In this document: positions 1 through 64,000 of the stretch, piece after piece
How positions within the stretch are numbered: the first letter of the stretch is position 1
Layout of the letters: the number at the start of each line of letters is the position of its first letter
Source: Escherichia coli
GTDB taxonomy: Bacteria; Pseudomonadota; Gammaproteobacteria; Enterobacterales; Enterobacteriaceae
Strand: one strand, 5' to 3'
Assembly: GCF_003334255.1 (NCBI RefSeq)
Contig: NZ_QOWU01000007.1
Length of the DNA stretch: 64,000 nucleotides
Notes under the pieces: generated by a model
Told to the model about the DNA's origin: nothing
Database searches by the model: none
Seen by the model: only the letters and a program-made list of their open reading frames with translations
Position numbers and translations under genes: made by a program

Positions 1-106
1 AGCGCGGTGGTCCCACCTGACCCCATGCCGAACTCAGAAGTGAAACGCCGTAGCGCCGATGGTAGTGTGGGGTCTCCTCATGCGAGAGTAGGGAACTGCC
101 AGGCAT
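1..106 (+). rRNA. rrfA: 5S ribosomal RNA, 3' portion (5' end lies upstream of window)
   Basis: Matches the conserved enterobacterial 5S rRNA 3' region (...CCGAACTCAGAAGTGAAACGCCGTAGCGCCGATGGTAGTGTGGGG...GGGAACTGCCAGGCAT) and is followed by rrn T1/T2 terminators. Operon assigned as rrnA because mobB/mobA follow. Confidence 0.9.
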
Positions 107-107
107 C

Positions 108-153
108 AAATAAAACGAAAGGCTCAGTCGGAAGACTGGGCCTTTCGTTTTAT
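108..153 (+). terminator. rrn operon terminator T1 (GC-rich hairpin plus T-run)
   Basis: AAACGAAAGGCTCAGTCGGAAGACTGGGCCTTTCGTTTTAT: perfect stem-loop followed by a U-tract, directly after the 5S end. Confidence 0.85.
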
Positions 154-282
154 CTGTTGTTTGTCGGTGAACGCTCTCCTGAGTAGGACAAATCCGCCGG
201 GAGCGGATTTGAACGTTGCGAAGCAACGGCCCGGAGGGTGGCGGGCAGGACGCCCGCCATAAACTGCCAGGCATCAAATTAA

Positions 283-314
283 GCAGAAGGCCATCCTGAC
301 GGATGGCCTTTTTG
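283..314 (+). terminator. rrn operon terminator T2
   Basis: GAAGGCCATCCTGACGGATGGCCTTTTTG hairpin plus T-run. The region 186-280 between T1 and T2 is also highly structured. Confidence 0.75.
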
Positions 315-375
315 CATTGGCGCAGAAAAAAATGCCGGATGCGACGCTGGCGCGTCTTATCCAGCCTACTCTTGC

Positions 376-903
376 TTATCCGTTCTGCTTTTGCATCCAC
401 TCCACCACAAAATCAGCCAGCCCCTCAACATCATTAATATCCAGTAATGCGACATCAAGATTAAGCGGCACATCACTGGCTACAGCAATAACATGCCTGT
501 CTATCACTAATTCTTCAGGTCGATGTCCGGCTCCATCGCGAAACAGCACAATCTTTGCGATCTCTTCATGCTTAAACCCTTCGACCAGAATCAAATCCAG
601 CTTTGAGGTATCCATTCGACTTGCGAGAAACTGTAGATCCAGCTCTTCTTCGTCTGGTGTTTCCGTCATCAAGGCCCATCGTTGCTGGCTGGCAACGATG
701 GTTTGTGCCGCGCCAGCCTTGCGCAGCTCATAGCTATCTTTGCCTGGCTTATCAACATCCATATCATGGTGCGTATGCTTAATCAGCCCTGGACGGATCC
801 CTCTGGCGCATAATGCCGGGATCAGTTTTTTCAAAAGCGTAGTTTTTCCGGTACCACTCCACGCGGCAAAGGCGAGTAACGGTATCATCGTTTTTCCTGC
901 CAT
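376..903 (-). CDS. mobB: Molybdopterin-guanine dinucleotide biosynthesis adapter protein MobB
   Basis: 175-aa track ORF with a P-loop (AWSGTGKTT). An alternative ATG at 888 forms an ATGA overlap with the mobA stop. Confidence 0.9.
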
Positions 904-1469
904 CGGGCAAGCTCCTCTGGCGTATTCACGTTAACAAATGCATCTTTATGATCGCTGAAATCAACCGCATGACCGCCAGCCAGACGCATAAATACCATTA
1001 CCCGGCGTTCTCCTGCTTGCAGATATTCCAGTAATAAAGGCTCAATAGCGCGGTTTACCAGAGCAATAGTCGGGTGATCGCGTTCACCGTCATGGACCCA
1101 CACGACAGGCGCATCTTTGCGCTGATGATTAAGCCTGGCTGCTAAATCAGGGGGAATGTAAGGCGTATCGCACGGGCAAAACAAAAACCACTCACCAGCT
1201 TCCTGCTGCATTACTGAAAGCATTCCTGCCAGAGGGCCTGGGTAATCCGCCAGTGAATCTTCAATCACTTTCAGACCGCTTGCCTGATAGATTTCCTGAT
1301 GACGATTAGCATTAACCACGACGTGAGAGAGCTGCGTCATAAGCGCGTCAGCGACATGTTGCCATAATGGTTTGCCGTTTAATTCAAGCAATCCTTTATC
1401 TACGCCGCCCATTCGTCTGGCTTTACCGCCTGCCAGCACAACGCCTGTTATCGTCGTCATCAGATTCAC
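885..1469 (-). CDS. mobA: Molybdenum cofactor guanylyltransferase MobA
   Basis: 194-aa ORF with the N-terminal [11 protein letters not shown] nucleotide-binding motif typical of MobA. Overlaps the mobB start. Confidence 0.92.
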
Positions 1470-1538
1470 CGATATCGCCTCTTTTATTGTGGGATTGACC
1501 CTGCTAACGTGTCTGTCTCAAGAGTAAGGAGCATCACT

Positions 1539-1808
1539 ATGAAATGTAAACGTCTGAATGAAGTTATTGAACTCCTCCAGCCAGCCTGGCAAAAAGAGCC
1601 AGACCTTAACCTGCTGCAATTTTTGCAGAAACTGGCGAAAGAGTCAGGTTTTGACGGCGAACTGGCGGATTTGACGGATGACATTCTGATCTATCACCTG
1701 AAAATGCGTGATTCCGCGAAAGATGCGGTGATCCCGGGTTTGCAGAAAGATTATGAAGAAGACTTCAAAACGGCGCTGTTACGCGCTCGCGGCGTAATTA
1801 AAGAGTAA
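1539..1808 (+). CDS. yihD: Small conserved protein YihD (DUF1040)
   Basis: Track ORF 1509-1808 trimmed to the internal Met ([14 protein letters not shown]...), giving 89 aa. Confidence 0.8.
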
Positions 1809-1884
1809 AAGCTTGTAAGCGGCGCCACCAAAATCATCGTGAAATGATATCCTTCGTCATTCGTAATGTTTTCCGGATGATGGG

Positions 1885-2871
1885 ATGAATAACAGCGCTT
1901 TTACTTTCCAGACACTACACCCGGATACCATCATGGACGCTCTGTTTGAGCATGGGATCCGGGTGGATTCCGGTCTTACCCCGCTTAACAGCTATGAAAA
2001 CCGTGTCTATCAATTTCAGGACGAAGATCGTCGACGTTTTGTCGTCAAATTTTATCGCCCTGAACGTTGGACAGCCGATCAAATCCTCGAAGAACATCAA
2101 TTTGCGTTGCAGCTGGTAAATGATGAAGTTCCGGTCGCAGCACCTGTGGCCTTTAACGGTCAGACTTTATTGAATCATCAGGGATTTTATTTCGCTGTTT
2201 TTCCAAGCGTCGGTGGTCGCCAGTTCGAAGCTGATAATATCGATCAGATGGAAGCGGTTGGGCGTTATTTAGGGCGTATGCACCAGACGGGGCGCAAACA
2301 GCTTTTTATCCATCGCCCGACCATCGGTTTGAACGAATATCTCATTGAGCCACGCAAGCTGTTTGAGGACGCTACACTGATACCTTCCGGGTTGAAAGCG
2401 GCATTCCTGAAAGCGACAGATGAGCTGATTGCCGCCGTTACAGCACACTGGCGGGAAGATTTCACCGTTCTGCGGCTACATGGAGACTGCCACGCCGGGA
2501 ATATTCTCTGGCGCGATGGTCCAATGTTTGTTGATCTGGATGATGCACGTAATGGTCCAGCCGTTCAGGATTTGTGGATGTTGCTCAATGGCGATAAAGC
2601 CGAGCAGCGGATGCAACTGGAAACTATTATTGAAGCTTATGAAGAATTTAGCGAGTTCGACACCGCTGAAATCGGACTGATTGAACCTTTACGCGCCATG
2701 CGTTTGGTTTATTATCTTGCCTGGCTAATGCGGCGTTGGGCTGATCCCGCGTTCCCGAAAAATTTCCCGTGGTTAACCGGGGAAGATTACTGGCTGCGAC
2801 AGACGGCGACTTTTATAGAACAGGCAAAAGTTCTACAAGAACCCCCTTTGCAATTAACACCTATGTATTAA
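1885..2871 (+). CDS. srkA: Stress response Ser/Thr protein kinase SrkA (RdoA/YihE)
   Basis: 328-aa ORF with a kinase-like fold (HGDCHAGNILW catalytic loop, DLDD). Confidence 0.9.
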   Translation: MNNSAFTFQTLHPDTIMDALFEHGIRVDSGLTPLNSYENRVYQFQDEDRRRFVVKFYRPERWTADQILEEHQFALQLVNDEVPVAAPVAFNGQTLLNHQGFYFAVFPSVGGRQFEADNIDQMEAVGRYLGRMHQTGRKQLFIHRPTIGLNEYLIEPRKLFEDATLIPSGLKAAFLKATDELIAAVTAHWREDFTVLRLHGDCHAGNILWRDGPMFVDLDDARNGPAVQDLWMLLNGDKAEQRMQLETIIEAYEEFSEFDTAEIGLIEPLRAMRLVYYLAWLMRRWADPAFPKNFPWLTGEDYWLRQTATFIEQAKVLQEPPLQLTPMY

Positions 2872-2887
2872 TCGGAGAGAGTAGATC

Positions 2888-3514
2888 ATGAAAAAGATTT
2901 GGCTGGCGCTGGCTGGTTTAGTTTTAGCGTTTAGCGCATCGGCGGCGCAGTATGAAGATGGTAAACAGTACACTACCCTGGAAAAACCGGTAGCTGGCGC
3001 GCCGCAAGTGCTGGAGTTTTTCTCTTTCTTCTGCCCGCACTGCTATCAGTTTGAAGAAGTTCTGCATATTTCTGATAATGTGAAGAAAAAACTGCCGGAA
3101 GGCGTGAAGATGACTAAATACCACGTCAACTTCATGGGTGGTGACCTGGGCAAAGATCTGACTCAGGCATGGGCTGTGGCGATGGCGCTGGGCGTGGAAG
3201 ACAAAGTGACTGTTCCGCTGTTTGAAGGCGTACAGAAAACCCAGACCATTCGTTCTGCTTCTGATATCCGCGATGTATTTATCAACGCAGGTATTAAAGG
3301 TGAAGAGTACGACGCGGCGTGGAACAGCTTCGTGGTGAAATCTCTGGTCGCTCAGCAGGAAAAAGCTGCAGCTGACGTGCAATTGCGTGGCGTTCCGGCG
3401 ATGTTTGTTAACGGTAAATATCAGCTGAATCCGCAGGGTATGGATACCAGCAATATGGATGTTTTTGTTCAGCAGTATGCTGATACAGTGAAATATCTGT
3501 CCGAGAAAAAATAA
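2888..3514 (+). CDS. dsbA: Periplasmic thiol:disulfide oxidoreductase DsbA
   Basis: 208-aa ORF with a signal peptide ([19 protein letters not shown]) and the CPHC active site ([13 protein letters not shown]). Confidence 0.97.
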
Positions 3515-3531
3515 TTCAATGTAAATTACAT

Positions 3532-3562
3532 AAAGCCCGTGAATATTCACGGGCTTTTTTTA
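3532..3562 (+). terminator. Rho-independent terminator downstream of dsbA
   Basis: AAGCCCGTGAATATTCACGGGCTTTTTTT: perfect inverted repeat plus T-run. Confidence 0.8.
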
Positions 3563-3668
3563 TTATTTAATAAATATAAATACATTCTGATAATGCATCC
3601 TGCCGCTGGACATTATTTCAGCATAAGTGGATATTCAAAGTTTTGCTGTTTTATCAGGGAATATTTAT

Positions 3669-5099
3669 ATGATACGTAAGTCAGCTACAGGTGTTATTGT
3701 TGCGTTAGCCGTAATCTGGGGTGGTGGCACATGGTACACAGGTACGCAAATTCAGCCTGGTGTCGAAAAATTTATTAAAGATTTTAACGATGCTAAAAAG
3801 AAAGGTGAACATGCCTACGATATGACGTTAAGTTATCAAAATTTTGACAAAGGCTTTTTTAATTCCCGTTTTCAAATGCAAATGACATTCGATAACGGTG
3901 CACCCGATCTCAATATCAAGCCAGGCCAGAAAGTTGTATTTGATGTGGATGTTGAGCACGGTCCGTTGCCCATCACAATGTTAATGCATGGTAATGTCAT
4001 CCCAGCACTGGCAGCGGCAAAAGTGAACTTAGTGAATAATGAACTGACACAACCGCTATTTATCGCCGCGAAAAATAAATCGCCCGTGGAAGCGACATTG
4101 CGATTCGCGTTTGGTGGCTCATTCTCTACGACATTAGATGTTGCCCCTGCAGAGTATGGAAAGTTTTCTTTTGGTGAGGGCCAGTTTACTTTTAATGGTG
4201 ATGGTAGTTCATAGTCTAACCTGGATATTGAAGGCAAAGTCGAAGATATTGTTCTGCAATTATCACCAATGAACAAAGTAACGGCAAAAAGTTTTACCAT
4301 TGATTCTCTGGCGCGATTAGAAGAAAAGAAATTTCCGGTTGGTGAAAGCGAGTCGAAATTTAATCAGATTAACATTATCAATCACGGGGAAGACGTTGCC
4401 CAAATCGATGCTTTCGTTGCAAAAACCAGGCTGGATCGCGTTAAAGACAAAGATTATATCAATGTCAATCTCACCTACGAACTTGATAAGTTAACAAAAG
4501 GGAATCAGCAACTCGGTAGTGGTGAGTGGTCATTGATTGCTGAATCTATTGATCCCTCAGCAGTGCGCCAATTTATCATCCAGTATAACATTGCGATGCA
4601 GAAGCAGCTTGCTGCACACCCTGAGTTAGCAAACGATGAAGTTGCTCTGCAAGAAGTGAATGCTGCATTGTTCAAAGAGTATTTACCGTTATTACAAAAA
4701 AGTGAGCCGACCATTAAACAACCGGTAAGATGGAAGAACGCACTCGGCGAACTAAATGCCAATCTGGATATCAGTATTGCCGACCCAGCCAAATCTTCAT
4801 CATCCACAAACAAAGATATCAAATCGCTCAATTTTGATGTGAAGTTACCGCTTAATGTCGTCACAGAAACCGCAAAACAGCTTAATTTATCTGAAGGAAT
4901 GGATGCGGAAAAAGCGCAAAAGCAGGCTGATAAACAAATCAGCGGGATGATGACATTAGGTCAGATGTTTCAGTTAATCACGATTGACAACAATACCGCC
5001 TCGCTGCAGCTGCGTTATACACCGGGTAAAGTTGTTTTTAACGGACAGGAGATGAGCGAAGAAGAATTTATGTCTCGTGCCGGACGTTTTGTTCATTAA
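3669..5099 (+). pseudogene. yihF: DUF945-family protein YihF, reading frame interrupted by an in-frame TAG at 4212-4214
   Basis: Track ORFs 3627-4214 and 4269-5099 are in the same frame and separated only by one TAG (...FNGDGSS*SNLDIEGKVEDIVLQLSPMNKV...). Read through, the product from the Met at 3669 is 476 codons, the length I recall for intact YihF. No obvious SD precedes the ATG at 4269. Confidence 0.6.
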
Positions 5100-5105
5100 A
5101 ATACT

Positions 5106-5135
5106 CACTCGCCTCTGCTCATTCAGAGGCGAGTA
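5106..5135. terminator. Bidirectional terminator hairpin between convergent yihF and yihG
   Basis: CTCGCCTCTG-ctcatt-CAGAGGCGAG: 10-bp perfect stem lying between the two stop codons. Confidence 0.6.
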
Positions 5136-5139
5136 AAAC

Positions 5140-6072
5140 TTACTTATTCTGACGCTGTGATGACATGAGAGACGTCAGAAGCCGGTCTTTTTCCTGCCAC
5201 AATGAGTTCAGCCATTGCTGAAAATGGCGCTTAAAGCTTTTGTCATTGATGTAGTCGCCATGTAACTCATCGGCAATAGGCTGTAAATCCACATGTACGA
5301 CAATCCGCGTCAGTTTACCGCTTAACATATCGAAGAACGGCTGACGGTTATTGTCCGGATAACACAGCGTAACATTAAGCAGTTTATCGAATTGTTTACC
5401 CAGTACATTTAGCGCCATCGCAATGCCTGCCGCCTTTGGTGGCAACAAGTTTTGAAAAGTGGAGTGGGTTTGCTGATGTTTTTCTTGCGTGAAACGGGAG
5501 CCTTCAACGAAATTGACAATGGTGGTGGGATGCAGGCGAAACTTTTCACAAGAACGCCGAGTGGTTTCAACATCTTTACCACGTCGCTCCGGATGACGTA
5601 ATAAATAAGCGCGGGAATAACGCTTCATAAACGGCATATCCAGCGACCAGCACGCCAGGCCAAGAAATGGCACCCAGGCCAGCTGTTGCTTGAGGAAATA
5701 TTTATTCATCGGAATGTGCTTACGAAACAGCACGCACAGTACGACAATATCTGCCCAACTACGGTGGTTACAAATAAGCAGATACCAGTTCTTCTTACTT
5801 AACCCTTCCAGCCCGTGAACTTCCCATTGAAGGTGTGGGTTCAGATGCAGTAATACCGCCAGACCTTCACACCAGCAATACATCATAAAATCACAAAAAC
5901 GCGAAACCTTTCGCCAAATGACTGGCACAGGTAGCAATAGTTTTACAATCCCGGCAATGATGATCGGGACGGAACAAAAAATAGTGACCAAAATGGTCAA
6001 TACGATACTCAGCAAAAGGGTTATCGCAGCGAGTATTCTCGTCATAATGAATTTATTCAAAAGGTTAGCCAT
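5140..6072 (-). CDS. yihG: Putative lysophospholipid acyltransferase YihG (PlsC family)
   Basis: Track ORF 5140-6096 trimmed to the Met at MANLLNKF (310 aa). Contains the HRSWADI acyltransferase motif (HxxxxD) and N-terminal TM helices. Confidence 0.85.
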
Positions 6073-6435
6073 AGACAGTGCGCTAAAGAAGCGCAAGGCG
6101 CAGATTTTAGCAGAAAACGACCCAAATAACGGATGATCCTTAAGGAGAAAAATAATTCATATCTATCCACATTAGAAAAAATCCCATTATCTCAATTATT
6201 AGGGATGGATTTATTTTTAACTGCATGAAAAACAAAGACAAACATCATGCTGTAAAAAGCATGATAATAAATTAAAAGCGATGTAAATAATTTATGCACA
6301 AAGTTATCCACATGACGATTTGCGAGCGATCCAGAAGATCTACAAAAGATTTTCACGAAAAGCGGTGAAAAACTCATGTTTTCATCCTGTCTGTGGCATC
6401 CTTTACCCATAATCTGATAAACAGGCACGGACATT

Positions 6436-9222
6436 ATGGTTCAGATCCCCCAAAATCCACTTATCCTTGTAGATGGTTCATCTTATCTTTATCGCGCATA
6501 TCACGCGTTTCCCCCGCTGACTAACAGCGCAGGCGAGCCGACCGGTGCGATGTATGGTGTCCTCAACATGCTGCGCAGTCTGATCATGCAATATAAACCG
6601 ACGCATGCAGCGGTGGTCTTTGACGCCAAGGGAAAAACCTTTCGTGATGAACTGTTTGAACATTACAAATCACATCGCCCGCCAATGCCGGACGATCTGC
6701 GTGCACAAATCGAACCCTTGCACGCGATGGTTAAAGCGATGGGACTGCCGCTGCTGGCGGTTTCTGGCGTAGAAGCGGACGACGTTATCGGTACTCTGGC
6801 GCGCGAAGCCGAAAAAGCCGGGCGTCCGGTGCTGATCAGCACTGGCGATAAAGATATGGCGCAGCTGGTGACGCCAAATATTACGCTTATCAATACCATG
6901 ACGAATACCATCCTCGGACCGGAAGAGGTGGTGAATAAGTACGGCGTGCCGCCAGAACTGATCATCGATTTCCTGGCGCTGATGGGTGACTCCTCTGATA
7001 ACATTCCTGGCGTACCGGGCGTCGGTGAAAAAACCGCGCAGGCATTGCTGCAAGGTCTTGGCGGACTGGATACGCTGTATGCCGAGCCAGAAAAAATTGC
7101 TGGGTTGAGCTTCCGTGGCGCGAAAACAATGGCAGCGAAGCTCGAGCAAAACAAAGAAGTTGCTTATCTCTCATACCAGCTGGCGACGATTAAAACCGAC
7201 GTTGAACTGGAGCTGACCTGTGAACAACTGGAAGTGCAGCAACCGGCAGCGGAAGAGTTGTTGGGGCTGTTCAAAAAGTATGAGTTCAAACGCTGGACTG
7301 CTGATGTCGAAGCGGGCAAATGGTTACAGGCCAAAGGGGCAAAACCAGCCGCGAAGCCACAGGAAACCAGTGTTGCAGACGAAGCACCAGAAGTGACGGC
7401 AACGGTGATTTCTTATGACAACTACGTCACCATCCTTGATGAAGAAACACTGAAAGCGTGGATTGCGAAGCTGGAAAAAGCGCCGGTATTTGCATTTGAT
7501 ACCGAAACCGACAGCCTTGATAACATCTCTGCTAACCTGGTCGGGCTTTCTTTTGCTATCGAGCCAGGCGTAGCGGCATATATTCCGGTTGCTCATGATT
7601 ATCTTGATGCGCCCGATCAAATCTCTCGCGAGCGTGCACTCGAGTTGCTAAAACCGCTGCTGGAAGATGAAAAGGCGCTGAAGGTCGGGCAAAACCTGAA
7701 ATACGATCGCGGTATTCTGGCGAACTACGGCATTGAACTGCGTGGGATTGCGTTTGATACCATGCTGGAGTCCTACATTCTCAATAGCGTTGCCGGGCGT
7801 CACGATATGGACAGCCTCGCGGAACGTTGGTTGAAGCACAAAACCATCACTTTTGAAGAGATTGCTGGTAAAGGCAAAAATCAACTGACCTTTAACCAGA
7901 TTGCCCTCGAAGAAGCCGGACGTTACGCCGCCGAAGATGCAGATGTCACCTTGCAGTTGCATCTGAAAATGTGGCCGGATCTGCAAAAACACAAAGGGCC
8001 GTTGAACGTCTTCGAGAATATCGAAATGCCGCTGGTGCCGGTGCTTTCACGCATTGAACGTAACGGTGTGAAGATCGATCCGAAAGTGCTGCACAATCAT
8101 TCTGAAGAGCTCACCCTTCGTCTGGCTGAGCTGGAAAAGAAAGCGCATGAAATTGCAGGTGAGGAATTTAACCTTTCTTCCACCAAGCAGTTACAAACCA
8201 TTCTCTTTGAAAAACAGGGCATTAAACCGCTGAAGAAAACGCCGGGTGGCGCGCCGTCAACGTCGGAAGAGGTACTGGAAGAACTGGCGCTGGACTATCC
8301 GTTGCCAAAAGTGATTCTGGAGTATCGTGGTCTGGCGAAGCTGAAATCGACCTACACCGACAAGCTGCCGCTGATGATCAACCCGAAAACCGGGCGTGTG
8401 CATACCTCTTATCACCAGGCAGTAACTGCAACGGGACGTTTATCGTCAACCGATCCTAACCTGCAAAACATTCCGGTGCGTAACGAAGAAGGTCGTCGTA
8501 TCCGCCAGGCGTTTATTGCGCCAGAGGATTATGTGATTGTCTCAGCGGACTACTCGCAGATTGAACTGCGCATTATGGCGCATCTTTCGCGTGACAAAGG
8601 CTTGCTGACCGCATTCGCGGAAGGAAAAGATATCCACCGGGCAACGGCGGCAGAAGTGTTTGGTTTGCCACTGGAAACCGTCACCAGCGAGCAACGCCGT
8701 AGCGCGAAAGCGATCAACTTTGGTCTGATTTATGGCATGAGTGCTTTCGGTCTGGCGCGGCAATTGAACATTCCACGTAAAGAAGCGCAGAAGTACATGG
8801 ACCTTTACTTCGAACGCTACCCTGGCGTGCTGGAGTATATGGAACGCACCCGTGCTCAGGCGAAAGAGCAGGGCTACGTTGAAACGCTGGACGGACGCCG
8901 TCTGTATCTGCCGGATATCAAATCCAGCAATGGTGCTCGTCGTGCAGCGGCTGAACGTGCAGCCATTAACGCGCCAATGCAGGGAACCGCCGCCGACATT
9001 ATCAAACGGGCGATGATTGCCGTTGATGCGTGGTTACAGGCTGAGCAACCGCGTGTACGTATGATCATGCAGGTACACGATGAACTGGTATTTGAAGTTC
9101 ATAAAGATGATGTTGATGCCGTCGCGAAGCAGATTCATCAACTGATGGAAAACTGTACCCGTCTGGATGTGCCGTTGCTGGTGGAAGTGGGGAGTGGCGA
9201 AAACTGGGATCAGGCGCACTAA
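6436..9222 (+). CDS. polA: DNA polymerase I
   Basis: 928-aa ORF with 5'-3' exonuclease, 3'-5' exonuclease and polymerase domains (e.g. [17 protein letters not shown] motifs). Confidence 0.98.
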
Positions 9223-9368
9223 GATTCGCCTGAACATGCCTTTTTTCGTAAGTAAGCAACATAAGCTGTCACGTTTTGTGATGGCTATTAGAAATTCCTA
9301 TGCAACAACTGAAAAAAAATTACAAAAAGTGCTTTCTGAACTGAACAAAAAAGAGTAAAGTTAGTCGC

Positions 9369-9477
9369 GTAGGGTACAGAGGTAAGATGTTCTATCTTTC
9401 AGACCTTTTACTTCACGTAATCGGATTTGGCTGAATATTTTAGCCGCCCCAGTCAGTAATGACTGGGGCGTTTTTTA
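9369..9477 (+). ncRNA. spf: Spot 42 small regulatory RNA
   Basis: Exact match to the 109-nt Spot 42 sequence (GTAGGGTACAGAGGTAAGATGTTCTATCTTTCAGACC...GCCGCCCCAGTCAGTAATGACTGGGGCGTTTTTTA) including its intrinsic terminator. Confidence 0.95.
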
Positions 9478-9498
9478 TTGGGCGAAAGAAAAGATCCG

Positions 9499-9582
9499 TA
9501 ATGCCTGATGCGCTATGTTTATCAGGCCAACGGTAGAATTGTAATCTATTGAATTTACGGGCCGGATACGCCACATCCGGCA
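9499..9582. repeat. REP-type palindromic elements
   Basis: GCCTGATGCGCTATGTTTATCAGGCC and GCCGGATACGCCACATCCGGC hairpins of the REP family. Confidence 0.7.
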
Positions 9583-9602
9583 CAAGCATTAAGGCAAGAA
9601 AA

Positions 9603-10235
9603 TTATTCGCCGTCCTGCGTTTCTTCTACAGGCTGCATCTCGCTAAACCAGGTATCCAGTTTCTGCCGCAGCTTGTCCACGCCTTGTTTCTTCAACGAAG
9701 AAAACGTTTCAACCTGCACATCACCGTTAAACGCCAGTACAGCTTCACGCACCATATTCAATTGCGCTTTACGTGCGCCGCTTGCCAGTTTGTCCGCTTT
9801 GGTCAGCAGCACCAGAACGGCGATATTGCTGTCTACCGCCCACTCAATCATCTGCTGATCCAAATCTTTCAGCGGATGGCGAATATCCATTAGCACCACC
9901 AGACCTTGCAGGCTCTGACGTTTTTCGAGGTATTCGCCGAGCGCACGCTGCCATTTGCGCTTCATCTCTTCCGGGACTTCCGCATAACCGTACCCAGGCA
10001 AGTCAACCAGACGCTTGCCGTCAGCCACTTCAAACAGGTTGATAAGCTGGGTGCGCCCTGGGGTTTTTGAGGTACGAGCCAGGCTTTTCTGGTTAGTCAG
10101 CGTGTTCAGCGCGCTGGATTTACCTGCGTTGGAACGGCCTGCAAAAGCCACTTCAATTCCGGTATCGGAAGGTAGGTGGCGAATATCAGGCGCACTCATC
10201 ACAAAATGCGTCTGTTGATAATTCAAATTAGTCAA
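9603..10235 (-). CDS. engB: Ribosome biogenesis GTPase EngB (YihA)
   Basis: 210-aa ORF with G1 motif GRSNAGKSS and G3 DLPGYG. Confidence 0.95.
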
Positions 10236-10505
10236 AGCGGTCGTCTCCGTCAGTCAAAGCTTTGTGGCGATTATACCTGAACCATAATAAAAGGCGGATT
10301 TTTCGGCGTGAGCGTTGTAAGTAAAAGCCATACGCTTTGTGAGACATTGCCGATAGTCTTTATGCGAAATAGCAGAGAAAATTCTGCGATGCATGTCAAA
10401 TAAGCTATATAAATCAGTGAATTGCTTTTATATAAAACTCTGAAAATGTGCAAATACTGATGGCGGTTGATTGTTTGTTTAAAGCAAAGGCGTAAAGTAG
10501 CACCC

Positions 10506-10750
10506 ATAGAGCGAGGACGCTAACAGGAACAATGACTCAGGATGAGGGTCAGGAGCGCCAGGAGGCGAAGACAGAGGATTGTCAGGAAGACAAACGTCCG
10601 GAGACGTAATTAAACGGAAATGGAATCAACACGGATTGTTCCGGCTAAAGGAAAAACAGGGTGTGTTGGCGGCCTGCAAGGATTGTAAGACCCGTTAAGG
10701 GTTATGAGTCAGGAAAAAAGGCGACAGAGTAATCTGTCGCCTTTTTTCTT
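10506..10750 (+). ncRNA. csrC: CsrC small RNA (CsrA-sequestering)
   Basis: About 245 nt with many GGA motifs (AGGATGAGGGTCAGGAGCGCCAGGAGGCGAAGACAGAGGATTGTCAGGAAGACA...) ending in a strong terminator (GGCGACAGAGTAATCTGTCGCCTTTTTTCTT). Boundaries approximate. Confidence 0.85.
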
Positions 10751-10816
10751 TGCTTGCTTTCTGTTAGATTCCGCCGCAAATCTATACTGAATAAAACGGC
10801 TAAAAGACGAACCATT

Positions 10817-11326
10817 ATGAAACCATCATCTTCAAACTCACGCAGCAAAGGTCATGCAAAAGCGCGTCGAAAAACACGCGAGGAGCTGGATCAGGAAGCT
10901 CGTGATCGCAAGCGTCAGAAAAAACGTCGTGGTCATGCGCCGGGCAGCCGCGCAGCGGGCGGAAACACCACGTCAGGCAGCAAAGGCCAGAACGCACCAA
11001 AAGATCCACGTATTGGCAGTAAAACCCCTATTCCATTGGGCGTGACTGAAAAAGTCACCAAACAGCACAAACCGAAGAGTGAGAAACCTATGCTTTCACC
11101 GCAGGCGGAGTTGGAATTACTGGAAACGGATGAGCGTCTGGATGCGCTGCTGGAACGTCTGGAAGCAGGCGAAACCCTGAGTGCCGAAGAGCAATCCTGG
11201 GTGGATGCTAAACTGGATCGTATTGATGAGTTGATGCAGAAACTCGGCCTCTCTTATGACGATGACGAAGAAGAGGAAGAAGACGAGAAGCAAGAAGACA
11301 TGATGCGTCTGCTGCGGGGCAACTAA
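10817..11326 (+). CDS. yihI: Der GTPase-activating protein YihI
   Basis: Track ORF 10754-11326 trimmed to [13 protein letters not shown] (169 aa). Highly basic N-terminus and acidic C-terminal tail ([14 protein letters not shown]). Confidence 0.88.
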
Positions 11327-11514
11327 CGGATTGCCGCCGTGGGCCTTCCCGTTCTGCTGATAACCCTTCCGGTTATATGTTATCTGGTGTGGTTATTCGT
11401 TAAACTACAGCGGTTGTCGCGGCGACAAAAGTGGCTGCGCAACCGGCTGATGACCCGAAACGGGCATCCGCCGGTACGCCGTAGCCGCCAGAGACGCCAT
11501 CGGAAGGAGTGAGC

Positions 11515-12888
11515 ATGTCTGTACAGCAAATCGACTGGGATCTGGCCCTGATCCAGAAATATAACTATTCCGGGCCACGATACACCTCGTACCCGACCGC
11601 GCTGGAGTTTTCAGAAGACTTCGGCGAACAGGCGTTTTTACAAGCCGTGGCGCGCTATCCTGAGCGTCCATTATCTCTCTACGTACATATCCCGTTCTGC
11701 CATAAGCTTTGTTACTTCTGCGGTTGCAATAAGATTGTTACTCGCCAGCAGCACAAGGCCGATCAGTATCTGGACGCGCTGGAGCAAGAAATCGTCCATC
11801 GTGCACCGCTGTTCGCCGGGCGTCACGTCAGCCAATTGCACTGGGGCGGCGGAACGCCGACGTATCTGAATAAAGCGCAAATCAGCCGCCTGATGAAGCT
11901 GCTGCGCGAAAACTTCCAGTTCAATGCCGATGCGGAGATTTCGATCGAAGTCGATCCGCGGGAAATCGAACTGGATGTACTCGATCATTTACGCGCCGAA
12001 GGCTTTAATCGCCTGAGCATGGGCGTGCAGGACTTCAACAAAGAAGTGCAACGTCTGGTTAACCGCGAGCAGGATGAAGAGTTCATCTTTGCACTGCTTA
12101 ACCATGCGCGTGAGATTGGTTTTACCTCCACCAACATCGACCTGATTTACGGCCTGCCGAAACAGACGCCGGAGAGTTTCGCCTTTACCCTGAAACGTGT
12201 GGCGGAGCTGAACCCCGATCGTCTGAGTGTCTTTAACTACGCGCATCTGCCGACCATTTTTGCTGCTCAGCGCAAAATCAAAGATGCTGACCTGCCGAGT
12301 CCGCAGCAAAAACTCGATATCCTGCAGGAAACCATCGCCTTCCTGACGCAATCGGGCTATCAGTTTATCGGTATGGATCACTTTGCCCGTCCGGATGACG
12401 AGCTGGCGGTGGCCCAGCGTGAAGGCGTGCTGCATCGTAACTTCCAGGGCTACACCACTCAGGGCGATACCGATCTGCTGGGGATGGGCGTTTCCGCCAT
12501 CAGCATGATTGGCGACTGCTACGCGCAGAACCAGAAAGAGTTGAAGCAGTACTATCAGCAAGTGGATGAACAAGGCAATGCGCTGTGGCGTGGTATTGCG
12601 CTAACGCGTGATGACTGTATTCGCCGCGATGTGATTAAGTCGCTCATCTGCAACTTCCGTCTGGATTACGCCCCTATTGAGAAACAGTGGGATTTGCACT
12701 TCGCTGATTACTTTGCGGAAGATCTCAAGCTGCTCGCCCCGTTAGCAAAAGATGGGCTGGTGGATGTGGATGAGAAGGGAATACAGGTGACGGCGAAAGG
12801 TCGCTTGCTGATCCGCAACATTTGCATGTGCTTTGATACCTATCTGCGCCAGAAAGCGCGGATGCAGCAGTTCTCTCGGGTGATTTAA
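11515..12888 (+). CDS. hemN: Oxygen-independent coproporphyrinogen III dehydrogenase HemN (radical SAM)
   Basis: Radical-SAM CxxxCxxC motif (CHKLCYFCGC). Start set to the second Met of the track ORF, giving 457 aa. Confidence 0.95.
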   Translation: MSVQQIDWDLALIQKYNYSGPRYTSYPTALEFSEDFGEQAFLQAVARYPERPLSLYVHIPFCHKLCYFCGCNKIVTRQQHKADQYLDALEQEIVHRAPLFAGRHVSQLHWGGGTPTYLNKAQISRLMKLLRENFQFNADAEISIEVDPREIELDVLDHLRAEGFNRLSMGVQDFNKEVQRLVNREQDEEFIFALLNHAREIGFTSTNIDLIYGLPKQTPESFAFTLKRVAELNPDRLSVFNYAHLPTIFAAQRKIKDADLPSPQQKLDILQETIAFLTQSGYQFIGMDHFARPDDELAVAQREGVLHRNFQGYTTQGDTDLLGMGVSAISMIGDCYAQNQKELKQYYQQVDEQGNALWRGIALTRDDCIRRDVIKSLICNFRLDYAPIEKQWDLHFADYFAEDLKLLAPLAKDGLVDVDEKGIQVTAKGRLLIRNICMCFDTYLRQKARMQQFSRVI

Positions 12889-12995
12889 ATAGTGAATGGC
12901 GCTTCGTTTACAAAGTAGAAAACGAAAGCGCCATCAATGTGCTGAGAACAAGATTGCCTGATGCGCTGGGCAACAAAACCTGTTGAAATTATTGC

Positions 12996-13103
12996 TTTTG
13001 TAGGCCGGATAAGGCGTTTACGCCGCATCAGGCATCTGAGCATGATGCCTGATGCGGCGCTGGTCGCGTCTTATCAGGCCTACGACTTTCTCCGCATCCG
13101 GCA
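12996..13103. repeat. REP/BIME cluster
   Basis: Repeated GTAGGCCGGATAAGGCGTTTACGCCGCATCAGGC-type palindromic units in alternating orientation. Confidence 0.85.
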
Positions 13104-13116
13104 TAAACAACGAGCT

Positions 13117-13227
13117 TCAGCTAAACAGCCCAATCATTGCGGCACACAGCACGGCAGCAACGGCAGTTTGCGGTGTGTGGCTGTCAACTGCGCCACTCGA
13201 TACCAGATTAATTATTGATTCCAGCAT
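13117..13227 (-). CDS. yshB: Small protein YshB (36 aa, hydrophobic C-terminus)
   Basis: Reverse-strand ORF ATG...TGA encoding MLESIINLVSSGAVDSHTPQTAVAAVLCAAMIGLFS, preceded by GGGGAGAG about 6 nt upstream. Not in the supplied track (below its size cutoff). Confidence 0.7.
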   Translation of the reverse strand: MLESIINLVSSGAVDSHTPQTAVAAVLCAAMIGLFS

Positions 13228-13338
13228 AATGACTCTCCCCGTTTTCCGGGCAAGATCATACTGAACTTATCGGAACAGTAAAGCGTAAAATACCAGCAAT
13301 TTGCGCTCAATAATCAATCTTTACACACAAGCTGTGAA

Positions 13339-14748
13339 TCACTCCATCCCCAGCTCTTTTAACTTACGCGTCAGGGTGTTGCGGCCCCAGCCGAGTAGCC
13401 GCGCCGCTTCCTGTTTATGCCCCTGCGTATGTCGCAACGCGGTCGTCAGTAACGTCCGCTCCAGCTCTGGCTGCGCTTCGGAAAGCAGATTTTGATGACC
13501 GGAACGCAGCGCTCTGTCTGCCCACTGCGCAAGAAGCGTCGCCCAGCTGTCCGGTTGCATTTGCGAAGTACTCTCCGCAACCGTTGATTCAAACAGTTCG
13601 CCGGGCAAATCCTGAATCAACACTTCCTGCCCGGCGGCCATCACCGTTAGCCAGCGGCAGGTGTTTTCCAGCTGGCGCACGTTGCCTGGCCACGCCAGAC
13701 GCGTCAGAGCAGCTTCGGTTTCCGGATGCAGTAACTTCGCTTCTACGCCCAGTTCGCGCGCGGCAACCTGTAAAAAATGGCGCGCCAGACGGGGAATATC
13801 TTCCCGACGTTCGCGCAGCGGCGGCAGATGAACGCGGATAACGTTCAGGCGGTGGAACAGATCCTCACGGAACTTACCTTCCTGCACTCGCTGTTCGAGA
13901 TTCTGGTGAGTGGCAGCGATAATCCGCACATCCACTTTCACCGGCGCATAGCCGCCAACGCGGTAAAACTGACCGTCTGCCAGCACGCGCAGCAAACGCG
14001 TCTGCACATCCAGCGGCATATCACCAATTTCGTCGAGGAATAATGTACCGCCATCGGCCTGTTCAAAACGCCCCTGACGAATGGTATTCGCGCCAGTAAA
14101 CGCGCCTTTCTCGTGGCCAAACAGTTCTGATTCGATCAAATCTTTTGGGATAGCTGCCATATTCAGCGCGATAAACGGCGCTTTGGCGCGCGGACTGTGG
14201 CGATGCAGGGCATGAGCGACCAGTTCTTTACCGGTGCCGGATTCGCCGTTAATCAGCACGCTAATAGAAGAACGCGAAAGCCGACCGATAATACGGAACA
14301 CGTCCTGCATGGCTGGCGCTTCGCCGATGATATCGGTCGTTGGGCCGTTAAGCTGAACATTACGCGGCTGCTGCTGTTCCTGGTAATGACTGATAGCGCG
14401 CTCAACCAGCGCCACTGCTTCGTCGATATCAAACGGTTTGGGCAGATAATCAAACGCCCCTTGTTGATAGGCGCTGACGGCAGCATCCAGATCGGAATGT
14501 GCGGTCATAATGATGACCGGAAGCATTGGATGGCGCTGTTTAATCTGCTTGAGCAGCGCCAGCCCGTCCATTCCCGGCATACGGATATCTGAAAGCAGCA
14601 CATCCGGCGTTTTGCTCGCCAGCGCCTCCAGCACTTCTGCGCCGTTCTCAAACGTCGTACAGGTTAAACCTGCCCCAGCGAGCGCACGTTCAAGCACCCA
14701 ACGGATGGAACTATCGTCATCGACTACCCAGACTATCCCTCGTTGCAT
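13339..14748 (-). CDS. glnG: Nitrogen regulation response regulator NtrC (sigma54-dependent activator)
   Basis: Track ORF trimmed to [23 protein letters not shown] (469 aa). Receiver domain, AAA+ sigma54-interaction domain ([14 protein letters not shown]) and C-terminal HTH. Confidence 0.97.
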
Positions 14749-14759
14749 AAACGTCACCT

Positions 14760-15809
14760 TTATTTCCTGATAGGCAGGTAAACCGAGAACTCGGTATGCC
14801 CTGGCCAACTGGTAAATTCAATTTTGCCTGAATGCTGATCAATCAAATTACGAGCGATGGATAAGCCAAGCCCGGTGCCACCTTCGCGGCCGCTGACCAT
14901 CGGGTAAAACAGCGTATCCTGCAAATGAGGCGGAATGCCCGGCCCGTTATCTTCCACATCAATCCGCGCCGCCAGCCGGTAGCGCTCGCCGTGTAAGGTC
15001 AGTTGAAACGCGGTGCGGGTACGCAGAATGATTTCACCGCCTTCCGGCCCCAGCGCCTGTAGCGCATTGCGCACAATATTCAGCAAGACCTGTTCAATTT
15101 GATCCGGGTCGTGCGCCAGTTCCGGTAGGCTGGGATCGTAATCACGAATCAACCGCACGTTGTCCGGCAGTTCCATCGACACCAGCGTTACCACGCGTTC
15201 AGCCACTTTGTGAATACTTTCGGTAACGCGCGTACCGGGCAGCTGCGGCCCCAACAGACGGTCGACCAGATTTCGCAGCCGGTCCGCCTGTTCGATAATC
15301 ACTTTGGTATATTCGAGTAGTGATGGGTCAGGTAACGCTTTGCTGAGCAGCTGCGCCGCGCCACGTAAACCGCCAAGCGGATTTTTAATCTCATGTGCCA
15401 GGCCGCGCACTAAATCACGGGCAGCAACCTGCTGGGCGTGCTGTAGCTGTTCCTGACTTAAGCGGCGCTGGTTATCCATCGGAGCCATCTCCAGCAGGAT
15501 CATGCCGTCCGGCATACGCTGGGCCGTCACAGAAAGGATATGCGAGCGCCCGTCGATGACCAGCGTCACTTCGTTATCGGTAAAACCTTGCCCCGCCTCC
15601 AGACTTTCTTGCATCAGCTCGATATTTAATGAGAAGTAGCTCAACAGTTCCGGTAACGGTGTACCAAACAATTTGCGGGAGCTTTGGGCGAGCAGTTGTT
15701 GCGCGGCAGGGTTGGCGTAATGGATCGCCAGGTTGTCATCGATTAACAAAATACTGTTAATCAGCGAGTTGAGGATCTGCCCAGCATCGGGCTGCGTGCC
15801 TGTTGCCAT
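14760..15809 (-). CDS. glnL: Nitrogen regulation sensor histidine kinase NtrB
   Basis: 349-aa ORF with H-box ([11 protein letters not shown]) and ATPase G-boxes (GTGLGLSIA). Confidence 0.97.
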
Positions 15810-15828
15810 AAAGCAGTCTCCTGAACAG

Positions 15829-15845
15829 GTTGCACCATTTTAGTG
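15829..15845. promoter_or_regulatory. NtrC-type dyad site (TGCACC-N5-AGTGCA) at the glnL promoter
   Basis: TGCACCATTTTAGTGCA dyad immediately upstream of the glnL start. Confidence 0.6.
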
Positions 15846-15959
15846 CATTATAGCTTTTTACGGATAAAAAGCGCGAAGCATCAGAGAATTGACGGAGAAA
15901 AAAGCCCATGCAGAGATGGGCTACAGATAGCTGACAAACTTCACGTTGGAGAGCGACTC

Positions 15960-16027
15960 ACCTGCTCCGGCCTACCACATCATCACCGTGTAGGCCGGAT
16001 AAGACGCATTTGCGTCGCATCCGGCGT
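15960..16027. repeat. REP elements in the glnA-glnL intergenic region
   Basis: GTGTAGGCCGGATAAGACGCATTTGCGTCGCATCCGGCG palindromic unit. Confidence 0.8.
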
Positions 16028-16094
16028 GATGTGCTTGCCACCGATCCCAGGCCTGCCAGAGACAGGCGAAAAGTTTCCACGGCAACTAAAACAC

Positions 16095-17504
16095 TTAGAC
16101 GCTGTAGTACAGCTCAAACTCTACCGGATGCGGAGTCATACGCACGCGGTCATCTTCTTCGCGACGCAGAGCGATGTACGCATCAATTGCTTCGTCAGTG
16201 AACACGCCACCGGCTTTCAGGAACTCGCGGTCCAGATCCAGTTCGTTCAGTGCTTCTTCCAGAGAGCCTGCAACCTGTGGGATCTCTTTCGCTTCTTCTG
16301 GCGGCAGGTCATACAGGTTTTTGTCCATGGCTTCGCCCGGATGGATCTTGTTCTTGATACCATCAAGACCGGCCATCAGCAGGGCAGCAAAGCACAGGTA
16401 CGGGTTAGCTGCCGGATCCGGGAAACGTACTTCGATACGACGTGCTTTCGGAGAAGAAACCACCGGAATACGGATAGACGCAGAACGGTTACGCGCAGAG
16501 TAAGCCAGCATTACCGGTGCTTCATAGCCCGGGACCAGACGCTTATAAGAGTTGGTGGTCGGGTTTGCCAGGGCGTTAATCGCTTTAGCGTGTTTGATTA
16601 CGCCGCCAATGTAGTACAGCGCCTGCTCAGACAGACCTGCGTATTTGTCGCCTGCGAACAGGTTAACGCCGTTTTTAGACAGAGACATGTGGCAGTGCAT
16701 ACCGGAGCCGTTATCACCGAACATCGGTTTTGGCATAAAGGTCGCGGTTTTACCGAAGCGGTGCGCTACGTTGTGCACAACATATTTGTAGATCTGAATT
16801 TCGTCAGCTTTTTTGGTCATGGTATTGAAGCGGGTAGCCACTTCGTTCTGACCAGCAGTCGCTACTTCGTGGTGATGGGCTTCAACCACCAGACCCATCT
16901 GTTCCATCACCAGACACATTTCAGAACGAATATCCTGAGCCGAGTCTACCGGTGGAACCGGGAAGTAACCGCCTTTCACTGCCGGACGGTGACCTTTGTT
17001 ACCACCTTCGTATTGGGTGGAGGAGTTCCATGCGCCTTCGATATCGTCGATAGCAACGTGGGAACCGGAGATAGATGATCCGAAACGGATGTCATCGAAC
17101 AGGAAGAATTCAGGTTCTGGCCCGAACAGTACGGTGTCGGCAATGCCAGTGGAACGCAGGTAATCTTCGGCGCGCTTCGCAATGGAGCGCGGGTCACGGT
17201 CATAGCCTTGCAGGGTGCCAGGTTCAAGGATGTCGCAACGGATAATCAGGGTGGAGTCGGCGAAGAACGGGTCAATCACTGCGGTGGATGCGTCTGGCAT
17301 CAGCACCATGTCGGACTCGTTAATGCCTTTCCAGCCGCCAATCGAGGAGCCGTCAAACATTTTGCCTTCTTCGAAGAATTCAGCATTCACCTGATGAGCA
17401 GGGATAGTGACGTGCTGTTCTTTACCTTTAGTATCGGTGAAGCGCAAATCAACAAACTTCACTTCGTGCTCGTTCAGCATCGTCAGTACGTGTTCAGCGG
17501 ACAT
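16095..17504 (-). CDS. glnA: Glutamine synthetase (type I)
   Basis: 469-aa ORF with GS signatures and the adenylylation-site region (...NLYDLPPEE...). Confidence 0.98.
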
Positions 17505-17588
17505 ACTTTAACTCTCCTGGATTGGTCATGGTCGTCGTGGTAACGAAATCTGCAATTATTTTGGCCGTGTCGCCGTAAAAAAGATAAA

Positions 17589-17606
17589 GCGAAATCTGTG
17601 CCAACT
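17589..17606 (-). promoter_or_regulatory. sigma54 (-24/-12) promoter glnAp2
   Basis: Reverse strand reads TTGGCACAGATTTCGCT (GG-N10-GC spacing), about 85 bp upstream of the glnA ATG. Confidence 0.8.
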
Positions 17607-17635
17607 TTTAAATTGCCCCTAAAAGGCGTTATCAT

Positions 17636-17727
17636 GCGCACCATCGTGCAAAAGGGCTGCACCACGATGTGAATGTTGCACCAATATAGTGCTTCAATGG
17701 AAACATTAAGCACCATGTTGGTGCAAT
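17636..17727. promoter_or_regulatory. NtrC enhancer sites upstream of glnA
   Basis: Multiple TGCACC-N5-GGTGCA-like dyads (GCACCATGTTGGTGCA, TTGCACCAATATAGTGC, TGCACCACGATG). Confidence 0.8.
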
Positions 17728-17876
17728 GACCTTTGGATAACCCTTTTTATGCTCCGTGAAAGCGATCACAAAGGGACTCTGCAATACTTGTTTGCGGAGG
17801 ATGTTTGTGATCCTGTTTTGTAGTGCGATTAATCCGTGTACAATAACGCGCTATTTCTAATGCCTGAGGCAAAGTT

Positions 17877-19700
17877 GTGATCGAAAAATTGCGTAATATC
17901 GCCATCATCGCGCACGTAGACCATGGTAAAACCACCCTGGTAGACAAGCTGCTCCAACAATCCGGTACGTTCGACTCTCGTGCCGAAACCCAAGAGCGCG
18001 TGATGGACTCCAACGATTTGGAGAAAGAGCGTGGGATTACCATCCTCGCGAAAAACACCGCTATCAAATGGAATGATTACCGTATCAACATCGTTGATAC
18101 CCCGGGGCACGCCGACTTCGGTGGTGAAGTTGAACGTGTAATGTCCATGGTAGACTCAGTGCTGCTGGTGGTTGACGCATTTGACGGCCCGATGCCGCAA
18201 ACGCGCTTCGTAACCAAAAAAGCGTTTGCTTACGGCCTGAAGCCGATTGTTGTTATCAACAAAGTTGACCGCCCTGGCGCGCGTCCTGATTGGGTTGTGG
18301 ATCAGGTATTCGATCTGTTCGTTAACCTCGACGCGACCGACGAGCAGCTGGACTTCCCGATCGTTTACGCTTCTGCGCTGAACGGTATCGCGGGTCTGGA
18401 CCACGAAGATATGGCGGAAGACATGACCCCGCTGTACCAGGCGATTGTTGACCACGTTCCTGCGCCGGACGTTGACCTTGACGGTCCGTTCCAGATGCAG
18501 ATTTCTCAGCTCGATTACAACAGCTATGTTGGCGTTATCGGCATTGGCCGCATCAAGCGCGGTAAAGTGAAGCCGAACCAGCAGGTCACTATCATCGATA
18601 GCGAAGGCAAAACCCGCAACGCGAAAGTCGGTAAAGTGCTGGGCCACCTCGGTCTGGAACGTATCGAAACCGATCTGGCGGAAGCTGGCGATATCGTTGC
18701 GATCACGGGCCTTGGCGAACTGAACATTTCTGACACCGTTTGCGACACGCAAAACGTTGAAGCGCTGCCGGCACTCTCCGTTGATGAGCCGACCGTTTCT
18801 ATGTTCTTCTGCGTTAACACCTCGCCGTTCTGCGGTAAAGAAGGTAAGTTCGTAACGTCTCGTCAGATCCTGGATCGTCTGAACAAAGAACTGGTACACA
18901 ACGTTGCGCTGCGCGTAGAAGAAACCGAAGACGCCGATGCGTTCCGCGTTTCTGGTCGTGGCGAACTGCACCTGTCTGTTCTGATCGAAAACATGCGTCG
19001 TGAAGGTTTCGAACTGGCGGTATCCCGTCCGAAAGTTATCTTCCGTGAAATCGACGGTCGTAAACAAGAGCCGTATGAAAACGTGACTCTGGACGTTGAA
19101 GAACAGCATCAGGGTTCTGTAATGCAGGCGCTGGGCGAACGTAAAGGCGACCTGAAAAACATGAATCCAGACGGTAAAGGCCGCGTACGTCTCGACTACG
19201 TGATCCCAAGCCGTGGTCTGATTGGCTTCCGTTCTGAGTTCATGACCATGACTTCCGGTACTGGTCTGCTGTACTCCACCTTCAGCCACTACGACGACGT
19301 ACGTCCGGGTGAAGTGGGTCAGCGTCAGAACGGCGTACTGATCTCTAACGGTCAGGGTAAAGCGGTCGCGTTCGCGCTGTTCGGTCTGCAGGATCGCGGT
19401 AAGCTGTTCCTCGGTCACGGTGCAGAAGTTTACGAAGGTCAGATTATCGGTATTCATAGCCGCTCTAACGACCTGACTGTAAACTGCCTGACCGGTAAGA
19501 AACTGACCAACATGCGTGCTTCCGGTACTGACGAAGCCGTTGTTCTGGTTCCGCCTATCCGCATGACTCTGGAACAAGCTCTGGAGTTCATCGATGATGA
19601 CGAACTGGTAGAAGTGACTCCGACCTCTATCCGTATTCGTAAACGTCACCTGACGGAAAACGATCGTCGCCGCGCCAACCGCGCACCGAAAGACGATTAA
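17877..19700 (+). CDS. typA: Ribosome-associated translational GTPase BipA/TypA
   Basis: 607-aa ORF with a GTG start. EF-G-like GTPase ([21 protein letters not shown]). Confidence 0.97.
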
Positions 19701-19716
19701 TTTCGTTTTTTAGTCA

Positions 19717-19751
19717 TAAAAAACCTGCCAGCGATGGCAGGTTTTTTTTTG
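19717..19751 (+). terminator. Rho-independent terminator after typA
   Basis: AAAAACCTGCCAGCGATGGCAGGTTTTTTTTTG. Confidence 0.85.
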
Positions 19752-19916
19752 CCTGTCGTGAGCGCACACCAATGCGAGTATCTCCCTTATAAGTCTGTGG
19801 TTACGTCAATAGAGAGCTTTGTCACAATTATCTGCAAAGTCATACGCCGTTAATTGCTTTCTTTTTTGGCGTAAGCGTAAGATGCTTCATCTGGTTTAAA
19901 CCAAAAGGATTAAACA

Positions 19917-20627
19917 ATGGCGGAGAATCAATCCACCGTAGAAAATGCAAAAGAGAAACTGGATCGGTGGTTGAAAGATGGCATCACCACGCCGGGTGGA
20001 AAACTCCCTTCAGAAAGAGAGCTGGGAGAACTGCTGGGCATTAAACGTATGACGCTGCGCCAGGCGTTGTTGAACCTCGAGGCAGAATCCAAAATCTTCC
20101 GTAAGGATCGTAAGGGGTGGTTCGTGACCCAGCCGCGATTTAATTACAGTCCGGAGCTGTCGGCGAGCTTTCAGCGGGCCGCAATTGAGCAAGGGCGAGA
20201 GCCTTCCTGGGGGTTTACCGAGAAAAACCGTACCAGCGATATTCCCGAGACGCTCGCGCCACTGATTGCAGTGACGCCATCAACTGAACTCTATCGCATC
20301 ACCGGCTGGGGGGCGCTGGAAGGACATAAAGTTTTCTATCACGAAACATATATTAATCCTGAAGTTGCTCCGGGCTTTATTGAACAACTTGAAAACCACT
20401 CATTTTCTGCAGTCTGGGAAAAGTGCTACCAAAAAGAGACGGTAGTAAAAAAATTGATTTTCAAACCCGTCAGAATGCCGGGCGATATCAGCAAGTATCT
20501 TGGCGGTTCTGCGGGTATGCCAGCGATCTTAATTGAAAAGCATCGCGCCGACCAGCAAGGCAATATTGTCCAAATAGATATTGAATATTGGCGATTTGAG
20601 GCCGTAGACCTCATCATTAATCTGTAG
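19917..20627 (+). CDS. yihL: GntR-family transcriptional regulator (HTH plus UTRA effector domain)
   Basis: 236-aa ORF with an N-terminal GntR HTH (LPSERELGELLGIKRMTLRQAL). Confidence 0.85.
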   Translation: MAENQSTVENAKEKLDRWLKDGITTPGGKLPSERELGELLGIKRMTLRQALLNLEAESKIFRKDRKGWFVTQPRFNYSPELSASFQRAAIEQGREPSWGFTEKNRTSDIPETLAPLIAVTPSTELYRITGWGALEGHKVFYHETYINPEVAPGFIEQLENHSFSAVWEKCYQKETVVKKLIFKPVRMPGDISKYLGGSAGMPAILIEKHRADQQGNIVQIDIEYWRFEAVDLIINL

Positions 20628-20634
20628 GTGTTTT

Positions 20635-21615
20635 ATGGTGACAATAAATAACGCAAGAAAGATTCTACAACGTGTCGACACTCTTCCTCTTTATTTACAT
20701 GCTTATGCCTTTCATTTAAATATGCGGCTGGAAAGAGTGTTGCCTGCTGATTTACTTGATATCGCAAGTGAAAATAATCTACGTGGCGTCAAAATCCATG
20801 TTCTCGATGGCGAGCGTTTTTCTCTTGGTAATATGGACGATAAAGAACTCTCTGCCTTTGGGGATAAAGCCCGCCGTCTGAACCTTGATATTCATATTGA
20901 AACCAGCGCCTCAGATAAGGCATCTATTGACGAAGCCGTCGCCATCGCGTTGAAAACTGGGGCATCGTCCGTACGTTTTTATCCACGTTATGAAGGTAAT
21001 TTGCGCGACGTATTATCGATTATCGCTAACGACATTGCCTATGTACGGGAAACGTATCAGGACAGCGGCCTGACTTTTACGATCGAGCAGCATGAAGATT
21101 TAAAAAGTCATGAGCTGGTGTCGCTGGTCAAAGAAAGTGAGATGGAATCTCTTTCCTTACTGTTTGATTTTGCGAACATGATCAATGCAAATGAGCATCC
21201 CATCGACGCTTTAAAAACGATGGCACCGCATATTACCCAGGTCCATATCAAAGATGCCTTGATCGTTAAAGAACCGGGTGGCCTGGGTCATAAAGCCTGT
21301 ATTTCAGGTCAGGGTGATATGCCGTTCAAAGCGTTATTAACGCACCTTATCTGCCTGGGTGATGATGAGCCGCAGGTGACGGCATATGGCCTGGAAGAAG
21401 AGGTTGATTACTATGCGCCGGCGTTCCGCTTTGAAGACGAAGATGATAATCCGTGGATCCCTTATCGCCAGATGAGTGAAACACCATTGCCAGAAAATCA
21501 TTTACTGGATGCGCGGTTACGTAAAGAAAAAGAAGATGCAATTAATCAGATAAATCATGTGCGTAACGTACTACAACAAATCAAACAAGAGGCAAACCAT
21601 CTTCTGAACCACTAA
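20635..21615 (+). CDS. yihM: Sugar phosphate isomerase/epimerase (xylose-isomerase-like TIM barrel)
   Basis: 326-aa ORF, 8 bp downstream of yihL (operon). Confidence 0.8.
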   Translation: MVTINNARKILQRVDTLPLYLHAYAFHLNMRLERVLPADLLDIASENNLRGVKIHVLDGERFSLGNMDDKELSAFGDKARRLNLDIHIETSASDKASIDEAVAIALKTGASSVRFYPRYEGNLRDVLSIIANDIAYVRETYQDSGLTFTIEQHEDLKSHELVSLVKESEMESLSLLFDFANMINANEHPIDALKTMAPHITQVHIKDALIVKEPGGLGHKACISGQGDMPFKALLTHLICLGDDEPQVTAYGLEEEVDYYAPAFRFEDEDDNPWIPYRQMSETPLPENHLLDARLRKEKEDAINQINHVRNVLQQIKQEANHLLNH

Positions 21616-21716
21616 TAAGTTTTAACTCATACGCAGTTAATAAAACCATTCCATATGAATGGTCGGTATCTTATTGCCTTTAAAACAGTGATTTTAAAAA
21701 TCGCTTAGGGGATGTT

Positions 21717-22982
21717 ATGCTCACGAAAAAGAAATGGGCGTTATTTAGTCTATTAACACTGTGTGGCGGTACAATTTATAAATTACCGTCGCTGAAAGAT
21801 GCGTTTTATATCCCGATGCAGGAATATTTCCATTTGACCAATGGTCAAATTGGTAATGCTATGTCGGTAAACTCATTTGTCACCACAGTGGGCTTTTTTC
21901 TGTCTATTTATTTTGCCGATAAACTACCGCGCAGATACACCATGTCATTCTCACTCATTGCGACAGGATTACTGGGTGTTTATTTGACGACAATGCCGGG
22001 GTATTGGGGCATCCTCTTTGTCTGGGCGCTATTTGGCGTTACTTGCGACATGATGAACTGGCCGGTCTTGCTCAAGTCGGTAAGTCGATTGGGCAATAGC
22101 GAACAACAAGGTCGGTTGTTTGGCTTCTTCGAAACAGGGCGTGGCATTGTCGATACCGTGGTGGCATTTTCTGCGTTGGCAGTATTTACCTGGTTTGGCA
22201 GTGGCTTATTAGGTTTTAAAGCAGGCATCTGGTTCTATTCCCTTATTGTGATTGCCGTAGGCATTATTATTCTCTTTGTCCTGAATGACAAAGAAGAGGC
22301 ACCGTCCGTTGAGGTGAAAAAAGAAGACGGAGCATCGAAAAACACCAGTATGACCTCGGTGCTGAAAGACAAAACTATCTGGCTTATCGCTTTTAACGTC
22401 TTCTTCGTTTACGCGGTTTACTGTGGCCTGACATTCTTCATTCCATTCCTGAAAAACATCTATCTATTGCCCGTTGCGCTGGTGGGGGCTTACGGCATCA
22501 TTAACCAATACTGTCTGAAAATGATTGGTGGACCGATTGGTGGCATGATTTCAGATAAGATCCTGAAATCGCCAAGTAAATATCTATGCTACACCTTTAT
22601 CATTAGTACCGCTGCGCTCGTACTGTTGATTATGCTGCCGCACGAAAGTATGCCGGTCTATTTAGGGATGGCATGTACGCTGGGCTTTGGCGCGATAGTC
22701 TTTACACAGCGAGCCGTATTTTTTGCACCTATCGGCGAAGCAAAAATTGCTGAAAATAAAACAGGTGCGGCGATGGCGTTGGGTAGCTTTATTGGTTACG
22801 CTCCGGCGATGTTCTGCTTCAGTCTGTATGGCTACATTCTGGATTTAAATCCGGGGATTATTGGCTACAAAATCGTGTTTGGCATTATGGCCTGCTTCGC
22901 ATTCAGTGGTGCGGTGGTTTCCGTAATGCTGGTTAAGCGTATTAGCCAACGTAAGAAAGAGATGCTGGCGGCTGAAGCTTAA
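21717..22982 (+). CDS. yihN: MFS-family transporter
   Basis: 421-aa ORF with 12 predicted TM helices. Confidence 0.85.
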   Translation: MLTKKKWALFSLLTLCGGTIYKLPSLKDAFYIPMQEYFHLTNGQIGNAMSVNSFVTTVGFFLSIYFADKLPRRYTMSFSLIATGLLGVYLTTMPGYWGILFVWALFGVTCDMMNWPVLLKSVSRLGNSEQQGRLFGFFETGRGIVDTVVAFSALAVFTWFGSGLLGFKAGIWFYSLIVIAVGIIILFVLNDKEEAPSVEVKKEDGASKNTSMTSVLKDKTIWLIAFNVFFVYAVYCGLTFFIPFLKNIYLLPVALVGAYGIINQYCLKMIGGPIGGMISDKILKSPSKYLCYTFIISTAALVLLIMLPHESMPVYLGMACTLGFGAIVFTQRAVFFAPIGEAKIAENKTGAAMALGSFIGYAPAMFCFSLYGYILDLNPGIIGYKIVFGIMACFAFSGAVVSVMLVKRISQRKKEMLAAEA

Positions 22983-22987
22983 TTAAT

Positions 22988-23064
<77 letters not shown>

Positions 23065-23072
23065 GTTTCACA

Positions 23073-23765
23073 TCAGAAGAAATACTTCGTCCCGATACGG
23101 ATCTGGTTTTGCTCGCGGTGGTACGGTTCGACGTTGCGGTCTAACCAGCGCAATTCGAAATAAGGGAGCCAGTGTTCATTAATACGGTAACGGAAGGTGT
23201 TAGTGATTTCCCAATGATGATCTTTCCCGTTGCTACTATTAAAGTCATTCACTCGCATGAAGTAATGTGGCTCAAATGTATAGGAAAATTTATCGGTGAT
23301 TTTAAAATTCCAGTAGGTGCCAATTTCATAGGTGTCATTATTATCCAGTTCCCCGCTCAAATCTGTTGAACTATAGTTATTATGGTTATAGCGATTTCGT
23401 ACTGTCAGATTAAACCATGGTACAAATTTATAGTTGACGTCCAGATACACTGCACCACCCGAACCGATACTCTTATCATTAATTAAGCCACCGGGCTGGA
23501 TGGTTAATTTATCGGTTGGTTTAAATAACGGATACCAGCCTTCAATTTCGTTATATCCATGTTTTAGTTCATCTTCTCGCTGAAAGTTGTAGGTATTGGT
23601 TAACATAATACCCGCGCCCATATCGAAGTTATAACCCACACGTAGCATAACCTCGCCCTGATCGGAGGCAAGATTATATGCCTCCCTGTTTTCGACGTAT
23701 GCGCCAGCAAATACCGAGGCAGAGGTCAGAGAAGATAATAAAATTATTGCATTAATCTTTTTCAT
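23073..23765 (-). CDS. ompL: Outer membrane porin OmpL
   Basis: Track ORF trimmed to MKKINAIILLSSLTSASVFA (signal peptide), 230 aa. Ends with the C-terminal aromatic residue (...GTKYFF) typical of beta-barrel porins. Confidence 0.9.
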   Translation of the reverse strand: MKKINAIILLSSLTSASVFAGAYVENREAYNLASDQGEVMLRVGYNFDMGAGIMLTNTYNFQREDELKHGYNEIEGWYPLFKPTDKLTIQPGGLINDKSIGSGGAVYLDVNYKFVPWFNLTVRNRYNHNNYSSTDLSGELDNNDTYEIGTYWNFKITDKFSYTFEPHYFMRVNDFNSSNGKDHHWEITNTFRYRINEHWLPYFELRWLDRNVEPYHREQNQIRIGTKYFF

Positions 23766-23832
23766 AATAAGTCCATTTTTTAAACGTAGGGAGGCCGCCA
23801 CCCACCAGGATGGAAATAGCGGCTATTGACAT

Positions 23833-25236
23833 TTATAACGTTACGGAAGCCGTTTTTTCTTCTGTCGCCATCTCTTTATTTTTGCGTTGGTTGATTTCCT
23901 CAATAATCAATGCAAACCGTTTTTCATTGAGTGTGTAAAAGAATCCCATCGTCAATGCAGCAATAATTGCCAGTGCACAAGGCCAGATAAAAATGAGCTG
24001 ACGCAAACCCTGTAATGTCGCATCGCTTTGCGCGATGTTGGGAACATAACCAATTTGCGTCAGCATAATGCCTGGCAAGAAGCCAGCAAGTGCGGCAGAA
24101 ATTTTACGAAAGAAGGTATAACCGGTATAAACAGAACCTTCGGCACGAATACCGGTTTTCCATTCACCGTAATCTACGGTATCTGGTACCAGTGCCCAGT
24201 TCAGGCTGTTTACAAAGGCCGTGCCAAAAAAGGCGACACAAGAGAACATGACGAAAGTGAAAGAGTTACTTCCCCAGAAATAATTCAGTATATCACCCAC
24301 CGCCCACAGCACCATGCCAGCCAGATAAACCTGTTTTTTACCAAAACATTTTACAGTTAATGGCACCAGTAATACGCCGATGAGGATGCATCCCATACTG
24401 AAGAATCCCATCCACGACAATAAATTAATATCATTCAGCACATACTGGGTGTAATAGACCTGAATCGCCAGTTTGATATTAAATGCCGCCAGGGTACACA
24501 AGTTAGCAATGCATAAAACCAGCAATGGCGGATTCCGAAATATCGCGCAAAATGATTTGAGAATACTGGCTTTATGTCCGGTTGGCGTTGTGTCCACATA
24601 ATGCTCTTTGACGCCTCTGTAGCACAGCATCATAAAAATAAAGCCGCCAATGGAGAACATAAGTGCCGCACAGGCATAACCGACGGTTGAGTCAGAAAAA
24701 AGCGACTGCAACGGAATAAACGCCACGGTACAAATCAATAGCCCTATGGTTGCACCACCCTGGCGGTAAGCCGCGAGCTGCGCGCGCTCATTCGGGTTTT
24801 TGGTAATTGCCGGGATCATCGCACCATACGAGCAGTTCATCAGACTGTATGAAAGTCCAAACATCATAAACAGCGCGGTGGCAATCGTCGTTTTAACCGG
24901 CAAACAAAAGGTGGTGGCGATAAACTGGAGCGTTGCAATTAACGCCGCCGGAACCGCTGCATATAAAATAAAGGGACGAAATTTGCCTTTAGGCCCAATA
25001 TTTTTCCGCGAGTCGAGTAAAAATCCGGTGAGCATATCGGTAAACGCGGTAAAAAACTTCGCCACCAGAAAGATAATCCCGCCATAGTAAGCAGGCATCC
25101 CTAATTCATCGGTATAAAATTTGAGGAGATACAGAGTACCGATGCAGAGCATTAAATTCGAACCGACGTCGCCCATACCATAGGCGATTTTTTCCCGCAG
25201 ATTCAGTTTTAATGTCAGTGGATTATGGTCAGACAT
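23833..25236 (-). CDS. yihO: GPH-family sugar:cation symporter (sulfoquinovose/sulfoquinovosyl-glycerol importer candidate)
   Basis: 467 aa from MSDHNPLTLK. Polytopic membrane protein, paralog of the adjacent yihP. Confidence 0.9.
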   Translation of the reverse strand: MSDHNPLTLKLNLREKIAYGMGDVGSNLMLCIGTLYLLKFYTDELGMPAYYGGIIFLVAKFFTAFTDMLTGFLLDSRKNIGPKGKFRPFILYAAVPAALIATLQFIATTFCLPVKTTIATALFMMFGLSYSLMNCSYGAMIPAITKNPNERAQLAAYRQGGATIGLLICTVAFIPLQSLFSDSTVGYACAALMFSIGGFIFMMLCYRGVKEHYVDTTPTGHKASILKSFCAIFRNPPLLVLCIANLCTLAAFNIKLAIQVYYTQYVLNDINLLSWMGFFSMGCILIGVLLVPLTVKCFGKKQVYLAGMVLWAVGDILNYFWGSNSFTFVMFSCVAFFGTAFVNSLNWALVPDTVDYGEWKTGIRAEGSVYTGYTFFRKISAALAGFLPGIMLTQIGYVPNIAQSDATLQGLRQLIFIWPCALAIIAALTMGFFYTLNEKRFALIIEEINQRKNKEMATEEKTASVTL

Positions 25237-25278
25237 AATCACTCCTTATAACGCCCCGCAGGGCGTCGTTTATTATTA

Positions 25279-26664
25279 TTACGCCGTGCGTTTACGGGCT
25301 TCTATCTCTTCCACAATGCGGACATACATCTTCTCGTTCAGGCTGTAGAAGCAACCCATCGCCACAATGGTGACTACCGCCAGTGCGCTTGGGTAGATGA
25401 AGATCAACTGGCGTAACCCTTCAATGGTGTGGTCAGCCTGTGCGACGTTCGGCACATAGCCAATTTGCGTCAGCATCCAGCCGGGGAAGAAACCAGCCAG
25501 CGCCTGAGACACTTTGCGAAAGAAGGTAAAACCGGTGTAGACCGTTCCTTCCGAACGCACGCCGGTGCGCCACTCGCCGTACTCGACGGTGTCGGAAACC
25601 AGCGCCCAGTTCAGGCTGTTAACAAACGCTGAGCCAAAGAACGCCAGGCAGGAGAACGCCACGAAGCTGACCGAACCGCCGCCGAAGAAATAGTTGAGCA
25701 GATCGCCCAGCACCCAAATCAGCAGGCCGCCGATATAAACTTTCTTCTTGCCAAAACGTCTGACTGAGGCAGGCATCAGGAATACGCCGATGAAAATACA
25801 GCCCATGCTGAAAAATCCCATATACGACAACAGGATGGGATCGTTAAGCACGTACTGGGTGTAATAGACCTGGATGGCGAGCTTGACGTTAAACGCCCCT
25901 AAAGTGCAGAGGTTGGCAATGCACAGAATGAACAGCGGGCGGTTACCCGCAATTGCGCGGAAAGATTGCAGCAGGCCCGGCTTTTGCGCCGGATTAGCAG
26001 GCTGGGTTTCGACATAACGCTCTTTCACGCCCGAGTAGCAGATCCACATAAACAGCAGGCCAAACAGTGAAAACAGCGTGGCGGCGAAGATATAGCCAAG
26101 TTGCTGATTACCTTCGATAAGATTCATAACTGGCACGAATCCCACCGTGCACAGCAGCAGGCCCAGCGTAGCGCCGCCCTGACGCCATGCCGCCAGTGAG
26201 GCGCGTTCGTTGGGGTTTTTGGTGATAGCGGGAACCATTGCGCCGTAGGAGCAGTTCATCATGCTGAAAAACAGTCCGTAAAGCATAAACAGAATAGTGG
26301 CCATCACCGTTTTACCGGTGACATCAAACGGTGTGCCGACAAAGTTGGCGATCGCCAGTAAGGTGACCGGGAATGACGCATACAGAATAAAAGGACGGAA
26401 CTTACCTTTTGGACCGATCTTGCGTCGGGAATCCAACATAATGCCGGTACCCATATCGGTAAACGCAGTAAAGAATTTTGAAATCAAAAAGATAATGCCG
26501 CCATAGGTGCCTGGCAGCCCCAGAACGTCGGTATAAAACTTCAAAAGATAAAGCGTACCGATATCCAGCAGGATGTTAGAGGCCAGGTCGCCAATACCGT
26601 AAGAGAGTTTCTCTTTAAAGGGCAGGCGTAAAGTTGCTGGATCTTCCGTTGTGATGTGACTCAT
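25279..26664 (-). CDS. yihP: GPH-family sugar:cation symporter
   Basis: Track ORF 25279-26697 trimmed to MSHITTEDPATL (461 aa). Aligns along its length with YihO. Confidence 0.88.
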   Translation of the reverse strand: MSHITTEDPATLRLPFKEKLSYGIGDLASNILLDIGTLYLLKFYTDVLGLPGTYGGIIFLISKFFTAFTDMGTGIMLDSRRKIGPKGKFRPFILYASFPVTLLAIANFVGTPFDVTGKTVMATILFMLYGLFFSMMNCSYGAMVPAITKNPNERASLAAWRQGGATLGLLLCTVGFVPVMNLIEGNQQLGYIFAATLFSLFGLLFMWICYSGVKERYVETQPANPAQKPGLLQSFRAIAGNRPLFILCIANLCTLGAFNVKLAIQVYYTQYVLNDPILLSYMGFFSMGCIFIGVFLMPASVRRFGKKKVYIGGLLIWVLGDLLNYFFGGGSVSFVAFSCLAFFGSAFVNSLNWALVSDTVEYGEWRTGVRSEGTVYTGFTFFRKVSQALAGFFPGWMLTQIGYVPNVAQADHTIEGLRQLIFIYPSALAVVTIVAMGCFYSLNEKMYVRIVEEIEARKRTA

Positions 26665-26709
26665 CGATGTTCTCCCTTTGCCCATGAGTTTCCCCACGGG
26701 CGGATGTGA

Positions 26710-28746
26710 TTAGATGCTTTTTAACGACGCGAACAGTGCCGCCCATTCGCTATCGGCGCGATAAAAGACCGGCGGCTTGCCGATGGGCGCATTAACGGTA
26801 ACTTCCCCGCCCCGGAACGCTTCACCCGTCCAGGCGTGGACCCAGTTATCCTCCGGCAGATAGAGCGTCCAGTCGCTACGGCCTTCTTCATGCACCGGAG
26901 CGACCAGAATGTCGCGACCTAACAGGTACTGATATTTCAGGGTGTAAGTGTGCGCATCGTCTTCGTAATGCAGGAACAGCGGGCGCATAACCGGCAGGCC
27001 GGACTTCGCATTCAGCGCGACGGCCTCTTTCAGGTAAGGTTTCAGGGTGGTGAAGACGGTGGTCATACGGGCGAAATGGGCGATGGTTTCTGCGTCGCCG
27101 TCAAACTGCCAGTTGTCGCCAGGACGGTTACCTTCGTGGGTGCGCATCATCGGCGTGAAGGCGCTGAAATCGCACCAGCGCAGCAGCAGCTCTTTGCTGC
27201 GCTTCATCTCAAACAGGGTGGTGTAACCGCCAATGTCGCTGTGGTGCAGGCCATGTCCGGTCATTGCCAGCGACAGCGCCGCCGGGACAACCGACGCCAG
27301 GCCATCGTCGAGACTCCAGTCGACGTTCTGGTCGCCCGCCCACATCATGGTGGAGTATTTCTGGCTACCGGTAGAACCGGCGCGCATAAAGAAAAGGATC
27401 TCGCCGAGCTTGCCCGTTTCTTCAAGGGCTTCGTAGTTACACTTCGCCCACAGCGCAGGCCAGGCGTTATGCATAATTTCGGCACTGACGCCGTTATGCA
27501 GGTACGTGTCGGTGGGCAGATACTCGCCGAAGTCAGCCATCCAGCCGCCGCAGCCGAGTTCAATCATGTTCTTTTTGATCACTTCCTTGAACCAGGCGTA
27601 GGCTTCTGGATTAGTGAGATCGACAACGCCGCCGTAAAACTCGCCAAACTCCACCAGATAGTCACCGCCAGAGGCATCTTTTGCCAGATAGCCGTGTTGT
27701 GCCGCTTCTTCGCAGAGATCTTTATCGCTGGCAACATACGGGTTGATATAGGCCAGGAACTGCACGCCCTCCTGATTCCACTGCTTAATGCGTGAATCCA
27801 GTTGCGGGTAGTTTTCGCTGTTCCACTTCCAGTTCCACATCACGCGTTTGCCAAAAGAGGTCATACGAATACCGGACCAGTCCTGCGCCCAGATGCCGTT
27901 GACCTTCACGCCCGCGTTACGCATGGTGTCCAGTTTCTTCTGGCACACTTCCGTCCCGCCCTGAATGCCGAGCGTTACTCCGTCATAAATCCAGTCGGGC
28001 AGTTCTGGCTGGCGTCCCAGCAGGGCGGTTAATTTTTCCAGCAGGGAAATGTATGTGTCAGCACATTCAAAACGCAGCGTTGCTTTGTCTTCCCACAGCG
28101 CCAGTTCATGGTATTCCGGGGCACTAAAGTCGAAGTTCATATAGCAACTGTTATCAACATGGCAGTAATACTTCTGCGTGCTGACAAACGTAGGCTGTGG
28201 GAAGAAAGTCCAGTAATAGTCGCCGCCCGCATTTTCTTTGCAGTCGGCCTGCCAGGTGACATAGGTTTGTTTGTTGCGACCAACGCCTTGTTCACTGGTC
28301 CATAGCGGGAACGGTTTGCCACGCAGATCGAAGTAGGAAAACTGTTCGCCGCAGCCGTAGATATGGTCCTCTGGTTGAGCGGCAAGGCGCAGCCAGATAC
28401 GGTTGTGGTTAAGGTTGTCGTTTTGTAGTTCCAGCAATAAACGCCCCTGATCGTCGGCAGAGATATTCAGCGTGGCGCTAATGTCAGAACCACGGCTGAA
28501 ATGAATTAACCAACCATCCGGTGACTGGCTGACGATGGCGTCGGTAAGCGCAATTTTCTCCTGTAGTTTATCTTTAATGCTGAAATTACCGCGGAACATA
28601 TCGATATCCGCTATACCTGAGCCAATCCATAAACAAGGATTATCTTTGCTATGGGTTAAAATAAGACGTTGTTGAAAATGTAGGGTAAAACTGTCGTTAT
28701 TCTGATGAAATTGAAAATCTAATAACTGTGGACGTGGCGTATCCAT
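26710..28746 (-). CDS. yihQ: Sulfoquinovosidase (glycoside hydrolase family 31)
   Basis: 678-aa ORF with GH31 motifs (WMADFGE region). Confidence 0.92.
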   Translation of the reverse strand: MDTPRPQLLDFQFHQNNDSFTLHFQQRLILTHSKDNPCLWIGSGIADIDMFRGNFSIKDKLQEKIALTDAIVSQSPDGWLIHFSRGSDISATLNISADDQGRLLLELQNDNLNHNRIWLRLAAQPEDHIYGCGEQFSYFDLRGKPFPLWTSEQGVGRNKQTYVTWQADCKENAGGDYYWTFFPQPTFVSTQKYYCHVDNSCYMNFDFSAPEYHELALWEDKATLRFECADTYISLLEKLTALLGRQPELPDWIYDGVTLGIQGGTEVCQKKLDTMRNAGVKVNGIWAQDWSGIRMTSFGKRVMWNWKWNSENYPQLDSRIKQWNQEGVQFLAYINPYVASDKDLCEEAAQHGYLAKDASGGDYLVEFGEFYGGVVDLTNPEAYAWFKEVIKKNMIELGCGGWMADFGEYLPTDTYLHNGVSAEIMHNAWPALWAKCNYEALEETGKLGEILFFMRAGSTGSQKYSTMMWAGDQNVDWSLDDGLASVVPAALSLAMTGHGLHHSDIGGYTTLFEMKRSKELLLRWCDFSAFTPMMRTHEGNRPGDNWQFDGDAETIAHFARMTTVFTTLKPYLKEAVALNAKSGLPVMRPLFLHYEDDAHTYTLKYQYLLGRDILVAPVHEEGRSDWTLYLPEDNWVHAWTGEAFRGGEVTVNAPIGKPPVFYRADSEWAALFASLKSI

Positions 28747-28944
28747 AACTAATCTCCATAGAGTTGAGAACGAGATTGTTGCCTTCCTGTTATTACAGGC
28801 TTATGTAAAATGATTCTCATAAAACTGATATATAAAAACTTTACAGAAGCTGAGCTGTTTTTAACTTAATAAATTGAAGATACATAATGTTGCCTTTAGC
28901 GAGTGAAATGTTCTTCAATGATTTTGACTGCTAATCAATACAAG

Positions 28945-29871
28945 TTATTTTCTCTGTCCGTAAATATTAAAAAACAGGCGGTGCGGTTTTCCTGATTCCA
29001 GTAATAATAAGTCGATACCTGAATTAAAGGCGTTAGGCGGGCAACTCATAGGTTCAACTGCCAGTCCCTGACGCTGTAATTTTTCACCGCTATAAACCTG
29101 CACCCAGAGTTGATCGGAACAAAGGCTTACCGAAAGCGCCTGCTGTGGATGGGTAATGGTCATTTCCCACAAATCATTAGCGGTTTTAAAGGTGTGGTCG
29201 ATTTTTGTCGCGGCTATTTTTTTCGCCTGCGTGAAATTTAAATCCAGCTCATCAACGTGGTGAAGCGTTGTCGGATTCGCGTGCTCATCGACGGCATAAA
29301 CCTGGTTTGCCGGAAGCTGGAACAGATATTCATCAACAGATGTTAAGTTGCAGGTTAAATAAGGATGAATACCCACGCCATAAGGCGCTGCGACAGTGCC
29401 GATATTCTGGCTTGCGATCTCAACGGAAAGACCCGTGTGTGCGTTGAGCGAATAAACAACTTGTGAAGCCAGCATAAACGGATAGCCGTAACTGGGCGGC
29501 AGAAAAGCTGTCAGGGTAACGCTGGTGGCGGTTAATTCACTAATTTGCCAGTCTCGCCAGGCAAGCAGCCCGTGAATAGCGGCTTTTGAACTATGTTCAT
29601 TAATGGGTAACTGATATTCCTGCCCCTGATAGCGGTAACAGCCGTTGGCGATCCGGTTCGGCCACGGAATAAGCACTTTACCCAGATGCGCCAGCGGCAT
29701 CTCTTCGGGTTTGTGCGGGATGACTAAATGACAACCCTGAAAGGTTAATTCAGCCAGACCAGCACCGACGGTCACAATGGTCGCGTGATAATCCCCCGCG
29801 GCAAGTGAAACGGTCTGTCCACTGCAATGCATATTGGTGATTTGCATACAAGGCACCTTAATTAACGACAT
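28945..29871 (-). CDS. yihR: Aldose 1-epimerase-family protein (sulfoquinovose mutarotase)
   Basis: 308-aa ORF. Confidence 0.9.
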   Translation of the reverse strand: MSLIKVPCMQITNMHCSGQTVSLAAGDYHATIVTVGAGLAELTFQGCHLVIPHKPEEMPLAHLGKVLIPWPNRIANGCYRYQGQEYQLPINEHSSKAAIHGLLAWRDWQISELTATSVTLTAFLPPSYGYPFMLASQVVYSLNAHTGLSVEIASQNIGTVAAPYGVGIHPYLTCNLTSVDEYLFQLPANQVYAVDEHANPTTLHHVDELDLNFTQAKKIAATKIDHTFKTANDLWEMTITHPQQALSVSLCSDQLWVQVYSGEKLQRQGLAVEPMSCPPNAFNSGIDLLLLESGKPHRLFFNIYGQRK

Positions 29872-29879
29872 ACAGCCTC

Positions 29880-29980
29880 CCGTGAGGCTGATGTCAAACC
29901 CAAAAACTGCACCGGACGGTCCCCTCGCCCCTTTGGGGAGAGGGTTAGGGAGAGGGGAAAACCCGCACCCTATTTTCAGA
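29880..29980. repeat. GC-rich structured intergenic element (unclassified)
   Basis: CCCCTCGCCCCTTTGGGGAGAGGGTTAGGGAGAGGGG contains nested CCCCT/AGGGG inverted repeats. I cannot assign it to a named repeat family. Confidence 0.3.
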
Positions 29981-29984
29981 TCAG

Positions 29985-31226
29985 TTATTTCGCATTAATA
30001 TCCAGCAGACCCGCTGCAACCGCTGGAGCCATGCCGGGCGCTAACGGGATACGCGGGATCACCAGGCAATGCAGCAGGTGATAAATATCCTGTTTGCCGT
30101 CCCAGACTTTGGTGGTGACCTTATTGTCCGCATCCAGCTCCTGCCACCAGGAACCATTTTCATAGTCCATCAGGTACTTAATGCAGTACTCCCACCATGT
30201 TTGATACCAGGTTTCATACTGGCGATCGCCAGTGACGGTGTAGAGCGCGTAGGCCGTACCCATTGCTTCGACGATAGGCCAACGTACACGTTCGCGGACC
30301 ACCGGTTTTCCTTCCCAGTCAACGGTATAAACAATCCCGTCCGCGCCATCGGGTGCCCAGGCATCGCGCACGGTGGCGTTAAACAGACCTTTGGCATCTT
30401 CTAGCAGCCATGCTGGTGGTTGTTCGCAACGGGCTTCCAGGGCAGCATGGATGTGCAGCATTAAACGGCCCCATTCGATCCAGTGGCCTGGTGTACCTCC
30501 GAACGCGCGGAAGCGATGCGCCGGGTTATCTTTGTTGTAATCCGGCAGCGGATTCCACTGGGTATCGAAGTGTTCGTTAACGCGATAATGATTATTTCTG
30601 GCGACGTCGTGGATAATCACGGAAGCCACGCGAATCGCGCGATCCAGCCATTTTTTGTCGTGAGTGACGTCATAAACAATCAAGAAAGCTTCCACCGCGT
30701 GCATATTGGCATTGCCGCCGCGGTACTCTTCGGTTTTGCTGAAGGCTTCGTCCCAGGATTCCAGGCACATCTGCTCTTCTTCGCTCCAGAAATATTTCTC
30801 GATAATTTCAATGGTGTAATCGAGCAGCTTGCGCGCTTCCGGGTGACCCGTTGTGACGGCGCTGGCGGCACCCAGCAGAGCAAAGAAGTGTTGATAGCCC
30901 TGTTTGGAGGCATCCACCACGCCCTCGTCATTCACGCAGGCATACCAGCCGCCATATTTTTTATCACGCAGTGCGCCGTTCATGGCTTTGATACCGTGAT
31001 CAACCAACGAGTAAGCGCCAGGTCGACCCATCGCCGCAGCAACGGAATAAACGTGCAACATACGAGCGGTGATCCACAGATGGGTGCCCATCTCTTCTTT
31101 GATTTGCCCTTTATTGCCTAACCAGCCAAAACCAGTCGGCACTACGGAATTTTTACCAAAATCAAAGATGCGGTCGGTTTCCTGTTCCAGCCAACGGTTG
31201 TGGCTTAGGGTGTTAAACCATTTCAT
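29985..31226 (-). CDS. yihS: Sulfoquinovose isomerase (N-acyl-glucosamine 2-epimerase fold)
   Basis: Track ORF trimmed to [16 protein letters not shown] (413 aa). Confidence 0.92.
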
Positions 31227-31242
31227 TCCTTTTATCCTCATC

Positions 31243-32121
31243 TTAGCGGCGTTTAGCCATCATTTCGTCGACGATATCGCCAAGTTGTTGTAATTTCGGT
31301 GCGCAAACGTCACGCAGCATCAGCTCGTTGTCTGGTAAACCGACGACCGATGCCCAGACTGCACGGCCTGCCAGGAATCCCGATGCGCCCGCCGTCATTG
31401 CCACGCGTACGGCACGCGGGAACAGTTTTTCGTCGACACCGGAAGAGAGGATCACCCATGGCATATTGATATGGTCATTCAGACGTTGTGAAGCACAGAG
31501 AAGCTCTTGTTGCGGACCTTTGCCATAAAGCGGCATTTCAACTTTGTAGAGGTCAGCGCCACTGTCGCCCAGCTCTTTGGCGGCATCGATGATCGCTTGT
31601 TCGCGATCGAATTTATCGCCACGACGCGGTGGGCGGACGACTGGCTCAATGATGCTTACCAGACCGTGTGAGTGGCACAGTTCGTTGAACTCTTTCACCA
31701 TATCCAGACGTTGCTGCGCATCTTCATCACTACGCCACAGCACCAGCAGTTTTAAGGCTTTGCCACCGTCTTGTTTGATCTGTAGCGGATTGATTTTGCG
31801 GTCAATAACCACGCTATCGACCGGAATACCGTTGCCAGGAATGAACTCATCGGCGGCGACAATCATGGCGCAACTTTTGGCAATCGCGTTTTGCTCAACC
31901 ACCTGGCGGTAGCAGAATTGTTGATCTACCAGAATCGCCGAGGCATAAGGCGAGAGGGCCTTTGCAGCGTTAACTTTGAAATCAGTTAAAACGCTATCGG
32001 CTACCGGAGCGGGTGCCCCAGCCGCGGCAAACATCATGCGCATGGCTTCGCGCTGATCGACCGCCAGCATGGCAAAACCGCCCGATGCGCGCGTAATGTC
32101 GTTGATGGTGTACTTATTCAT
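31243..32121 (-). CDS. yihT: 6-deoxy-6-sulfofructose-1-phosphate aldolase (class I aldolase)
   Basis: 292-aa ORF. Confidence 0.92.
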
Positions 32122-32144
32122 TCATTTATTCCTTTATCCAGTCG

Positions 32145-42241: not shown

Positions 42242-45200
42242 TTACACCTTTTCCACATTCACAAGGAAGGACTTAAACTCCGGCGTCTGCGTGTTCGCAT
42301 CACCAACGAATGGCGTTAAAGTATTGGCAATAAAGCCTTTTTTAGCTACGCCTTCATAGCCCCAGTGAATCGGAATACCGATGGTATCGATATCTTTGCC
42401 GTTCGCTTTCAGCGTGCGAATACGTTTGGTCACCACCGCTTTGGCTTTGATATAGCCACGGTTGGAGGAGACTTTCACGGTATCGCCCTGGGCAATGCCA
42501 AGTTTATTCGCCAGCGACTCCCCGATTTCCACAAACTGCTCTGGCTGCAAAATCGCGTTCAACAGCGCGTGTTTGGTCCAGTAGTGGAAGTGCTCGGTCA
42601 GACGATAGGTGGTTCCGACATACGGGAACTTATCGGCTTTACCCAATGCTTCGGCGTCGTCTTTAAAGATACGTGCAGCCGGGTTCGAGATAACGTTTGG
42701 ATGCAGCGGGTTAGTTCCCAGCGGCGTTTCAAACGGCTCGTAGTGTTCCGGGAACGGACCTTCCGCCATCTTATCGAGGGCAAACAGACGCCCCATGCCT
42801 TCCTGCTGCATGATAAACGGCCCGACGCCGCTACCCGGAGGCGCTGCGCTGTAGTCCGGAATATCCCAGCCGGTCCACTTAGTGCCGTCCCATTTCAGCA
42901 ACTGACGCTTCGGATCCCACGGGTTACCCTGCGGATCTGCGGAGGCGCGGTTATACAGAATGCGGCGGTTAAGCGGCCATGCCCATGCCCAGCCCAGCGT
43001 GTTACCGAGGCCAGACGGATCGGCGTTATCACGGCGTGCCATCTGGTTGCCTTCCGGCGTCCAGCTACCGGCGAAAATCCAGCAGCCACAGGAGGTTGTA
43101 CCGTCATCGCGCAATTGGGCGAACGAACTAAGTTGTTGGCCTTTCTTGACGATAACCGCACCGGTTGCCGGATCGGTAATATCGGCCAGCGCCTTACCGT
43201 TGCTCTCCATCGCCACTTCTTCTGAAGATGGCTCATGCGGAATGGCGTAGTTCCATGTCATGTTGAGCACCTGGTCCGGGTTCGCGCCACCCTGTTCGGC
43301 ATACATCTTGCGCAAGCGCAGGAAGATACCGGAGAGGATCTCGCCGTCAGTCAGCGCAATCCCCGGGGCGTCCGCACCTTTCCAGTGCCACTGTAACCAG
43401 CGACCTGAGTTAACGATAGAACCGTTCTCTTCCGCGAAGCAGGTCGATGGCAGACGGAACACTTCGGTCTGGATCTTCGACGAGTCAACTTCGTTCAGCT
43501 CACCGTGGTTCTGCCAGAAGTTAGAGGTTTCAGTGTTCAGTGGGTCGATGGTGACGAGGAACTTCAGTTTCGACAGACAACCGATCACTTTGTTTTTGTT
43601 CGGGAATGAGGCAACAGGGTTAAAGCCCTGGCAGATATAGCCATTGACCTTGCCCTCTTTCATCATCTCGAAGTATTGCAGGACGTCGTAGCCTTTATCC
43701 CACTTCGGCAACCAGTCAAAGCCCCAGCTATTTTCCGCCGTCGCTTTATCACCAAAGAAGGCCTTCATCATAGAGACGAAGAATTTCGGGTAGTTGCCCC
43801 AGTAGTTTACCTGGCCTTCCAGCAGCGGTTTTGGCGTGTTGGCGGTAAGGTAGGTTTGCAGATCGGTCTGCTTCTCGCTTGGCAGCGTCATGTAACCTGG
43901 CAGGCTCTGCGACAGCAGCCCCAGGTCCGTCAGCCCCTGAATATTGGAGTGACCGCGCAGGGCGTTAACGCCGCCGCCTGCCATCCCCATATTGCCGAGC
44001 AGCAGCTGGATCATCGCCATCGTACGAATGTTTTGCGCACCAACGGAGTGTTGCGTCCAGCCGAGGGCATACAGGAACGAGGCAGTTTTATCGTGAGCAC
44101 TGGTTTCTGCGATGTATTCGCAGACTTTCAGGAACGCGTCTTTTGGCGTACCACAGATGTTTTCAACCACATCTGGCGTGTAGCGGGAAACGTGCTGTTT
44201 CAGCAAGTTCCACACGCAGCGCGGATGTTGCAGCGTGGTATCGCGTTTGGCGAAGCCGTTTTCGTCCAGTTCATAAGTCCAGGAGGATTTATCGTACTTG
44301 CGTTTTTCCGCGTCGTAGCCGGTGAACAGGCCATCTTCAAAGCCGTAATCCTCACGCACGATCAGGCTGGCGTTGGTATAGGCTTCGGTGTATTCGCGGT
44401 TGAATTTTTCATTGTTCAGCAGGTACAGCAATACGCCTGACAGGAAAGCAATGTCAGTACCGGAACGAATAGGGGCATAGTAGTCAGCTACCGCCGCCGT
44501 ACGCGTAAAGCGAGGATCGATCACAATCAGCTTCGCGCCGTTGTGAATTTTGGCTTCCATCGCCCAGCGGAACCCGACCGGGTGAGCTTCAGCGGCATTA
44601 CCGCCCATCACCACGACGAGGTTGGCGTTCTTGATGTCGACCCAGTGGTTGGTCATCGCACCGCGACCAAATGTTGGAGCAAGACTTGCTACCGTTGGTC
44701 CGTGTCAGACACGCGCCTGGTTGTCGACCGCGAGCATACCCAGCGCGCGGGAGAATTTTTGCGTTAAATAGCCGGTTTCGTTACTCGACGCGGAAGCACA
44801 CAGCATCCCGGTGGAGAGCCAGCGGTTAACAGTCACGCCTTCGGCGTTTTGCGCAATGTAGTTAGCATCGCGGTCTTCTTTCATCAGTTTGGCGATGCGA
44901 TCAAACGCCTCTTCCCAACTGATTTGCTGCCATTTATCAGAACCTGGCGCACGGTATTCCGGAAACTTCAGACGGCTTTCGGAGTGGATGAAATCCACCA
45001 GGCCAGCGCCTTTCGGACAAAGTGCACCGCGGTTGACCGGGTGATCCGGATCGCCTTCGATATGGAAGATAGATGCTTTGGCGTTTTTTGCTCCGTCACC
45101 GAGGCTGTACATCAACAGCCCACAGCCTACGGAACAATAGGTGCAGGTATTACGGGTTTCGCGGGTGCGCAGCAGTTTATACTGCCGGGTTTCCGCGAGT

Positions 45201-45292
45201 GCTACGCTGGGTGCAAAACCCAGTGCCGCTGCCGTGGTGCCTGCCATACCGCCAGCGCAGATCTTAAAGAACTGCCTTCTGCTGACCTGCAT
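42242..45292 (-). CDS. fdoG: Formate dehydrogenase-O catalytic subunit; selenoprotein with an in-frame UGA (Sec) at 44705-44707 and a Tat signal peptide
   Basis: Track ORFs 44705-45292 and 42242-44656 are in frame across one TGA (...DNQARV-U-HGPTVASLAPTFGRGAMTNHW...), 1016 codons in total. N-terminal twin-arginine motif (SRRQFFKICAGG). Confidence 0.95.
44655..44707 (-). other. Selenocysteine UGA codon plus downstream SECIS-like region of fdoG
   Basis: UGA followed by CACGGACCAACGGUAGCAAGUCUUGCUCC..., analogous in position to the fdhF-type bacterial SECIS directly 3' of the UGA. Confidence 0.65.
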
Positions 45293-45485
45293 GGATTGCT
45301 CCTTGTTTCGACATTGTCACGTCCCATTTACATTCGCTTGCTGCGTGTGCAGGGAGTGGGAGTTATTTTTCTTTGCGGAAGGGGCCGCAAAGGTCCAGAA
45401 TTGGCTCAATTTCCCTCCATCCAGGAAGGGTTTGTAACAGAATACCATAATGTTGGTGTGTGTGTTCTTATCTGGTTAAGAGAAA

Positions 45486-46319
45486 GTGAAAAAAACACAG
45501 CGAAAAGAAATCGAAAATGTGACAAATATCACAGGTGTTCGTCAAATTGAGTTATGGCGGCGTGATGATTTACAACACCCACGGTTAGATGAGGTCGCGG
45601 AAGAAGTTCCCGTTGCGCTGGTCTACAACGGCATTTCGCATGTGGTGATGATGGCGTCGCCCAAAGACCTTGAGTACTTTGCGCTCGGTTTTTCGCTTTC
45701 CGAGGGGATTATCGAAAGTCCGCGCGATATCTTCGGCATGGATGTCGTTCCTTCCTGTAATGGTCTTGAAGTACAAATTGAGCTTTCCAGCCGCCGCTTT
45801 ATGGGGTTGAAGGAGCGCCGCCGGGCGCTGGCGGGACGTACGGGCTGTGGCGTATGCGGCGTGGAGCAACTTAATGACATCGGAAAACCGGTGCAGCCGC
45901 TACCGTTCACCCAGACGTTTGATCTCAACAAACTGGATGATGCATTACGTCATCTCAACGATTTTCAGCCAGTGGGGCAACTGACTGGTTGTACTCACGC
46001 CGCTGCCTGGATGTTGCCATCTGGCGAACTGGTCGGCGGGCATGAAGACGTGGGTCGCCATGTGGCGCTGGACAAACTGTTAGGCCGCCGGTCACAAGAA
46101 GGGGAAAGCTGGCAGCAAGGTGCGGTACTGGTTTCCAGTCGTGCCAGTTATGAAATGGTGCAAAAGTCGGCGATGTGCGGCGTAGAGATTTTGTTTGCGG
46201 TGTCTGCCGCGACCACGCTTGCTGTAGAAGTGGCTGAGCGCTGTAATCTGACACTGGTAGGTTTTTGTAAACCGGGTCGGGCAACGGTTTATACCCATCC
46301 GCAGCGTTTGAGCAATTAA
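45486..46319 (+). CDS. fdhD: Formate dehydrogenase sulfurtransferase/accessory protein FdhD
   Basis: 277-aa ORF, divergent from fdoGHI. Confidence 0.95.
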
Positions 46320-46471
46320 TTAAAATAAGTCCTGCGAAATATATTAAATTGCAGGACTTATTCATTTCGTGAATTTTATTATTTTATTTATAAACAAAAT
46401 GCGTGTAGTGGCGTTTTCTTTTTTCATTTATTATGTTCACTCTCTTATCTATATATTTATAAGGCAATTAA

Positions 46472-47527
46472 ATGAAAAGGAATTTATTATCTTCCGCTAT
46501 TATAGTCGCCATCATGTCCCTCGGTCTGACGGGTTGTGATGATAAAAAAGCCGAAACAGAAACGCTCCCGCCTGCCAATAGTCAACCTGCCGCACCAGCT
46601 CCTGAAGCGAAACCTACTGAAGCTCCCGTTGCAAAAGCAGAAGCTAAACCTGAAACACCTGCGCAACCGGTGGTCGATGAACAAGCGGTTTTCGACGAAA
46701 AAATGGATGTCTATATCAAGTGCTACAACAAGTTACAGATCCCGGTACAGCGCAGTCTGGCGCGTTATGCTGACTGGCTGAAAGATTTTAAACAGGGGCC
46801 TACCGGTGAAGAGCGTACTGTTTATGGCATCTACGGCATTAGTGAATCCAACCTCGCTGAGTGTGAAAAAGGCGTAAAAAGTGCTGTGGCGTTAACGCCT
46901 GCGCTGCAACCAATTGATGGCGTGGCGGTGAGTTATATCGATGCTGCCGTGGCGTTGGGTAATACCATTAACGAAATGGATAAATATTACACCCAGGAAA
47001 ATTATAAAGACGATGCGTTTGCGAAAGGGAAAACGCTGCACCAGACATTCTTAAAAAATCTGGAAGCCTTTGAACCTGTAGCCGAATCTTATCATGCGGC
47101 GATTCAGGAAATTAATGATAAGCGTCAGCTTGCGGAATTGAAAAATATTGAAGAAAGAGAAGGGAAAACATTCCACTACTACTCTCTGGCAGTCATGATT
47201 TCAGCGAAACAAATTAATAACCTGATATCGCAAGATAAGTTTGATGCAGAAGCGGCAATGAAGAAAGTGTCTGAACTGGAAACGCTAGTGGCGCAGGCCA
47301 AAGAAGCGGATAAAGGCGGCATGAATTTCTCGTTTATTAATTCGGCAGGCCAGTATCAACTCGAGGCTAAAAAATACGTTCGCCGCATCAGAGATAAAGT
47401 CCCGTACTCTGACTGGGATAAAGAGCAACTTCAGGACGCAAACTCAAGCTGGATGGTCGAAGACTCTTTCCCGAGAGCATTACGCGAGTACAACGAAATG
47501 GTTGATGACTATAATAGCCTGCGTTAA
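46472..47527 (+). CDS. yiiG: DUF3829-family lipoprotein YiiG
   Basis: 351-aa ORF with a signal peptide and lipobox (LGLTGC), then a Pro/Ala-rich linker. Confidence 0.85.
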   Translation: MKRNLLSSAIIVAIMSLGLTGCDDKKAETETLPPANSQPAAPAPEAKPTEAPVAKAEAKPETPAQPVVDEQAVFDEKMDVYIKCYNKLQIPVQRSLARYADWLKDFKQGPTGEERTVYGIYGISESNLAECEKGVKSAVALTPALQPIDGVAVSYIDAAVALGNTINEMDKYYTQENYKDDAFAKGKTLHQTFLKNLEAFEPVAESYHAAIQEINDKRQLAELKNIEEREGKTFHYYSLAVMISAKQINNLISQDKFDAEAAMKKVSELETLVAQAKEADKGGMNFSFINSAGQYQLEAKKYVRRIRDKVPYSDWDKEQLQDANSSWMVEDSFPRALREYNEMVDDYNSLR

Positions 47528-47545
47528 ACGTTTTTGATGATAAAT

Positions 47546-47575
47546 GCAGTGTCGGATGCGGCGCATCCGACACAG
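47546..47575. repeat. REP-like palindromic hairpin between convergent yiiG and frvR
   Basis: GCAGTGTCGGATGCGGCGCATCCGACACAG. Confidence 0.7.
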
Positions 47576-47576
47576 T

Positions 47577-49325
47577 TCACCCCTTGTGAAGTAACTCCAT
47601 AAATGCCTCATATCCTGTTAACCCGGCAATAATCTCCGCCGGATGCTGACACAATATGCTTGCCAGATAGCTAAATATTTTTAGCTCATGACGCGCATCG
47701 GCGGCGGCGCAGGCGATCAAGACATGGTTAATGACTTCGTTATTCACCTCAACTGGTTGGGCGAGGGTAATAAAAAATCCACGAAAACGTCGCTCCTGTT
47801 CGCTCCAGCAATGTGGGATGGCGAGGCGATTAACAATCAGGTTTTCACCTTCGCCTTCGCGGGCGATGATGCGTTGTGCTTCATCGGCGGTAATATGGTG
47901 TTGTGCGACTAATTGCGCACAAATTTGCCGGGTAATATGTTGCCAGCTTTCACCGCGTACATTCGAATAATGAAAACTTCCGGGGGCAGAGAAAAAACGC
48001 TCCGGCTGTTGGCGAATAAATGCCGTCGCCAGAAAATGTTTTATTTGTTCGATACCGGCAGCCGTAATGATATTTTTTACGGTGATGTAATTATTTACCG
48101 CGTCATCCAGTAAATAATGGCTGTTGTTAATGATCAATAACGGCTCAATCTCTTCGCGAATGGCAACAAGTTCGCTTAAGCTACGGGCAATAATTACCCG
48201 ACAATTTAAAACATCGCGCTCAATGGCGAGCTGATTAATAGTGGCAATCGCGTTCTGGTCCGAGAGCAAAATGATCGGCTGGCGTTCGTTTTGATGCCGC
48301 TCCAGCGCACAGGCAAAATACAAACCGATCAGATCGCTGTCGAAAAGGGGAATATCGAGCTGTTCACGCAGTAGCGTAATAAAGTGCAGACTCATATCAA
48401 AGGCCGCAGGCCAGGCGGCTTTCAGGTTATTCATGCTGCTCTGGCGGTGCTCAGCAATCCACACTGGTGCGGCAAGGCAACGTAATAAATGCCCGGTAAT
48501 ATTCTCAACCAGCTGCGCATCAATAATATTCAATGACGCGATGCCCGGCACCCTTTGCAGCAACCCCTGCACATTATCGGCTGAAATTACCTGCGCTTGC
48601 TGATGCTGTTTCTCTATCAAACCCGTCAGGGTTCTTACAGCGTTATCACCAAGAAACAGACCGCTATGTTCAACGATTTGTTTTATCTCGTCACCGGGAT
48701 ATTGCGGCCACTCATCGGTCAGTTGATTACGCAGGGCGTAAATCGCCAGAATCAGGCTGGAGAGATAATCACCCTGCATGAGCGGCCAGCGGTGTTGGTT
48801 GTCGCAGGCCGTGGATAAATGCTGAAGGTTGTCTCGTGTTATGCCCGCCAGCGGAATTAAAAACGGATCTTTGCGCAGCAAGTTCGCCAGCAAGATAACG
48901 CGTTTCTCTTCTGTCTCATCAATGAAATGGCCCAAACCAGGGCGGCTGGCCAGGCAACAAGTGCGTTCATAACGCTGTTTTAACCGGGGCAGACGCTCTG
49001 CTACCCACGTTTCTGGCAAATTAAGCGCCGAGGCGAGTTGCGCACGGGGAGTGAAAGTATTCAGTAATAACAGCGCCAGCAGCCGATCGTCGTTATCGTG
49101 CTTTTGCAGCAACTGAAAAAAGCTGCGGCGCTCGAAGATTTCCAGCTGATAGCCCGCACTACCACTGGCGAAAATGCGGGCTTTGCCGTTAAGGGTGAAG
49201 TTGAGATAGTCAATATCACGCAGGATGGTCCTGCCTGAAACGCCAGTCTGTTGCGCCAGCTCGCCAGGCGTGCGCGGCTGTTGCTCCAGCAGATCGACAA
49301 TCTTTAACTGGCGTTCGTTTAGCAT
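47577..49325 (-). CDS. frvR: Transcriptional regulator of the frv operon (HTH plus PRD/PTS-regulatory domains)
   Basis: 582-aa ORF with an N-terminal HTH (LAQQTGVSGRTILRDIDYL). Confidence 0.88.
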   Translation of the reverse strand: MLNERQLKIVDLLEQQPRTPGELAQQTGVSGRTILRDIDYLNFTLNGKARIFASGSAGYQLEIFERRSFFQLLQKHDNDDRLLALLLLNTFTPRAQLASALNLPETWVAERLPRLKQRYERTCCLASRPGLGHFIDETEEKRVILLANLLRKDPFLIPLAGITRDNLQHLSTACDNQHRWPLMQGDYLSSLILAIYALRNQLTDEWPQYPGDEIKQIVEHSGLFLGDNAVRTLTGLIEKQHQQAQVISADNVQGLLQRVPGIASLNIIDAQLVENITGHLLRCLAAPVWIAEHRQSSMNNLKAAWPAAFDMSLHFITLLREQLDIPLFDSDLIGLYFACALERHQNERQPIILLSDQNAIATINQLAIERDVLNCRVIIARSLSELVAIREEIEPLLIINNSHYLLDDAVNNYITVKNIITAAGIEQIKHFLATAFIRQQPERFFSAPGSFHYSNVRGESWQHITRQICAQLVAQHHITADEAQRIIAREGEGENLIVNRLAIPHCWSEQERRFRGFFITLAQPVEVNNEVINHVLIACAAADARHELKIFSYLASILCQHPAEIIAGLTGYEAFMELLHKG

Positions 49326-50395
49326 TAATCCACCTGACGGAACTGGCTAAACGCGTTGACTTTCTCCGCAGTTAAGGTCGTCAGAAAACCCCGTATCAGC
49401 GTGAGCAGAGCTTCGTAATCGGCTTTTGAAATCATACCGCTGTTGGCGTGCAGATAACGAGTTGGCAGACACAGCGCGACAACCGGACGCCCGCCGCCCA
49501 TCACGTTGTAGCGCCCGCCATCCGTCGCACCGGTTTTCATGGTGGAAAATTGCAGCGGTAAATCGTTATGTGCGGCACAGCTTTTTAACGCTGCTACCAG
49601 TTTCTGGTTGGGGAAGTAGCGCTTGTCAAACAGCATCAGCCCCGGCCCCTGGCCCAGTTTCAGCGGGTATTTAATGTTATCAATGCCCGGAACATCGCCC
49701 GCTACGGCGGTATCCAACACGATCACGACGTCCGGTTTAATGTGTTCCGCCGAGGTTTGCGCCCCGCGTAGCCCAACTTCTTCTTCCACACTGCCAACGC
49801 CATACAGCGTAATTTCGGGATTATTCACCGTCTGCAATAGTTCAGCCATCATTGCGCAGCCGATGCGGTTATCCAACGCCTTGCCGACCACTTTATCTTC
49901 GCCCCAGCAGGCAAAATTGGCTTCCGGGCTAATAAAATTACCAATTTCCACGCCGCGCTTTTCCACCTCTTCGCGACTGTTCGCGCCAATATCAATGAAC
50001 ATCTCATCAAATGACAGCGGTTGTTGCTTTTGCTTTTCCGTTAACGCATGAGGCGCGACGGAACCAATCACACCAGGGATTTTCACTCCCTTGTGTGTGC
50101 GTATGGTTACCCGGTGGTTGAGCATCGACTGATTCCACCAGCCGCCAATGGTGGTAAAACGCAGAAAACCGCTCTCGTCGATGTGGGTGACCATAAAGCC
50201 GACTTCATCCATATGTCCGACAACGGCAACTTTTGGACCTTTATTCCCCTTACGGGCAACAAAGCTGCCCAGACCATCGAAGGTGATTTCATTCACGCAA
50301 GGTTCCAGCGTGTTTATCAGAATGTCGCGAACTTCCTGTTCATCGCCGCTGACGGCGCTGGCTTCGCACAACTGTTGCAGTAACTCAATGTTCAT
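49325..50395 (-). CDS. frvX: M42-family metallo-aminopeptidase-like protein FrvX
   Basis: Track ORF trimmed to MNIELLQQL (356 aa) with M42 metal-ligand motifs (HMDEVGF, VGSVEEEVGLRGA). Confidence 0.88.
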   Translation of the reverse strand: MNIELLQQLCEASAVSGDEQEVRDILINTLEPCVNEITFDGLGSFVARKGNKGPKVAVVGHMDEVGFMVTHIDESGFLRFTTIGGWWNQSMLNHRVTIRTHKGVKIPGVIGSVAPHALTEKQKQQPLSFDEMFIDIGANSREEVEKRGVEIGNFISPEANFACWGEDKVVGKALDNRIGCAMMAELLQTVNNPEITLYGVGSVEEEVGLRGAQTSAEHIKPDVVIVLDTAVAGDVPGIDNIKYPLKLGQGPGLMLFDKRYFPNQKLVAALKSCAAHNDLPLQFSTMKTGATDGGRYNVMGGGRPVVALCLPTRYLHANSGMISKADYEALLTLIRGFLTTLTAEKVNAFSQFRQVD

Positions 50396-51836
50396 GGACA
50401 AGCTCCTGTTGCGCGGCTTTCGCTTTGCGGCGTAACCACAATCCTTTCAGGACGATAATGAATGAAATGTTCAGCGCGAGGCCAATCGCCAGCACCAGAT
50501 AAAACGAACCCACCGGCGACATCAGGCCGATCAGCGGGTCAAAGATACCCAAACCAGGTGCCAGACGTTTGATTCCGAAAGCGATCACCAGCACGCCGGT
50601 AATGCCGCCCGCCAGCGTATTGGCGGTAATCATCGGCAACGGAGCTGCCAGAGCGTAAGGAATAGCCGGTTCGGTTGCGACTGTGGCACCGACCACAATG
50701 GCACTACTGGCAGCCTCTTTTTCCTGTCGGGTAAACAGTTTGGGCGCAATGAACGTCGCAAGACCCGCCGCGACGGGCGGCATCAGCGCGACAACGCCGA
50801 CGATGGCGTACCAGTCATAAATGTGTTTTTCCAGCAGTGAGAAGCAGAAGAACCAGGCGGTTTTATTGATGGGGCCGCCCATATCGAACGCCAGCATCGC
50901 ACCGACCAGAAACGCTGCCGCAAACTTCATTGATGGAGGAATGGTATTCAGGAAGTGGAGCAGCCCGCCCATGAGGTCGGACATCACCGGCCCGATAACG
51001 TAGTAAGTGAGCACGCCGAAAACCAGCAGAGTAACGAACGGGATCAGCATTGAACCGAGCAGCGGTTGTAATGCTTTGCCAAGGCGCACTTTGCGGAACC
51101 AGAAGACGAAATAGCCAATCGCCAGCCCCAGCACCACCGCGCCGAGGAATCCCGCACCCGACTGGGTGCCGAGCAGCGCTTTGTCGTTCGCCAGATAGCA
51201 AACCAGAAACGCCGGAGCGAAAGCCGGTTTATCGGCAATCGACGAGGCAATATAAGCGCCCATGATGGGGATCATAAAGGTGAAGCCAAGGTAACCGATG
51301 GATTCAACTACCCAGGTAAACGACGGCGCGCCTTTCGACATATCGGTATACGGCAAACCGAACTGCACCAGCATGTTGGCAAGCGCCACCAGGATACCAC
51401 CGCCGATGACAAACGGCAGCGCCGCAGAGACGCCCGCCATCAGGTGGCTCATCACGCTACCGCTTTGCACTTCCTGTTTGCCAAGCTTCACGCCGCTATC
51501 TGCGGCAAAAAGCTGCGAGTTTGTCGGTAATTCGCTGAAAATCTGGTCGATATTTTTCAACGCCTGGGAGATGGCAATCTCATAAACTTTCTTCCCGGCA
51601 AACCGCGCGCGATCATCACCGCTCAGGCCACGCCCGGTAGCGAGAATGACGTAATCGGCAGCGGCAATCTCTTCGCTGGATAAGCGGTTTTCAACGCCAC
51701 TGGACCCTTGAGTTTCCACTTTTATGGTATGACCGAGAGAACGGGCTTTCTGTTCCAGGGCTTCCGCCACCATGTAGGTGTGAGCGATCCCGGCGGGGCA
51801 GTTGGTGATCGCGACAATACGTAAGGATGACTCCAT
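50385..51836 (-). CDS. frvB: PTS fructose-like EIIBC component
   Basis: Track ORF trimmed to MESSLRIVAITNCPAGIAHT (483 aa). EIIB cysteine motif followed by a polytopic EIIC domain. Confidence 0.9.
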   Translation of the reverse strand: MESSLRIVAITNCPAGIAHTYMVAEALEQKARSLGHTIKVETQGSSGVENRLSSEEIAAADYVILATGRGLSGDDRARFAGKKVYEIAISQALKNIDQIFSELPTNSQLFAADSGVKLGKQEVQSGSVMSHLMAGVSAALPFVIGGGILVALANMLVQFGLPYTDMSKGAPSFTWVVESIGYLGFTFMIPIMGAYIASSIADKPAFAPAFLVCYLANDKALLGTQSGAGFLGAVVLGLAIGYFVFWFRKVRLGKALQPLLGSMLIPFVTLLVFGVLTYYVIGPVMSDLMGGLLHFLNTIPPSMKFAAAFLVGAMLAFDMGGPINKTAWFFCFSLLEKHIYDWYAIVGVVALMPPVAAGLATFIAPKLFTRQEKEAASSAIVVGATVATEPAIPYALAAPLPMITANTLAGGITGVLVIAFGIKRLAPGLGIFDPLIGLMSPVGSFYLVLAIGLALNISFIIVLKGLWLRRKAKAAQQELVHEH

Positions 51837-51846
51837 CGCCACTTCC

Positions 51847-52293
51847 TTATGAGCTGAGGGTTTGATTTAACAAGGCAAGCACCTGGTCGGTATCGCCCTG
51901 TTGCAGTTGATGAATAAATTCCTTGTGAATAATTTTGCGACACAGTGTGCCGATGATTTTGACCTGATCCTCTTCGCCGCTTTGCGGCACGCCGAGGCAG
52001 ATCCAGCAATTGACGTCTTCGCCATCGCTGGCTTTCCAGTCAATAGCCTGCGCTTTGCGGGCGAATAATACGAACGGTTGTTTAACGCAGGCGCTTTTAC
52101 CGTGCGGCACGGCGACACCGGAACCAAATCCAGTAGAGTGCATTTTTTCGCGCAGCAGCAGGGTTTGCAGGAACTGGTGTGAGTCGGTGATAAAACCGTT
52201 TTGTAACGCTATTGTCGCCAACTGCTTCAGAACGGAATAAGCGCCATTGCCCTGAATATTCAGGTCAATACAGCTTGCAGTAAGAGCTGCCAT
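51847..52293 (-). CDS. frvA: PTS fructose-like EIIA component
   Basis: 148-aa ORF. Confidence 0.9.
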   Translation of the reverse strand: MAALTASCIDLNIQGNGAYSVLKQLATIALQNGFITDSHQFLQTLLLREKMHSTGFGSGVAVPHGKSACVKQPFVLFARKAQAIDWKASDGEDVNCWICLGVPQSGEEDQVKIIGTLCRKIIHKEFIHQLQQGDTDQVLALLNQTLSS

Positions 52294-52593
52294 TAATCGG
52301 ACTCCATAAAATATATTTTAATCAATTGTAATGGTGGAGCGATTAAGTGATGAGAGGCGATATGTCGGTAAACAATGACAATTTGAGACAGAGTGAAAGG
52401 TCAGATTTGCGGAGTAATGCACATAATGGTTATTTAAATAAACCACATGAATCATTAATGGGTTATTCATTATTTTTGTGATTTACTCACAATGTATCAG
52501 GGAAATATAACTTACCGGGAGATGTAATATGTTTAATTTTTCAAATCGAAATTTAAAATATTGTGCCGGAGGCATCTCTGGCACATTGGGCAA

Positions 52594-52908
52594 TTACGGC
52601 AGGTAAAACACTTCTTGCAGCTCGCTACTCACCGGGCTGTTATCCGGGTTAGCGGGCATAACATCGGTCATATATTTCCACCAACGTTGGCAAACATCAG
52701 TGCTGGCAACCGCATTCCAGCGTTCTTCAGATTCAATCTCTACCATGGCAAACAGCAGATTACGCGCTTTGTCGAGATAGATGGCGTAGTTATGCGCACC
52801 GTGAGATTTCAGCACTGCTTCCAGTTCTGGCCAGATGGGATTATGCCGACGCTGATACTCTTCGTGGGCGTCGGGGTTTACCTGCATGACAAAGGCTTTG
52901 CGGATCAT
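52594..52908 (-). CDS. rhaM: L-rhamnose mutarotase
   Basis: 104-aa ORF ([30 protein letters not shown]...). Confidence 0.93.
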
Positions 52909-52917
52909 GTTTGCTCC

Positions 52918-64000: not shown

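Follow-up and report, generated by a model that had tools for sequence, protein, structure and literature searches.

The yihF locus of the Escherichia coli DNA studied here raises a simple question: do two open reading frames that follow one another in a single frame, parted by one TAG codon, represent two genes, one broken gene, or one intact gene that was read with an error? The window, meaning the whole stretch of DNA that was analysed, is 64,000 nucleotides (64 kb) long. In its list of open reading frames, 3627-4214 starts with GTG and encodes 195 aa, 4269-5099 starts with ATG and encodes 276 aa, and the two share a frame; a direct reading of 3400-5300 gives ...GGT AGT TCA TAG TCT AAC..., with the in-frame TAG at 4212-4214. 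When 3669-5099 is translated, it yields 477 codons with a single internal stop, codon 182, and a terminal stop at 5097-5099; reading through the internal stop yields 476 codons, as many as K-12 YihF has. A sequence-only reading of the window had described two same-frame pieces joined by a 476-codon read-through, and here the list and the translation agree; it had also given 476 codons as the size of intact YihF, which matches the RefSeq entry for K-12 yihF (1431 nt, 476 aa, WP_001333507.1). The frame is flanked by dsbA (2888-3514) and by the convergent yihG (5140-6072), which is the arrangement of the E. coli yihF locus. Its features are as follows.

3669..5099, + strand: yihF pseudogene, 476 sense codons in K-12 and broken at codon 182 here; the coordinates match K-12 yihF in the aligned locus
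4212..4214, + strand: amber codon TAG, created by a T -> A SNP at 4213; K-12 has TTG, Leu182
3669..4211, + strand: predicted translated remnant, a 181-aa N-terminal fragment that comprises the putative membrane-anchor helix and the initial third or so of the beta-sheet
4269..5099, + strand: mechanical open reading frame for YihF residues 201-476, probably not translated, without a Shine-Dalgarno sequence

We compared the segment 3600-5150 with 5426 complete E. coli genomes by megablast, and 5424 of them matched. Only three of these (G1/2, G6/7 and G8, all isolated from the faeces of a healthy individual in Germany) were 100% identical across its 1551 bp, and K-12 strains had one mismatch. Base by base, the 7551 bp around yihF contain zero differences from G1/2 and a sole difference from K-12 DH10B, at 4213, where the window has A and K-12 has T; the comparison with MG1655 gives the same single T/A difference at yihF. 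A T -> A transversion has thus altered the second position of an ancestral TTG (Leu182). The earlier expectation of CAG or a similar codon, with a C/T change at 4212, was mistaken. The stop itself is rare: a 61-nt query centred on it matched 4984 complete genomes and was identical in the same three, while the other 4981 differed, so that it is present in 3 of 5426. RefSeq annotates K-12 yihF as one 476-aa 'YdgA family protein' with TTG at codon 182, and the case that the sequence-only reading had named against itself, a reference that also carries a stop here and two genes, does not arise. For yihF of G1/2 (H4P46_RS25145), RefSeq gives a pseudogene and notes 'internal stop'. In the window, a stop thus interrupts an otherwise intact frame at a position that is a sense codon in orthologues.

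The strain that carries the window is close to G1/2 and distinct from it. Nine SNPs separate the two over 64 kb, which rules out that the window strain is G1/2 itself and makes them different strains that share a yihF allele; over 24 kb, G6/7 and G8 score the same against the window as G1/2 does. Against MG1655, the window has 13 SNPs, small indels near 53779 and in rhaB (3 bp), and a rhaA-rhaD spacer about 370 bp shorter, and most of these differences are common to G1/2. Among the shared ones are the shortened spacer (~53776-53820) and the loss of 3 bp from rhaB (~56198; 1467 nt, compared with 1470 in MG1655). Other SNPs private to the window, when compared with both K-12 and G1/2, change yihX codon 8 at 35045 (GGT -> GTT, Gly8 -> Val) and are synonymous at 43265 (fdoG) and 49161 (frvR). 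G1/2, G6/7 and G8 are closely similar genotypes of the probiotic Symbioflor 2, and five of its six genotypes share the sequence type of K-12 (PMC5138452; PMC5063008), which fits the near-identity of the window and K-12.

A sequencing or assembly error, in a strain whose codon is truly TTG and whose yihF is intact, would also leave the window a single base apart from K-12. The same base, however, occurs in three separately assembled complete genomes, and it occurs again in the window strain, nine SNPs away from G1/2. The exact 181-aa truncated product has several independent accessions in the public protein collection, is encoded on 117 public contigs and is found in 202 index blocks of assemblies (NCBI, ENA, Logan); one index match is to a metagenome contig of 125 kb whose genes have the same order, mobB-mobA-yihD-srkA-dsbA-yihF'-'yihF-yihG-polA. 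Homopolymer indels are a characteristic error type, and a T -> A substitution is not of that type. We regard an error as vanishingly improbable, and on these sequence comparisons assembly error can be excluded as the source of the TAG. Because the window and G1/2 are distinct strains and share the codon, it was inherited by descent within a K-12-like lineage: the change is real and inherited, with no assembly artefact. The sequence-only reading had left the choice between a nonsense allele and a sequence error; the former stands, with TAG in frame where K-12 has TTG, and the latter falls to the three complete genomes and 117 contigs.

The allele can be roughly dated. Substitution rates of a few 1e-7 per site per year are commonly quoted for E. 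coli, and at such rates nine SNPs in 64 kb would put the split between the window strain and G1/2, as a rough estimate, decades to a few centuries ago. The yihF amber allele is older than this split. Nevertheless, the knock-out is recent on an evolutionary scale, because yihF matches K-12 at every other base and has no second lesion.

We next consider whether the two frames could be genes in their own right. Reading the stop as Leu gives a product with a single Pfam DUF945 domain (PF06097; residues 4-464, model positions 3-459 of 460, E = 8.8e-109). Against NCBIfam NF008472, the YihF equivalog model of 476 positions, the first piece aligns to positions 1-181 with 397 bits and the second to positions 201-476 with 589 bits. 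The curated cut-off of this model is 738 bits, and no single protein encoded here exceeds it. As both fragments fall below the cut-off, the locus represents a broken member of the YihF family and not a functional one. Its position between dsbA and yihG is orthologous, with a gene order identical to that of K-12. A scan of 1.84 billion representative proteins returned 537 YihF relatives, and the full-length ones (~470-550 aa) align in one stretch, from about residue 6 to residue 470. In an alignment of 91 diverse homologues, all 91 are continuous across position 182. Some matches carried the label 'DUF945 family protein', and these labels were considered as possible further pseudogenes; both examples that we checked are intact genes.

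The start sites of the two frames also differ. The true yihF start is preceded by the following element.

3653..3661, + strand: weak Shine-Dalgarno sequence ATCAGGGAA of the true yihF start, with an anti-Shine-Dalgarno duplex of -5.1 kcal/mol

By the same calculation, the best duplex before ATG 4269 has 0 kcal/mol, compared with -5.1 kcal/mol at ATG 3669 and -6.6 kcal/mol at dsbA, in agreement with the earlier remark that this ATG has no convincing Shine-Dalgarno sequence. The interval 4215-4499 has no other in-frame ATG, GTG or TTG.

AlphaFold2, given the alignment of 91 homologues, models YihF with high confidence (pLDDT 94.9, pTM 0.89). The model has a long N-terminal helix (residues 3-45) that opens with a hydrophobic segment, GVIVALAVIWGGG, and that we take to be a membrane anchor. 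It continues as one long antiparallel beta-sheet with strands from residue 52 to residue 294, a helical insertion (296-343), and more strands and helices to residue 475; the predicted fold is a high-confidence, family-specific beta-sheet. Codon 182 falls in the middle of the sheet, in the turn that joins strand 171-177 to strand 184-199; the turn that follows strand 184-199 holds Met201, the residue of ATG 4269. According to the model, truncation spares the anchor together with roughly one third of the sheet, and a restart product would be without both the anchor and strand 184-199.

These results bear directly on the idea of a functional split gene, in which polypeptides 1-181 and 201-476 are translated separately and assemble into a working YihF. 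Both frames are intact and otherwise identical to K-12, and gene callers have named both pieces in public records. However, the second frame has no Shine-Dalgarno sequence before its ATG; its product, predicted to have no N-terminal anchor helix, would remain in the cytoplasm; and residues 182-200, a strand of the sheet in the model, would be absent from the pair. Neither a ribosome binding site for a second cistron nor a split that relatives have kept was found: 0 of 91 aligned full-length homologues are split at this site, and the stop occurs in only 3 of 5426 complete genomes. We consider a functional split gene extremely unlikely. The single DUF945 domain that runs across the stop, and the RefSeq pseudogene for the same allele, confirm the earlier claim of one gene and not two. 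Every test supports its main reading, that a nonsense codon interrupts a single yihF gene.

Two elements mark the ends of the yihF transcription unit.

3532..3557, + strand: intrinsic terminator of dsbA, an 11-bp stem followed by a T run, which parts yihF from the upstream operon
5104..5137, no strand assigned: hairpin at the end of the yihF transcript, between the convergent yihF and yihG; its 14-bp stem is terminator-like in the scan only on the minus strand

With these elements on both sides, yihF is predicted to be monocistronic. As yihF is monocistronic and no co-directional gene lies downstream, the premature stop would have no polar effect on its neighbours.

A third possibility is that full-length YihF is still produced, either because a suppressor tRNA decodes the amber codon or because natural read-through of it is high. 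A second amber codon in the window lends this possibility some weight. The rhaR gene (57745-58593, + strand) has an in-frame TAG at codon 203 (58351-58353), where K-12 and G1/2 have TCG (Ser) and the change is C -> A at 58352; the truncation removes the C-terminal AraC-type HTH domain and predicts a rhamnose-negative phenotype. Read-through would account for both amber codons. Two of the 11 coding SNPs that distinguish the window from K-12 create a TAG, with P ~0.01 under uniform mutation, a value that is post hoc and uncorrected. Natural coliforms with amber suppressors were reportedly described by Marshall and Levy in 1980.

The two TAG-creating SNPs prompted us to look for the classical one-step amber suppressors in the 5426 complete genomes. 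No supF allele (tyrT/tyrV with a CUA anticodon) was found in them, supP (leuX, CUA anticodon) had no full-length match, and supD (serU, CUA anticodon) was present only in strain DSM 498. A BLAST search for supE (glnV, CUA anticodon) returned 155 records; among the 60 matches listed, all were K-12 laboratory strains. Suppressor forms of serU, tyrT/tyrV and leuX are absent from G1/2, G6/7 and G8. The glnV cluster of G1/2, read directly, is wild type throughout, with CUG anticodons in glnV and glnX and UUG anticodons in glnU and glnW. The 64-kb window itself contains no tRNA gene.

The sequence around the stop argues in the same direction. The base after the stop is U (TAGT), and UAG-U is said to be an efficient terminator (Poole, Brown and Tate in 1995). 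Rfam finds no recoding element near yihF, and a stop present in 3 of 5426 genomes, with no recoding RNA element nearby, is not a conserved, programmed one. The contrast within the window is fdoG (- strand), which has the expected in-frame TGA at 44705-44707, selenocysteine codon 196, together with the sole SECIS element of the window (44652-44710).

The two amber events can also be ordered. The rhaR TAG occurs in 0 of 5409 matched complete genomes. The exact truncated rhaR product is encoded on 26 public contigs, and its accession, CUJ91930.1, belongs to the same series as those of the yihF pieces, CUJ91580.1 and CUJ91588.1. These records show that the rhaR allele is natural and nested inside the yihF(Am) lineage. 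As it arose later, and in a sub-lineage only, the two amber events are independent. We judge read-through of the yihF codon very unlikely, and suppression in this lineage possible but unlikely. That the lineage tolerates amber codons by way of an unrecognised suppressor, such as a mutated trpT or mutated lysine tRNA, or a tRNA carried by a prophage or plasmid, we judge more improbable still. If a suppressor were at work, yihF(Am182) and rhaR(Am203) would both be partly expressed, and neither would be null.

The explanation that we hold with high confidence, on the basis of these sequence comparisons, is that the window carries a natural yihF allele that has lost its function: one T -> A change turned Leu182 (TTG) into an amber codon in an ancestor of an ST10, K-12-like lineage. 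The mutation, its inheritance and the unity of the gene follow from the comparisons. The yihF(Am) lineage takes in the Symbioflor 2 strains G1/2, G6/7 and G8 and the window strain. In such a strain, ribosomes would start at ATG 3669 and stop at the UAG, and the 181-residue fragment that they release would contain the membrane-anchor helix and the initial third or so of the long beta-sheet. Because no ribosome binding site precedes the next ATG (4269), the other 62% of YihF would not be made. Consequently, we infer a loss of the YihF protein in this strain, and the function of the full-length protein would be lost with it; the 181-aa fragment could be stable and could have part of the activity.

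How this loss may matter has to be set against what has been reported of YihF. Full-text literature searches on yihF and DUF945 brought up no study of function. Like other membrane proteins, YihF is toxic when overexpressed (PMC6116040), and yihF was a hit in a D-alanine export screen but was lost in its last round (PMC10299036). The regulator NsrR binds at yihF in CFT073 by ChIP-seq, and likewise in K-12 by earlier ChIP-chip (PMC5320621). The ChIP-seq and motif tables give AAATTGTATTTGATGTGGATGTT as the motif at yihF in CFT073 (PMC5320621), and a related sequence occurs once in the window.

3931..3953, + strand: 11-1-11 inverted repeat AAGTTGTATTTGATGTGGATGTT, 23 nt, inside the yihF coding region and upstream of the stop

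The CFT073 motif and this repeat differ by one base. As a candidate regulator site, the repeat has an unusual position, about 260 nt into the yihF open reading frame.

Complete genomes seldom lose the locus. Only 38 of the 5424 matched genomes are without at least 80% of it in one piece, and independent inactivations of yihF are seen in LR-03 and cS76a, each with an IS1 insertion, and in 600055, where a 5' deletion is associated with IS1. On this genomic evidence, yihF is generally maintained but dispensable. In volunteers given a single dose of Symbioflor 2, G1/2, G6/7 and G8 combined, which the probes could not separate, stayed in all volunteers past the first week, and the other genotypes were mostly gone after the first week (PMC5138452). 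The persistence of G1/2, G6/7 and G8 implies that full-length YihF is not needed for colonization of the human gut.

The amber allele is a recent and ordinary natural nonsense pseudogene of yihF that marks a lineage and that RefSeq has already flagged, and it reveals no new mechanism. Its significance is modest. It provides a natural knock-out, ready for use, of an envelope protein that is uncharacterised and widely conserved, in well-studied probiotic strains that people have long taken; G1/2, G6/7 and G8 and their K-12 relatives form a near-isogenic pair for studies of DUF945; and the single base is a handy marker of a sub-lineage of ST10.

The window also contains several non-coding elements, one of which overlaps an annotated pseudogene. 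RefSeq lists a 'hypothetical protein, frameshifted; internal stop' at 10532-10698 (- strand), present in K-12 and G1/2, and the CsrC sRNA (10506-10759, + strand; Rfam 278.7 bits) spans it on the opposite strand; this pseudogene is probably an annotation artefact. The remaining elements are listed here.

1-104: 5S rRNA gene, 3' part, at the window edge
9359-9477: Spot 42
17688-17795: ES222 sRNA, upstream of typA
13003-13080 and 62609-62686: two naRNA4 (REP-type) elements

The closest known system is the yihF gene of K-12 (b3861; DUF945/YdgA family, PF06097, NF008472). The window has the same dsbA-yihF-yihG-polA locus and 1430 of 1431 bases identical in the 1431-nt frame, but its codon 182 is TAG instead of TTG, and only residues 1-181 can be made. 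The Symbioflor 2 strains G1/2, G6/7 and G8 (CP060083, CP060061 and CP060057) are the closest complete genomes and have the identical allele, with 100% identity over the 1551 bp compared; they differ from the window by the nine SNPs in 64 kb counted for G1/2, and they lack its rhaR amber codon. LR-03, cS76a and 600055 are commensal or clinical E. coli in which the same gene was inactivated independently, by an insertion or deletion where the window has a point nonsense mutation.

Follow-up and report, generated by a model that had tools for sequence, protein, structure and literature searches.

The csrC gene, encoding the non-coding RNA CsrC, in the yihA–yihI intergenic region of an Escherichia coli contig

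In enteric bacteria CsrA acts globally and post-transcriptionally to regulate carbon storage, biofilm formation, motility and virulence, and CsrC is one of two RNA sponges that set its activity. The closest known counterpart of the present locus is csrC of E. coli K-12 (b4457; RF00084; Weilbacher et al. 2003, cited through PMC7652899), which is annotated as an RNA of 246 nt. CsrB (RF00018, clan CL00106) resembles CsrC in that it sequesters CsrA through GGA loops, is activated by UvrY, ends in an intrinsic terminator and decays through CsrD and RNase E, but it is longer, carries about 18–22 sites (18 according to PMC8151843) and is encoded near syd; homology between the two RNAs is undetectable by BLAST (PMC1488887). 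The UvrY repeat of csrB is near-perfect and is accompanied by dependence on IHF, whereas csrC has no IHF dependence (PMC4682653). The RsmX/RsmY/RsmZ RNAs of Pseudomonas and CsrB1-3 of Vibrio likewise work as protein sponges, with CsrA/RsmA homologues as their targets (PMC7652899, PMC1488887), and are transcribed under GacA/VarA, the orthologues of UvrY, although their sequences, sizes and loci are unlike those of CsrC. CsrD-dependent turnover is found only in Enterobacteriaceae, Shewanellaceae and Vibrionaceae (PMC7652899).

The window analysed here is a 64,000-nucleotide stretch of E. coli contig NZ_QOWU01000007.1 (NCBI RefSeq assembly GCF_003334255.1). Positions 10506–10751 on the plus strand are identical at 246 of 246 bases to csrC of MG1655 (NC_000913.3, 4051036–4051281), and the identity extends over 4001 nt around the gene. 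The flanking genes, terminator, UvrY site and 14 GGA motifs are likewise the same as in K-12, so that the locus shows no difference from the described one. A scan of the entire window at the Rfam gathering threshold returned RF00084 at 10506–10759 (+) with 278.7 bits (E = 6.4e-88) against a gathering score of 61, and the match covers model positions 1–255 of 255. Because the exact K-12 sequence is present, the feature is the csrC gene itself, and we put the probability that 10506–10751 is csrC, encoding the 246-nt non-coding RNA CsrC, at about 98%; no evidence contradicting this identification was found. The first-pass annotation of this DNA had named a CsrC sRNA between engB and yihI, had proposed a covariance-model search as the check and had called the finding known biology, all of which is borne out by the full-length Rfam match, by the identity to the K-12 gene and by the earlier characterization of csrC in K-12. 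Its span of 10506–10750 (245 nt) has the correct start, but ends one base before the K-12 annotation. The presence of csrC here is already known biology, and established knowledge is unchanged.

The gene lies downstream of polA (6436–9222, +), spf, which encodes Spot 42 (approximately 9369–9479, +), and yihA, also called engB (9603–10235, −); yihA is followed by a 581-nt gap that contains csrC, then by yihI (10817–11326, +) and hemN. CsrC had been put forward as the explanation of this large intergenic region, which is correct for the 246 nt of the gene but not for the remaining 270 nt upstream and 65 nt downstream, which are otherwise filled. In the upstream 270 nt are the promoter of csrC and its UvrY site, together with a TATAAT on the opposite strand. 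Naming csrC explains a stretch that lacks a conserved open reading frame, and prevents it from being misread as a gene desert or as the gene for a small protein.

The plus strand of 10506–10750 carries 14 GGA motifs, 10 of which are AGGA and six CAGGA, spaced 6–32 nt apart, compared with two on the minus strand. The initial estimate of "at least nine" was therefore true but an undercount, and the number found equals the published count for CsrC (PMC8151843). Fourteen is the maximum over all 245-nt segments on both strands of the 64 kb (mean 3.1, standard deviation 1.9 per strand). The csrC region is also purine-rich, with 157 of its 245 bases being A or G (64%), and dinucleotide-preserving shuffles of the region contain 8.85 GGA on average, with 47 of 5000 having at least 14. 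Much of the enrichment is thus owed to purine-rich composition, and the excess of GGA over base composition is modest but real. The next-densest stretch in the window, with 12 GGA, is found at 27748–28012 (−) in the coding strand of yihQ, the gene for sulfoquinovosidase; it lies within an open reading frame and has no terminator, so GGA density by itself is not diagnostic.

Conservation was assessed with a 20-mer from the CsrC RNA, which matched 89 genome loci. A csrC orthologue with 72–99% identity is carried by 81 of these loci, from 81 species of Enterobacteriaceae, the family to which this probe limits the orthologue sample, and the yihA←csrC→yihI arrangement is retained in all 81 wherever the flanks are present, a position that had been reported earlier (PMC1488887). 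The other eight matches, in unrelated GC-rich genomes labelled Halomonas, Nocardioides, Pseudokineococcus and others, lack csrC and were rejected as chance matches. Within E. coli, csrC is present at 95% identity or more in 5425–5426 of 5426 complete genomes. Orthologues carry 12–16 GGA motifs on the sense strand (median 14) and 0–2 on the antisense strand (median 0), and in an alignment of 55 sequences, no two of which share 95% identity or more, 13 of the 14 sites have a GGA at or beside the corresponding position in 50 or more of the sequences. This pattern of GGA motifs is the most robust conserved feature of CsrC. Two oddly labelled loci were noted in the collection. Contig CACSKA010000012.1 (L049), labelled Chryseobacterium sp. 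18061 (Bacteroidota), has a typical enterobacterial yihA–csrC–yihI locus and encodes a YihA that is 90% identical to that of E. coli, and its label is most likely explained by contamination or by mislabelling of the assembly; the other (L015) belongs to a metagenome-assembled genome named "Proteobacteria bacterium".

All 14 sites can be placed on the Rfam consensus structure of the plus-strand transcript. Site 1 (10515–10517) is in a hairpin loop and is kept at its position or within a few nucleotides in 53 of the 55 orthologues, while site 2 (10526–10528, CAGGA) in a single-stranded linker, site 3 (10540–10542, CAGGAUG) in a hairpin loop and site 6 (10576–10578), also in a hairpin loop, occur in 55 of 55. 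Site 4 (10552–10554, CAGGAG) is in a linker and site 5 (10561–10563, CAGGAG) in a 4-nt hairpin loop with P(unpaired) of 1.00; the invariance of these two sites (55/55 for site 4) and of helix 3 is forced, since they fall inside the 20-mer used for the search. Site 7 (10585–10587, CAGGAA), in a linker, is found in 50 of 55 orthologues, and site 8 (10600–10602), in the hairpin loop of helix 5 (10594–10606), which shows compensatory changes, in 51. Sites 9 (10616–10618) and 10 (10622–10624) are both in linkers, site 11 (10633–10635) is partly paired at the edge of an internal loop in a long helix, and site 12 (10650–10652) is paired in the Rfam structure but unpaired in the thermodynamic ensemble. 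Site 13 (10680–10682, AAGGAU) occupies an Rfam hairpin loop and matches the exact alignment column in all 55 sequences. Site 14 (10712–10714) is at the base of the terminator stem with P(unpaired) of at most 0.04, is kept in 29 of 55 orthologues and is probably not a free CsrA site.

In the consensus structure 11 of the 14 motifs are thus fully unpaired, with six located in hairpin loops and five in linkers that are single-stranded; of the remaining three, one is partly paired, another is paired and the last is in the terminator stem. This agrees with the expectation that the motifs should lie mostly outside paired regions. In the thermodynamic ensemble computed for the single sequence, seven of the 14 sites have P(unpaired) above 0.6 at all three bases, and P(unpaired) averages 0.61 over GGA bases versus 0.42 over the whole RNA. 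Neither result that the first-pass annotation had named as refuting the CsrC reading, a missing Rfam match or pairing of the GGA motifs in every plausible fold, was obtained. The single-sequence minimum free energy fold pairs several motifs (sites 1, 9, 11, 13 and 14); its energy of −86 kcal/mol makes CsrC far more stable than shuffled sequences (z = −6.9). An intrinsic, Rho-independent terminator occupies 10711–10750 (+), with a 16–18 bp stem, a GUAA loop and a U-run: the stem has 18 pairs, of which a perfect 16-nt core (10713–10728 with 10733–10748) encloses the 4-nt loop, and a T-run follows in the DNA. The strong terminator that had been noticed at the 3′ end is therefore confirmed, and terminator and GGA motifs together match the CsrA-titrating architecture that had been proposed. 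In vivo, CLIP-seq peaks of CsrA have been seen on CsrC (PMC5694010).

When the Rfam structure is laid on the 55-species alignment, 84.4% of cells are paired, versus 42–50% in a control in which the 3′ partners were slid by 1–3 columns. Of 59 pairs, 10 show compensatory changes, which involve helices 1 (GC to AU or the reverse in 12 sequences), 5 (UA and CG, 17 sequences), 6 (AU and CG, 14–17 sequences) and 10, which is the terminator (AU and UA, five sequences). The terminator is 98.6% paired across the 55 species; helices 2 and 6 are only 59–63% paired in the alignment. A de novo RNAalifold consensus recovered three of the ten Rfam helices, namely the invariant hairpin, the hairpin that precedes the terminator and the terminator itself, and also gave an implausible long-range helix that used bases past the terminator. 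Given this recovery and the low pairing of helices 2 and 6, the fine structure of CsrC as drawn in the Rfam helices is weakly supported.

Upstream of the annotated 5′ end, reading of the sequence suggests a −35 hexamer TTGTTT at 10471–10476 (+; −35 to −30) and a −10 hexamer TAAAGT at 10493–10498 (+; −13 to −8), the latter 7 nt before the 5′ end and separated from the former by a 16-nt spacer. TTGT and GTAAAGT are each at least 95% conserved, the former across 78 aligned upstream regions, and we infer that the two hexamers form the csrC promoter. In a simple promoter scan the csrC promoter stayed below threshold, because the hexamers fit the consensus at 8 of 12 positions. Farther upstream, the 18-nt imperfect inverted repeat TGTGAGACATTGCCGATA at 10338–10355 (+; −168 to −151) exactly matches the csrC site of UvrY, the regulator of the BarA-UvrY system, that was defined by ChIP-exo and DNase I footprinting (PMC4682653), and a TGTAAG half-site at 10316–10321 (+), 16 bp upstream of the repeat, fits the same report. 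The sequence of the UvrY site is thus present at this csrC in its published form, with binding and activation as described in that work (PMC4682653). Of 77 orthologous loci, 67 have a TGT[GA]AG[AC] motif in the interval from −200 to −120. Binding of CRP at the csrC promoter is reported at second hand (PMC5694010).

Taken together with the literature, these elements suggest a mechanism in which CsrC would be transcribed rightward from a sigma-70-type promoter (−35 TTGTTT, −10 TAAAGT), activated by phosphorylated UvrY through the imperfect inverted repeat that lies some 160 bp upstream, with transcription ending at the strong intrinsic terminator. Roughly twelve GGA motifs, displayed in small hairpin loops and single-stranded linkers, would mimic the CsrA-binding sites of mRNAs; one CsrA dimer may bridge two such sites, so that a single CsrC could sequester several dimers. 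Sequestration would lift CsrA control of mRNA targets in glycogen synthesis, biofilm formation, motility and other processes. Binding and antagonism of CsrA by CsrC have been published for this exact sequence (PMC5694010, PMC7652899) and would be expected of the RNA encoded here. The level of CsrC would be set on the one hand by BarA-UvrY-dependent synthesis, which CsrA indirectly stimulates in a negative feedback loop; BarA-UvrY activation of csrC and indirect stimulation of csrB/C transcription by CsrA are both on record (PMC7652899; PMC5876332). On the other hand, it would be set by decay that RNase E initiates, that needs CsrD and that is triggered when glucose is available. In the published account, CsrD bound by unphosphorylated EIIA-Glc overcomes the protection that CsrA affords against RNase E (PMC7652899; PMC5876332), and epistasis data for CsrD have been presented (PMC5876332). 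Turnover of CsrC through CsrD and RNase E is taken from this literature (PMC7652899, PMC5876332) and presumably applies to the present locus.

Three other readings of the stretch were weighed against csrC. If it encoded a small protein, the GGA motifs would simply follow from codon content, and there is indeed a single 39-codon open reading frame with a TTG start at 10579–10698, as well as a RefSeq/PGAP CDS feature in all 40 sampled E. coli genomes. PGAP itself, however, flags that CDS as "frameshifted; internal stop", and the 39-codon frame is intact in only four of 55 orthologues, broken elsewhere by frequent indels that are not multiples of three and by in-frame stops, while the RNA features are conserved. 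The frame has no NCBIfam match, and no obvious argument from Shine-Dalgarno spacing was seen for its TTG start. A protein-coding function is thus very improbable. A separate candidate, in which the EHEC "novel gene" X067 reported near yihI (PMC4765031) would be a translated frame within csrC, was rejected, and X067 does not lie in csrC: the csrC region of EDL933, whose CsrC RNA differs from that of the window by one SNP, contains no 174-nt open reading frame; the table entry "-22(yihI)" in that paper denotes a predicted promoter upstream of yihI.

It is exceedingly unlikely that the RNA is of the CsrB type (RF00018) or belongs elsewhere in the CsrB/RsmB clan. CsrB and CsrC do share clan CL00106, architecture and mode of action, and lower-scoring matches of the same clan overlapped the csrC region and were suppressed by the search tool, but CsrC is the top-scoring member over its full length and the sequence is that of K-12 csrC. 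The neighbourhood of yihA and yihI is diagnostic of csrC, whereas csrB lies near syd (PMC1488887), and the upstream repeat is the weaker form found at csrC, unlike the TGTGAGAGATCTCTTACA of csrB (PMC4682653). We give hardly any credence to the remaining reading, in which GGA density arises by chance or composition in a purine-rich spacer that merely holds an upstream gene's terminator and does not function as an RNA. In its favour, dinucleotide shuffles of the region already reach about nine GGA, and the yihQ coding region attains 12 on one strand. Yet no gene reads into the csrC terminator, since yihA is on the opposite strand and points away, and the motif positions, the strand bias (median 14 versus 0) and the promoter are conserved in 55–80 species while the surrounding spacer diverges. 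Direct experimental literature on csrC (PMC4682653, PMC7652899, PMC5694010) likewise speaks for identification of the stretch as csrC.

The rest of the intergenic gap contains two further conserved elements. On the yihA side, a perfect TATAAT at 10275–10270 (−), about 35 nt upstream of the TTG start of yihA (engB), lies inside the block GATTATACCTGAACC, whose conservation among species is at least 95%. This TATAAT is likely to belong to the yihA promoter, divergent from csrC. On the yihI side, the csrC terminator is followed by a 45-nt block at approximately 10757–10800 (TTTCTGTTAGATTCCGCCGCAAATCTATACTGAATAAAACGG) with at least 95% identity per column in 80 Enterobacteriaceae species; terminator and yihI ATG stand a fixed 57–69 nt apart. 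By comparison, mean column identity is 76% in the CsrC body, YihI protein is approximately 43–68% identical outside Escherichia, and the region upstream of csrC is also far less conserved than the block. The block includes TATACT at 10783–10788, and TCTATACT within it is likely to be a −10 element; a promoter predicted by PlatProm at 22 bp upstream of the start codon of yihI (PMC4765031) fits TATACT, and the predicted transcription start is about 10795.

The block at 10757–10800 is a probable promoter or operator of yihI. We regard it as a long shot that it is instead an undescribed regulatory element, such as a regulator site or an unusual promoter, that might couple expression of YihI to transcription or termination of csrC. 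YihI is the GTPase-activating protein of Der, with a role in ribosome assembly. No description of the block was found in the literature consulted, and an RNA fold of the yihI leader (10752–10840) was no better than shuffled sequences (z = +0.49). Pairing of the CsrC 5′ end (10515–10529) with the conserved block at 10758–10772, an inverted repeat designated I3, was tested and rejected: the duplex beats shuffles in Escherichia only (z about −2.3), and over 81 sequences (the window and 80 loci) the median z is +0.54, with the 5′ segment being the best partner in 21%.

The annotation of the locus in RefSeq differs from that of the curated MG1655 record, which is the only one to name csrC. In PGAP/RefSeq records of E. 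coli (40 of 40, drawn evenly from 5425), a pseudo "hypothetical protein (frameshifted; internal stop)" corresponding to 10532–10698 stands in this place with no ncRNA feature, and the same pseudo feature appears on csrC at L001:1797–1963 and L095:2642–2808. Spot 42 is also absent from the PGAP records examined. Scans that lean on PGAP/RefSeq annotation would repeatedly flag the csrC locus.

The window as a whole is that of a K-12-like strain, with 11 SNPs relative to MG1655 in the first 53.8 kb. In the rhaD–rhaA intergenic region (approximately 53776–53820) it has just one REP-type unit, in contrast to MG1655, whose tandem array at this place is approximately 325–370 bp longer. A relaxed-threshold Rfam scan placed no other family in the body of the CsrC RNA, the sub-threshold matches being terminator look-alikes. 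Other RNA elements in the window are located at 9359–9477, 17688–17795, 19685–19753, 13003–13080, 62609–62686 (−), 44652–44710 (−) and 15898–16091 (−). Taken in this order, the Rfam matches comprise Spot 42, ES222 upstream of bipA, a marginal match to STnc370 at the 3′ end of bipA (55.6 against a threshold of 54), two naRNA4/REP-type elements and the fdoG SECIS. The last element is GlnZ, an sRNA annotated in K-12 in the 3′ UTR of glnA, which gave no Rfam match at the gathering threshold. The K-12 annotation places the small protein SpfP inside Spot 42.

Follow-up and report, generated by a model that had tools for sequence, protein, structure and literature searches.

Besides YshB of E. coli K-12 itself, the described counterparts of the gene analyzed here include the small inner-membrane regulator proteins MgrB, AcrZ, MgtS, and CydX of E. 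coli, which, like YshB, are proteins of fewer than 50 amino acids with one hydrophobic helix, encoded by stand-alone genes that have their own promoter and Shine-Dalgarno (SD) sequence. Each of these four exerts its effect on a larger membrane protein to which it binds, whereas for YshB such a mode of action is proposed by analogy only; moreover, YshB has no sequence similarity to them, lacks basic residues, and carries its hydrophobic segment at the extreme C-terminus, in a tail-anchor-like arrangement. MgrB and CydX were part of the same RseP screen as YshB (PMC10470546). HokB and its relatives resemble YshB in size, hydrophobicity, and status as RseP substrates, but yshB comes with neither an antitoxin RNA nor a long folded leader, no toxicity has been reported for it, and its inheritance is strictly vertical and single-copy. 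Regarding genomic position, the sRNA NrsZ of Pseudomonas aeruginosa, found downstream of ntrBC, occupies the same place relative to the NtrBC genes as yshB (PMC9731577); however, NrsZ is RpoN-dependent and non-coding, whereas yshB is protein-coding, has a sigma-70-like promoter, and reportedly does not respond to nitrogen limitation.

The discovery of yshB is attributed to Hemm et al. 2008, as cited in PMC10470546 and PMC9731577. Native YshB has been detected by top-down mass spectrometry (PMC12529367), and PMC7549839 puts its copy number per cell above 11,000 on the basis of ribosome-profiling-derived synthesis data (Li et al. 2014), and reports that the C-terminally His-tagged protein was not detectable. 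The protein is a class I RseP substrate, cleaved both in vivo, by plasmid-borne and chromosomal RseP, and in vitro, by the purified enzyme, and these assays were always performed with N-terminally tagged constructs (PMC10470546). In Salmonella, a role of YshB in intracellular replication and virulence is credited to Bomjan et al. 2019 by PMC10470546 and PMC9731577, and the partner, topology, and role of this protein bear on Salmonella virulence.

We analyzed a 64,000-nucleotide stretch of Escherichia coli DNA, hereafter the window. At 13117..13227 of its minus strand, an open reading frame (ORF) starts with ATG and runs for 36 codons plus TGA (111 nt with the stop); coordinates and strand were thus reproduced as the original prediction had given them. 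The product of this ORF is MLESIINLVSSGAVDSHTPQTAVAAVLCAAMIGLFS. In the 541-nt region around it, MG1655 (E. coli K-12) and further strains matched the window with 100% identity, and the RefSeq CDS placed at exactly these coordinates is yshB, "YshB family small membrane protein", WP_000893994.1. In agreement, the protein scored 72.1 bits against the NCBIfam equivalog NF033841 (small_YshB; cut-off 34, E = 2.4e-20), with residues 1-36 covered, and an exact-sequence look-up of the 36 amino acids retrieved YSHB_ECOLI / 'YshB family small membrane protein'. The name "yshB-like", proposed from the letters alone, was supported; the ORF is yshB itself, identical to YSHB_ECOLI / WP_000893994.1 and above the NF033841 cut-off. 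When compared with YshB of E. coli K-12 (b4686), sequence, coordinates, and neighbors were all identical and no difference was found, and P0003, the common variant from Salmonella that falls in the same 90% cluster, has 3 of 36 residues different from the window protein. Pfam contains no family for YshB, and the PDB contains no solved structure related to it.

Accordingly, yshB is a real gene, already annotated and experimentally detected, and nothing in it is new. It has reportedly been annotated ever since the small-protein surveys of 2008, and all RefSeq E. coli genomes that we sampled carry its name. As a whole, the observations are best explained, with near certainty in our judgment, by the window ORF being yshB, which stands alone as a gene and encodes a 36-residue protein with a putative membrane mechanism. 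The features of the locus and of the rest of the window are collected in Table 1.

Table 1. Position and supporting evidence of the features found in the window
Feature	Position	Strand	Evidence
yshB CDS (36 codons + TGA)	13117..13227	-	sequence, RefSeq annotation, NF033841, orthologue conservation, AF2 model
Shine-Dalgarno GGGGAG; GGAG core 13238..13235	13235..13240	-	core ends 7 nt before ATG
Possible leader hairpin CCCG-GAAAA-CGGG, touching SD	13238..13250	-	folding
Sigma-70-type promoter-like site: -35 TTTACT 13282..13277, 16-nt spacer, -10 TATGAT 13260..13255	13255..13282	-	consensus scan
Conserved blocks 5' of -35: TGTAAAG (13325..13319), GCGCAAATTGCTGGTATTTTACG (13306..13284)	13284..13325	-	conservation in >15 genera
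REP/BIME cluster in the yshB-hemN spacer	12953..13102	.	Rfam naRNA4, inverted repeats, fold z
Long G+C-rich hairpin adjoining the hemN stop	12895..12935	.	stable stem in MFE and centroid structures
5S rRNA, cut by the window start	1-104		Rfam, gathering score
Spot 42	9359-9477		Rfam, gathering score
ES222	17688-17795		Rfam, gathering score
STnc370	19685-19753		Rfam, gathering score
SECIS_3 element	44652-44710		Rfam, gathering score

Chance expectation and constraint on the reading frame

A length of 36 codons is by itself not significant evidence of a gene. In the six frames of the window, we found 508 ORFs of at least 36 aa, and 277 of these were 36-59 aa long. An ATG as the first start together with an SD core at -14..-5 was present in only 3 of these 277 ORFs, and the yshB ORF was the sole hydrophobic one among the three, with a GRAVY of +1.12. 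The exercise therefore has calibration value, as a reader with the sequence alone picked a genuine gene of less than 60 aa among 277 ORFs of the same size by means of SD and hydrophobicity; its discovery value is small, since yshB has long been annotated. This abundance of short ORFs, along with the REP elements that adjoin yshB, would suit a chance ORF in a repeat-rich intergenic spacer, with no product. However, the ORF and the REPs do not overlap, and native protein has been seen by mass spectrometry (PMC12529367). Judging from the sequences compared below, the decisive evidence for a gene is comparative.

Within E. coli, yshB and its leader, searched as matches with at least 95% identity, were single-copy in all 5426 complete genomes, and 20 out of 20 records sampled across the match ranking carried the annotation yshB. 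Two of the 5426 matches were in plasmid-labelled records, which are probably mislabelled replicons or chromosome fragments. For orthologues, a pattern scan with one genome per species rendered 62 loci. Among Enterobacteriaceae, these were in Escherichia, Salmonella, Citrobacter, Enterobacter, Kosakonia, Trabulsiella, Pluralibacter, Phytobacter, Franconibacter, Mangrovibacter, Leclercia, and Klebsiella indica, and outside this family, in Erwinia, Izhakiella, Pantoea, and Brenneria. The gene order was kept as well: in 60 of the 62 loci, glnG preceded yshB on its strand, typically at a distance of 108-113 nt, and in 61, a convergent hemN followed. An intact, ATG-initiated ORF of 35, 36, 40, or 41 aa was found in 61/61 full-length loci; the remaining locus (L059) was left out of this count, as its sequence stretch ends inside the locus. 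Since ORFs of all four lengths were intact, every length difference is in frame. Frame-disrupting indels in relatives, by which the original prediction had proposed to be judged, were looked for, and none was found in the 61 full-length loci.

In 61 distinct coding sequences, the summed column entropy was 19.9 at the first, 9.7 at the second, and 47.9 at the third codon position; thus, variation was concentrated at third positions and the second positions were the most conserved. Pairwise dN/dS values against the window sequence were 0.02-0.26, with synonymous sites near saturation. The yshB reading frame is, therefore, under purifying selection. Set against the chance reading, the third-position-dominated variation, these dN/dS values, and length differences that are in frame only, across more than 15 genera, are joined by the retention of the ORF in species where only 5-100 nt separate yshB from hemN, too short a spacer for such a REP cluster. 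Collectively, the orthologue frame, selection, and spacer data refuted the idea of a chance ORF or REP artefact, the probability of which we consider practically nil.

Some irregular records were also observed. In Enterobacter sp. EA-1 (L016) and Citrobacter amalonaticus AUH_CA_2023_1 (L022), the longest glnG match stopped at residue 351 or 382 with yshB intact, which suggests frameshift errors or disruption of glnG in these two. In addition, the YshB variants P0011, P0017, P0021, and P0022, rare among the billions of database proteins, carried a stop-loss (giving 43 aa, in Salmonella serovar Uzaramo) or had their C-terminal half frameshifted; these isolated cases reflect sequencing errors or else disrupted alleles that are rare.

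Expression signals and flanking elements

The GGAG-type SD that had been claimed for this ORF was recovered at 13238..13235, 7 nt before the ATG, and a G-rich SD (GGGGG or GGAG) was found at equal distance in every full-length orthologous locus. Further 5', a sigma-70 consensus scan detected a promoter-like site with 9 out of 12 consensus matches. Among 61 distinct upstream sequences, which represent more than 15 genera, CTTTACT did not vary and GTATGAT hardly did; yshB has been described as having its own promoter (PMC9731577). The second of the two conserved blocks 5' of the -35 (GCGCAAATTGCTG-TATTTTG) contains the near-palindrome GCAA-A-TTGC, and these blocks could be a UP-element-like A/T tract or the site of a regulator. 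We also observed that the promoter-like site combines its 16-nt spacer with an A/T tract just 5' of the -35, and that its -10 is directly followed by the G+C-rich TGCCCGG (13246-13282, minus strand). This layout resembles that of growth-rate or stringently controlled promoters, a likeness that we offer as speculation. Both yshB and rplM were down-regulated in a transcriptome study of the mouse gut, where yshB belonged to the common differentially expressed genes (PMC12592466).

Folding of the leader gave a possible hairpin with an MFE of -8.3 kcal/mol in E. coli. Similar hairpins were found in most orthologues, with a mean z of -0.54 versus shuffles, and in some of them, the variants CGCG/CGCG, GCG/CGC, and CCGG/CCGG preserved pairing. 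RNAalifold returned no consensus pairs on the orthologue leaders, and explicit pair counting showed 79% of cells paired, a value reached by 12 of 500 shuffles; slid registers also gave 55-69%, owing to the G-run. Transcription usually starts 5-9 nt after the -10, and with such a start, the 5' arm of the hairpin may lie outside the transcript from this promoter. Pairing was at best weakly above the controls, and a leader hairpin partly over the SD is a candidate with weak statistical support.

This structure bears on whether the conserved element might be mainly a regulatory RNA, either derived from the glnG 3' UTR or an independent sRNA, possibly of dual function, with the ORF as a secondary trait. 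The position of NrsZ downstream of ntrBC in Pseudomonas (PMC9731577) and the possible conserved 5' hairpin would agree with this proposal. Nevertheless, the hairpin covariation was inconclusive (no RNAalifold consensus pair, with the 79% of paired cells given above), no Rfam family matched the ORF or the leader at E <= 1, and the only strong match in 12600..13600 was the REP-derived naRNA4. Moreover, constraint follows the codon frame, with the second positions most conserved and the third nearly saturated, which is the signature of constraint on a protein. A pure sRNA was, therefore, rejected on the basis of codon-phased constraint and the lack of an RNA family match, and we regard a mainly regulatory RNA as very unlikely, although the transcript may have a base-pairing role in addition to encoding YshB.

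With yshB taken as a protein-coding gene, its flanks were defined as follows. The glnG stop codon ends at 13339, leaving a spacer of 111 nt to yshB on the same strand, and hemN, convergent with yshB, ends at 12888, leaving a spacer of 228 nt. The ORF had been described as lying immediately upstream of glnG, and this was wrong, as on the coding (minus) strand, yshB is downstream (3') of glnG; its placement between REP arrays and the glnG 3' end was right, with the REPs at ~12953..13102 and the glnG stop extending to 13339. Inside the REP/BIME cluster, inverted repeats were found, the fold z was -8.2, and Rfam naRNA4 (RF02564) matched above the gathering threshold with 75.2 bits at 13003..13080. 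The cluster is outside the yshB gene and probably in its 3' UTR. Across species, the gap between yshB and hemN ranged from 5 to 611 nt, and was 5-100 nt in most other genera; the REPs are, therefore, a lineage-specific insertion, in the Escherichia lineage, and not part of the gene. A second naRNA4 (RF02564) copy was observed at 62609-62686.

Transcripts of the convergent genes hemN and yshB may share a terminator, for which the long hairpin adjoining the hemN stop is the candidate. This role is an inference, as a simple terminator scan 3' of yshB detected no site with a T-run. A function of the ORF as a leader peptide or upstream regulatory ORF was considered too, and rejected: there is no co-directional gene downstream, hemN is convergent, and REPs and hairpin lie in between.

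Protein features, topology, and proposed action

The hydrophobic C-terminal half announced for this protein was borne out by our analysis. The best 15-residue hydrophobic window was T21-F35, with a Kyte-Doolittle mean of 2.37 and a Wimley-White octanol sum of -3.0 kcal/mol. The hydrophobic moment was 1.73 over residues 1-12, as in an amphipathic segment, versus 0.39 in the C-terminal segment, which is uniformly hydrophobic. An AlphaFold2 model, built from a 30-sequence alignment, predicted a helix at 2-15, a break at S16, and a second helix at 17-35, with a mean pLDDT of 76.5. The invariant positions were M1, H17, P19, Q20, T21, A22, A25, C28, and A29.

The proposal of a single transmembrane helix is compatible with these data: both the 21-35 window and the modelled helix 17-35 fit one span, but a marginal one, since the clearly hydrophobic stretch has ~15-16 residues, reaches the C-terminus, and has no flanking K/R. 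E. coli YshB contains neither Lys nor Arg, and E3, D15, and H17 are the sole residues with a charge or an ionisable group; nearly all orthologues likewise lack Lys and Arg, and the orientation of the protein can therefore not be read from the positive-inside rule. Substrates of RseP are normally N-in/C-out. The published transmembrane call, with no experimental topology, comes from TOPCONS and not from TMHMM, and places the span at 15-35 with an N-out/C-in orientation (PMC10470546 Table S1). The intramembrane cleavage of tagged YshB by RseP supports membrane insertion.

A small hydrophobic protein such as YshB might also be a type I toxin-like peptide of the Hok/Ldr/Ibs/TisB kind, membrane-damaging when made, and in line with this, YshB and the Hok toxins came from the same RseP substrate screen (PMC10470546). 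On the other hand, the basic residues that such toxins usually have are absent from YshB, and its high copy number is reported without toxicity in the account given by PMC7549839. In addition, no antisense or antitoxin RNA family was found by Rfam in 12600..13600 at E <= 1, and the leader, at most ~27 nt as counted from the -10 to the ATG, is not long and structured. In all E. coli and in many genera, moreover, the gene is single-copy and vertically inherited, and its synteny is fixed. It was on the missing antitoxin RNA, the short leader, and the strict single-copy vertical inheritance that we rejected a toxin, a possibility that we deem extremely improbable.

For YshB as a small membrane protein with a function of its own, the following mode of action can be envisaged. 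Residues 2-15 would form an amphipathic N-terminal helix at the cytoplasmic membrane surface, followed by a kink and by the invariant H17-x-P19-Q20-T21-A22 motif, which could work as a hinge. The C-terminal, tail-anchor-like hydrophobic helix (~17-35), with the invariant C28, would insert in the inner membrane. By analogy with MgrB, AcrZ, MgtS, and CydX, the most likely role of YshB would be to bind a larger inner-membrane protein and modulate it; the YshB level could be limited by RseP, whose cleavage of YshB is known for tagged constructs only. In its most specific form, the proposal is that of a tail-anchored, charge-less micro-protein, whose HxPQTA hinge and C28 would bind one inner-membrane partner, whose amount would be set by an SD-covering leader hairpin along with RseP proteolysis, and whose promoter layout might link it to growth-rate or stringent control; we put this forward tentatively, as a set of details rather unlikely to hold in full.

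Other features of the window

The additional Rfam matches listed in Table 1 are consistent with the E. coli K-12 neighborhood around polA, glnALG, and hemN. In the same scan, the CsrC sRNA gene (Rfam RF00084) scored 278.7 bits at 10506-10759. This gene encloses a pseudo-CDS that RefSeq NZ_CP032667.1 annotates as 'hypothetical protein; frameshifted; internal stop', corresponding to window positions ~10532-10698 (L001 153-319), and given its location inside CsrC, this pseudo-CDS is probably an annotation artefact.

Follow-up and report, generated by a model that had tools for sequence, protein, structure and literature searches.

The glnA-typA spacer of a 64-kb Escherichia coli window matches the K-12 nitrogen-regulated glnALG control region

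The glnA control region is a long-studied nitrogen-shortage switch for glutamine synthetase, already known and already annotated. In E. coli K-12, glnAp2 is transcribed by the sigma54 holoenzyme, and its NtrC sites have been published as centred at -140 and -108; the glnAp1 promoter, 115 bp farther up than glnAp2, has a 'classical CRP-binding site' upstream of it, and CRP recruited at -51.5 has been reported to antagonise glnAp2 (PMC1865078). Of the NtrC sites, 1 and 2 have been described as high-affinity and 3 and 4 as low-affinity 'governor' sites, in an account that also sets out three feedback loops of NtrC (PMC3870243). NtrC also represses glnLp (PMC9731577, PMC3870243). By gSELEX, an NtrC peak of 97% and a peak of the RpoN holoenzyme were both found in the glnA/typA spacer (PMC8743547).

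We analysed a 64,000-nucleotide stretch of E. coli DNA, referred to here as the window. Sequence comparison showed that it matches E. coli K-12 MG1655 at 100% identity, and the glnA-typA region was found in 5426 of the 5426 complete E. coli genomes searched. Positions 17505-17876 are the glnA-typA(bipA) intergenic region and read base for base as in K-12. The identities of glnG, glnL, glnA and typA follow the RefSeq annotation of the identical sequence, which places the cognate enhancer-binding protein NtrC, together with NtrB, in the same operon as glnA.

13339..14748, minus strand: glnG (NtrC, the enhancer-binding protein for these sites), RefSeq annotation of the identical sequence
14760-15809: glnL (NtrB), RefSeq annotation of the identical sequence

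We put the probability that this locus is the control region of the glnALG operon, operating as the literature describes, at roughly 97%, with nothing of weight speaking against it. The observations made here are sequence identity, the presence and positions of the motifs, their conservation and their fixed geometry. An earlier sequence-only reading of this DNA had held that known biology fills the non-coding space; this was right, as glnAp2 and the NtrC enhancer have been experimentally defined in the identical K-12 sequence.

That reading had also placed a -24/-12 element on the reverse strand between glnA and typA, and the element is present there as the first of the following features.

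17604..17588, minus strand: glnAp2 sigma54 promoter, TTGGCACAGATTTCGCT, a motif match of the form TTGGCAC-N5-TCGCT
17505..17577, minus strand: glnA 5' leader from glnAp2, 73 nt, with its start inferred from the -12/-24 element
17518..17512, minus strand: Shine-Dalgarno sequence AGGAGAG of glnA, from sequence reading

The promoter carries GG at 17602/17601 (-25/-24) and GC at 17590/17589 (-13/-12). The 16-mer TGGCACAGATTTCGCT at 17603..17588 differs at one position from TGGCAC-N5-TTGCW, its GG and GC are exactly 10 bp apart, and the positions of these two dinucleotides, taken by themselves, would put the glnAp2 +1 at 17577. Each of the 111 Enterobacterales regions has GG-N10-GC upstream of glnA, 52 of them with the same 16-mer, and conservation of the sigma54 element reached 0.91 in the non-redundant set.

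Upstream of this promoter lie the NtrC sites, with centres given relative to the glnAp2 start.

17709..17725: NtrC site 1, high affinity, AGCACCATGTTGGTGCA, centre -140, 1/12 mismatch to TGCACC-N5-GGTGCA
17677..17693: NtrC site 2, high affinity, TGCACCAATATAGTGCT, centre -108, 2 mismatches to TGCACC-N5-GGTGCA
17658..17674: NtrC site 3, low affinity, centre -89, 5 mismatches as a full dyad
17635..17651: NtrC site 4, low affinity, degenerate, centre near -66, a differently spaced GCAC-N4-GTGC
17614..17630: NtrC-like site, weakest and degenerate, centre near -45, 4 mismatches

The computed centres of the two strong dyads coincide exactly with the published -140 and -108, and, being 32 bp (three helical turns) apart, the dyads lie on one face of the DNA. 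Site 3 has a single good half, TGGTGCA on the glnA strand at 17664..17658 (TGCACCA on the plus strand), which is conserved at 95% or more in 54 non-redundant species. The weak NtrC-like elements, sites 3 to 5, have 4-5 mismatches each, and conservation at site 4 is moderate (0.62); its exact centre is presumably that given by Reitzer and Magasanik and by Atkinson et al. 2002. The weak sites at -89, -66 and -45 are the counterparts of the low-affinity 'governor' sites already known, the one at -45 (17614..17630) being what we take to be the element called 'site 5'. The -51.5 position of CRP falls in the same 17614..17630 region. The claim of at least three dyads was therefore generous: two are full dyads, and the remainder are one half-site and two degenerate sites. 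Their placement 40-140 bp further upstream was roughly right, since the distance from the -24 element up to the sites is 10-121 bp and their centres span -45 to -140.

Binding, looping, activation and repression, together with GlnZ function, are all drawn from the literature. On this account, NtrC would be phosphorylated by NtrB under nitrogen limitation, and NtrC-P would bind cooperatively at the two strong dyads, -140 and -108. It would oligomerise at these strong sites and, with the intervening DNA looped, would open the closed complex of the sigma54 holoenzyme at glnAp2 (start ~17577) through ATP hydrolysis. At very high NtrC-P, the weak sites at -89, -66 and -45, which lie between enhancer and promoter, would limit output.

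The enhancer also coincides with a second promoter and lies next to its CRP site.

17692..17726, minus strand: glnAp1, weak sigma70 promoter, position from PMC1865078, hexamers inferred from sequence
17755..17770: CRP site for glnAp1, CGTGAAAGCGATCACA, 1 mismatch to TGTGA-N6-TCACA

As read from the sequence, glnAp1 has a likely -35 TTGCAC (17726..17721) and a likely -10 TTCCAT (17702..17697), with a start at ~17692. The CRP site, strongly conserved across species, has its centre at -70.5 relative to glnAp1 and at -185.5 relative to glnAp2. NtrC site 1 overlaps the glnAp1 -35 region and site 2 covers its start region; because the strong sites overlap both, NtrC is expected to repress glnAp1, and this weak, CRP-activated promoter would be switched off by NtrC at sites 1 and 2. 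A scan for sigma70 consensus promoters detected neither glnAp1 nor glnLp, and the failure to flag glnAp1 fits a weak, CRP-dependent promoter. The sole match of that scan was TTTAAA-17-TATCAT at 17607-17635 on the plus strand. The sequence-only reading had made no mention of glnAp1, its CRP site, sites 1 and 2 as glnAp1 operators, or the RNA family ES222 considered below.

A further NtrC-like dyad precedes glnL.

15831..15847: NtrC operator at glnLp, TGCACCATTTTAGTGCA, 1 mismatch to TGCACC-N5-GGTGCA

A dyad had been reported at the glnL start, at 15829-15845. It is real, but it lies at 15831-15847, and it stops 21 nt short of the glnL ATG (15809) rather than sitting at the start. The dyad abuts the -10 hexamer TATAAT (15852..15847, minus strand) and has one base in common with it, the last T of the hexamer being the first T of the dyad. 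In 73 of 81 species the glnL start has a dyad 12-23 nt ahead of it, and CTATAA or CTATAC usually comes before the dyad. Through the dyad abutting the glnLp -10, NtrC would repress this internal glnLG promoter.

The geometry of the region was compared in the glnA upstream regions of 111 Enterobacterales species, which are related, so that counts are not independent events. A MAFFT alignment was used, as a promoter-anchored ungapped alignment blurred the upstream sites through 1-bp offsets. In 81 species the dyads are centred at -140/-108, and a further 13 have them at -141/-109, so about 94 of 111 keep the geometry; sites 1 and 2 are spaced 32 bp apart in 97 of the 103 species. Conservation is 0.79-0.85 for the strong NtrC sites, 0.48 for the spacer between them and 0.47 for the leader, and the GCAC and GGTGC halves of the dyads show little or no variation among 52 species. 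The glnA leader occurs in 36 distinct lengths, from 45 to 259 nt, among the Enterobacterales species. This comparison makes a small quantitative addition: across Enterobacterales neither the -140/-108 geometry nor the 32-bp spacing shifts by more than 1 bp, while leader length varies about six-fold.

A candidate RNA of the opposite strand coincides with the same DNA.

17688..17795, plus strand (typA strand): Rfam RF02755 ES222, candidate enterobacterial sRNA, 135.3 bits vs gathering score 62

The full-length match runs across NtrC sites 1 and 2 as well as glnAp1 and its CRP site; ES222 was also matched in Citrobacter, Enterobacter, Klebsiella and Salmonella, and may be part of a typA leader. 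A literature search returned no relevant paper on ES222, typA and glnA entries were not found in the TSS supplement of PMC3415461, and the typA promoter is unmentioned in PMC3946193.

One explanation, compatible with the nitrogen-control reading and laid over it, is that a typA-strand transcript starts inside the enhancer, so that occupancy by NtrC and CRP also sets transcription in the typA direction. We regard this as unlikely. It is favoured by the ES222 5' end, which is placed back to back with the start of glnAp1 (~17692), and by the 5' hairpin, which is modestly more stable as plus-strand RNA in 17 of 28 Enterobacteriaceae as against 5 as minus-strand RNA (Wilcoxon p = 0.004; the species are not independent). 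In addition, the NtrC and RpoN peaks may have typA as a divergent target, according to PMC8743547. Against it, the promoter scan and sequence reading gave no convincing sigma70 -35/-10 pair on the plus strand upstream of 17688: TATAGT at 17685-17690 is a good -10, without a -35 or an extended -10, and the start that it implies lies downstream of the Rfam 5' end. NC_000913.3 carries no annotation of ES222, and its structural support is weak. The covariation score is 0.157 vs 0.138 in shuffles, with 2 of 500 shuffles reaching 0.157, and the 5' hairpin is supported within Enterobacteriaceae only. Less likely still is the specific version in which ES222, or a long typA/bipA leader, starts in the enhancer with a 5' hairpin built from the spacer, and NtrC-P and CRP occupancy gates typA-direction transcription. 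If true, expression of BipA (a ribosome-assembly GTPase), or else of an independent sRNA, would in Enterobacteriaceae be coupled to the nitrogen and carbon status of the cell.

A more radical alternative makes the palindromes stems of a structured RNA in the typA direction (ES222 or a typA leader) and not NtrC or CRP sites at all. The Rfam match at 135 bits, with its counterparts in four other Enterobacteriaceae genera, speaks for it, as do a plus-strand RNA fold z of -2.5 and a hairpin formed from the spacer between sites 2 and 1, which shows compensatory changes in many Enterobacteriaceae and a G.U to A.C ratio of 61:14 in its helix. However, both the dyad halves (GCAC, GGTGC) and those of the CRP site keep their sequence unchanged instead of co-varying, which is the signature of protein recognition. 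The dyads are also kept in Yersinia, Serratia, Pectobacterium and others without an ES222 match, where the hairpin is no better than shuffled. Moreover, in the Rfam ES222 structure only 63% of cells pair and the longest helix (helix 3) reaches 44%, and over the whole region the plus-strand RNA is no more stable than the minus-strand RNA. Given half-sites that are invariant and not co-varying, an RNA-structure origin of the dyads was rejected as very improbable. Most of the conservation of ES222 is explained by the protein-binding DNA elements with which it coincides.

Returning to the nitrogen-control reading, we compared the motif counts with chance expectation in the 64-kb window. For the sigma54 consensus at no more than 1 mismatch, 3 matches were observed vs 3.7 expected, showing no enrichment. 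NtrC dyads at no more than 2 mismatches numbered 4 vs 3.3 expected; at no more than 1 mismatch there were 2 vs 0.2 expected, both in the gln operon. Paired dyads (no more than 2 mismatches, within 100 bp of each other) arose in 3 of 200 simulated windows. At loose thresholds the counts of the consensus motif scan were near chance. As the sigma54 and loose NtrC counts are at chance level, the case is not based on a motif scan alone; the excess over chance lies in the arrangement and the cross-species conservation, and in no single motif score. That the matches are chance resemblance, with another role for the intergenic space, is the least credible explanation: sigma54 matches, and NtrC matches at up to 2-3 mismatches, are indeed about as frequent as chance predicts, but both dyads with at most 1 mismatch in 64 kb stand at gln operon promoters, the close dyad pair is rare in the simulations, the elements and their spacing are kept over 111 species while flanks and leader length drift, and the sequence is that of the experimentally dissected K-12 region, for which published footprints and genetics, together with conservation, already refute chance.

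Downstream of glnA, the window contains a described small RNA.

15898..16091, minus strand: GlnZ, sRNA from the glnA 3'UTR, ncRNA glnZ b4836 in NC_000913.3

GlnZ lies between the glnA stop codon and the intrinsic terminator upstream of glnLp, in a 3'UTR of 197 nt, the length published for the K-12 type; 85-nt or 230-nt versions occur in other E. coli lineages (PMC9731577). It has an internal REP element and a fold z of -3.2, and its 3' end is the glnA intrinsic terminator, with a stem at 15922..15903 and a U-tract to 15898. Forms of 213, 194 and 174 nt have been reported (bioRxiv 10.1101/2022.04.01.486790). GlnZ is described as accumulating in processed form in association with Hfq and as repressing sucA among other targets (PMC9731577; bioRxiv 10.1101/2022.04.01.486790), and here too it would arise by processing of the glnA 3'UTR. 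An sRNA from this 3'UTR had been suggested from the sequence, and one exists; the 3'UTR itself ends at 15898, not at 15810, and 15810-15897 is the glnL promoter and leader. A GlnZ family is absent from Rfam 15.

The value of the locus is that of a positive control, not a discovery: the archetypal bacterial enhancer-dependent promoter was recognised from raw sequence, and an sRNA that does exist was predicted. Compared with the K-12 glnAp1/glnAp2 region (Reitzer and Magasanik; Ninfa et al.; Atkinson et al. 2002), the sequence is the same, with no difference; the window and the K-12 archetype share their sigma54 element, their CRP site, a pair of NtrC sites centred at -140 and -108, and the 115-bp distance from glnAp1 to glnAp2. 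The copy of GlnZ is likewise no different from that of K-12 (Walling et al. 2022; Miyakoshi et al. 2022), and Ysr49, a Yersinia RNA, occupies the same position after glnA. Among the other NtrC-activated sigma54 promoters of E. coli, glnHp2, glnK, nac and astC likewise combine GG-N10-GC with upstream 17-bp TGCACC-N5-GGTGCA dyads as enhancer, and the tandem architecture of glnHp1p2 is very similar to that of glnAp1/glnAp2 (PMC3870243). In contrast to these four, glnAp2 does not require an IHF site, its strong sites also serve as operators for a sigma70 promoter that overlaps them, and low-affinity governor sites lie between its enhancer and the promoter.

Between 15700 and 18000 the sequence matches E. 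coli K-12 MG1655 at 100% identity, and this segment was found in all 5426 of the 5426 complete E. coli genomes searched. The plus strand of the window is the plus strand of NC_000913.3 (offset 4,040,530), and gene names follow the RefSeq annotation of the identical sequence. From these gene positions, the interval 17504-17877 is the divergent glnA-typA intergenic region, for which a sequence-only reading had proposed a sigma54 promoter and NtrC enhancer; this interpretation is supported by the motif positions, conserved geometry, K-12 identity and published sites. The features of the region are as follows.

13339-14748, minus strand: glnG (NtrC), RefSeq annotation
14760-15809, minus strand: glnL (NtrB), RefSeq annotation
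15831-15847: NtrC dyad TGCACCATTTTAGTGCA at glnL, ending 21 nt upstream of the glnL ATG
16095-17504, minus strand: glnA, RefSeq annotation
17604..17588, minus strand: sigma54 element TTGGCACAGATTTCGCT, sequence scan
17614-17630: degenerate site centred at -45, 4-5 mismatches as a full dyad (scan), which we take to be the fifth NtrC site
about 17635-17651: NtrC site 4, centred at about -66, GCAC-N4-GTGC with other spacing, 4-5 mismatches
17658-17674: NtrC site 3, centred at -89, a single good half, 4-5 mismatches as a full dyad (scan)
17677-17693: NtrC site 2, 2 mismatches (dyad scan)
17709-17725: NtrC site 1, 1 mismatch of 12 (dyad scan)
17688-17795, plus (typA) strand: Rfam ES222 (RF02755), a candidate sRNA, 135 bits (gathering score, 62)
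17877-19700, plus strand: typA/bipA, RefSeq annotation

Elsewhere in the window, Spot 42 (9359-9477, plus), CsrC (10506-10759, plus), the fdoG SECIS element (44652-44710, minus) and a 5S rRNA truncated by the left window edge (1-104, plus) lie at positions consistent with the MG1655 map.

The claimed -24/-12 element was found on the minus strand as TTGGCACAGATTTCGCT. With its GG set at -25/-24 and GC at -13/-12, the inferred glnAp2 start is 17577, giving a glnA leader of 73 nt to the ATG. Scanning for TGCACC-N5-GGTGCA (12 scored bases) yielded two good dyads, sites 1 and 2, whose centres lie at exactly -140 and -108 from this start. These are the positions of the NtrC-P enhancer sites in PMC1865078, an agreement that independently checks the sites as well as the start. 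The weak elements at -89, about -66 and -45 match the low-affinity "governor" sites of the literature (PMC3870243). The proposal of at least three dyads was thus generous but right in spirit, two being good (1 and 2 mismatches) and the others poor (4-5 mismatches).

Single motifs were not beyond chance. In the window, the sigma54 consensus with at most 1 mismatch occurred 3 times against 3.7 expected, and NtrC dyads with at most 2 mismatches 4 times against 3.3; dyads with at most 1 mismatch numbered 2 against 0.2 expected. Both dyads with at most 1 mismatch lie at gln operon promoters, and three of the four with at most 2 mismatches lie within the gln locus; 3 of 200 simulated windows contained a pair of the latter kind inside 100 bp. 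The comparative evidence is decisive.

Enterobacterales genomes were searched with a degenerate DNA pattern for the GlnA N-terminus, which gave 120 loci; the 110 with at least 420 nt upstream, plus the window, formed a comparison set of 111 regions. A GG-N10-GC element was present upstream of glnA in 111/111, and the dyad centres fell at -140/-108 in 81 species and -141/-109 in 13. The distance between the two dyads was 32 bp in 97 of 103 species, three helical turns, which places them on one DNA face, while the glnA leader took 36 distinct lengths (45 to 259 nt). The compared species are related and the counts not independent; despite this kinship, a fixed dyad geometry beside freely varying neighbour lengths clearly indicates constraint. 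Among the retrieved loci (L002-L121), the long leaders, of 130-260 nt, belong to Yersinia, Rahnella and a small number of further genera.

Scored against E. coli in a MAFFT alignment cut to 54 sequences with less than 90% pairwise identity, conservation was 0.91 for the sigma54 element, 0.85 for NtrC site 2, 0.79 for site 1, 0.48 for the spacer between sites 1 and 2, and 0.47 for the glnA leader. The TGGTGCA half of site 3 (17658-17664, glnA strand, -87..-81) was at least 95% conserved in this non-redundant set of 54 Enterobacterales, a level equal to that of the strong sites; its partner half was not conserved.

The weak promoter glnAp1 lies 115 bp upstream of glnAp2 (about 17692 in the window) and is CRP-activated and NtrC-blocked (PMC1865078). 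It was not flagged by a consensus sigma70 scan; by our own assignment its hexamers are likely TTGCAC (17726..17721) and TTCCAT (17702..17697). NtrC sites 1 and 2 overlap its -35 and start, explaining their dual role. Strongly conserved in the same alignment is TGTGATCGCTTTCACG (17755-17770, glnA strand), which departs from the CRP core at 1 position and is centred at -185.5 from glnAp2, or -70.5 from glnAp1. The scan flagged a single sigma70-like match in the region, TTTAAA-17-TATCAT (17607-17635, plus), a candidate oriented to typA whose span overlaps the stretch separating the glnAp2 core from NtrC site 4. The 60 bp adjoining typA (17817-17877; conservation 0.81) presumably hold its core promoter and leader; a published typA transcription start was not located in our literature search. 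An Rfam STnc370 match (19685-19753, plus; 55.6 bits, just above the gathering score of 54) runs across the typA stop codon at 19700 into downstream sequence, and may represent a typA 3'UTR-derived RNA.

Separately, a perfect CRP-core palindrome, TGTGACAAATATCACA (45518-45533, plus), lies about 30 nt inside an ORF starting at 45486, by position presumably fdhD, and adjoins the fdoG-fdhD divergent spacer. An RpoN holoenzyme gSELEX peak is reported in that spacer (PMC8743547).

At glnL, the second dyad that had been noted is real, although its coordinates were 2 bases off. Its sequence on the glnL strand is TGCACTAAAATGGTGCA, and it shares its first T with the end of a TATAAT hexamer (15852..15847), which is a repressor position. 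In 73 of 81 species the glnL dyad is present, 12-23 nt ahead of the glnL start. The glnA 3'UTR had been drawn at 15810-16094, which overshoots: 15810-15897 is glnL promoter and leader. An intrinsic terminator at 15922..15903, with its U-tract to 15898, gives a 3'UTR of 197 nt, exactly the "K-12 type" of PMC9731577. The suggested 3'UTR-derived sRNA is annotated in NC_000913.3 as the ncRNA glnZ (b4836; 4,056,428-4,056,621, window 15898-16091), a family absent from Rfam 15. GlnZ has forms of 213, 194 and 174 nt, contains an internal REP that folds into a long stem, is expressed in an NtrC-dependent manner, and represses sucA, aceE and other targets (Walling et al., bioRxiv 10.1101/2022.04.01.486790); the predicted fold of the 197-nt 3'UTR shows this stem (z = -3.2). 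REP-type elements matching Rfam naRNA4 occur inside GlnZ (15993-16053; 30 bits, below threshold) and outside the gln 3'UTR (13003-13080, plus, and 62609-62686, minus; 75-79 bits, above threshold). In Yersinia pestis (locus L067), Rfam Ysr49 (3863-3986, plus; 160 bits) begins directly after the glnA stop codon, making it the positional counterpart of GlnZ under another name.

The ES222 match takes in half of NtrC site 2, the whole of site 1, glnAp1 and the CRP site. A rival reading of the palindromes mainly as stems of a structured RNA on the typA strand, and not as protein sites, is very unlikely. ES222 is without annotation in NC_000913.3, and no paper on it was found in the literature searched. 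It also scored above threshold in Citrobacter, Enterobacter, Klebsiella and Salmonella, but not in Pluralibacter, Serratia, Yersinia, Pectobacterium, Hafnia or Rahnella; among the genera tested, only close Enterobacteriaceae gave such matches. Support for the Rfam structure is weak: across a 52-species alignment, 63% of cells were paired (44% in the longest helix), with a covariation score of 0.157 against 0.138 in shuffles. Its first helix, formed by the 15-nt spacer between sites 2 and 1 (hairpin 17689-17713, plus), fares somewhat better, with compensatory changes in many Enterobacteriaceae (e.g. CAAUG/CAUUA, CAGUG/CACUG, UGCG/CGUU), stability above spacer-shuffled controls in 14/52 species, all among the first 28 (Enterobacteriaceae-like) rows, and a G.U to A.C ratio of 61:14 favouring the plus strand, on which it is slightly stabler as RNA than on the minus strand (p = 0.004; species not independent). 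However, the hairpin is absent in the more distant families aligned, the whole region is not stabler on the plus strand, no convincing ES222 promoter was found, and the half-sites of the dyads and of the CRP site do not co-vary but keep an invariant sequence, the mark of protein recognition. TATAGT (17685-17690, plus), the inner part of site 2 in Enterobacteriaceae, is a near-consensus -10 hexamer; distant families have TATGGT or TTTGGT, nearer the NtrC consensus. Its distribution coincides with that of ES222 matches, and a -35 partner is not evident. A divergent transcript that starts within the enhancer and ties transcription towards typA to NtrC and CRP is improbable, and we treat ES222 as a possible overlay that does not compete with the sigma54 promoter and NtrC enhancer.

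Sequence identity, motif positions, conservation and fixed geometry come from our analysis, and the regulatory steps from the literature. According to the latter, nitrogen limitation leads NtrB to phosphorylate NtrC. NtrC-P oligomerises on sites 1 and 2, reaches the closed complex of sigma54 at glnAp2 by looping and drives open-complex formation there. Its binding also represses glnAp1 and glnLp, expression is capped by the low-affinity sites, and CRP activates glnAp1 and antagonises glnAp2 from about -51.5. All features of the glnAp2/NtrC enhancer that can be tested in silico were found here, with the biochemical ones resting on the cited papers. The glnA control region is already known biology, and with respect to the glnAp2/NtrC enhancer of E. 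coli K-12 it is the archetype itself, not a relative.

Follow-up and report, generated by a model that had tools for sequence, protein, structure and literature searches.

The yihL, yihM, and yihN genes of Escherichia coli form an autonomous, horizontally mobile unit that travels independently of the sulfoquinovose genes beside which it lies in K-12. One could consider yihLMN a substrate-inducible catabolic cassette that imports an anionic phosphate ester and isomerizes or epimerizes it, a function that is put forward tentatively, as possible and short of probable. The three genes belong to those of E. coli K-12 that still lack an assigned function, and the cassette is found in about four fifths of the complete E. 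coli genomes. The type of system, a repressor with a transporter and one enzyme, is conventional. With the substrate identified, a nutrient and an enzyme activity would be gained for the metabolic map of E. coli, and a whole family would become annotated. The search is narrowed here by removing a misleading link to sulfoquinovose, by a ready-made reporter (a single operator that is the single strong ChIP-exo target), and by Crp-type catabolic control, with sugar-like compounds that are phosphorylated and may bear nitrogen as the class of candidates.

Layout and boundaries of the cassette

The stretch of DNA analyzed, referred to as the window, comprises 64,000 nucleotides of E. coli (GCF_003334255.1 NZ_QOWU01000007.1), and the three genes lie on its plus strand. 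yihL (19917-20627) codes for a GntR/HutC-family repressor of 236 aa with a wHTH and a UTRA effector domain, yihM (20635-21615) for a putative metal-dependent xylose-isomerase-like TIM-barrel enzyme of 326 aa, and yihN (21717-22982) for a 12-TM MFS transporter of 421 aa. An earlier note on this DNA had described a regulator, an isomerase-like TIM barrel, and an MFS transporter closely linked in one direction. The three ORFs bear this out, as do their domains: PF00392 (GntR) and PF07702 (UTRA) are on record for the YihL protein cluster, YihM matches PF01261 (AP_endonuc_2), and YihN orthologues carry PF07690 (MFS_1). The arrangement is not due to chance, since the same gene order repeats in dozens of genera. 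On identical DNA, RefSeq lists a GntR family regulator, a member of the sugar phosphate isomerase/epimerase family, and an MFS transporter, with all three product names still “putative.” The note was also right that the substrate is unassigned, as none was found for any of the three genes in the searchable literature or in RefSeq/EcoCyc-derived annotation. In one paper, yihL is merely a linked kan marker (PMC4759930).

The immediate neighbors are typA upstream and ompL downstream. The upstream boundary is the intrinsic terminator of typA (19724..19750, plus strand), which consists of CCTGCC-AGCGAT-GGCAGG preceded by an A-run and followed by a T-run. The downstream boundary is a set of REP-type palindromic repeats (22988..23064) between the convergent yihN and ompL. 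Both were read directly from the sequence; the typA terminator is absent from the output of a simple promoter/terminator scan. ompL is reached 90 nt 3' of yihN and lies on the opposite strand; yihO, yihP, and yihQ come after it.

The gap between yihL and yihM is 7 nt (start minus stop, 8), and the yihM Shine-Dalgarno sequence, AGGTG, overlaps the yihL stop codon. The yihM-yihN gap is 101 nt, in which a simple terminator scan found no terminator-like site. This spacer carries two intercistronic hairpins on the plus strand. The first (21645..21663; ACCATTC-CATAT-GAATGGT) has no U-tract after it, and its stem is kept by compensatory changes in Citrobacter, Pseudocitrobacter, Raoultella, and Enterobacter. 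The second (21688..21704; GTGATTTT-A-AAAATCGC) lies directly 5' of the yihN Shine-Dalgarno sequence, and its stems covary across the Enterobacteriaceae (GATTT/AAATC versus GGCGC/GCGCC versus GGCAT/ATGCC). The spacer is down to 44 nt in Aeromonas and has ERIC-like inserts in two species. From the lack of a terminator-like site, the short spacer in Aeromonas, and the ERIC-like inserts, yihN is likely co-transcribed with yihLM; against this, two papers give “yihLM,” without yihN, as the unit (PMC8085971, PMC3946193).

A mobile cassette independent of the sulfoquinovose genes

The neighborhood sample comprised 80 species-level loci carrying a YihM relative, with ompL and yihOPQ sought in a flank window of 8 kb; yihL orthologues in high-GC loci, including Marinobacterium, were located by tblastn and ORF listing. 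The contigs of the family members P0123, P0126, and P0140 were too short to show gene context, and that of P0139 showed none that was informative. A strict L-M-N order with unrelated flanks is seen in about 57 of the 80, spanning Enterobacterales, Aeromonas, Neisseriaceae, Acinetobacter, and Photobacterium. Pairs of M and N occur in Paracoccus, an actinomycete, and a high-GC contig labeled Sporosarcina, in which a MocR regulator replaces YihL.

The earlier note had proposed that the cassette, lying next to ompL-yihOP, may be an accessory branch of organosulfonate or sugar-acid metabolism; it could, for example, move or isomerize a sulfo-sugar or a C3 sulfonate. The cassette does adjoin ompL-yihOPQRSTU-yihVW in K-12-type genomes, YihN looks like an organic-anion carrier, and both yihLM and yihUTS are reported to be Crp-activated (PMC8085971). 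However, ompL, yihO, and yihP (with or without yihQ) lie within 8 kb of a YihM relative in only 4 of the 80 loci, and the cassette recurs in contexts unrelated to sulfoquinovose in Aeromonas, Morganella, Serratia, Photobacterium, Acinetobacter, and other genera. Within E. coli, the cassette (present or absent) and the K-12-type sulfoquinovose cluster (present or replaced) are seen in all four combinations, including either one without the other, which points to independent gain and loss. The cassette is also controlled by a regulator of its own, for which there is practically a single target in the genome. Consistent co-localization and co-occurrence with yihOPQRSTUV, as for a part of the sulfoquinovose (sulfo-EMP) cluster, were not found. 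The proposed branch is thus largely refuted by distribution and is now highly improbable.

The cassette could also be a decaying, functionless remnant in E. coli. About 1000 of 5426 complete genomes lack it, and variants include a deletion scar with a 3' remnant of yihN, IS interruptions in several strains, and truncated forms of YihM. Against this, more than 4200 genomes have intact ORFs, sequences are strongly conserved between genera (71-98% for YihN, with an invariant operator), YihL binds its site in vivo (ChIP-exo), and a yihN knockout has a phenotype (PMC8131027). A remnant is therefore scarcely credible, the least probable of the explanations considered here.

Regulatory logic of the promoter

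The predicted sigma-70 promoter of yihL (19854..19883, plus strand) has a −35 hexamer TTGCTT (19854-19859), an 18-nt spacer, and a −10 hexamer TAAGAT (19878-19883), and hexamers of the form TTGxxx and TAxxxT are positionally conserved 5' of the operator in all aligned genera. This promoter and the typA terminator were assigned from sequence together with cross-species footprints, and the transcription start is likewise a predicted one. The promoter is weak, falling under the threshold of a simple promoter scanner. A constitutive RpoD holoenzyme site has been reported in the typA>yihL spacer (PMC3946193).

The YihL operator (19892..19903) is the perfect 12-bp palindrome TGGTTTAAACCA. Regulators of the HutC subfamily bind palindromes of the TGGT-N4-ACCA or GT-N-TA-N-AC type, and the YihL operator is of the former. 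It overlaps the predicted transcription start, lies 14-25 nt 5' of the yihL ATG, and has no other match within the 64-kb window. About 50 loci, ranging from Aeromonas to Photobacterium, have the exact 12-mer 5' of their yihL orthologue, and tandem copies occur in Marinobacterium/Oceanospirillaceae (three to four) and in a Rhodobacterales genome (two). Once peak coordinates had been reconciled with RefSeq/EcoCyc-derived annotation, the palindrome was found to fall within the single strong peak of a published YihL ChIP-exo data set, which has a signal/noise of 60 at the yihL promoter (not RNAP-bound) and of about 5 at two other sites.

A candidate CRP site (19808..19829) is centered at about −71.5 from the predicted start. 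Its right half, TCACA (19822-19826), is conserved; in E. coli, the left half, AGAGA, is degenerate. Serratia, Buttiauxella, Pragia, Edwardsiella, Morganella, and Aeromonas have a TGxGA-N6-TCACA-like footprint equally far from the operator, in surrounding DNA that differs, and it is from this pattern that we infer CRP as the protein bound. yihLM is listed as Crp-activated (PMC8085971). A search by eye found no convincing Pho box 5' of yihL. An operator at the start, a CRP-like site, and Crp activation together amount to the control expected of an inducible catabolic operon. The three genes do have the build of a small catabolic or import operon, as first suggested for them, and both Crp activation of yihLM and the ChIP-exo peak of YihL at its own promoter back the co-regulation of at least yihL and yihM.

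The regulator and its relatives

YihL, with its wHTH and UTRA domains, belongs to the HutC subfamily of the GntR family, and its full-length matches are to HutC, PhnR, and PhnF models and to the NagR and DasR structures. Its score against the PhnR equivalog (TIGR03337) is 183.4 bits, under the cutoff of 296.75, and the next family scores 51. It is 30-34% identical to true PhnR and shows no linkage to phnSTUV or phnWX (its neighbors being typA, yihM, yihN, and ompL). On these scores, the YihL family is placed as a sister of the 2-aminoethylphosphonate regulator family PhnR. FraR of the fructose-asparagine locus is another PhnR-clade regulator. The effectors known for PhnR, FraR, and NagR/DasR are phosph(on)ate-bearing ligands. 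In NagR, a pair of arginines holds the effector phosphate; the pair is not kept in YihL, where it aligns to Gly130 and Gly132.

Could the substrate then be a phosphonate? The cassette would take up a 2-aminoethylphosphonate-like compound, which the PhnR-like YihL would sense and YihM would process. Among NCBIfam models, YihL matches PhnR best by a wide margin, PhnR is also its nearest named family, some databases label yihL orthologues “regulator of 2-aminoethylphosphonate degradation,” and the ABC systems that take the place of YihN in rhizobia and Pseudogulbenkiania score best on PhnT2/PhnS/PhnU models, a likeness to the Salmonella phnR-phnSTUV-phnWX system. However, YihL falls under the PhnR cutoff, and FraR, of the same clade, controls a non-phosphonate pathway. 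The cassette differs from the Salmonella system in having no PhnW- or PhnX-type enzyme and in being under Crp-type rather than Pho-type control, and we know of no enzyme of the YihM TIM-barrel fold that cleaves C-P bonds (a literature search on the combination found nothing). Phosphonate use is quite unlikely on this balance.

The transporter

YihN is, by profile comparison, a distant relative or sister group of the organophosphate:phosphate antiporters GlpT and SLC37A4 and not a member of that family. Its best NCBIfam match is the PgtP/OPA subfamily (TIGR00881), on which it scores 71.9 bits, far under the cutoff of 407.75. A search of the PDB with the single sequence gave no match; with the family profile, GlpT (E 3.8e-8) and the G6P exchanger SLC37A4 (about 6e-6) were the only solved structures matched in the whole PDB. 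The likeness to uhpT/glpT (OPA, TC 2.A.1.4) extends to an MFS carrier for an organic anion and a Crp-activated catabolic gene. The systems differ in that YihN is paired with a dedicated enzyme and a GntR repressor, not with a two-component sensor or GlpR.

GlpT binds phosphate through R45 and R269. These arginines are not kept in YihN, where they face Ser and Tyr235 in a HMMER alignment. K22, K27, K268, and R332 of YihN are conserved and might substitute for the pair. The loss of the GlpT arginines in YihN and of the NagR arginines in YihL weakens the phosphate hypothesis without removing it. YihN probably imports the substrate of the cassette; its knockout has an “influxer” dye phenotype (PMC8131027).

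The enzyme

The structure prediction suggested for YihM in the earlier note gave a confident TIM barrel (pLDDT 95.6) whose best structural neighbors are isomerases and epimerases; with the PF01261 match, this (beta/alpha)8 fold places YihM among the xylose isomerase-like proteins. Among the putative metal ligands, there is no variation at E151, D178, or H204, and E249 is replaced only in the most distant members, by Gln. Their spacing matches what we take to be the metal tetrad of psicose 3-epimerase. The conserved R13, R114, K206, R265, and R278 would fit an anionic ligand. A long C-terminal helix (residues 288-325) is family-specific. The family is small, with 47 clusters at E<=1e-30 among 1.84 billion representatives, and its longer members P0139 and P0217 carry no fusions, only the TIM-barrel domain.

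One of the readings this fold allows is a carbocyclic acid or cyclitol route, in which YihM, as an AsbF/IolE/IolI-type dehydratase or isomerase, would convert dehydroshikimate, an inosose-type compound, or one derived from quinate. The gene of a metagenomic relative with 45% identity adjoins one for a shikimate dehydrogenase, with IolD/IolE/IolG-like genes nearby, and YihM weakly matches AsbF and IolE. However, that is a single context, the matches are not significant (E 0.076 and 0.003), the cassette has no dehydrogenase to make a keto substrate, and E. coli K-12 lacks the downstream protocatechuate and inositol pathways. Such a route is very improbable.

Contexts of distant relatives

In rhizobia and Pseudogulbenkiania (YihM 63% identical), an ABC system stands in place of the MFS transporter. 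On PhnT2, the ATPase of this system reaches 432 bits; the matches of the binding protein are to PhnS models alone and, after these, to Fe3+/AfuA/PotD/P5PA structures. Marinobacterium has four YihL operators, which govern both L-M and a divergent ABC operon; the binding protein of the latter scores 266 bits on agrocinopine AccA, against 125 for the next best match. This operon ends in an IMPase/HisN-like phosphatase, and a phosphatase of this type lies directly 3' of M in rhizobia and a Rhodobacterales genome.

A 37%-identical relative lies between a glycerol-kinase-like FGGY kinase with a GlpO-like FAD oxidase and a FucA-like class II aldolase, a layout that, by analogy, resembles the erythritol pathway of Brucella. 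In that pathway, the TIM-barrel EryC acts on tetrulose phosphate; it is a tetrulose-4-phosphate racemase with a xylose-isomerase-like barrel, of low sequence identity to YihM. yihLMN has no kinase or oxidase, and therefore an EryC-like substrate of YihM would have to arrive already phosphorylated and oxidized. The context of relatives that are 35-50% identical may not be transferable to E. coli YihM; taken together, the distant relatives suggest a phosphorylated sugar- or polyol-like substrate, possibly nitrogen-bearing. The Morganella cassette lies beside the eut operon, and a hint of phosphoethanolamine from this was set aside as a single-lineage coincidence with chemistry implausible for the YihM fold.

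The nitrogen could also be the main feature, with the cassette taking up a non-phosphorylated amino sugar, an Amadori/Heyns product, or an opine-like compound. YihM would then be FrlC-like (a fructoselysine 3-epimerase) or a reverse-Amadori isomerase, the imine product being hydrolyzed. FrlC is in the same TIM-barrel superfamily as YihM, and the frl/fra systems likewise combine a HutC/PhnR-clade repressor (such as FraR) with a transporter and a xylose-isomerase-like enzyme. In Paracoccus, rhizobia, and an actinomycete, the place of YihL is taken by MocR-type regulators, which are amine-sensing. Three Photobacterium species have RidA, an imine deaminase, encoded between M and N; a Rhodobacteraceae genome has an agmatinase-like gene that overlaps with M; and a 35%-identical relative adjoins a Lys/Arg/Orn-type (opine-type) binding protein and an aminotransferase. 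However, each of these hints is limited to one or a few lineages, and IMPase-type phosphatases adjoin M repeatedly. Amadori use by frl/fra needs a kinase and a SIS-type deglycase and relies on amino-acid/APC-type carriers, all of which are absent from yihLMN, and the YihN family is like organophosphate carriers instead. A non-phosphorylated nitrogen conjugate is, on these grounds, unlikely.

Proposed mechanism and comparison with agrocinopine uptake

For a phosphate ester as the substrate, the argument is that the YihN profile, the ABC replacements, the phosphatases, the erythritol-like operon, and the nearest relatives of YihL with known effectors all suggest it. Against it are the loss of the GlpT and NagR arginines, the position of YihN under the OPA cutoff, the lack of a Pho box seen by eye, the nitrogen-type contexts just described, and the shikimate/iol context.

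With a phosphate ester as substrate, YihL would sit on the transcription start and block RNA polymerase as long as no inducer is available. The substrate, or its imported or converted form, would bind the UTRA domain and cause YihL to leave the operator, upon which cAMP-CRP at about −71.5 would activate the yihL promoter. YihN would import the anionic compound, most likely an intact phosphate mono- or diester of a sugar- or polyol-like molecule, possibly with nitrogen. YihM, with a divalent metal on E151/D178/H204/E249, would isomerize or epimerize it next to a carbonyl. One enzyme would be enough for the cassette because the product would be a mainstream sugar phosphate. In other lineages, AfuA/PhnS-type or AccA-type (agrocinopine, pyranose-2-phosphate) ABC importers would supply the YihM family, after which a phosphatase of the IMPase/HisN type would act.

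A bolder proposal, and a rather doubtful one, is that the YihM family has a new activity, that of a metal-dependent isomerase, epimerase, or esterase for an unusual environmental phosphate ester, and makes up with YihN a widely mobile cassette that takes up the ester in phosphorylated form and converts it in a single step. The ester could be a sugar-2-phosphate, an agrocinopine-like diester, or an amino-polyol phosphate. If this were true, YihN would be a new branch beside the organophosphate antiporters, and gut- and plant-associated Proteobacteria would be using, in the ester, a nutrient still missing from what is mapped of E. coli metabolism.

The acc operon of Agrobacterium, for agrocinopine, comprises AccR, the AccA-E importer, the phosphodiesterase AccF, and the IMPase-type phosphatase AccG. 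The cassette differs from it in having an MFS carrier and no phosphatase, a GntR/HutC regulator rather than one of the DeoR type, and no GDPD-type AccF, YihM being of another fold. What the two would share is a phosphorylated sugar derivative that is imported intact and processed afterwards; in Marinobacterium, the AccA-like binding protein, the ABC importer, and the IMPase/HisN-type phosphatase share an operator region with the yihL-yihM orthologues.

Distribution of the cassette

The genes yihL, yihM, and yihN have long been known as y-genes, and the system that they form, though uncharacterised, is of a known kind. In the window, the gene order is polA ... glnALG, typA, yihLMN, ompL, yihOPQRSTU, and yihVW, and several RefSeq genomes match the query region at 100% identity. 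ORF calls and family matches bear out the earlier note's description of three linked genes on the same strand: yihL (19917-20627, + strand), with GntR and UTRA domains; yihM (20635-21615, +), which matches the xylose-isomerase-like TIM barrel family; and yihN (21717-22982, +), whose orthologues carry the MFS_1 domain. Only 7 nt separate yihL from yihM, and the AGGTG Shine-Dalgarno sequence of yihM overlaps the yihL stop codon; the gap between yihM and yihN is 101 nt. Upstream, an intrinsic terminator made of an A-run, a hairpin, and a T-run (window 19716-19750), which was not picked up by a simple terminator scan, parts typA from the cassette; with the A-run 5' and the T-run 3' of its hairpin, it could terminate transcription in both directions. 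Downstream, yihN and the convergent ompL are parted by two REP-type palindromic units (22988-23064), and a short REP-derived stretch accounts for the thousands of extra megablast places found with the extended query.

From its place beside ompL and yihOP, the same note had also suggested that the cassette may be an accessory branch of organosulfonate or sugar-acid metabolism; a link to sulfoquinovose metabolism is not supported. A scan with the YihM family alignment, taking one genome per species, yielded 80 loci. The yihL orthologue is directly upstream and the yihN orthologue directly downstream of yihM in about 57 of them, with order and strand constant throughout, across Enterobacterales, Aeromonas, Neisseriaceae, Acinetobacter, and Photobacterium. 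The flanks differ between genera and bear no relation to one another; for example, Morganella has the eut operon and nirBD there, and Aeromonas has efflux and signalling genes. typA is upstream in 12 of the 80 loci, and ompL/yihO/yihP(/yihQ) lie within 8 kb in only 4 (Escherichia whittamii and three Citrobacter). Within E. coli, where 4423 of 5426 complete genomes have the cassette, all four combinations with the K-12-type sulfoquinovose cluster are found: both together; the cassette with a DeoR/kinase/aldolase/dehydrogenase/MFS cluster and without ompL-yihOPQ; ompL-yihOPQ next to a cassette deletion that leaves a 3' remnant of yihN; and neither. The adjacency seen in K-12 is therefore incidental, and the cassette is not part of the sulfoquinovose system, a separation that is new.

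Operator and promoter

Also new are the operator of YihL, its fit to a ChIP-exo peak, and the predicted promoter architecture of yihL. A perfect palindrome, TGGTTTAAACCA, lies 14-25 nt 5' of the yihL start (window 19892-19903) and is the sole match within the window with one mismatch allowed. At about 50 loci the exact 12-mer recurs in this position, in spacers that otherwise cannot be aligned. In Marinobacterium and a related Oceanospirillaceae genome, three to four exact palindromes in tandem, 22-26 bp apart, occupy the intergenic region from which a yihL-yihM pair and an ABC importer operon diverge (locus L064 7125-7210; also L067, L078, and L084), and a Rhodobacterales genome has 2 copies. 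ChIP-exo with epitope-tagged YihL has given three published sites. The strongest, at 4058436-4058459 in the older NC_000913.2 frame, has a signal/noise of 60.5, yihL as its nearest gene, and no bound RNAP; the remaining two have a signal/noise of about 5. In NC_000913.3, yihL is at 4060447. Once the version offset, which we take to be the 1,977-bp difference in length between the two records, is applied, the palindrome falls inside the peak.

When the upstream regions of different species are aligned on the palindrome, the -35 and -10 hexamers prove to be conserved (in the window, TTGCTT-18-TAAGAT) and place the operator on the predicted transcription start. YihL would repress by occlusion, its operator covering that start. 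The alignment also contains a TGxGA-N6-TCACA-like element centred about 71.5 bp upstream, the putative CRP site. That YihL binds at its own promoter and that yihLM depends on Crp are both published, the second in an independent transcriptome study in which yihLM was Crp-activated (PMC8085971). Genomic SELEX has also placed an RpoD holoenzyme site in the spacer between typA and yihL (PMC3946193).

The yihM-yihN spacer

Two papers (PMC3946193, PMC8085971) give the transcription unit as yihLM, which counts against a unit that also takes in yihN; the sequence favours read-through. A simple terminator scan found no terminator-like site in the yihM-yihN spacer. Two hairpins are present (window 21645-21663 and 21688-21704), neither followed by a U-tract, and their stems are kept through compensatory changes in Escherichia, Citrobacter, Pseudocitrobacter, Pluralibacter, Yokenella, Raoultella, and Enterobacter. 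The second adjoins the yihN ribosome-binding site, and the pair may play a role in transcript stability or yihN translation. In Aeromonas the spacer is only 44 nt long, and it is interrupted by an ERIC-like repeat (about 125 nt) in two species, Enterobacter sp. JUb54 and Serratia silvae. On these features, yihN may be co-transcribed with yihLM.

Proteins and candidate substrate

The earlier note's view that the substrate is unassigned still stands. No substrate for yihL, yihM, or yihN was found in the full-text literature searched under gene names, b-numbers, and UniProt accessions, which gave very few matches. The MG1655 RefSeq record calls all three products "putative," and neighbours in the AlphaFold database carry only generic names. 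In a 2022 survey YihL is still one of the transcription factors with no assigned function, and a 2021 study lists YihN as a transporter of unknown substrate, whose knockout lowers the uptake of many dyes in an "influxer" pattern (PMC8131027).

YihM is modelled as a TIM barrel with a long C-terminal helix (pLDDT 95.6) and belongs to a small family, with 47 clusters at E<=1e-30 among 1.84 billion representatives searched. Residues invariant in 22 diverse members include E151, H153, E154, E160, D178, N181, H204, R114, and R265; the spacing of E151/D178/H204/E249 is presumably that of the classical metal tetrad of the superfamily. YihL is a HutC-type regulator whose best model by far is PhnR, the regulator for 2-aminoethylphosphonate, which it matches at 183 bits (next model, 51), short of the PhnR cutoff; its nearest named relatives are true PhnR proteins (30-34% identity). 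Salmonella FraR, the regulator of fructose-asparagine use, has also been placed in the "PhnR clade." Against all solved structures, the YihN family profile matches only GlpT and the glucose-6-phosphate exchanger SLC37A4. YihN scores far under the cutoff of the organophosphate:phosphate antiporter (OPA) family, and in the alignment with GlpT the arginine pair of the latter is not conserved.

The candidate substrate class, the last of the new points, comes from the relatives of YihM. Those without YihN are paired with other importers. In rhizobia and Pseudogulbenkiania (enzyme 63% identical), the importer is an ABC system with an ATPase that reaches 432 bits against the PhnT2 model and a binding protein that hits PhnS models only, followed by structure 5t1p and then by Fe3+/AfuA/PotD/pyridoxal-phosphate binding proteins. 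A phosphonate, to which these models and PhnR would point, is ranked third. In Marinobacterium, the best match of the ABC binding protein is the agrocinopine receptor AccA (266 bits, against 125 for the next family), and the operon closes with an IMPase/HisN-type phosphatase. Such a phosphatase accompanies the enzyme in three lineages, directly downstream of it in rhizobia and one Rhodobacterales genome. A 37%-identical relative has a glycerol-kinase-like kinase and a GlpO-like FAD oxidase on one side and a FucA-like aldolase on the other. The Brucella erythritol route is laid out in this way, with a TIM-barrel enzyme from the YihM superfamily acting on a tetrulose phosphate. Taken together, importers, phosphatases, and the kinase-oxidase-aldolase context suggest that the substrate is a phosphate ester of a sugar- or polyol-like molecule, which would also account for a single enzyme sufficing in a three-gene cassette.

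Other neighbours hint at a nitrogen compound: YihL gives way to MocR-type regulators in Paracoccus, rhizobia, and an actinomycete; a RidA imine-deaminase gene sits between enzyme and transporter in a paralogous cassette of three Photobacterium species; and single relatives lie beside an agmatinase-like gene or near a Lys/Arg/Orn-type binding protein and an aminotransferase. An organophosphate, possibly nitrogen-bearing, is our tentative first choice. A non-phosphorylated amino-sugar, Amadori, or opine-type compound, with which the nitrogen-related neighbours would also fit, is placed second. One relative beside shikimate dehydrogenase and iol genes brings in a cyclitol or dehydroshikimate, ranked fourth, and an organosulfonate comes fifth.

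The cassette would work as an ordinary catabolic operon does, under a repressor and with activation by Crp. In function it comes closest to organophosphate uptake by uhpT/glpT, to the acc operon for agrocinopine, to EryC of the erythritol route, and to the frl/fra loci for Amadori compounds. It is not a member of any of these systems: YihL and YihN fall under the PhnR and OPA cutoffs, YihN lacks the arginine pair, and consistent co-occurrence with the sulfoquinovose genes is not seen.

Variation among strains

In E. coli OkiPb01681 and 30345_1#335, the K-12 ompL-yihOPQRST segment is swapped for another cluster (L089 10194-16138; L091 7909-14855) with a DeoR regulator, a sugar kinase, a yihU-like reductase, an aldolase, a zinc alcohol dehydrogenase, and two MFS transporters. 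This cluster also seems to lie downstream of the cassette in Escherichia sp. MOD1-EC7003 and some Citrobacter. IS insertions (ISVsa5, IS903B, IS3, IS30, and IS1) are frequent in the cassette among otherwise identical E. coli strains, and about 1000 of the 5426 complete genomes are without it, one of them keeping a 66-nt 3' remnant of yihN (L090 3950-4015); the cassette is therefore apparently dispensable in many E. coli lineages. A second, paralogous cassette occurs as well (L043-L045, L049, L053, L057, L059, L062, and L065; L048 and L050-L052), its proteins being about 60% (enzyme), 45-49% (regulator), and 51% (transporter) identical to those of E. coli. Citrobacter sp. R56 carries one cassette of each kind (L012 and L049).

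Follow-up and report, generated by a model that had tools for sequence, protein, structure and literature searches.

The E. coli pathway for sulfoquinovose (SQ) carries two adjacent and homologous transporters, YihO and YihP, which raises the question of how they share the work. Few organosulfur compounds are as abundant as SQ, the model organism for its breakdown is E. coli, and DHPS, the C3 sulfonate end-product of sulfoglycolysis, feeds gut bacteria making sulfite and H2S. An answer was reportedly put forward in 2014, with YihO as SQ importer and YihP as DHPS exporter; the pair was already named and known, and the import-versus-export idea is a published proposal, not a new lead. The role of YihO is accepted in the literature on a purely genetic basis, while DHPS export by YihP is termed ‘most likely’ or ‘not experimentally characterized’ in all the papers that we found (PMC6278857; bioRxiv 10.1101/2021.11.10.468170). 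In the literature that we searched, we found no transport assay of YihP and no direct SQ uptake assay of YihO.

The window analyzed here, a stretch of 64,000 nucleotides, is E. coli K-12-like, and the region of interest matches K-12 derivatives at 100% identity; the two genes are annotated there as yihO and yihP. As predicted from the sequence, these are tandem same-strand ORFs of about 465 codons, both intact and both on the minus strand: yihO (23833..25236) encodes a 467-aa GPH-family MFS transporter, and yihP (25279..26664) its 461-aa paralogue, the putative DHPS exporter. The 42-bp gap between them contains a GC-rich hairpin (ACGCCC-TGCG-GGGCGT, 25251..25266, minus strand) with no U-run behind it; next comes the ribosome-binding site of yihO, a strong AAGGAG. 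Directly upstream of yihP, after 45 bp, lies the sulfoquinovosidase gene yihQ (26710..28746), followed by a spacer of 198 bp (28747..28944) and by yihR, yihS, yihT, and yihU (28945..33041), coding for a mutarotase, an isomerase, an aldolase, and an SLA reductase, all on the minus strand. The sulfofructose kinase gene yihV and the repressor gene csqR (33209..34924, plus strand) are divergent from yihU (PMC8006165), and the outer-membrane porin gene ompL (23073..23765, minus strand) closes the series 67 bp past yihO. The gene order is therefore yihU>T>S>R>Q>P>O>ompL. The original prediction had placed the transporters at the head of the operon, but being on the minus strand and downstream of yihU-T-S-R-Q they are distal genes at the 3' end of the cluster. 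A promoter and terminator scan of positions 22900-33400 gave promoter counts no higher than in shuffled sequence, with nothing promoter-like on the minus strand of the yihR-yihQ spacer, and an Rfam scan of the cluster matched zero RNA families.

The attribution of the pair to SQ metabolism holds well beyond this K-12-identical cluster. In our comparative set of yih loci from 72 genomes, yihO and yihP are components of the sulfo-EMP (yih) cassette, and their linkage with yihQ, yihS/T/U/V, and csqR is kept. The order yihQ-yihP-yihO is found in about 63 of the 72 loci, from Enterobacterales and Anaerobiospirillum, and wherever yihP is present, it adjoins yihQ. Moreover, ompL, yihO, and yihP are all induced by SQ (log2FC of at least 5; PMC12608037). 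These data bear on a role outside sulfoglycolysis, such as the assembly or translocation of O-antigen capsule, which has been proposed for the Salmonella yih operon: yihUTSRQPO and yihVW are tied there to capsule production (PMC7922415, citing Gibson 2006). However, a 100-fold induction of the operon came without a rise in capsule yield (PMC7922415), the pair is invariably found alongside the sulfo-EMP enzymes, and both genes respond to SQ, all of which makes a capsule role very improbable.

Membership of both proteins in the GPH:cation symporter family (TC 2.A.2), also predicted, is secure. YihO and YihP score 529 and 537 bits against TIGR00792 (cutoff 231.35), with alignments that run over the entire profile (positions 1-437 of 437), and Pfam MFS_2 (PF13347) is precomputed on their orthologues. 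Both remain below the cutoffs of the equivalogs for Na+-coupled MelB-type galactoside transporters (NF007749; 220 and 215 bits, cutoff 456) and for glucuronide transporters (NF007353; 289 and 295 bits, cutoff 528). YihO matches MelB at E = 8e-40, and its AF2 model (pLDDT 92.1, pTM 0.87), with 12 TM helices and a C-terminal helix, has its best PDB matches in MelB structures (TM 0.86-0.87, rmsd about 3 Å, 25% identity); given its identity to YihO, YihP likely has the same MelB-type fold. The helix-II Asp at which cation or proton coupling takes place (MelB Asp59) is invariant (100%) among 66 YihO and 66 YihP orthologues.

The two proteins are paralogues that align along their length, as had been claimed: BLASTP gives 295 identical residues out of 456 (65%), 81% similarity, and three gap positions (623 bits, E = 0), and the motif originally quoted occurs in both (LYLLKFYTDELGMPAYYGGIIFLVAKFFTAFTDM in YihO, LYLLKFYTDVLGLPGTYGGIIFLISKFFTAFTDM in YihP). 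Their genes are about 68% identical without long identical tracts, and in a repeat search diverged paralogy (300 nt at 73%) was the sole signal, gene-conversion tracts between them being absent. Across the 72 genomes, two clean clades are recovered (O, n = 66; P, n = 67) that span the same Enterobacterales plus Anaerobiospirillum, so that the pair goes back to one single, old duplication. The dN/dS values, 0.025-0.098 for YihO and 0.004-0.073 for YihP across many genera, are far below 1 and indicate that strong purifying selection keeps both copies, which occur together in about 3890 of 5426 complete genomes of E. coli. The YihP clade is more conserved than the YihO clade. A relative-rate test of YihO against YihP, with SftA or the Chimaeribacter GPH transporter as outgroup, counted 36 versus 28 unique changes (p = 0.38), an asymmetry that is not significant, so neither copy can be called overall ‘the derived one’.

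Could the two copies simply be redundant isoforms, or one of them be decaying? Their identity and common pocket residues would allow it, as would the IS-disrupted or truncated yihO alleles of some E. coli. Yet both ORFs are intact here, the clades have stayed distinct without gene conversion, and, according to PMC6278857, citing Denger 2014, deletion of yihO alone abolishes growth on SQ, aerobic or fermentative, despite the presence of yihP. With this phenotype and the purifying selection on both copies since their duplication, YihO and YihP are clearly not redundant, and redundancy or decay is effectively refuted.

We therefore asked which different jobs the two might do. The explanation that we prefer, to which we give a probability of roughly 45%, is that YihO is the importer and YihP the DHPS exporter. 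The two would form an old tandem of proton-coupled GPH transporters of MelB fold serving the SQ pathway, in which YihO would take up SQ and probably also its glycerol glycoside, and YihP would most likely be the route out for DHPS, which would probably follow its gradient in a proton-linked manner. The N-terminus of YihQ has no signal-peptide-like segment, which implies that SQ glycosides need to be imported prior to cleavage.

As originally stated, the division of labour is not readable from the sequence. The predicted pockets are almost identical. Comparison of the pairwise identity with the pocket residues, as suggested at the outset, sets 65% overall against only four differences at 27 MelB pocket positions (MelB 116, 120, 338, and 372), these being mapped via alignment to MelB and not measured in 3D. 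Both proteins keep an Arg-Lys pair at MelB 376/377, on helix XI near the sugar C6 (PMC8329300), which may represent the sulfonate site. From pathway chemistry, DHPS corresponds to the C4-C6 ‘sulfonate end’ of SQ (PMC6278857), so a pocket that keeps this pair could still hold it. The pockets are also less acidic than that of MelB and bear an extra positive charge, which would fit the binding of an anionic sugar and, probably, coupling to H+ instead of Na+. What distinguishes YihP is first the MelB Tyr120 position, occupied by Tyr in YihO, SftA, hexuronide-type relatives, and MelB, and by Phe in YihP, which alone has lost this family-invariant residue. Second, four clade-specific changes (M29L, I254V, T339S, and Y373F from YihO to YihP, in YihO numbering) leave YihP with a smaller or less polar residue and sit at or next to positions of the MelB aglycone cavity (PMC8329300).

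Not all of this favors an exporter. The YihP pocket residues, would-be contacts to hexose C1-C3 included, recur in 89-100% of YihP orthologues, and such a YihO-like pocket would not be expected in a carrier of a C3 sulfonate. SftA, a predicted importer, is also closer to YihP (9 of the diverged sites) than to YihO (4 of them). The same two observations support two importers split by substrate, YihO taking up free SQ and YihP SQ glycosides such as sulfoquinovosyl glycerol for cleavage by YihQ in the cytoplasm, with DHPS leaving via TauE where present and via some unlinked exporter in K-12. The changes near the aglycone cavity, the constant adjacency of yihP and yihQ, and the need to import glycosides are consistent with this split, while the loss in YihP of a Tyr kept by all predicted importers goes against it.

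A further possibility that starts from the near identity of the pockets is precursor/product exchange, with SQ(in):DHPS(out) exchange as the main activity of one or both proteins and the copies differing in kinetics or mode, not in substrate. Such a mode exists in the family, as the GPH member LacS swaps lactose for galactose, and the common sulfonate end of SQ and DHPS together with the Arg-Lys pair kept in both proteins would be compatible with it. However, in view of cassettes that combine YihO with TauE, or YihO and YihP with TauE, export would seem to be a function of its own, and exchange leaves the need for two copies unexplained; we consider it unlikely.

For YihP as exporter, gene content offers suggestive evidence. 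In many Enterobacterales the cassette has an eleventh gene, coding for a putative sulfonate exporter of the TauE/SafE type (PF01925, E = 2.9e-34). In E. coli it is present in the yihR-yihQ interval of 1295 of the 5426 complete genomes and in about one third of the long cassettes, including O157:H7; it is absent from K-12 and from this window. TauE-type proteins are predicted SL/DHPS exporters in other sulfoglycolysis clusters (PMC7491151, PMC8873060). The order yihQ-TauE-yihO, without yihP, occurs in Lelliottia nimipressuralis, Klebsiella quasipneumoniae, Enterobacter bugandensis, and one MAG. yihP is missing solely from cassettes with TauE in its place, and no intact cassette among the loci of the 72 genomes surveyed is without both. 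Chimaeribacter keeps yihP but has, in place of yihO, an importer of the SftA type with 59% identity to the GPH transporter of the sulfo-TAL cluster.

A clean non-orthologous displacement of yihP by TauE, whose slot it occupies in loci L048 and L071, would have been proof of the exporter role, but we rejected it: a tblastn search of TauE against all loci places it together with yihP in 15 of the 72, the two also occur together in the 1295 E. coli genomes, and because of this coexistence the replacement argument supports the exporter weakly. yihP is missing from 2 of 17 loci with TauE versus 0 of 51 others, a difference that is not significant (Fisher p of about 0.06) and is drawn from observations that are not independent, the yihP-less architecture probably representing one evolutionary event. 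Where the two coexist, the dN/dS of TauE (0.02-0.08) shows purifying selection on this gene as well, and its divergence parallels that of the cassette; taken with the coexistence, this indicates that TauE and yihP are not simply interchangeable. Compared with a TauE-bearing allele, the K-12 yihR-yihQ spacer has no TauE remnant, short matches (15 and 20 nt) being confined to the last 55 bp or so before yihQ, and the direction of the TauE event in the K-12 lineage, loss or gain, can be tentatively read from the co-divergence of TauE and cassette alone.

The many cassettes that hold both a TauE-type exporter and yihP, each under purifying selection, give further support to two importers split by substrate. 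On the other hand, yihQ is intact in the yihP-less cassettes of at least four named species, where YihP must be dispensable for glycoside import, Chimaeribacter has YihP in addition to an SftA-type importer, and in Firmicutes SftA alone serves clusters with a glycosidase. We regard the substrate split as possible but doubtful. The same holds, tentatively, for a related reading in which the textbook K-12 scheme mis-assigns YihP: the ancestral cassette of the enterobacteria would have had eleven genes, with TauE as DHPS exporter and YihP as a second importer, either an SQ-glycoside specialist or one working in another affinity range, and DHPS would leave K-12 by an unlinked route.

Assigning uptake of SQ and SQ-glycerol and release of DHPS to individual transporters would complete the pathway map, and would also bear on models of gut cross-feeding and on engineering work. 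The choice of useful experiments is now narrower: K-12 is without a TauE gene that many E. coli have, and YihO and YihP are set apart by very few pocket positions, notably by the Tyr-to-Phe change at the family-invariant site.

Among known systems, the GPH prototype is MelB, the Na+/melibiose symporter of Salmonella and E. coli (PDB 7L16, 7L17, 4M64), with the same 12-helix MFS_2 fold. Its Asp59 is kept as D67 in YihO and D70 in YihP, as are Lys377, Thr373, and Gly117. In both paralogues, however, the sugar-binding Asp19 and Asp124 are replaced by Asn, Lys18 by Ser, and Trp128 by Gly, while Asp55 and Asn58 of the Na+ site are both Thr and Val376 is Arg.

The nearest full-length relative outside YihO and YihP is SftA (51-52% identity), the sole GPH transporter of Firmicute sulfo-TAL clusters and a predicted SQ importer, whose cluster includes a GH31 sulfoquinovosidase (PMC7491151). 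It has the Asn/Asn, Gly, and Arg-Lys pocket features in common with them, and differs at the site of MelB Asp55, which is still Asp in SftA but Thr in YihO and YihP. SftA is single-copy and accompanied by a separate exporter gene, of TauE type (PMC7491151) or, in locus L079, Mem_trans. Next come the glucuronide/hexuronide transporters of the GusB/UidB type (NF007353; 35-39% identity), found in UxaC/UxuA/GH2 contexts, which have the helix-XI Arg-Lys near the C6 anionic group in common with YihO and YihP; these two are not members of that equivalog, and their context is sulfoglycolysis, not hexuronate catabolism. Finally, the TauE/SafE proteins (TSUP; SftE of sulfo-TAL clusters, TauE of Cupriavidus) are putative sulfonate exporters, the same role that is proposed for YihP, although their fold and family (PF01925) are unrelated to it.

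Over 23500-27000, the window is 100% identical to E. coli K-12 derivatives. With gene names taken from the RefSeq annotation of one such derivative, ER1709 (locus L001), it contains yihO (23833-25236, minus strand, 467 aa) and yihP (25279-26664, minus strand, 461 aa) as intact ORFs. The original prediction of a tandem, same-strand pair of full-length paralogues holds: the pairwise comparison that it had proposed gives 65% identity and 81% similarity over 456 aligned residues with 3 gap positions, and its quoted motif is found in both proteins. The genes are ~68% identical as DNA, with no long identical tracts between them. Both proteins also belong, as anticipated, to the GPH family, scoring well beyond the curated cutoff of 231 bits for TIGR00792 (YihO 529 bits, YihP 537 bits), and both fall under the cutoffs of the equivalog models for MelB, glucuronide and YagG. 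The closest solved relative is the melibiose symporter MelB (E = 8e-40), and an AlphaFold2 model of YihO built from 71 sequences (pLDDT 92, pTM 0.87), with 12 TM helices and a C-terminal helix, superposes on sugar-bound MelB with a TM score of 0.87. The pair is real, yet already named and well known, and its division of labour is a question already published as open. In several genomes, among them the K-12 derivatives ET12567 and J53, the equivalent 3.5-kb region is broken by IS elements (ISVsa5/IS10-like, IS1, IS2, IS5); IS5 lies within yihO in one strain, and a YihO allele cut to residues 1-340 (protein P0106) represents 388 database sequences.

The catabolic genes from yihU (32145-33041) to ompL (23073-23765) all lie on the minus strand and are transcribed in the order yihU, yihT, yihS, yihR, yihQ, yihP, yihO, ompL, with gaps of 42-67 bp between yihQ, yihP, yihO and ompL. 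The CsqR-controlled promoter region is located between yihU and yihV (PMC8006165, PMC8249747), and the Salmonella literature describes yihUTSRQPO as a single operon read from the yihU promoter (PMC7922415). The two transporter genes therefore occupy the tail of the cluster, and not the head of the operon where they had been placed. The 42-bp yihP-yihO spacer carries a GC-rich, perfect 6-bp hairpin (25251-25266) with no U-run, ahead of a strong yihO ribosome-binding site (AAGGAG), and this hairpin could affect relative expression of the two genes or mRNA stability. yihU is intact in the window and frameshifted in the otherwise identical ER1709 (L001, 20646-21541). Beside the cassette, an uncharacterised three-gene unit adjoins ompL on the opposite strand (19917-22982, plus strand), and comprises yihL (GntR regulator), yihM (sugar-phosphate isomerase/epimerase family) and yihN (MFS transporter).

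A proposal made in 2014, that YihO imports sulfoquinovose (SQ) and YihP exports the C3 sulfonate end-product DHPS, is repeated throughout the literature that we found. YihP is called 'most likely' an exporter there, or 'not experimentally characterized' (PMC6278857; bioRxiv 10.1101/2021.11.10.468170; PMC12890257). The string 'YihP' occurs in 83 papers, many of them unrelated matches, and the 40 ranked highest include no transport assay of it. According to PMC6278857, a yihO deletion mutant does not grow on SQ, so YihP is no adequate SQ importer, which we count in favour of export.

To date the duplication, we surveyed one genome per species (72 loci), placing yih genes by tblastn. Rooted on MelB, a neighbour-joining tree of 136 copies resolves two clean clades, O (n=66) and P (n=67), which hold the same taxa (Enterobacteriaceae, Erwiniaceae, Yersiniaceae, Hafniaceae, Budviciaceae, Pectobacteriaceae, and an Anaerobiospirillum MAG), and thus shows a single duplication predating dispersal of the cassette. 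There is no sign in this tree of concerted evolution, and within-genome identity between the copies ranges from 56 to 71%. Values of dN/dS (0.025-0.098 for YihO, 0.004-0.073 for YihP) indicate strong purifying selection on both. Excluding Yersinia and Serratia, YihP orthologues are closer to each other than those of YihO in 99% of species pairs (mean identity 0.894 versus 0.816); a relative-rate test with SftA, the GPH transporter of Firmicute sulfo-transaldolase (sulfo-TAL) clusters, as outgroup detects no overall asymmetry (36 versus 28 unique changes, p = 0.38). Of 5426 complete E. coli genomes, 3891 have yihO and 3892 have yihP, the remainder matching the published 'short cassette' (PMC12608037). 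YihO and YihP are non-redundant, and each is functional.

Within E. coli, nearly every genome has yihO DNA of 95% identity or more, and yihP shows deep allele classes, 1513 genomes being just 90-95% identical to K-12; the YihP protein hardly varies. Such a pattern is suggestive of old haplotypes, or of recombination that broke near the yihP/yihO boundary. Both copies of Pectobacterium betavasculorum (L006) and Enterobacillus tribolii (L060) cluster tightly with Citrobacter and not with their own families, a grouping indicative of horizontal transfer of the whole cassette.

Variation in cassette content bears on the function of yihP. In Lelliottia nimipressuralis and one MAG, the yihP slot is filled by a 303-304-aa TauE/SafE protein (PF01925, E = 2.9e-34); in Klebsiella quasipneumoniae and Enterobacter bugandensis the cassette likewise reads yihQ-TauE-yihO and is otherwise complete. 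TauE coexists with yihP and yihO in 15 of the 72 loci, in the yihR-yihQ or the yihQ-yihP interval, and is present in 1295 of the 5426 complete E. coli genomes, O157:H7 included, where it separates yihR from yihQ (e.g. 10001-10876 in locus L074 and 8576-9451 in L084). Neither gene nor remnant is found in K-12 or in the yihR-yihQ spacer of the window (28747-28944). Since TauE diverges together with the cassette (mean identity 82%, equal to that of YihQ; correlations 0.69-0.86) and evolves under purifying selection (dN/dS 0.02-0.08), it is an old component of it.

No intact cassette among the loci surveyed lacks both yihP and TauE. The sole single-copy locus without TauE, in the degraded genome of Candidatus Symbiopectobacterium endolongispinus (L046, 10001-11401), encodes a transporter with a YihP-like N-terminus and a YihO-like remainder that looks like a deletion fusion of the tandem paralogues. 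Moreover, Chimaeribacter has an SftA-type transporter in place of yihO (59% identity to the GPH protein of a sulfo-TAL cluster) and retains yihP. Loss of yihP only where TauE is present, its retention when the importer was swapped, and the lack of intact cassettes without either gene argue that YihP is a putative DHPS exporter, a reading to which we assign a probability of about 0.45. The association of yihP loss with TauE (2/17 versus 0/51) is not significant (Fisher p ~0.06) and its observations are not independent, the yihP-less architecture being probably a single evolutionary event. DHPS would leave by proton-linked efflux down its own gradient, as in the energy-recycling model for end-products, which is mechanistically plausible. 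The long coexistence of yihP and TauE under selection, together with the position of yihP next to the sulfoquinovosidase gene yihQ, speaks instead for import of SQ glycosides by YihP, the second of two main readings and in our view the less likely one.

The cassettes of Yersinia, Serratia, Hafnia and Chimaeribacter lack yihT, yihS and yihR (L045, 2913-6278; also L051, L052, L054, L056, L057, L063, L065, L067, L068 and L072). Their yihU-yihQ interval instead encodes a class II ketose-bisphosphate aldolase, an epimerase of the GalM type and a sulfoquinovose isomerase that resembles SftI (284 bits, short of the cutoff of 700). Such cassettes appear to be hybrids that combine sulfo-EMP parts with EMP2/TAL-type ones.

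Residues of the substrate-binding helices, whose comparison had also been proposed, were mapped by alignment to the crystallographic sugar and cation sites of MelB (PMC8329300). Features shared by the paralogues are conserved in ~90-100% of orthologues: Asn replaces MelB Asp19 and Asp124, Ser replaces Lys18, Gly replaces Trp128, and Thr/Thr replaces the Na+ ligands Asp55 and Asn58, while Asp59, the proposed proton site, is kept. On helix XI, both also carry Arg-Lys where MelB has Val376/Lys377, close to C6 of the sugar. The sulfonate of SQ sits on C6, and the pair, also present in SftA and in relatives from hexuronate or glucuronide contexts, would fit recognition of a C6 anion. The clades differ at just 17 fixed columns (conservation of at least 90% in each), four of them on helix XI (S368, Y373, A381, L387) and a fifth, I363, in the loop immediately preceding it. 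At MelB Tyr120, YihO and all outgroups have Tyr, and 95% of YihP orthologues have Phe133; YihP Tyr129 lies one helical turn away, where YihO has Phe126. At MelB Gln372, YihO has Tyr373, and YihP, SftA and the extra copy of Chimaeribacter have Phe. The hexose-type pocket, almost wholly conserved in YihP, and several smaller or less polar residues near the MelB aglycone-cavity positions would suit a glycoside importer. Loss of the family-invariant Tyr in YihP only, together with retention of the sulfonate-end Arg-Lys, is in line with DHPS export, DHPS being the C4-C6 fragment of SQ. An exchange mechanism and roles outside sulfoglycolysis are minor alternatives.

The case for YihP as 'the' DHPS exporter was made by elimination on the K-12 cassette, from which a TauE-type gene is missing that other E. 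coli and Enterobacterales commonly carry and that a 2025 paper on yih cassette variants does not mention. For the sulfo-TAL clusters of Firmicutes, import is assigned by prediction to a single GPH protein (SftA), and export of SL or DHPS to a separate membrane protein (PMC7491151).

Follow-up and report, generated by a model that had tools for sequence, protein, structure and literature searches.

BoxC of Escherichia coli K-12 is an imperfect palindrome, rich in GC and about 56 bp long, that lies between genes and is present in many copies. The motif was first named BoxC in the 1990s and was later re-described by Maher and co-workers as PIT, for potential intrastrand triplex (Holder et al., 2015; PMC4666352). 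In the original GenBank record of K-12, 33 BoxC copies of 51–59 bp are annotated (PMC5172473), and BoxC was recovered as a known stem-loop family in PMC2267715. Under the name TM_ECO, the isolated G-rich strand was found by CD and NMR to fold in vitro into an intrastrand triplex that was stable, whereas double-stranded TM_ECO gave no triplex signal and an in vivo DMS footprint gave no protection; TM_ECO copies had no bias in strand, gene distance or gene function, and their three-block design and spread across phyla were reported in the same study (PMC4666352). Under the name HPG1, CD evidence was obtained for switching of the same motif between hairpin and G-quadruplex (Kaplan et al., 2016; PMC5100583). 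In the unpaired copies of the Kaplan table, orientation relative to the upstream gene is mixed, which agrees with the published statement of no bias. A search of the later literature on intrastrand triplex repeats turned up no function assigned to these elements.

REP elements and BIMEs resemble BoxC in their niche, short intergenic sites that follow stop codons or separate the genes of an operon, and in forming hairpins in mRNA; they differ in sequence, which is unrelated to that of BoxC. REP elements stabilize upstream mRNA, as is established for malEFG. For BoxC, we know of no RAYT-type transposase and of no binding by IHF or gyrase.

Here, the spacer between yihS and yihR was analyzed in the window, a 64-kb stretch of E. 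coli DNA. An earlier note on this DNA had pointed to a GC-rich structured element in the spacer and had offered two readings: an attenuator or RNA-processing site partitioning the operon, or one copy of a dispersed family of repeats, for which it had no name.

Position of the repeat in the yih cluster

The window was compared with NC_000913.3 over 16 kb (window 25470–41470) and is collinear with it (offset +4,040,530), the two differing by 5 substitutions and 0 indels; to judge from this comparison, the window is K-12-like, from a strain closely related to K-12 or another member of phylogroup A, and is not MG1655 itself. The genes on either side of the spacer are as follows.

29985–31241, minus strand: yihS, 418-aa ORF, sulfoquinovose isomerase according to annotated K-12 records; stop codon at 29985–29987
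28945–29871, minus strand: yihR, 308-aa ORF, mutarotase according to annotated K-12 records

In annotated K-12 records both genes sit inside the yihUTS-R-Q-P cluster. The gap between them is 29872–29984, the 113 bp given for it in the earlier note (137 bp when the PGAP yihR start at 29847 is used), and the repeat is intergenic, lying between the yihS stop and the yihR start. A string search of the window with the 37-nt string CCCCTCGCCCCTTTGGGGAGAGGGTTAGGGAGAGGGG, which that note had singled out, returned an exact single match at 29921–29957 on the plus strand; the chance expectation, from 100 shuffles, is none. The description of the operon as otherwise tightly packed is right in part only, as the yihR–yihQ gap (28747–28944) is 198 bp and AT-rich. 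That gap contains neither REP nor BoxC. Matches to the REP palindromic unit consensus (...CGYCTTATCMGGCCTAC) numbered 0 in 29872–29984 and 9 elsewhere in the window, which bears out the remark that the element is unlike the REP elements of the window. No further BoxC copies were found within the 64 kb, and no feature is annotated at the repeat site in NC_000913.3 or in one PGAP-annotated K-12 record.

Anatomy and identity of the repeat

The repeat is divided as follows.

29921–29957, plus strand: BoxC core (TM_ECO no. 21, HPGQ no. 48); the G-rich strand is the plus strand
29909–29920, plus strand: left flank GCACCGGACGGT, partly conserved in the six-copy alignment and within the 51–59 bp BoxC unit
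29922–29931, plus strand: block 1, pyrimidine, CCCTCGCCCC; complementary to block 2 apart from a conserved G/A mismatch (type 'A mm' of Holder et al.)
29932–29934, plus strand: loop TTT, between blocks 1 and 2
29935–29944, plus strand: block 2, purine, GGGGAGAGGG; reverse complement of block 1 save for the one mismatch
29945–29947, plus strand: loop TTA, between blocks 2 and 3
29948–29957, plus strand: block 3, purine, GGGAGAGGGG; exact mirror of block 2; position 29951 is a rare A, against T in the family

The core has the three-block layout CCCTCGCCCC-TTT-GGGGAGAGGG-TTA-GGGAGAGGGG and contains a 12-nt direct repeat and an 11-nt inverted repeat. The nested CCCCT/AGGGG repeats described earlier are real and correspond to the complementarity of blocks 1 and 2 and the mirror symmetry of blocks 2 and 3. 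Blocks 2 and 3 together supply four G-tracts (GGGG, GGG, GGG and GGGG, with loops AGA, TTA and AGA) and have CCCTCGCCCC on their 5′ side, as in the HPG1 motif, which is defined by four tracts of ≥3 G, loops of 1–7 nt between them and C-rich sequence on the 5′ side (PMC5100583).

The published family names were reached by a full-text literature search with the repeat sequence string. Table 1 of Holder et al. (PMC4666352) lists as no. 21 the string CCCTCGCCCCTTTGGGGAGAGGGTTAGGGAGAGGGG, of type 'A mm' (a TTA loop 2 and a single mismatched triplet), on the sense strand at MG1655 4,070,452–4,070,487; at an offset of 4,040,530 this interval is 29922–29957 of the window, and the strings are identical. 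Kaplan et al. (PMC5100583) list HPGQ 48, group HPG1, with its midpoint at 4,070,476, between yihR (4/4) and yihS (3/4) of one RegulonDB operon. This BoxC copy is already known, being catalogued in two published tables at the exact coordinate. Judged by its sequence, the element is one copy of BoxC, which has also been published as PIT, as TM_ECO (a triplex motif) and as HPG1 (a G-quadruplex/hairpin motif); it has the three-block layout, near-identity to the consensus, many copies and an intergenic site. The suggestion of a dispersed repeat family was correct, and the family had names.

This copy differs from BoxC of E. coli K-12 by one base and otherwise in nothing of substance. Position 29951 is A here and T in all five other E. 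coli copies that were aligned; T also stands at this block-3 position in 22 of the 23 MG1655 copies in Table 1 of Holder et al. (PMC4666352), and T, not A, was found in block 3 in 129 of 133 copies from other phyla among the matches listed, which makes the A at 29951 a rare variant in the family. Block 3 accordingly reads GGGAGAGGGG in place of the GGGTGAGGGG of PIT/TM_ECO, and the element is one base off the common HPG1 GGGAGAGGGTTAGGGTGAGGG. Since block 3 is a perfect mirror of block 2, a purine-motif triplex at this site would contain A·A:T instead of T·A:T, and block 1 can form an alternative hairpin by pairing with block 3 just as well as with block 2.

Copy number and distribution of the family

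A blastn search with the 113-bp gap as query placed family copies in all 5,426 of 5,426 complete E. coli genomes, at a median of 16 places per genome (range 1–28) and at 18 places in K-12; the copy-number check proposed in the earlier note returned a multi-copy element. Five other E. coli copies were fetched, from flgK/rod-binding protein, trpS–yhfZ, recA–recX, ytfQ–ytfR and lptG–yjgR. They are essentially intergenic, with one extending 6 bp into an annotated CDS, and have in common the invariant core GGTCCCCTCGCCCCTTTGGGGAGAGGGTTAGGGTGAGGGG, with partly conserved flanks. Over the 40-nt core of the six aligned copies, the single difference is the A/T in the yihS–yihR copy.

Plasmids accounted for 47 of 78,468 places. 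A phage-borne element was considered and rejected, only 3 of 50,697 phage records carrying the repeat. Two of the three, 174 kb long and named 'Campylobacter phage', contain three sites apiece that are 94% identical to E. coli BoxC; BoxC is odd for that host, and these records may reflect contamination or chimeric assembly.

GTDB genomes were scanned with blocks 2 and 3 only (GGGAGAGGGYYRGGGWGAGGG) as query; the matches listed came from Archangium, Afipia and Contendobacter MAGs, with no Enterobacteriaceae among them, and are no census, the spread being wider than they show. Among them, the Archangium sp. MAG JAEUJS01 (Myxococcota) carries more than 100 copies, in two subtypes that differ in loop 1 (3 nt or 8 nt), and an Afipia MAG and a Candidatus Contendobacter MAG carry several copies each, those of Contendobacter including the enterobacterial 'CCCTCGCCCC ... 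TTA' type as well as inverted pairs. Among the same matches, block 1 (≤1 mismatch) was present 0–12 nt upstream in 118 of 133 copies, compared with 3 of 133 in the downstream control. At the level of sequence comparison, this independently confirms the three-block design and the cross-phylum spread. The asymmetric motif, with T in block 3, is found again in Myxococcota, Alphaproteobacteria and other Gammaproteobacteria, and its recurrence across phyla hints at a sequence-specific constraint.

Variants of the yihR–yihS gap

Gap variants were typed with a 713-bp query across the yihR–yihS junction, and three variants were seen. The K-12-type gap with the element is present in 2,248 genomes (~56% of the ~4,001 with a yihR–yihS junction). 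A short one-piece gap of 66 bp without the element is present in 1,671 genomes (~42% of those bearing the junction), with the operon kept. In ~85 genomes the best match is only 80–90% identical, and the one examined, TCM3e1, has a truncated variant. A further ~1,400 E. coli genomes are without the junction altogether, in agreement with the 'short yih cassette' of PMC12608037. In O157:H7, ETEC4070 and GN4738 the gap is 66–67 bp and does not contain the following segment.

29896–29972, no strand assigned: segment of ~77 bp, present in the K-12-type gap and not in the O157-type gap; boundaries ± ~3 nt, from K-12 aligned with ETEC4070, O157:H7 NE122 and GN4738

The TCM3e1 allele (89% identity) has a perfect block 1/2 hairpin, CCCCTCTCCCC TTT GGGGAGAGGGG, and has lost block 3 and 23 bp overall; it matches the 'degenerated TM' class of Holder et al. 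(PMC4666352). The ancestral state was sought by comparing five alleles, among which the yihR and yihS flanks are mosaic (90–98% identity); the junction (window 29372–30484) is unusually divergent between E. coli strains, with 90–96% identity in the coding sequence on either side.

The repeat is dispensable at yihS–yihR. With 42% of operon-bearing strains lacking it, it is not a built-in regulator of yih. We consider it probable, at roughly 85%, that this BoxC copy is a passenger, not built to regulate yih, and that any effect it has is a by-product of its folding. It is part of a ~77-bp insertion, and in yih mRNA it would form no more than a hairpin of 10 bp that includes one mismatch, or the alternative long-loop hairpin, at about −19 kcal/mol.

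Folding and transcription across the spacer

The RNA hairpin predicted for the minus strand has a free energy of −19.3 kcal/mol, and the DNA folds have −8 to −9 kcal/mol. The fold of the core was no better than those of dinucleotide shuffles (z −0.6 to −1.7), as any sequence of G-runs and C-runs folds well; for the whole 113-nt gap, z was −1.9 and −2.2. Because the fold matches the expectation from composition, the repeat core cannot be called significantly structured; the hairpin suggested earlier is predicted to be stable in absolute energy. As the yih genes are on the minus strand, their mRNA carries the C-rich strand and can form hairpins only, neither the purine triplex nor the quadruplex; in this the site differs from HPG1, the G-rich strand here being the template strand for yih transcription.

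Neither strand of 29600–30250 contained a terminator-like or promoter-like consensus. The minus-strand hairpin is not followed by a U-tract, ACCGUCCGGUGCAG intervening before the first U-run. A search of both strands of the gap against Rfam at a permissive threshold gave no match; the two best hits, at chance level, scored 15.5 and 14.4 bits where the gathering thresholds are 40 and 55 (E-values 3.6 and 8.6).

Expression was taken from Table S3 of PMC12608037, which gives raw reads for K-12 on glucose and on sulfoquinovose in two replicates. Reads per kb are our own division of raw counts by gene length.

yihU: glucose 1, 2; sulfoquinovose 152, 193 (169–215 reads per kb on sulfoquinovose)
yihT: glucose 3, 1; sulfoquinovose 234, 356 (266–405 reads per kb on sulfoquinovose)
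yihS: glucose 7, 4; sulfoquinovose 547, 612 (about 440–490 reads per kb on sulfoquinovose)
yihR: glucose 0, 0; sulfoquinovose 142, 148 (about 155 reads per kb on sulfoquinovose)
yihQ: glucose 3, 1; sulfoquinovose 676, 699 (about 335 reads per kb on sulfoquinovose)

Since yihR is co-induced with yihS, transcription either reads through the spacer or starts afresh under shared control. The density of yihR on sulfoquinovose is ~1/3 that of yihS, in data that are shallow and non-monotonic along the operon, so that the step is not assignable to the repeat; mild polarity across the spacer as a whole is possible and could involve the repeat. The rebound of reads at yihQ, together with the AT-rich 198-bp gap in front of it, suggests that yihQ has a promoter of its own.

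An attenuator of transcription, or an RNA-processing site, dedicated to separating yihUTS from yihR (and yihQ), as the earlier note had proposed, would be in keeping with the position of the repeat inside the four-gene RegulonDB operon, with yihS third and yihR fourth, with a predicted RNA hairpin of about −19 kcal/mol and with the ~3-fold lower read density of yihR. Like an intrinsic terminator or attenuator, the repeat is a GC-rich hairpin within an operon. It differs from one in having no U-tract and no match to a consensus, and its fold is no better than those of shuffles. The 1,671 genomes that keep the operon without the element, the Rfam result and the strong induction of yihR that persists on sulfoquinovose (0 to ~145 reads, along with yihS) also speak against this proposal, as does the behavior of the family, whose copies have no consistent orientation or gene distance and for which earlier reporter assays, as summarized in PMC4666352, gave no promoter or terminator activity. 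We regard an attenuator or processing site here as highly improbable.

REP slots and a second hairpin in the spacer

At trpS–yhfZ, lptG–yjgR and ytfQ–ytfR, BoxC is present in one strain exactly where K-12 has a REP element. BoxC and REP replace each other in the same intergenic slots, an observation that we did not find stated in the BoxC literature. At recA–recX, where the K-12 gap is 68 bp with no element at this point, strain YZ3E2001 has a 175-bp insertion with BoxC directly after the recA stop and before the terminator hairpin that precedes recX.

The spacer contains one further structure.

29867–29895, minus strand: separate hairpin, outside BoxC and directly 5′ of the yihR ribosome-binding site (RNA fold)

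This hairpin has a predicted RNA free energy of −19.1 kcal/mol and a z of −5.3, a fold that 0 of 200 shuffles equalled. In alleles without BoxC another hairpin, with the outer stem kept, occupies the same place, at −20 and −25 kcal/mol (z −3.1 and −3.4). A hairpin stands at this place in all four gap variants examined and the repeat does not, which makes the hairpin a better candidate than the repeat for any functional signal that the spacer may have. Its 3′ arm holds the ATG (29869–29871) of the 308-aa yihR annotation.

The yihR start is annotated in two ways, at ATG 29871 in RefSeq/EcoCyc (308 aa, in the stem) and at ATG 29847 by PGAP (300 aa). The PGAP start is 24 nt downstream of 29871 and has an AAGGTG motif 7 nt upstream of its ATG. 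On the plus strand of O157-type alleles, the hairpin is followed by T7 and resembles a terminator in the antisense direction there.

The repeat could instead act in the intercistronic manner of REP, its mRNA hairpin blocking 3′-to-5′ exonucleases and stabilizing the yihUTS segment relative to yihR. The established effect of REP on malEFG is a precedent, the three slots in which BoxC takes the place of a K-12 REP lie between a stop codon and the next signal, and the read step has the right direction, with yihS above yihR. Against it, the reads are as shallow and non-monotonic as noted above, and the hairpin at 29867–29895 is equally stable, lies far above shuffles and is kept in all the gap variants examined, so that it is the better candidate for such an effect. 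A REP-like role for this copy therefore seems quite unlikely.

DNA structure and variability of the site

We take the locus to lie ~145 kb clockwise of oriC in MG1655. From that position, the plus, G-rich strand would be the lagging-strand template as well as the template for yih transcription. By analogy with the family consensus in vitro, single-stranded G-rich DNA of this site could adopt a hairpin, purine-motif triplex or G-quadruplex conformation, structures not detected in vivo.

Holder et al. proposed that such folding of the G-rich strand, as triplex or G-quadruplex, stalls replication or repair and makes the sites hot spots of rearrangement, and they found TM_ECO sites to vary more between strains than control intergenic sites (PMC4666352). 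Besides the triplex seen by CD and NMR and the G-quadruplex/hairpin switching seen by CD (PMC5100583), the four G-tracts with 3-nt loops, the divergent yihR–yihS junction (90–96% identity) and its three gap variants would agree with such a role here. The absence of a triplex signal from double-stranded DNA and of DMS protection in vivo (PMC4666352) weighs on the other side. The link to variability is correlative, as repeats could accumulate in, or mark, slots that were already variable, and the same slots turn over REP elements too. A role at the DNA level is somewhat unlikely for this copy, and we prefer to read it as a passenger.

Possible mobility of the element

Presence/absence polymorphism was found at five loci. 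The cores of the copies are near-identical, including the conserved stem mismatch, a sign that they were copied and not selected for pairing. These observations, with the more than 100 copies in one Archangium genome, would suit a non-autonomous MITE-like or REP-like mobile element moved by a putative sequence-specific enzyme. To our knowledge, there is no candidate enzyme for mobility of BoxC. At the five filled/empty or filled/replaced pairs, neither a target-site duplication nor constant ends were found; the inserts range from ~77 to ~175 bp and their boundaries are blurred by divergence of the flanks, so that this result is not a strict exclusion. The family is near-absent from phages and rare on plasmids, as counted above, and no link of TM_ECO to mobile elements was found by Holder et al. 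(PMC4666352). On balance, we judge such an element very unlikely.

Significance

For the yihS–yihR copy, the passenger reading has the consequence that any regulatory effect would arise only as a by-product of folding and would not have been built for yih. The persistence of the asymmetric three-block sequence from E. coli to Myxococcota, with T in block 3 and, in the enterobacterial type, the conserved stem mismatch, raises the possibility of a sequence-specific partner, in place of a passenger that is simply prone to form structure. As an outright speculation, which we rate as a long shot, BoxC and REP might be interchangeable occupants of post-stop-codon slots, with a putative sequence-specific partner that is either a copying enzyme or a reading protein, and the yihS–yihR copy might contribute to the ~3:1 ratio of yihS to yihR transcript.

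On this sequence, annotation of an attenuator in the yihS–yihR spacer is unwarranted, and the value of the result for the spacer is that of negative knowledge. The finding has little significance for the locus itself. The question that it raises belongs to the family: why an exact three-block sequence persists in multiple copies across distant phyla.

Follow-up and report, generated by a model that had tools for sequence, protein, structure and literature searches.

What is to be made of a long reading frame that is broken by one internal stop codon? On the minus strand of the E. coli window analysed here (the whole stretch of DNA, 64 kb), positions 42242-45292 translate into 1016 codons and a terminal stop, with a single internal stop at codon 196: a TGA (CDS nt 586-588; window positions 44705-44707, minus strand) preceded by ...DNQARV and followed by HGPTVASLAPTF.... 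A mechanical ORF list reports two pieces, 44705..45292 (195 aa) and 42242..44656 (804 aa, restarting at Met212). The original prediction had proposed that these belong to one catalytic subunit, split into two ORFs by the TGA within its DNQARV context and with molybdopterin-oxidoreductase sequence on either side; translation reproduced the interruption, the split is seen in the ORF list, and both halves align with the same structure (1kqf) and the same protein family (TIGR01553). Together with the score of a downstream Rfam SECIS_3 element, these two alignments mean that the interrupted frame is not a product of chance. With a probability of roughly 97%, we read the region as E. coli fdoG, encoding the 1016-residue catalytic subunit of the respiratory formate dehydrogenase-O as one polypeptide. 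E. coli has three classical selenoprotein genes, and fdoG is among them.

Annotated E. coli genomes that match exactly, and a solved structure, settle what the locus is. E. coli chromosomes match the fdoG DNA at 100% identity and carry it as one annotated CDS of 3051 nt. The K-12 gene (b3894, NP_418330.1) is the same gene, likewise of 3051 nt and with TGA at codon 196, and differs by 2 nt and 0 amino acids, both nucleotide differences being silent and outside the SECIS; the predicted name fdoG thus holds, and the operon context agrees with it. For protein searches, position 196 was entered as 'X'. The joined protein scores 1572.8 bits on NCBIfam TIGR01553 (cut-off 814.2), with residues 2-1015 spanning profile positions 1-1009 of 1009. 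Both halves also align end to end with the crystal structure of FdnG (1kqf; residues 1-1015, 1902 bits, E = 0), and X196 of FdoG falls on X196 of FdnG, its selenocysteine position. Three Pfam domains were found, Molybdop_Fe4S4 (PF04879), Molybdopterin (PF00384) and Molydop_binding (PF01568), the second of which (residues 107-589) crosses the UGA without a break. PF04879 (residues 44-103, E = 5.4e-16) includes the four [4Fe-4S] cysteines C50, C53, C57 and C92 (codons 50-92; 45017..45145, minus strand). The Sec-His pair is present as U196-H197 and the conserved arginine as R446, within NALRGHS. On the basis of frame, identity and profiles, 42242..45292 (minus strand) is accordingly listed as the CDS of the catalytic alpha subunit of formate dehydrogenase-O, a molybdo-selenoprotein.

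The surroundings are those of the fdo and not the fdn locus. Downstream on the minus strand lie fdoH, the iron-sulfur beta subunit (41327..42229; TIGR01582, 478.7 bits), which starts 9 nt past the fdoG stop codon; fdoI, the cytochrome b556 gamma subunit (40695..41330; NF007924, 453.3 bits), which overlaps fdoH by 4 nt; and fdhE, an accessory protein (39769..40698; NF002925, 604 bits), with a 4-nt overlap with fdoI. Upstream of fdoG and divergent from it, on the plus strand, is fdhD, a sulfurtransferase (45486..46319; TIGR00129, 340 bits). RefSeq and K-12 annotation agree with all four assignments, and the neighbours of K-12 fdoG are the same fdoH, fdoI, fdhE and fdhD. The gamma subunit also distinguishes the two loci, scoring 453 bits on the FdoI-type family NF007924 versus 244 bits on the FdnI-type NF007558. 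As to the accessory genes, fdhE is needed for the periplasmic formate dehydrogenases and the fdhD product sulfurates the molybdenum cofactor (PMC10609526).

Is the TGA accompanied by a signal for recoding, as the prediction of a selenoprotein with a downstream SECIS demands? Within the CDS and directly 3' of the UGA, Rfam RF01989 (SECIS_3) identifies a bacterial SECIS, that is, a SelB-binding hairpin, at 44652..44710 (minus strand), its match starting 3 nt ahead of the UGA. The match covers the full model (1-59 of 59) with 84.3 bits, where the gathering score is 63 (E = 2e-19, or 1.4e-18 when the whole window was scanned on both strands), and no other SECIS match in the 64 kb reaches that score. 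On the related model SECIS_2, the same element reaches only 28.1 bits. In the minimum-free-energy fold, numbered from the U of the UGA, the U at +17 is bulged and positions +23 to +25 form a GUC loop, which holds G23 and U24; these positions, the bulged U17 and the loop G23/U24, are the determinants of SelB binding (PMC8659212). Folding the sequence 3' of the UGA, a check suggested along with the original prediction, yielded the expected hairpin in a 56-nt segment, at a stability like that of shuffled sequences: -16.7 kcal/mol, z = -0.99, with 29 of 200 shuffles folding at least as well. Since folding stability is undistinctive, we relied on the covariance model, the determinant positions and comparative evidence for the SECIS. 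Against the Rfam consensus structure, 2 of 16 pairs are non-canonical in the fdoG sequence, and the lower stem is out of register with it in the minimum-free-energy fold.

The comparative evidence comes from three relatives. The second check that had been proposed, alignment to fdhF and fdnG, places a TGA at the equivalent codon in both, and together with the translation and the 1kqf alignment it marks codon 196 (44705..44707, minus strand), followed by C (UGA-C), as one that would be decoded as selenocysteine. The product of fdnG, formate dehydrogenase-N, shares 77% amino-acid identity and the same domain order with FdoG; K-12 fdnG likewise has TGA at codon 196 followed by C, is identical to fdoG over the 48 nt from the UGA, and obtains an equal SECIS_3 score. 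It is a paralogue at another locus (fdnGHI, nitrate-inducible), where fdhD and fdhE are not among the neighbours. The gene whose SECIS is the bacterial model, fdhF (formate dehydrogenase-H), has UGA-C at codon 140 and a hairpin with a bulged U17 and loop G23/U24. Its catalytic Sec-His pair (...ARV-U-HGP...) is like that of FdoG, whereas its product, a cytoplasmic protein of 715 residues without a Tat signal, is not. The fdhF element belongs to Rfam SECIS_2 and that of fdoG to SECIS_3, the type of enterobacterial fdnG and fdoG; between them, one pair in the apical stem shows a compensatory change, A-U in fdoG versus U-A in fdhF. Finally, an fdnGHI-like operon on the E. coli plasmid pN96-1 (WP_000395613.1) has the same three genes and a twin-arginine N-terminus (NRRQFFR), but its catalytic gene carries TGT (Cys) where fdoG has TGA and is one unbroken ORF of 1016 codons. 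It encodes HGPTVAALAPTFGRGAM, nearly the same active-site peptide as FdoG, and yet its SECIS region departs from that of fdoG at 14 of 59 nt, C replaces G23, and no Rfam SECIS match at the gathering score was obtained. This Cys-type gene is a natural negative control for the SECIS. The original prediction had named the absence of a SECIS-like structure, together with a genuinely shorter protein at this locus, as what would speak against it; we found a SECIS and a full-length frame.

Between fdoG and fdnG, the longest identical run (71 nt, CDS 583-653) covers exactly the UGA and the SECIS, as compared to a next longest run of 36 nt and an overall nucleotide identity of 74.8%. Over codons 197-215, all 18 of 18 synonymously variable codons are identical in the two genes, versus 58% gene-wide. 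Such a synonymous freeze across the SECIS region suggests an extra constraint acting on the RNA, and the 71-nt identity could in part reflect gene conversion. That recurrent gene conversion between the two loci, and not purifying selection alone, maintains this identity, or that the fdoG 5' leader folds into a temperature-responsive structure, we regard as unlikely; the leader scored 36.5 bits against the Rfam family 'FdoG-1 5' UTR thermometer', under its threshold of 50, and neither reading changes the finding for fdoG.

Could the TGA simply be a nonsense mutation, leaving fdoG a pseudogene with a 195-residue truncation and the 804-codon ORF a dead remnant? The mechanical list, with its two ORFs parted by a stop, is compatible with this, and we nevertheless judge it highly improbable. 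Across 5425 E. coli records, the 101 nt round the UGA show an identity of 99% or more, a threshold that tolerates one mismatch per genome over this length, and 5426 of 5426 genomes have a match. The paralogues fdnG and fdhF have TGA at the homologous codon, the part downstream of it is fully conserved and aligned to the last residue of 1kqf, a SECIS above the gathering score follows the TGA, and the RefSeq annotation is of one CDS; moreover, formate dehydrogenase-O is enzymatically active and its polypeptides have been observed (PMC3160892). Hardly more credible is a pair of separate genes, one for a Tat-targeted Fe-S protein of 195 residues and the other for a molybdopterin protein of 804 residues with its own start at Met212. 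An ATG is indeed available at codon 212 (ORF 42242..44656), but a start there would forfeit the conserved residues 196-211 (U-HGPTVASLAPTFGRGA) with the catalytic Sec-His pair; the Molybdopterin domain runs across the UGA, and the Cys-type plasmid homologue is a single uninterrupted frame.

It is conceivable, too, that a standard near-cognate tRNA (Trp or Cys) and not Sec-tRNA(Sec) reads the UGA, the hairpin being incidental. UGA-C is a leaky stop context, and the hairpin is no more stable than its shuffled controls, both of which count in favour of such read-through. A fortuitous hairpin, however, is difficult to reconcile with the covariance-model match at E = 2e-19, with U17, G23 and U24 at canonical spacing, or with synonymous sites that are frozen across the element and free in the Cys-encoding homologue, and a selC mutant is without formate dehydrogenase-N/O activity (PMC3160892); near-cognate decoding therefore appears to us as remote as the two preceding readings. 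The reading of the fdoG UGA as a selenocysteine codon is thus the one supported, by the literature as regards selenium incorporation and by covariance model and comparison as regards the SECIS.

For this gene, such incorporation is hardly a new proposal: full-length, selenium-containing FdoG has already been reported. Each of the three formate dehydrogenases of E. coli is described as containing selenocysteine, and mutation of selC abolished the activity of Fdh-N/O (PMC3160892). No tRNA gene was found in the window, nor does it contain selA, selB, selC or selD. That the source genome has the selenocysteine machinery is inferred, as the window is E. coli DNA and 5425 of 5426 complete genomes of this species carry an annotated tRNA-Sec.

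The N-terminus had been predicted to carry a twin-arginine motif and to direct export via Tat. FdoG begins with MQVSRRQFFK..., SRRQFFK occupying residues 4-10, and the Tat signal peptide comprises residues 1-33 (MQVSRRQFFKICAGGMAGTTAAALGFAPSVALA, then ETRQ; 45194..45292, minus strand). Residues 11-33 form a hydrophobic stretch (mean Kyte-Doolittle +1.41) that leads up to ALA ahead of E34. FdoG and FdnG agree in their first 19 residues, SRRQFFK included, except that Q2 of FdoG corresponds to D2 in FdnG. A table of E. coli Tat substrates gives exactly these 33 residues as the signal peptide of FdoG (PMC7549933, Table 2), and FdoGHI has been described as periplasmic, its catalytic subunit having a typical Tat signal (PMC10609526). 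In contrast, the generic Tat-signal HMM TIGR01409 gave 10.2 bits on FdoG, below its cut-off of 16.7 (E = 0.79), and a Pfam search of the protein returned no TAT_signal domain; the Tat call therefore rests on motif, homology and literature. Profiles as short as these generic ones test only weakly for a Tat signal and count for less than the family-specific evidence. Sequence features thus support a genuine Tat signal on FdoG, while export itself is taken from the literature, with one refinement of the original prediction: the exported unit is thought to be the FdoG-FdoH heterodimer, not FdoG alone (PMC4273604).

How might these elements work together? The steps that follow draw on established knowledge of selenocysteine in E. 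coli and on the papers cited above, not on the present sequence. SelB-GTP carrying Sec-tRNA(Sec) would bind the apical stem-loop of the SECIS (U17, G23/U24), which lies some 11 nt away from the UGA, and bring selenocysteine to the UGA in the A site, where release factor 2 competes; UGA-C, a weak context for termination, would favour recoding. Sec196, beside His197, would then ligate the bis-MGD molybdenum as in the FdnG structure, the sulfurated cofactor being supplied by FdhD. Once folded and loaded with its cofactor, FdoG would pair with FdoH, and its signal peptide would direct the complex, helped by FdhE, through the Tat pathway. Docked on FdoI, the cytochrome in the membrane, the complex would oxidise formate on the periplasmic side.

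Altogether, this is a textbook selenoprotein gene, whose UGA/SECIS recoding, Tat signal and operon are already documented in papers and reference annotation, and nothing in our analysis is new in this respect. Its use is rather as a reminder for annotation: naive ORF and gene callers break genes of this kind in two at the UGA, and pipelines should join the halves, for instance with the aid of a selenoprotein-aware caller or of a SECIS model. Comparison with the plasmid gene of Cys type illustrates that synonymous sites of the RNA, rather than the peptide it encodes, hold the SECIS signal. As a matter of naming only, PGAP labels fdoG as 'fdnG' in many RefSeq genomes.

Is the stop codon inside fdoG, which encodes the catalytic alpha subunit of formate dehydrogenase-O, a genuine selenocysteine codon? 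Translation of window 42242-45292 on the reverse strand yields 1016 sense codons plus a terminal stop, with a single internal stop, and begins with MQVSRRQFFK. The internal stop is the TGA of codon 196 (44705-44707), followed by a C and flanked by GMLAVDNQARV on one side and HGPTVASLAPTFGRG on the other, so that the original prediction had both its position and its sequence context right. It had likewise said that ORF calling cuts the gene in two: the mechanical ORF list contains one ORF of 195 codons (44705..45292) and another of 804 codons (42242..44656), the latter restarting at Met212. That fdoG encodes a selenoprotein is established textbook knowledge; the sole practical value of the finding is as a reminder that selenocysteine-unaware gene callers split such genes.

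The identity of the locus is clear. Many E. coli chromosomes match its 3051 nt at 100% identity, and each of the 5426 complete E. coli genomes has a place where at least 80% of the query is covered; from K-12 b3894 the window copy differs at two nucleotides and no amino acid. RefSeq holds the stretch as one CDS, with fdoH, fdoI and fdhE after it and the divergent fdhD before it, matching the gene order annotated in K-12 MG1655 (fdoG, fdoH, fdoI, fdhE, fdhD); the adjoining ORFs match models of the FDH beta subunit, an FdoI-type cytochrome b556, FdhE and FdhD. PGAP names this CDS ‘fdnG, formate dehydrogenase-N subunit alpha’, as it does the fdo-locus gene in many genomes of the species. NCBIfam TIGR01553, the family that FdoG matches best, carries this name as its description, so gene names alone would confuse the paralogues fdoG and fdnG.

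When the joined protein was searched with an X at position 196, it scored 1572.8 bits against TIGR01553 (cut-off 814.2), matched the Pfam domains Molybdop_Fe4S4, Molybdopterin and Molydop_binding, and aligned over residues 1-1015 with the FdnG crystal structure (PDB 1kqf; 1902 bits), X196 falling on X196. The Molybdopterin domain (residues 107-589) spans the UGA, bearing out that conserved molybdopterin-oxidoreductase sequence lies on both sides of it.

A SECIS element had been anticipated 3′ of the UGA, and one was found. Rfam SECIS_3 (RF01989) matches 44652-44710 on the reverse strand over the full model length, starting 3 nt ahead of the UGA, with 84.3 bits where the gathering score is 63 (E = 2e-19); no other SECIS hit reaches its gathering score on either strand of the 64 kb window. 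Numbered from the U of the UGA codon, the minimum-free-energy fold joins G15-G16 to C31-C32, bulges out U17, and closes the loop G23-U24-C25 with a stem of A18 to A22 against U26 to U30. The determinants published for SelB binding are the same: U17 bulged and G23/U24 in the loop of an apical hairpin of 17 nt, about 11 nt from the UGA (PMC8659212). By itself, the fold energy does not distinguish the element from shuffled sequences (z = -0.99); the lower stem allows two pairing registers and, of 16 Rfam consensus pairs, two are non-canonical in fdoG.

The K-12 paralogues carry the same codon. In K-12 fdnG the TGA is again codon 196, and the 48 nt from the UGA onward are the same as in fdoG; in K-12 fdhF it is codon 140, with a hairpin that is related but belongs to SECIS_2. 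The UGA-C context is common to all three. The fdoG and fdnG coding sequences are 74.8% identical, yet their longest identical run, 71 nt (CDS 583-653, window 44640-44710, reverse strand; the second-longest is 36 nt), covers exactly the UGA and SECIS. Moreover, all 18 synonymously variable codons within 197-215 are identical, compared to 58% gene-wide (naive probability ~5e-5). Such a pattern indicates constraint at the RNA level beyond that on the protein. Gene conversion could also contribute to the 71-nt identity, two sequences alone leaving it indistinguishable from RNA selection.

A natural negative control is provided by the E. coli N96 plasmid pN96-1, found among the weaker matches, which carries an fdnG/fdxH/fdnI-like operon (NZ_JBXULY010000002.1, 8446-13042) with IS elements on either side. 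The alpha subunit there is encoded by 1016 codons without interruption, and TGT (Cys) stands where fdoG has its Sec codon. The peptide is nearly the same as that of FdoG (LCHGPTVAALAPTFGRGAM), but 14 of 59 SECIS positions are changed, including a C in place of G23, and no SECIS match reaches the Rfam gathering score. Hence conservation of the peptide does not account for the SECIS signal in fdoG.

In 5425 E. coli records, the 101 nt around the UGA show 99% identity or more; since the fdnG copy differs at 4 of these 101 nt, the records represent fdoG itself. Matches to this region include 25 plasmid-borne places in E. coli. An annotated tRNA-Sec gene is present in 5425 of the 5426 complete genomes (one lacks a selC match, and one record has two copies). 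The window contains neither tRNA nor sel genes, so the presence of the selenocysteine machinery is inferred from the organism.

Could fdoG instead be a pseudogene, two separate genes, or a frame in which a near-cognate tRNA reads through the UGA? Each of these readings is contradicted: the TGA region is conserved across E. coli, domains continue through the UGA, a SECIS model matches, synonymous sites are frozen, and selC dependence has been published, a selC mutant lacking the Fdh-N/O activity band (PMC3160892). The same work counts all three E. coli Fdh enzymes as selenoproteins and identified the FdoG, FdoH and FdoI polypeptides by mass spectrometry. In what it observed and in how it interpreted it, the original prediction was right.

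The predicted Tat signal was borne out as well. SRRQFFK occupies residues 4-10, residues 11-33 are hydrophobic (mean Kyte-Doolittle +1.41) and end in ALA, and E34 follows; a published table gives exactly this peptide of 33 residues as the Tat signal of FdoG (PMC7549933). Generic Tat profiles stayed below threshold on FdoG, a shortfall ascribed here to how short such profiles are. FdnGHI and FdoGHI are membrane-bound periplasmic complexes whose catalytic subunits bear typical Tat signal peptides; FdhD and FdhE, whose genes flank the fdo operon, are respectively a sulfurtransferase for the cofactor and a protein that interacts with FdnG and FdoG and is required for the periplasmic enzymes only (PMC10609526). 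FdoGH is one of the listed pairs whose export probably occurs as a heterodimer via one signal peptide (PMC4273604).

The single UGA-containing frame, canonical SECIS determinants, Tat signal, Fe-S cysteines, Sec-His pair, R446 and operon with accessory genes are all seen in the sequence. Judging from the established E. coli system and the papers cited, SelB-GTP-Sec-tRNA(Sec) would bind the SECIS apical loop and decode the UGA against RF2 competition. Sec196 would then ligate molybdenum as in FdnG, FdhD would supply the sulfurated bis-MGD cofactor, and folded FdoGH would be exported via Tat with the help of FdhE before docking on FdoI.

The fdoG 5′ leader into the first codons (45263-45499, reverse strand) gave a sub-threshold match to Rfam RF02778, ‘FdoG-1 5′ UTR thermometer’ (36.5 bits, gathering score 50; E = 1.2e-7 for a 361-nt stretch). 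The alignment is good over the Shine-Dalgarno, start-codon and first-codon region only, the upstream helices aligning poorly with a 53-nt insertion. Downstream, the operon is tightly packed (39769-42244, reverse strand), with 9 nt between the fdoG stop codon and the fdoH ATG and 4-nt overlaps at fdoH/fdoI and fdoI/fdhE, which suggests translational coupling. Matches to naRNA4 and ES036 directly downstream of fdhE (39484-39566) are under the Rfam threshold. Other Rfam matches in the window are to a 5S rRNA gene end, Spot 42, CsrC, ES222, STnc370 and REP-like naRNA4 (1-104, 9359-9477, 10506-10759, 17688-17795, 19685-19753, 13003-13080 and 62609-62686), an arrangement that fits the K-12 region running from rrnA to past fdoGHI.

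Follow-up and report, generated by a model that had tools for sequence, protein, structure and literature searches.

yiiG of Escherichia coli encodes a predicted tethered periplasmic lipoprotein of the DUF3829 family and is dispensable

The stretch of Escherichia coli DNA analyzed here, called the window throughout, is 64,000 nucleotides long (contig NZ_QOWU01000007.1) and carries on its + strand, at 46472-47527, an uninterrupted open reading frame that starts with ATG and runs for 351 codons plus a stop. The open reading frame call, genome matches, and Pfam concur in identifying it as yiiG. RefSeq E. coli genomes carry the same DNA with fdhD and frvR on either side and name it yiiG, "YiiG family protein," and megablast matched it in 5406 of 5426 complete E. 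coli genomes, with nucleotide identities of 100% to strains G1/2, G6/7, and G8 and 99.9% to K-12 MG1655. Pfam DUF3829 (PF12889) covers residues 73-349 of the product at an E value of 3.7e-103 (model positions 2-285 of 285), and a profile search of 1.84 billion representative proteins returned 2007 relatives at E values up to 0.001. A match of that strength, together with about 2000 family representatives, excludes chance. The open reading frame is the known, already annotated gene yiiG, as a preliminary description of this DNA had named it, an ordinary gene, and no specialist should be surprised by what is described here. Membership in the family gives YiiG a name without explaining its role; no solved family member has an assigned function.

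Signals on both sides of the gene set it apart from its neighbors. Just past the fdhD stop codon, at 46324-46362 on the + strand, a stem-loop followed by a U-rich stretch forms a probable fdhD terminator; its 14-bp stem folds at -18.4 kcal/mol (z -5.4), and 0 of 200 shuffled sequences folded as well. The AT-rich region that follows (46363-46471, +) contains the presumed yiiG promoter, read from sequence features that include a candidate -10 element, TATCTA, at 46446-46451 and a Shine-Dalgarno sequence, AAGG, at 46461-46464. GC content over 46320-46471 is 24%, compared to 50.6% for the window. Downstream, between the convergent genes yiiG and frvR, a REP-like GC-rich hairpin at 47549-47573, to which no strand is assigned, has an 11-bp stem within a 61-nt fold (-20.8 kcal/mol, z -3.6) and is a probable bidirectional transcript end. 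Both hairpins came from folding, as a consensus scan called no + strand sigma-70 promoter or intrinsic terminator at yiiG. Flanked by the fdhD stem-loop and the REP-like hairpin, yiiG looks monocistronic. No credible Rfam match to an overlapping noncoding RNA was obtained.

The order fdhD-yiiG is kept in Salmonella and in an enterobacterial relative with 48% identity, with azlCD replacing frv downstream. In Undibacterium, Ottowia, and an alpha-proteobacterium-like contig, the genes around the yiiG relative are unrelated to fdh and to each other. Because the order is kept in Enterobacterales and absent from the beta- and alpha-proteobacterial relatives, adjacency to fdhD is best read as inherited synteny that offers no functional clue, which agrees with the earlier remark that the position of the gene suggests no role. 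The gene neighborhoods of eight relatives, two of them on contigs too short to use, contained no conserved partner outside enterobacterial fdhD synteny. Mobility of the gene itself was considered and rejected, as plasmid matches were to chromids, megaplasmids, or mislabeled chromosomes, and 63 of 64 were nonmobilizable.

The N terminus of YiiG, MKRNLLSSAIIVAIMSLGLTGC, combines a basic MKR start, a hydrophobic core, and a lipobox. As placed by regular expression, hydrophobicity profile, and codon coordinates, the predicted lipoprotein signal peptide comprises residues 1-21 and maps, with the lipobox L-T-G-C at its end, to 46472-46537 (+). The Kyte-Doolittle mean over 11 residues reaches 2.7 in the core, and L19-T20-G21-C22 is the only match in YiiG to the lipobox expression [LVI][ASTVI][GAS]C, so placed that Cys22 (codon 46535-46537) is predicted to carry the lipid and to begin the mature protein. 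Enterobacterial homologues, and most others, also have the lipobox. Immediately after it, Asp23-Asp24, at mature positions +2 and +3 (46538-46543, +), form a predicted Lol-avoidance signal. In E. coli, a lipoprotein that has Asp at +2 and Asp, Glu, Asn, or Gln at +3 is not released by LolCDE and stays in the inner membrane; Cys-Asp-Asp represents the strongest class of such retention signals. A mature N terminus reading Cys-Asp-Asp predicts retention of YiiG at the inner membrane, and we regard its being an inner-membrane lipoprotein as quite probable. "DD" follows the cysteine in 52 of 156 lipobox-bearing homologues, mainly from Enterobacterales; outside that order, the +2 residue is G, K, or S, and the Asp +2 rule is limited to Enterobacterales. 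The searchable literature yielded no localization data for YiiG.

Next comes a disordered tether, rich in Ala, Pro, Glu, and Lys, that spans residues 23-69 (46538-46678, +). Its 47 residues are 23% Ala, 21% Pro, 15% Glu, and 10% Lys, and AlphaFold2 assigned pLDDT values below 50 to residues 1-67. The length of the linker differs between alleles and between species, and its flanks are conserved. We estimate that, fully extended at about 3 Å per residue, it would measure approximately 140 Å. A tandem-repeat origin was examined and discarded, since Tandem Repeats Finder detected no DNA repeat. In at least two thirds of 137 family representatives with an intact N terminus, a low-complexity linker comes after a lipobox, a share that is a lower bound because the regular expression missed several more. 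These linkers have a median length of 35 residues (10th to 90th percentile, 23-49) and contain 20% Ala, 10% Ser, and 10% Pro. The remaining representatives begin with a transmembrane helix or with a plain signal peptide and a domain that starts directly after it, with no linker. The presence of a lipobox, a transmembrane helix, or a signal peptide across the representatives places the DUF3829 domain in the periplasm, with tethering usual and not universal.

The domain itself, residues 70-351 (46679-47524, +), is delimited by Pfam, AlphaFold2, and AFDB50 matches. AlphaFold2 modeled it as nine helices and no strands, with a mean pLDDT of 81.9 for the whole protein and domain blocks mostly above 90, a few lying at 70-89. 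The longest helix has 50 residues (181-230), which by our estimate corresponds to a length of about 75 Å. A lipoprotein with lipobox LTGC, a Pro/Ala-rich linker of about 45 residues, and a mostly helical domain had all figured in the preliminary description. The single lipobox match after a hydrophobic core supports the first as a prediction, composition and pLDDT uphold the second, and structure prediction, the check that the description had itself proposed, bears out the third. Its statement that the function is unknown also stands, in that searches by fold, family, neighborhood, and literature returned no function. The retention signal Cys-Asp-Asp, the conserved cysteine pair and motif patch, and the pseudogene present in about 28% of E. 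coli are additions to that description.

Comparisons of the domain led mainly to proteins as anonymous as YiiG. Among the best Foldseek matches in the PDB were 3rh3 (BT_1908) and 4yjw (BVU_3067), deposited as DUF3829-like or DUF3829 family proteins, and 3iee (BF3319), the second-best match, deposited just as "an alpha helical protein"; all three are structural-genomics entries with no assigned function. The 50 best AFDB50 matches listed are named DUF3829, YiiG family, lipoprotein, or uncharacterized protein. A PDB sequence search with YiiG gave nothing below an E value of 0.07, NCBIfam gave nothing significant (only sub-threshold, N-terminal, lipoprotein-like matches), and PADLOC models gave no match at E values up to 0.01. 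Two relatives differ in architecture. One (P0131), whose gene immediately follows one for HSP70, places a J-like domain in the cytoplasm and a transmembrane helix ahead of a periplasmic DUF3829 domain, and another has two DUF3829 domains in tandem. A true J domain in P0131 was rejected, as Pfam reached only an E value of 0.88 and the HPD motif is absent, hence the label "J-like." The fusion and the tandem arrangement are anecdotal hints that DUF3829 serves as a periplasmic module.

Conservation singles out part of this domain. An alignment of 50 homologues, reaching down to 34% identity, has 24 invariant columns: C84, C131, N86, R98, Y99, W102, G109, P110, G112, E114, Y118, G119, Y172, Y173, K179, D180, D181, G186, H190, E227, G231, K300, R304, and R307, with E176, N177, and Y178 nearly invariant. 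YiiG, the reference row of the alignment, keeps C84, C131, R98-Y99-W102, GPTGxE, YYxxENYKDD, H190, K300, R304, and R307. Two cysteines that are invariant across the aligned homologues (Cys84, codon 46721-46723, +; Cys131, codon 46862-46864, +) in an exported protein suggest a disulfide between them. The most conserved motif, Y172-Y173-x-x-E-N-Y-K-D-D-x-F-A-K-G-K-x-L-H190, defined by invariant and near-invariant columns, is encoded at 46985-47041 (+) and, by AlphaFold2 boundaries, runs from the last part of helix 3 through the loop behind it into the first part of helix 4. By the modeled helix boundaries, most invariant residues fall where helices 1 and 3 finish, within the long loop 103-124, and where helix 4 begins, and from this topology we infer that they would sit at one apex of the first bundle.

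Natural variation shows how readily E. coli does without this protein. The 470-bp segment 46416-46885 is present in 3916 of 5426 genomes, and the other 1510 (27.8%) retain just nucleotides 415-1056 of yiiG, a remnant annotated in RefSeq as a pseudogene. By alignment, the deletion is 478 bp long and has the octamer GTGGCGTT at its junctions, one copy upstream at 46408-46415 (+) and one downstream at 46886-46893 (+). It takes part of the AT-rich spacer, the start codon, the signal peptide, the linker, and the first 138 codons, and presumably the yiiG promoter as well. Carriers include Nissle 1917, an ST69 strain, and other human isolates. The same octamer occurs a third time, at 46949-46956 (+), which explains a 63-bp in-frame deletion allele (P0009) whose alignment shows the second copy as its upstream junction and the third as its downstream junction. 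IS1 insertions lie inside yiiG in further genomes, in agreement with a reported hotspot of MGE insertion "near lipoprotein yiiG" in clinical collections (bioRxiv 10.1101/527788). Among intact forms, a common allele has a linker that is 15 bp shorter and encodes 346 amino acids, and a divergent allele with 84% nucleotide identity is found in 147 genomes. The sole divergent-allele genome examined, L003, has a two-gene insertion between fdhD and yiiG, and the 768-residue protein inserted upstream had no match in PADLOC.

Between two intact E. coli alleles, whose dS is 0.5 with yiiG undisrupted, dN/dS is 0.21 for yiiG, compared to 0.087 for frvR over the same genome pair. The value points to purifying selection that is relaxed relative to frvR. 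For fdhD, dN/dS is 0.04-0.06, a figure that comes from other genome pairs with saturated dS and serves as a loose comparison only; in the comparison with Salmonella, yiiG has a dN of 0.19 and fdhD one of 0.115. E. albertii, E. fergusonii, E. marmotae, and Salmonella each have an intact orthologue. The gene was also removed in the reduced-genome strain DGF-298 (PMC10652928), and this removal, the IS1 insertions, and the 1510 genomes lacking the 5' part show that yiiG is dispensable. Clearly, then, yiiG is under constraint, less so than its neighbors, and the cell can live without it.

The searchable literature gave 14 whole-word matches to yiiG, scattered mentions among which there is no functional study. 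In a QMS-seq study of E. coli, loss of the yiiG start codon and two promoter substitutions were recorded under multiple drugs (PMC11742677). The start-codon variant occurs in 27 samples and in all 12 sample columns of that work, like a neighboring metL variant, so that it may be pre-existing or systematic and not drug-selected. The promoter changes map to positions 46444 (TCTTAT to TATTAT) and 46449 (TATCTA to TATATA) of the window and, by our reading of the sequence, would make better -10 hexamers, the opposite direction to loss of the start codon. When Stenotrophomonas maltophilia was evolved under ciprofloxacin, tobramycin, and co-trimoxazole, codons 194/195 of its homologue were hit independently by frameshifts or a substitution (PMC11047544). 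MarA gave a ChIP peak within yiiG, at 46760-46774 of the window (PMC5684230), and three DUF3829 proteins were detected in an outer-membrane proteome study of Veillonella parvula (PMC5491611). Salmonella yiiG ranked sixth by a machine-learning score for type III secretion signals and was listed among candidates said to give InvA-dependent CyaA translocation; the same predictor also ranks TonB, RcsF, HflK, and FtsY highly (PMC3617162).

We propose a model in which YiiG would be exported by Sec, lipidated at Cys22, and cleaved by signal peptidase II, with Asp at +2 and +3 holding it in the inner membrane. Its tether, some 47 residues rich in Pro, Ala, Glu, and Lys, would present the domain in the periplasm, where an elongated, all-helical body braced by a Cys84-Cys131 disulfide would bind an envelope component or a partner protein. 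Contact would be made through a conserved polar and aromatic patch composed of the end of helix 1 (R98, Y99, W102), the GPTGxE loop, and the motif YYxxENYKDD-x-F-A-KGKxLH. The gene would be monocistronic and its role accessory and dispensable. Lipidation, inner-membrane location, the disulfide, a single patch, and binding in preference to catalysis are all inferred components of this picture. Taken whole, as an inner-membrane-tethered, disulfide-braced, helical periplasmic module with a nonenzymatic binding or adaptor role that is accessory and dispensable, it is the reading toward which we lean, by a modest degree; the assignment of DUF3829 as a binding module is the more tentative part. Invariant E114, E176, D180, D181, H190, E227, K300, R304, and R307 would also suit an active site. 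It also counts against the model that no conserved gene neighbor points to a partner and that Asp +2 is limited to Enterobacterales.

The same residues are what a different reading would build on, namely that the domain is a periplasmic enzyme, such as a hydrolase or transferase whose substrate is an envelope polymer or lipid, that the tether positions. The invariant positions favor E, D, H, K, R, and Y to an unusual degree and gather in loops and at the ends of helices, and such conservation is seen from alpha- to gamma-proteobacteria with overall identity at 34-40%. We nevertheless consider an enzyme unlikely, as no enzyme family appears among the NCBIfam, Pfam, and PDB sequence matches, the few enzyme chains among fold matches reflect generic helical-bundle resemblance, the solved DUF3829-like structures were deposited without a function, and 28% of E. 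coli genomes have lost the gene at no obvious cost. That loss could itself mean that yiiG in E. coli is a decaying, functionless remnant whose intact copy has just not yet been hit, as the 478-bp 5' deletion, the IS1 insertions with the reported MGE hotspot, the 63-bp in-frame deletion allele, and a dN/dS above that of frvR in the same genome pair would all allow. This too is unlikely when the gene is intact in about 72% of genomes, a dN/dS of 0.21 is still purifying, alleles with a dS of 0.5 have diverged without disruption, every family-invariant residue is kept, and intact orthologues persist in the three other Escherichia species and Salmonella named above. One may go further and suppose that loss or down-tuning of YiiG is adaptive and that inactivation has been repeatedly selected; a tethered module reaching across the periplasm would then influence envelope permeability or stress signaling. 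Hints in this direction come from the 28% deletion, IS1, the MGE hotspot, the start-codon loss, and the S. maltophilia frameshifts. Adaptation to the medium may, however, account for the changes in S. maltophilia, and the 478-bp deletion may be a single neutral, inherited event, and we find adaptive loss rather doubtful.

Other readings concern where the protein goes and what it faces. With a lipobox, a long disordered linker, and a globular domain, YiiG resembles the outer-membrane lipoprotein LpoB, and NCBIfam returned a weak N-terminal match to the LpoB model TIGR02722. YiiG might thus be sorted to the outer membrane despite Asp +2, its tether reaching inward as in LpoA, LpoB, and RcsF. Cys-Asp-Asp being the retention signal that it is, and the match scoring 13.9 bits against a cut-off of 110.55 over residues 10-55, signal peptide and linker only, we judge this improbable. 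The score and the CyaA translocation claim for Salmonella yiiG would have the protein secreted by a type III system. Its signal peptide is of the Sec/lipoprotein type, its two cysteines are conserved, and its relatives occur in beta- and alpha-proteobacteria, Pantoea, Rhizobium, Stenotrophomonas, and Xanthomonas, a range not tied to one secretion system, all of which speaks against the idea; the high scores of TonB, RcsF, HflK, and FtsY suggest that the predictor responds to low-complexity N-terminal composition, and we give secretion by this route almost no credence. Scarcely better placed is an orphan periplasmic immunity protein against an envelope-targeting toxin. Its attractions are that yiiG evolves faster than fdhD, is present or absent according to strain, and has multiple paralogues (the three in V. 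parvula [PMC5491611] and extra ones of 33-39% in Salmonella), yet none of the contexts examined places a toxin or secretion-system gene next to it, the position in Enterobacterales is stable and syntenic, PADLOC gave no match, and the motif is conserved strongly across classes, which is unusual for immunity proteins.

A tethered, nonenzymatic binding module is accordingly the reading that we carry forward. The gene is among those of E. coli that still await characterization, and DUF3829 comprises about 2000 representative clusters, for some of which structures have been solved. Assigning it a role would fill a gap in the inventory of envelope proteins. What the analysis yields toward that end are sharper predictions, of inner-membrane retention, a disulfide, and one conserved patch, along with a natural knockout allele for strain comparison.

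Known envelope proteins offer counterparts to the separate parts of YiiG. At the N terminus, AcrA and DcrB, which we take to be E. coli inner-membrane lipoproteins with Cys-Asp-Asp, share the lipobox context LTGC-DD-K and with it the predicted avoidance of Lol; their mature domains are unrelated to YiiG, which showed no similarity to either family in NCBIfam, Pfam, and PDB sequence searches. In overall layout, LpoB, LpoA, RcsF, and the TonB spacer likewise combine a lipid or membrane anchor, a long low-complexity spacer, and a folded domain, an arrangement that implies a reach spanning the periplasm. The Lpo proteins and RcsF are anchored in the outer membrane, unlike the location predicted for YiiG, the likeness of the Pro-rich TonB spacer to the YiiG linker is one of composition only, and the LpoB model does not extend to the YiiG domain. 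Four-helix-bundle sensors, such as the ligand-binding domains of Tar and Tsr and the sensor domain of TorS, are similar to the domain at 4-10% identity, a likeness also seen with de novo designed bundles. The chemoreceptors and TorS have a transmembrane signaling helix and a cytoplasmic transmitter, whereas YiiG has neither, its single N-terminal signal peptide being accompanied by no further hydrophobic segment or extra domain, which places it outside the sensor-domain family; the resemblance is one of fold class and not of membership. The Bacteroides structures 3rh3, 3iee, and 4yjw share with YiiG the all-helical fold of the domain, at identities of 11-15% and TM-scores of 0.25-0.46.

Natural deletions in yiiG share a short repeated sequence. 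The octamer GTGGCGTT occurs on the + strand at 46408-46415, 46886-46893 and 46949-46956, three copies inside 550 bp of the six that the + strand has in the whole 64-kb window, and these sites mark the junctions of two natural deletions. The larger spans 478 bp and occurs in 27.8% of E. coli genomes; the other, a 63-bp in-frame deletion, was found in the protein cluster P0009. In Nissle 1917 (L001:4555-6282), the yiiG remnant has an additional internal deletion, the frv operon is missing, and the space from the remnant to rhaM holds a gene for a carbohydrate porin.

The locus also varies by divergence. A yiiG/frvR allele at ~84% nucleotide identity is present in 147 genomes, with a dS of ~0.5 that is well beyond usual within-species values. 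In E. coli DA33135, the sole genome with this allele that was examined (L003:1-2781), two other genes occupy the place directly upstream of yiiG that fdhD holds in the window. One encodes an "ATP-binding protein", the other a hypothetical protein of 768 aa that had no match in a PADLOC search.

Published yiiG variants from QMS-seq (PMC11742677) were placed at window positions 46444, 46449 and 46474. Two are C>A promoter changes that would improve -10-like hexamers and the third, G>T, abolishes the start codon, so that their effects on yiiG expression would be opposite in direction. The sequence GCGCGTTATGCTGAC, which a ChIP-seq study of ETEC H10407 reported as the MarA motif for yiiG (PMC5684230), lies at 46760-46774, within the coding sequence at codons 97-101 and over the invariant residues R98-Y99-W102.

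On the - strand, a single in-frame stop divides fdoG (42242-45292), which appears as two adjoining ORFs, one 804 aa long and the other 195 aa. The split is consistent with the known selenocysteine UGA codon of the formate dehydrogenase-O alpha subunit, and RefSeq has a single 3051-bp CDS at the equivalent position.

At two loci encoding a DUF3829 relative of YiiG (L013:3258-7010 and L014:3258-7010), an HSP70 gene is directly followed by a gene whose 669-aa product combines a J-like domain at the N-terminus, which lacks the HPD motif, with a single transmembrane helix and a DUF3829 domain in the periplasm. Together, the two genes may constitute a trans-envelope chaperone-linked module.
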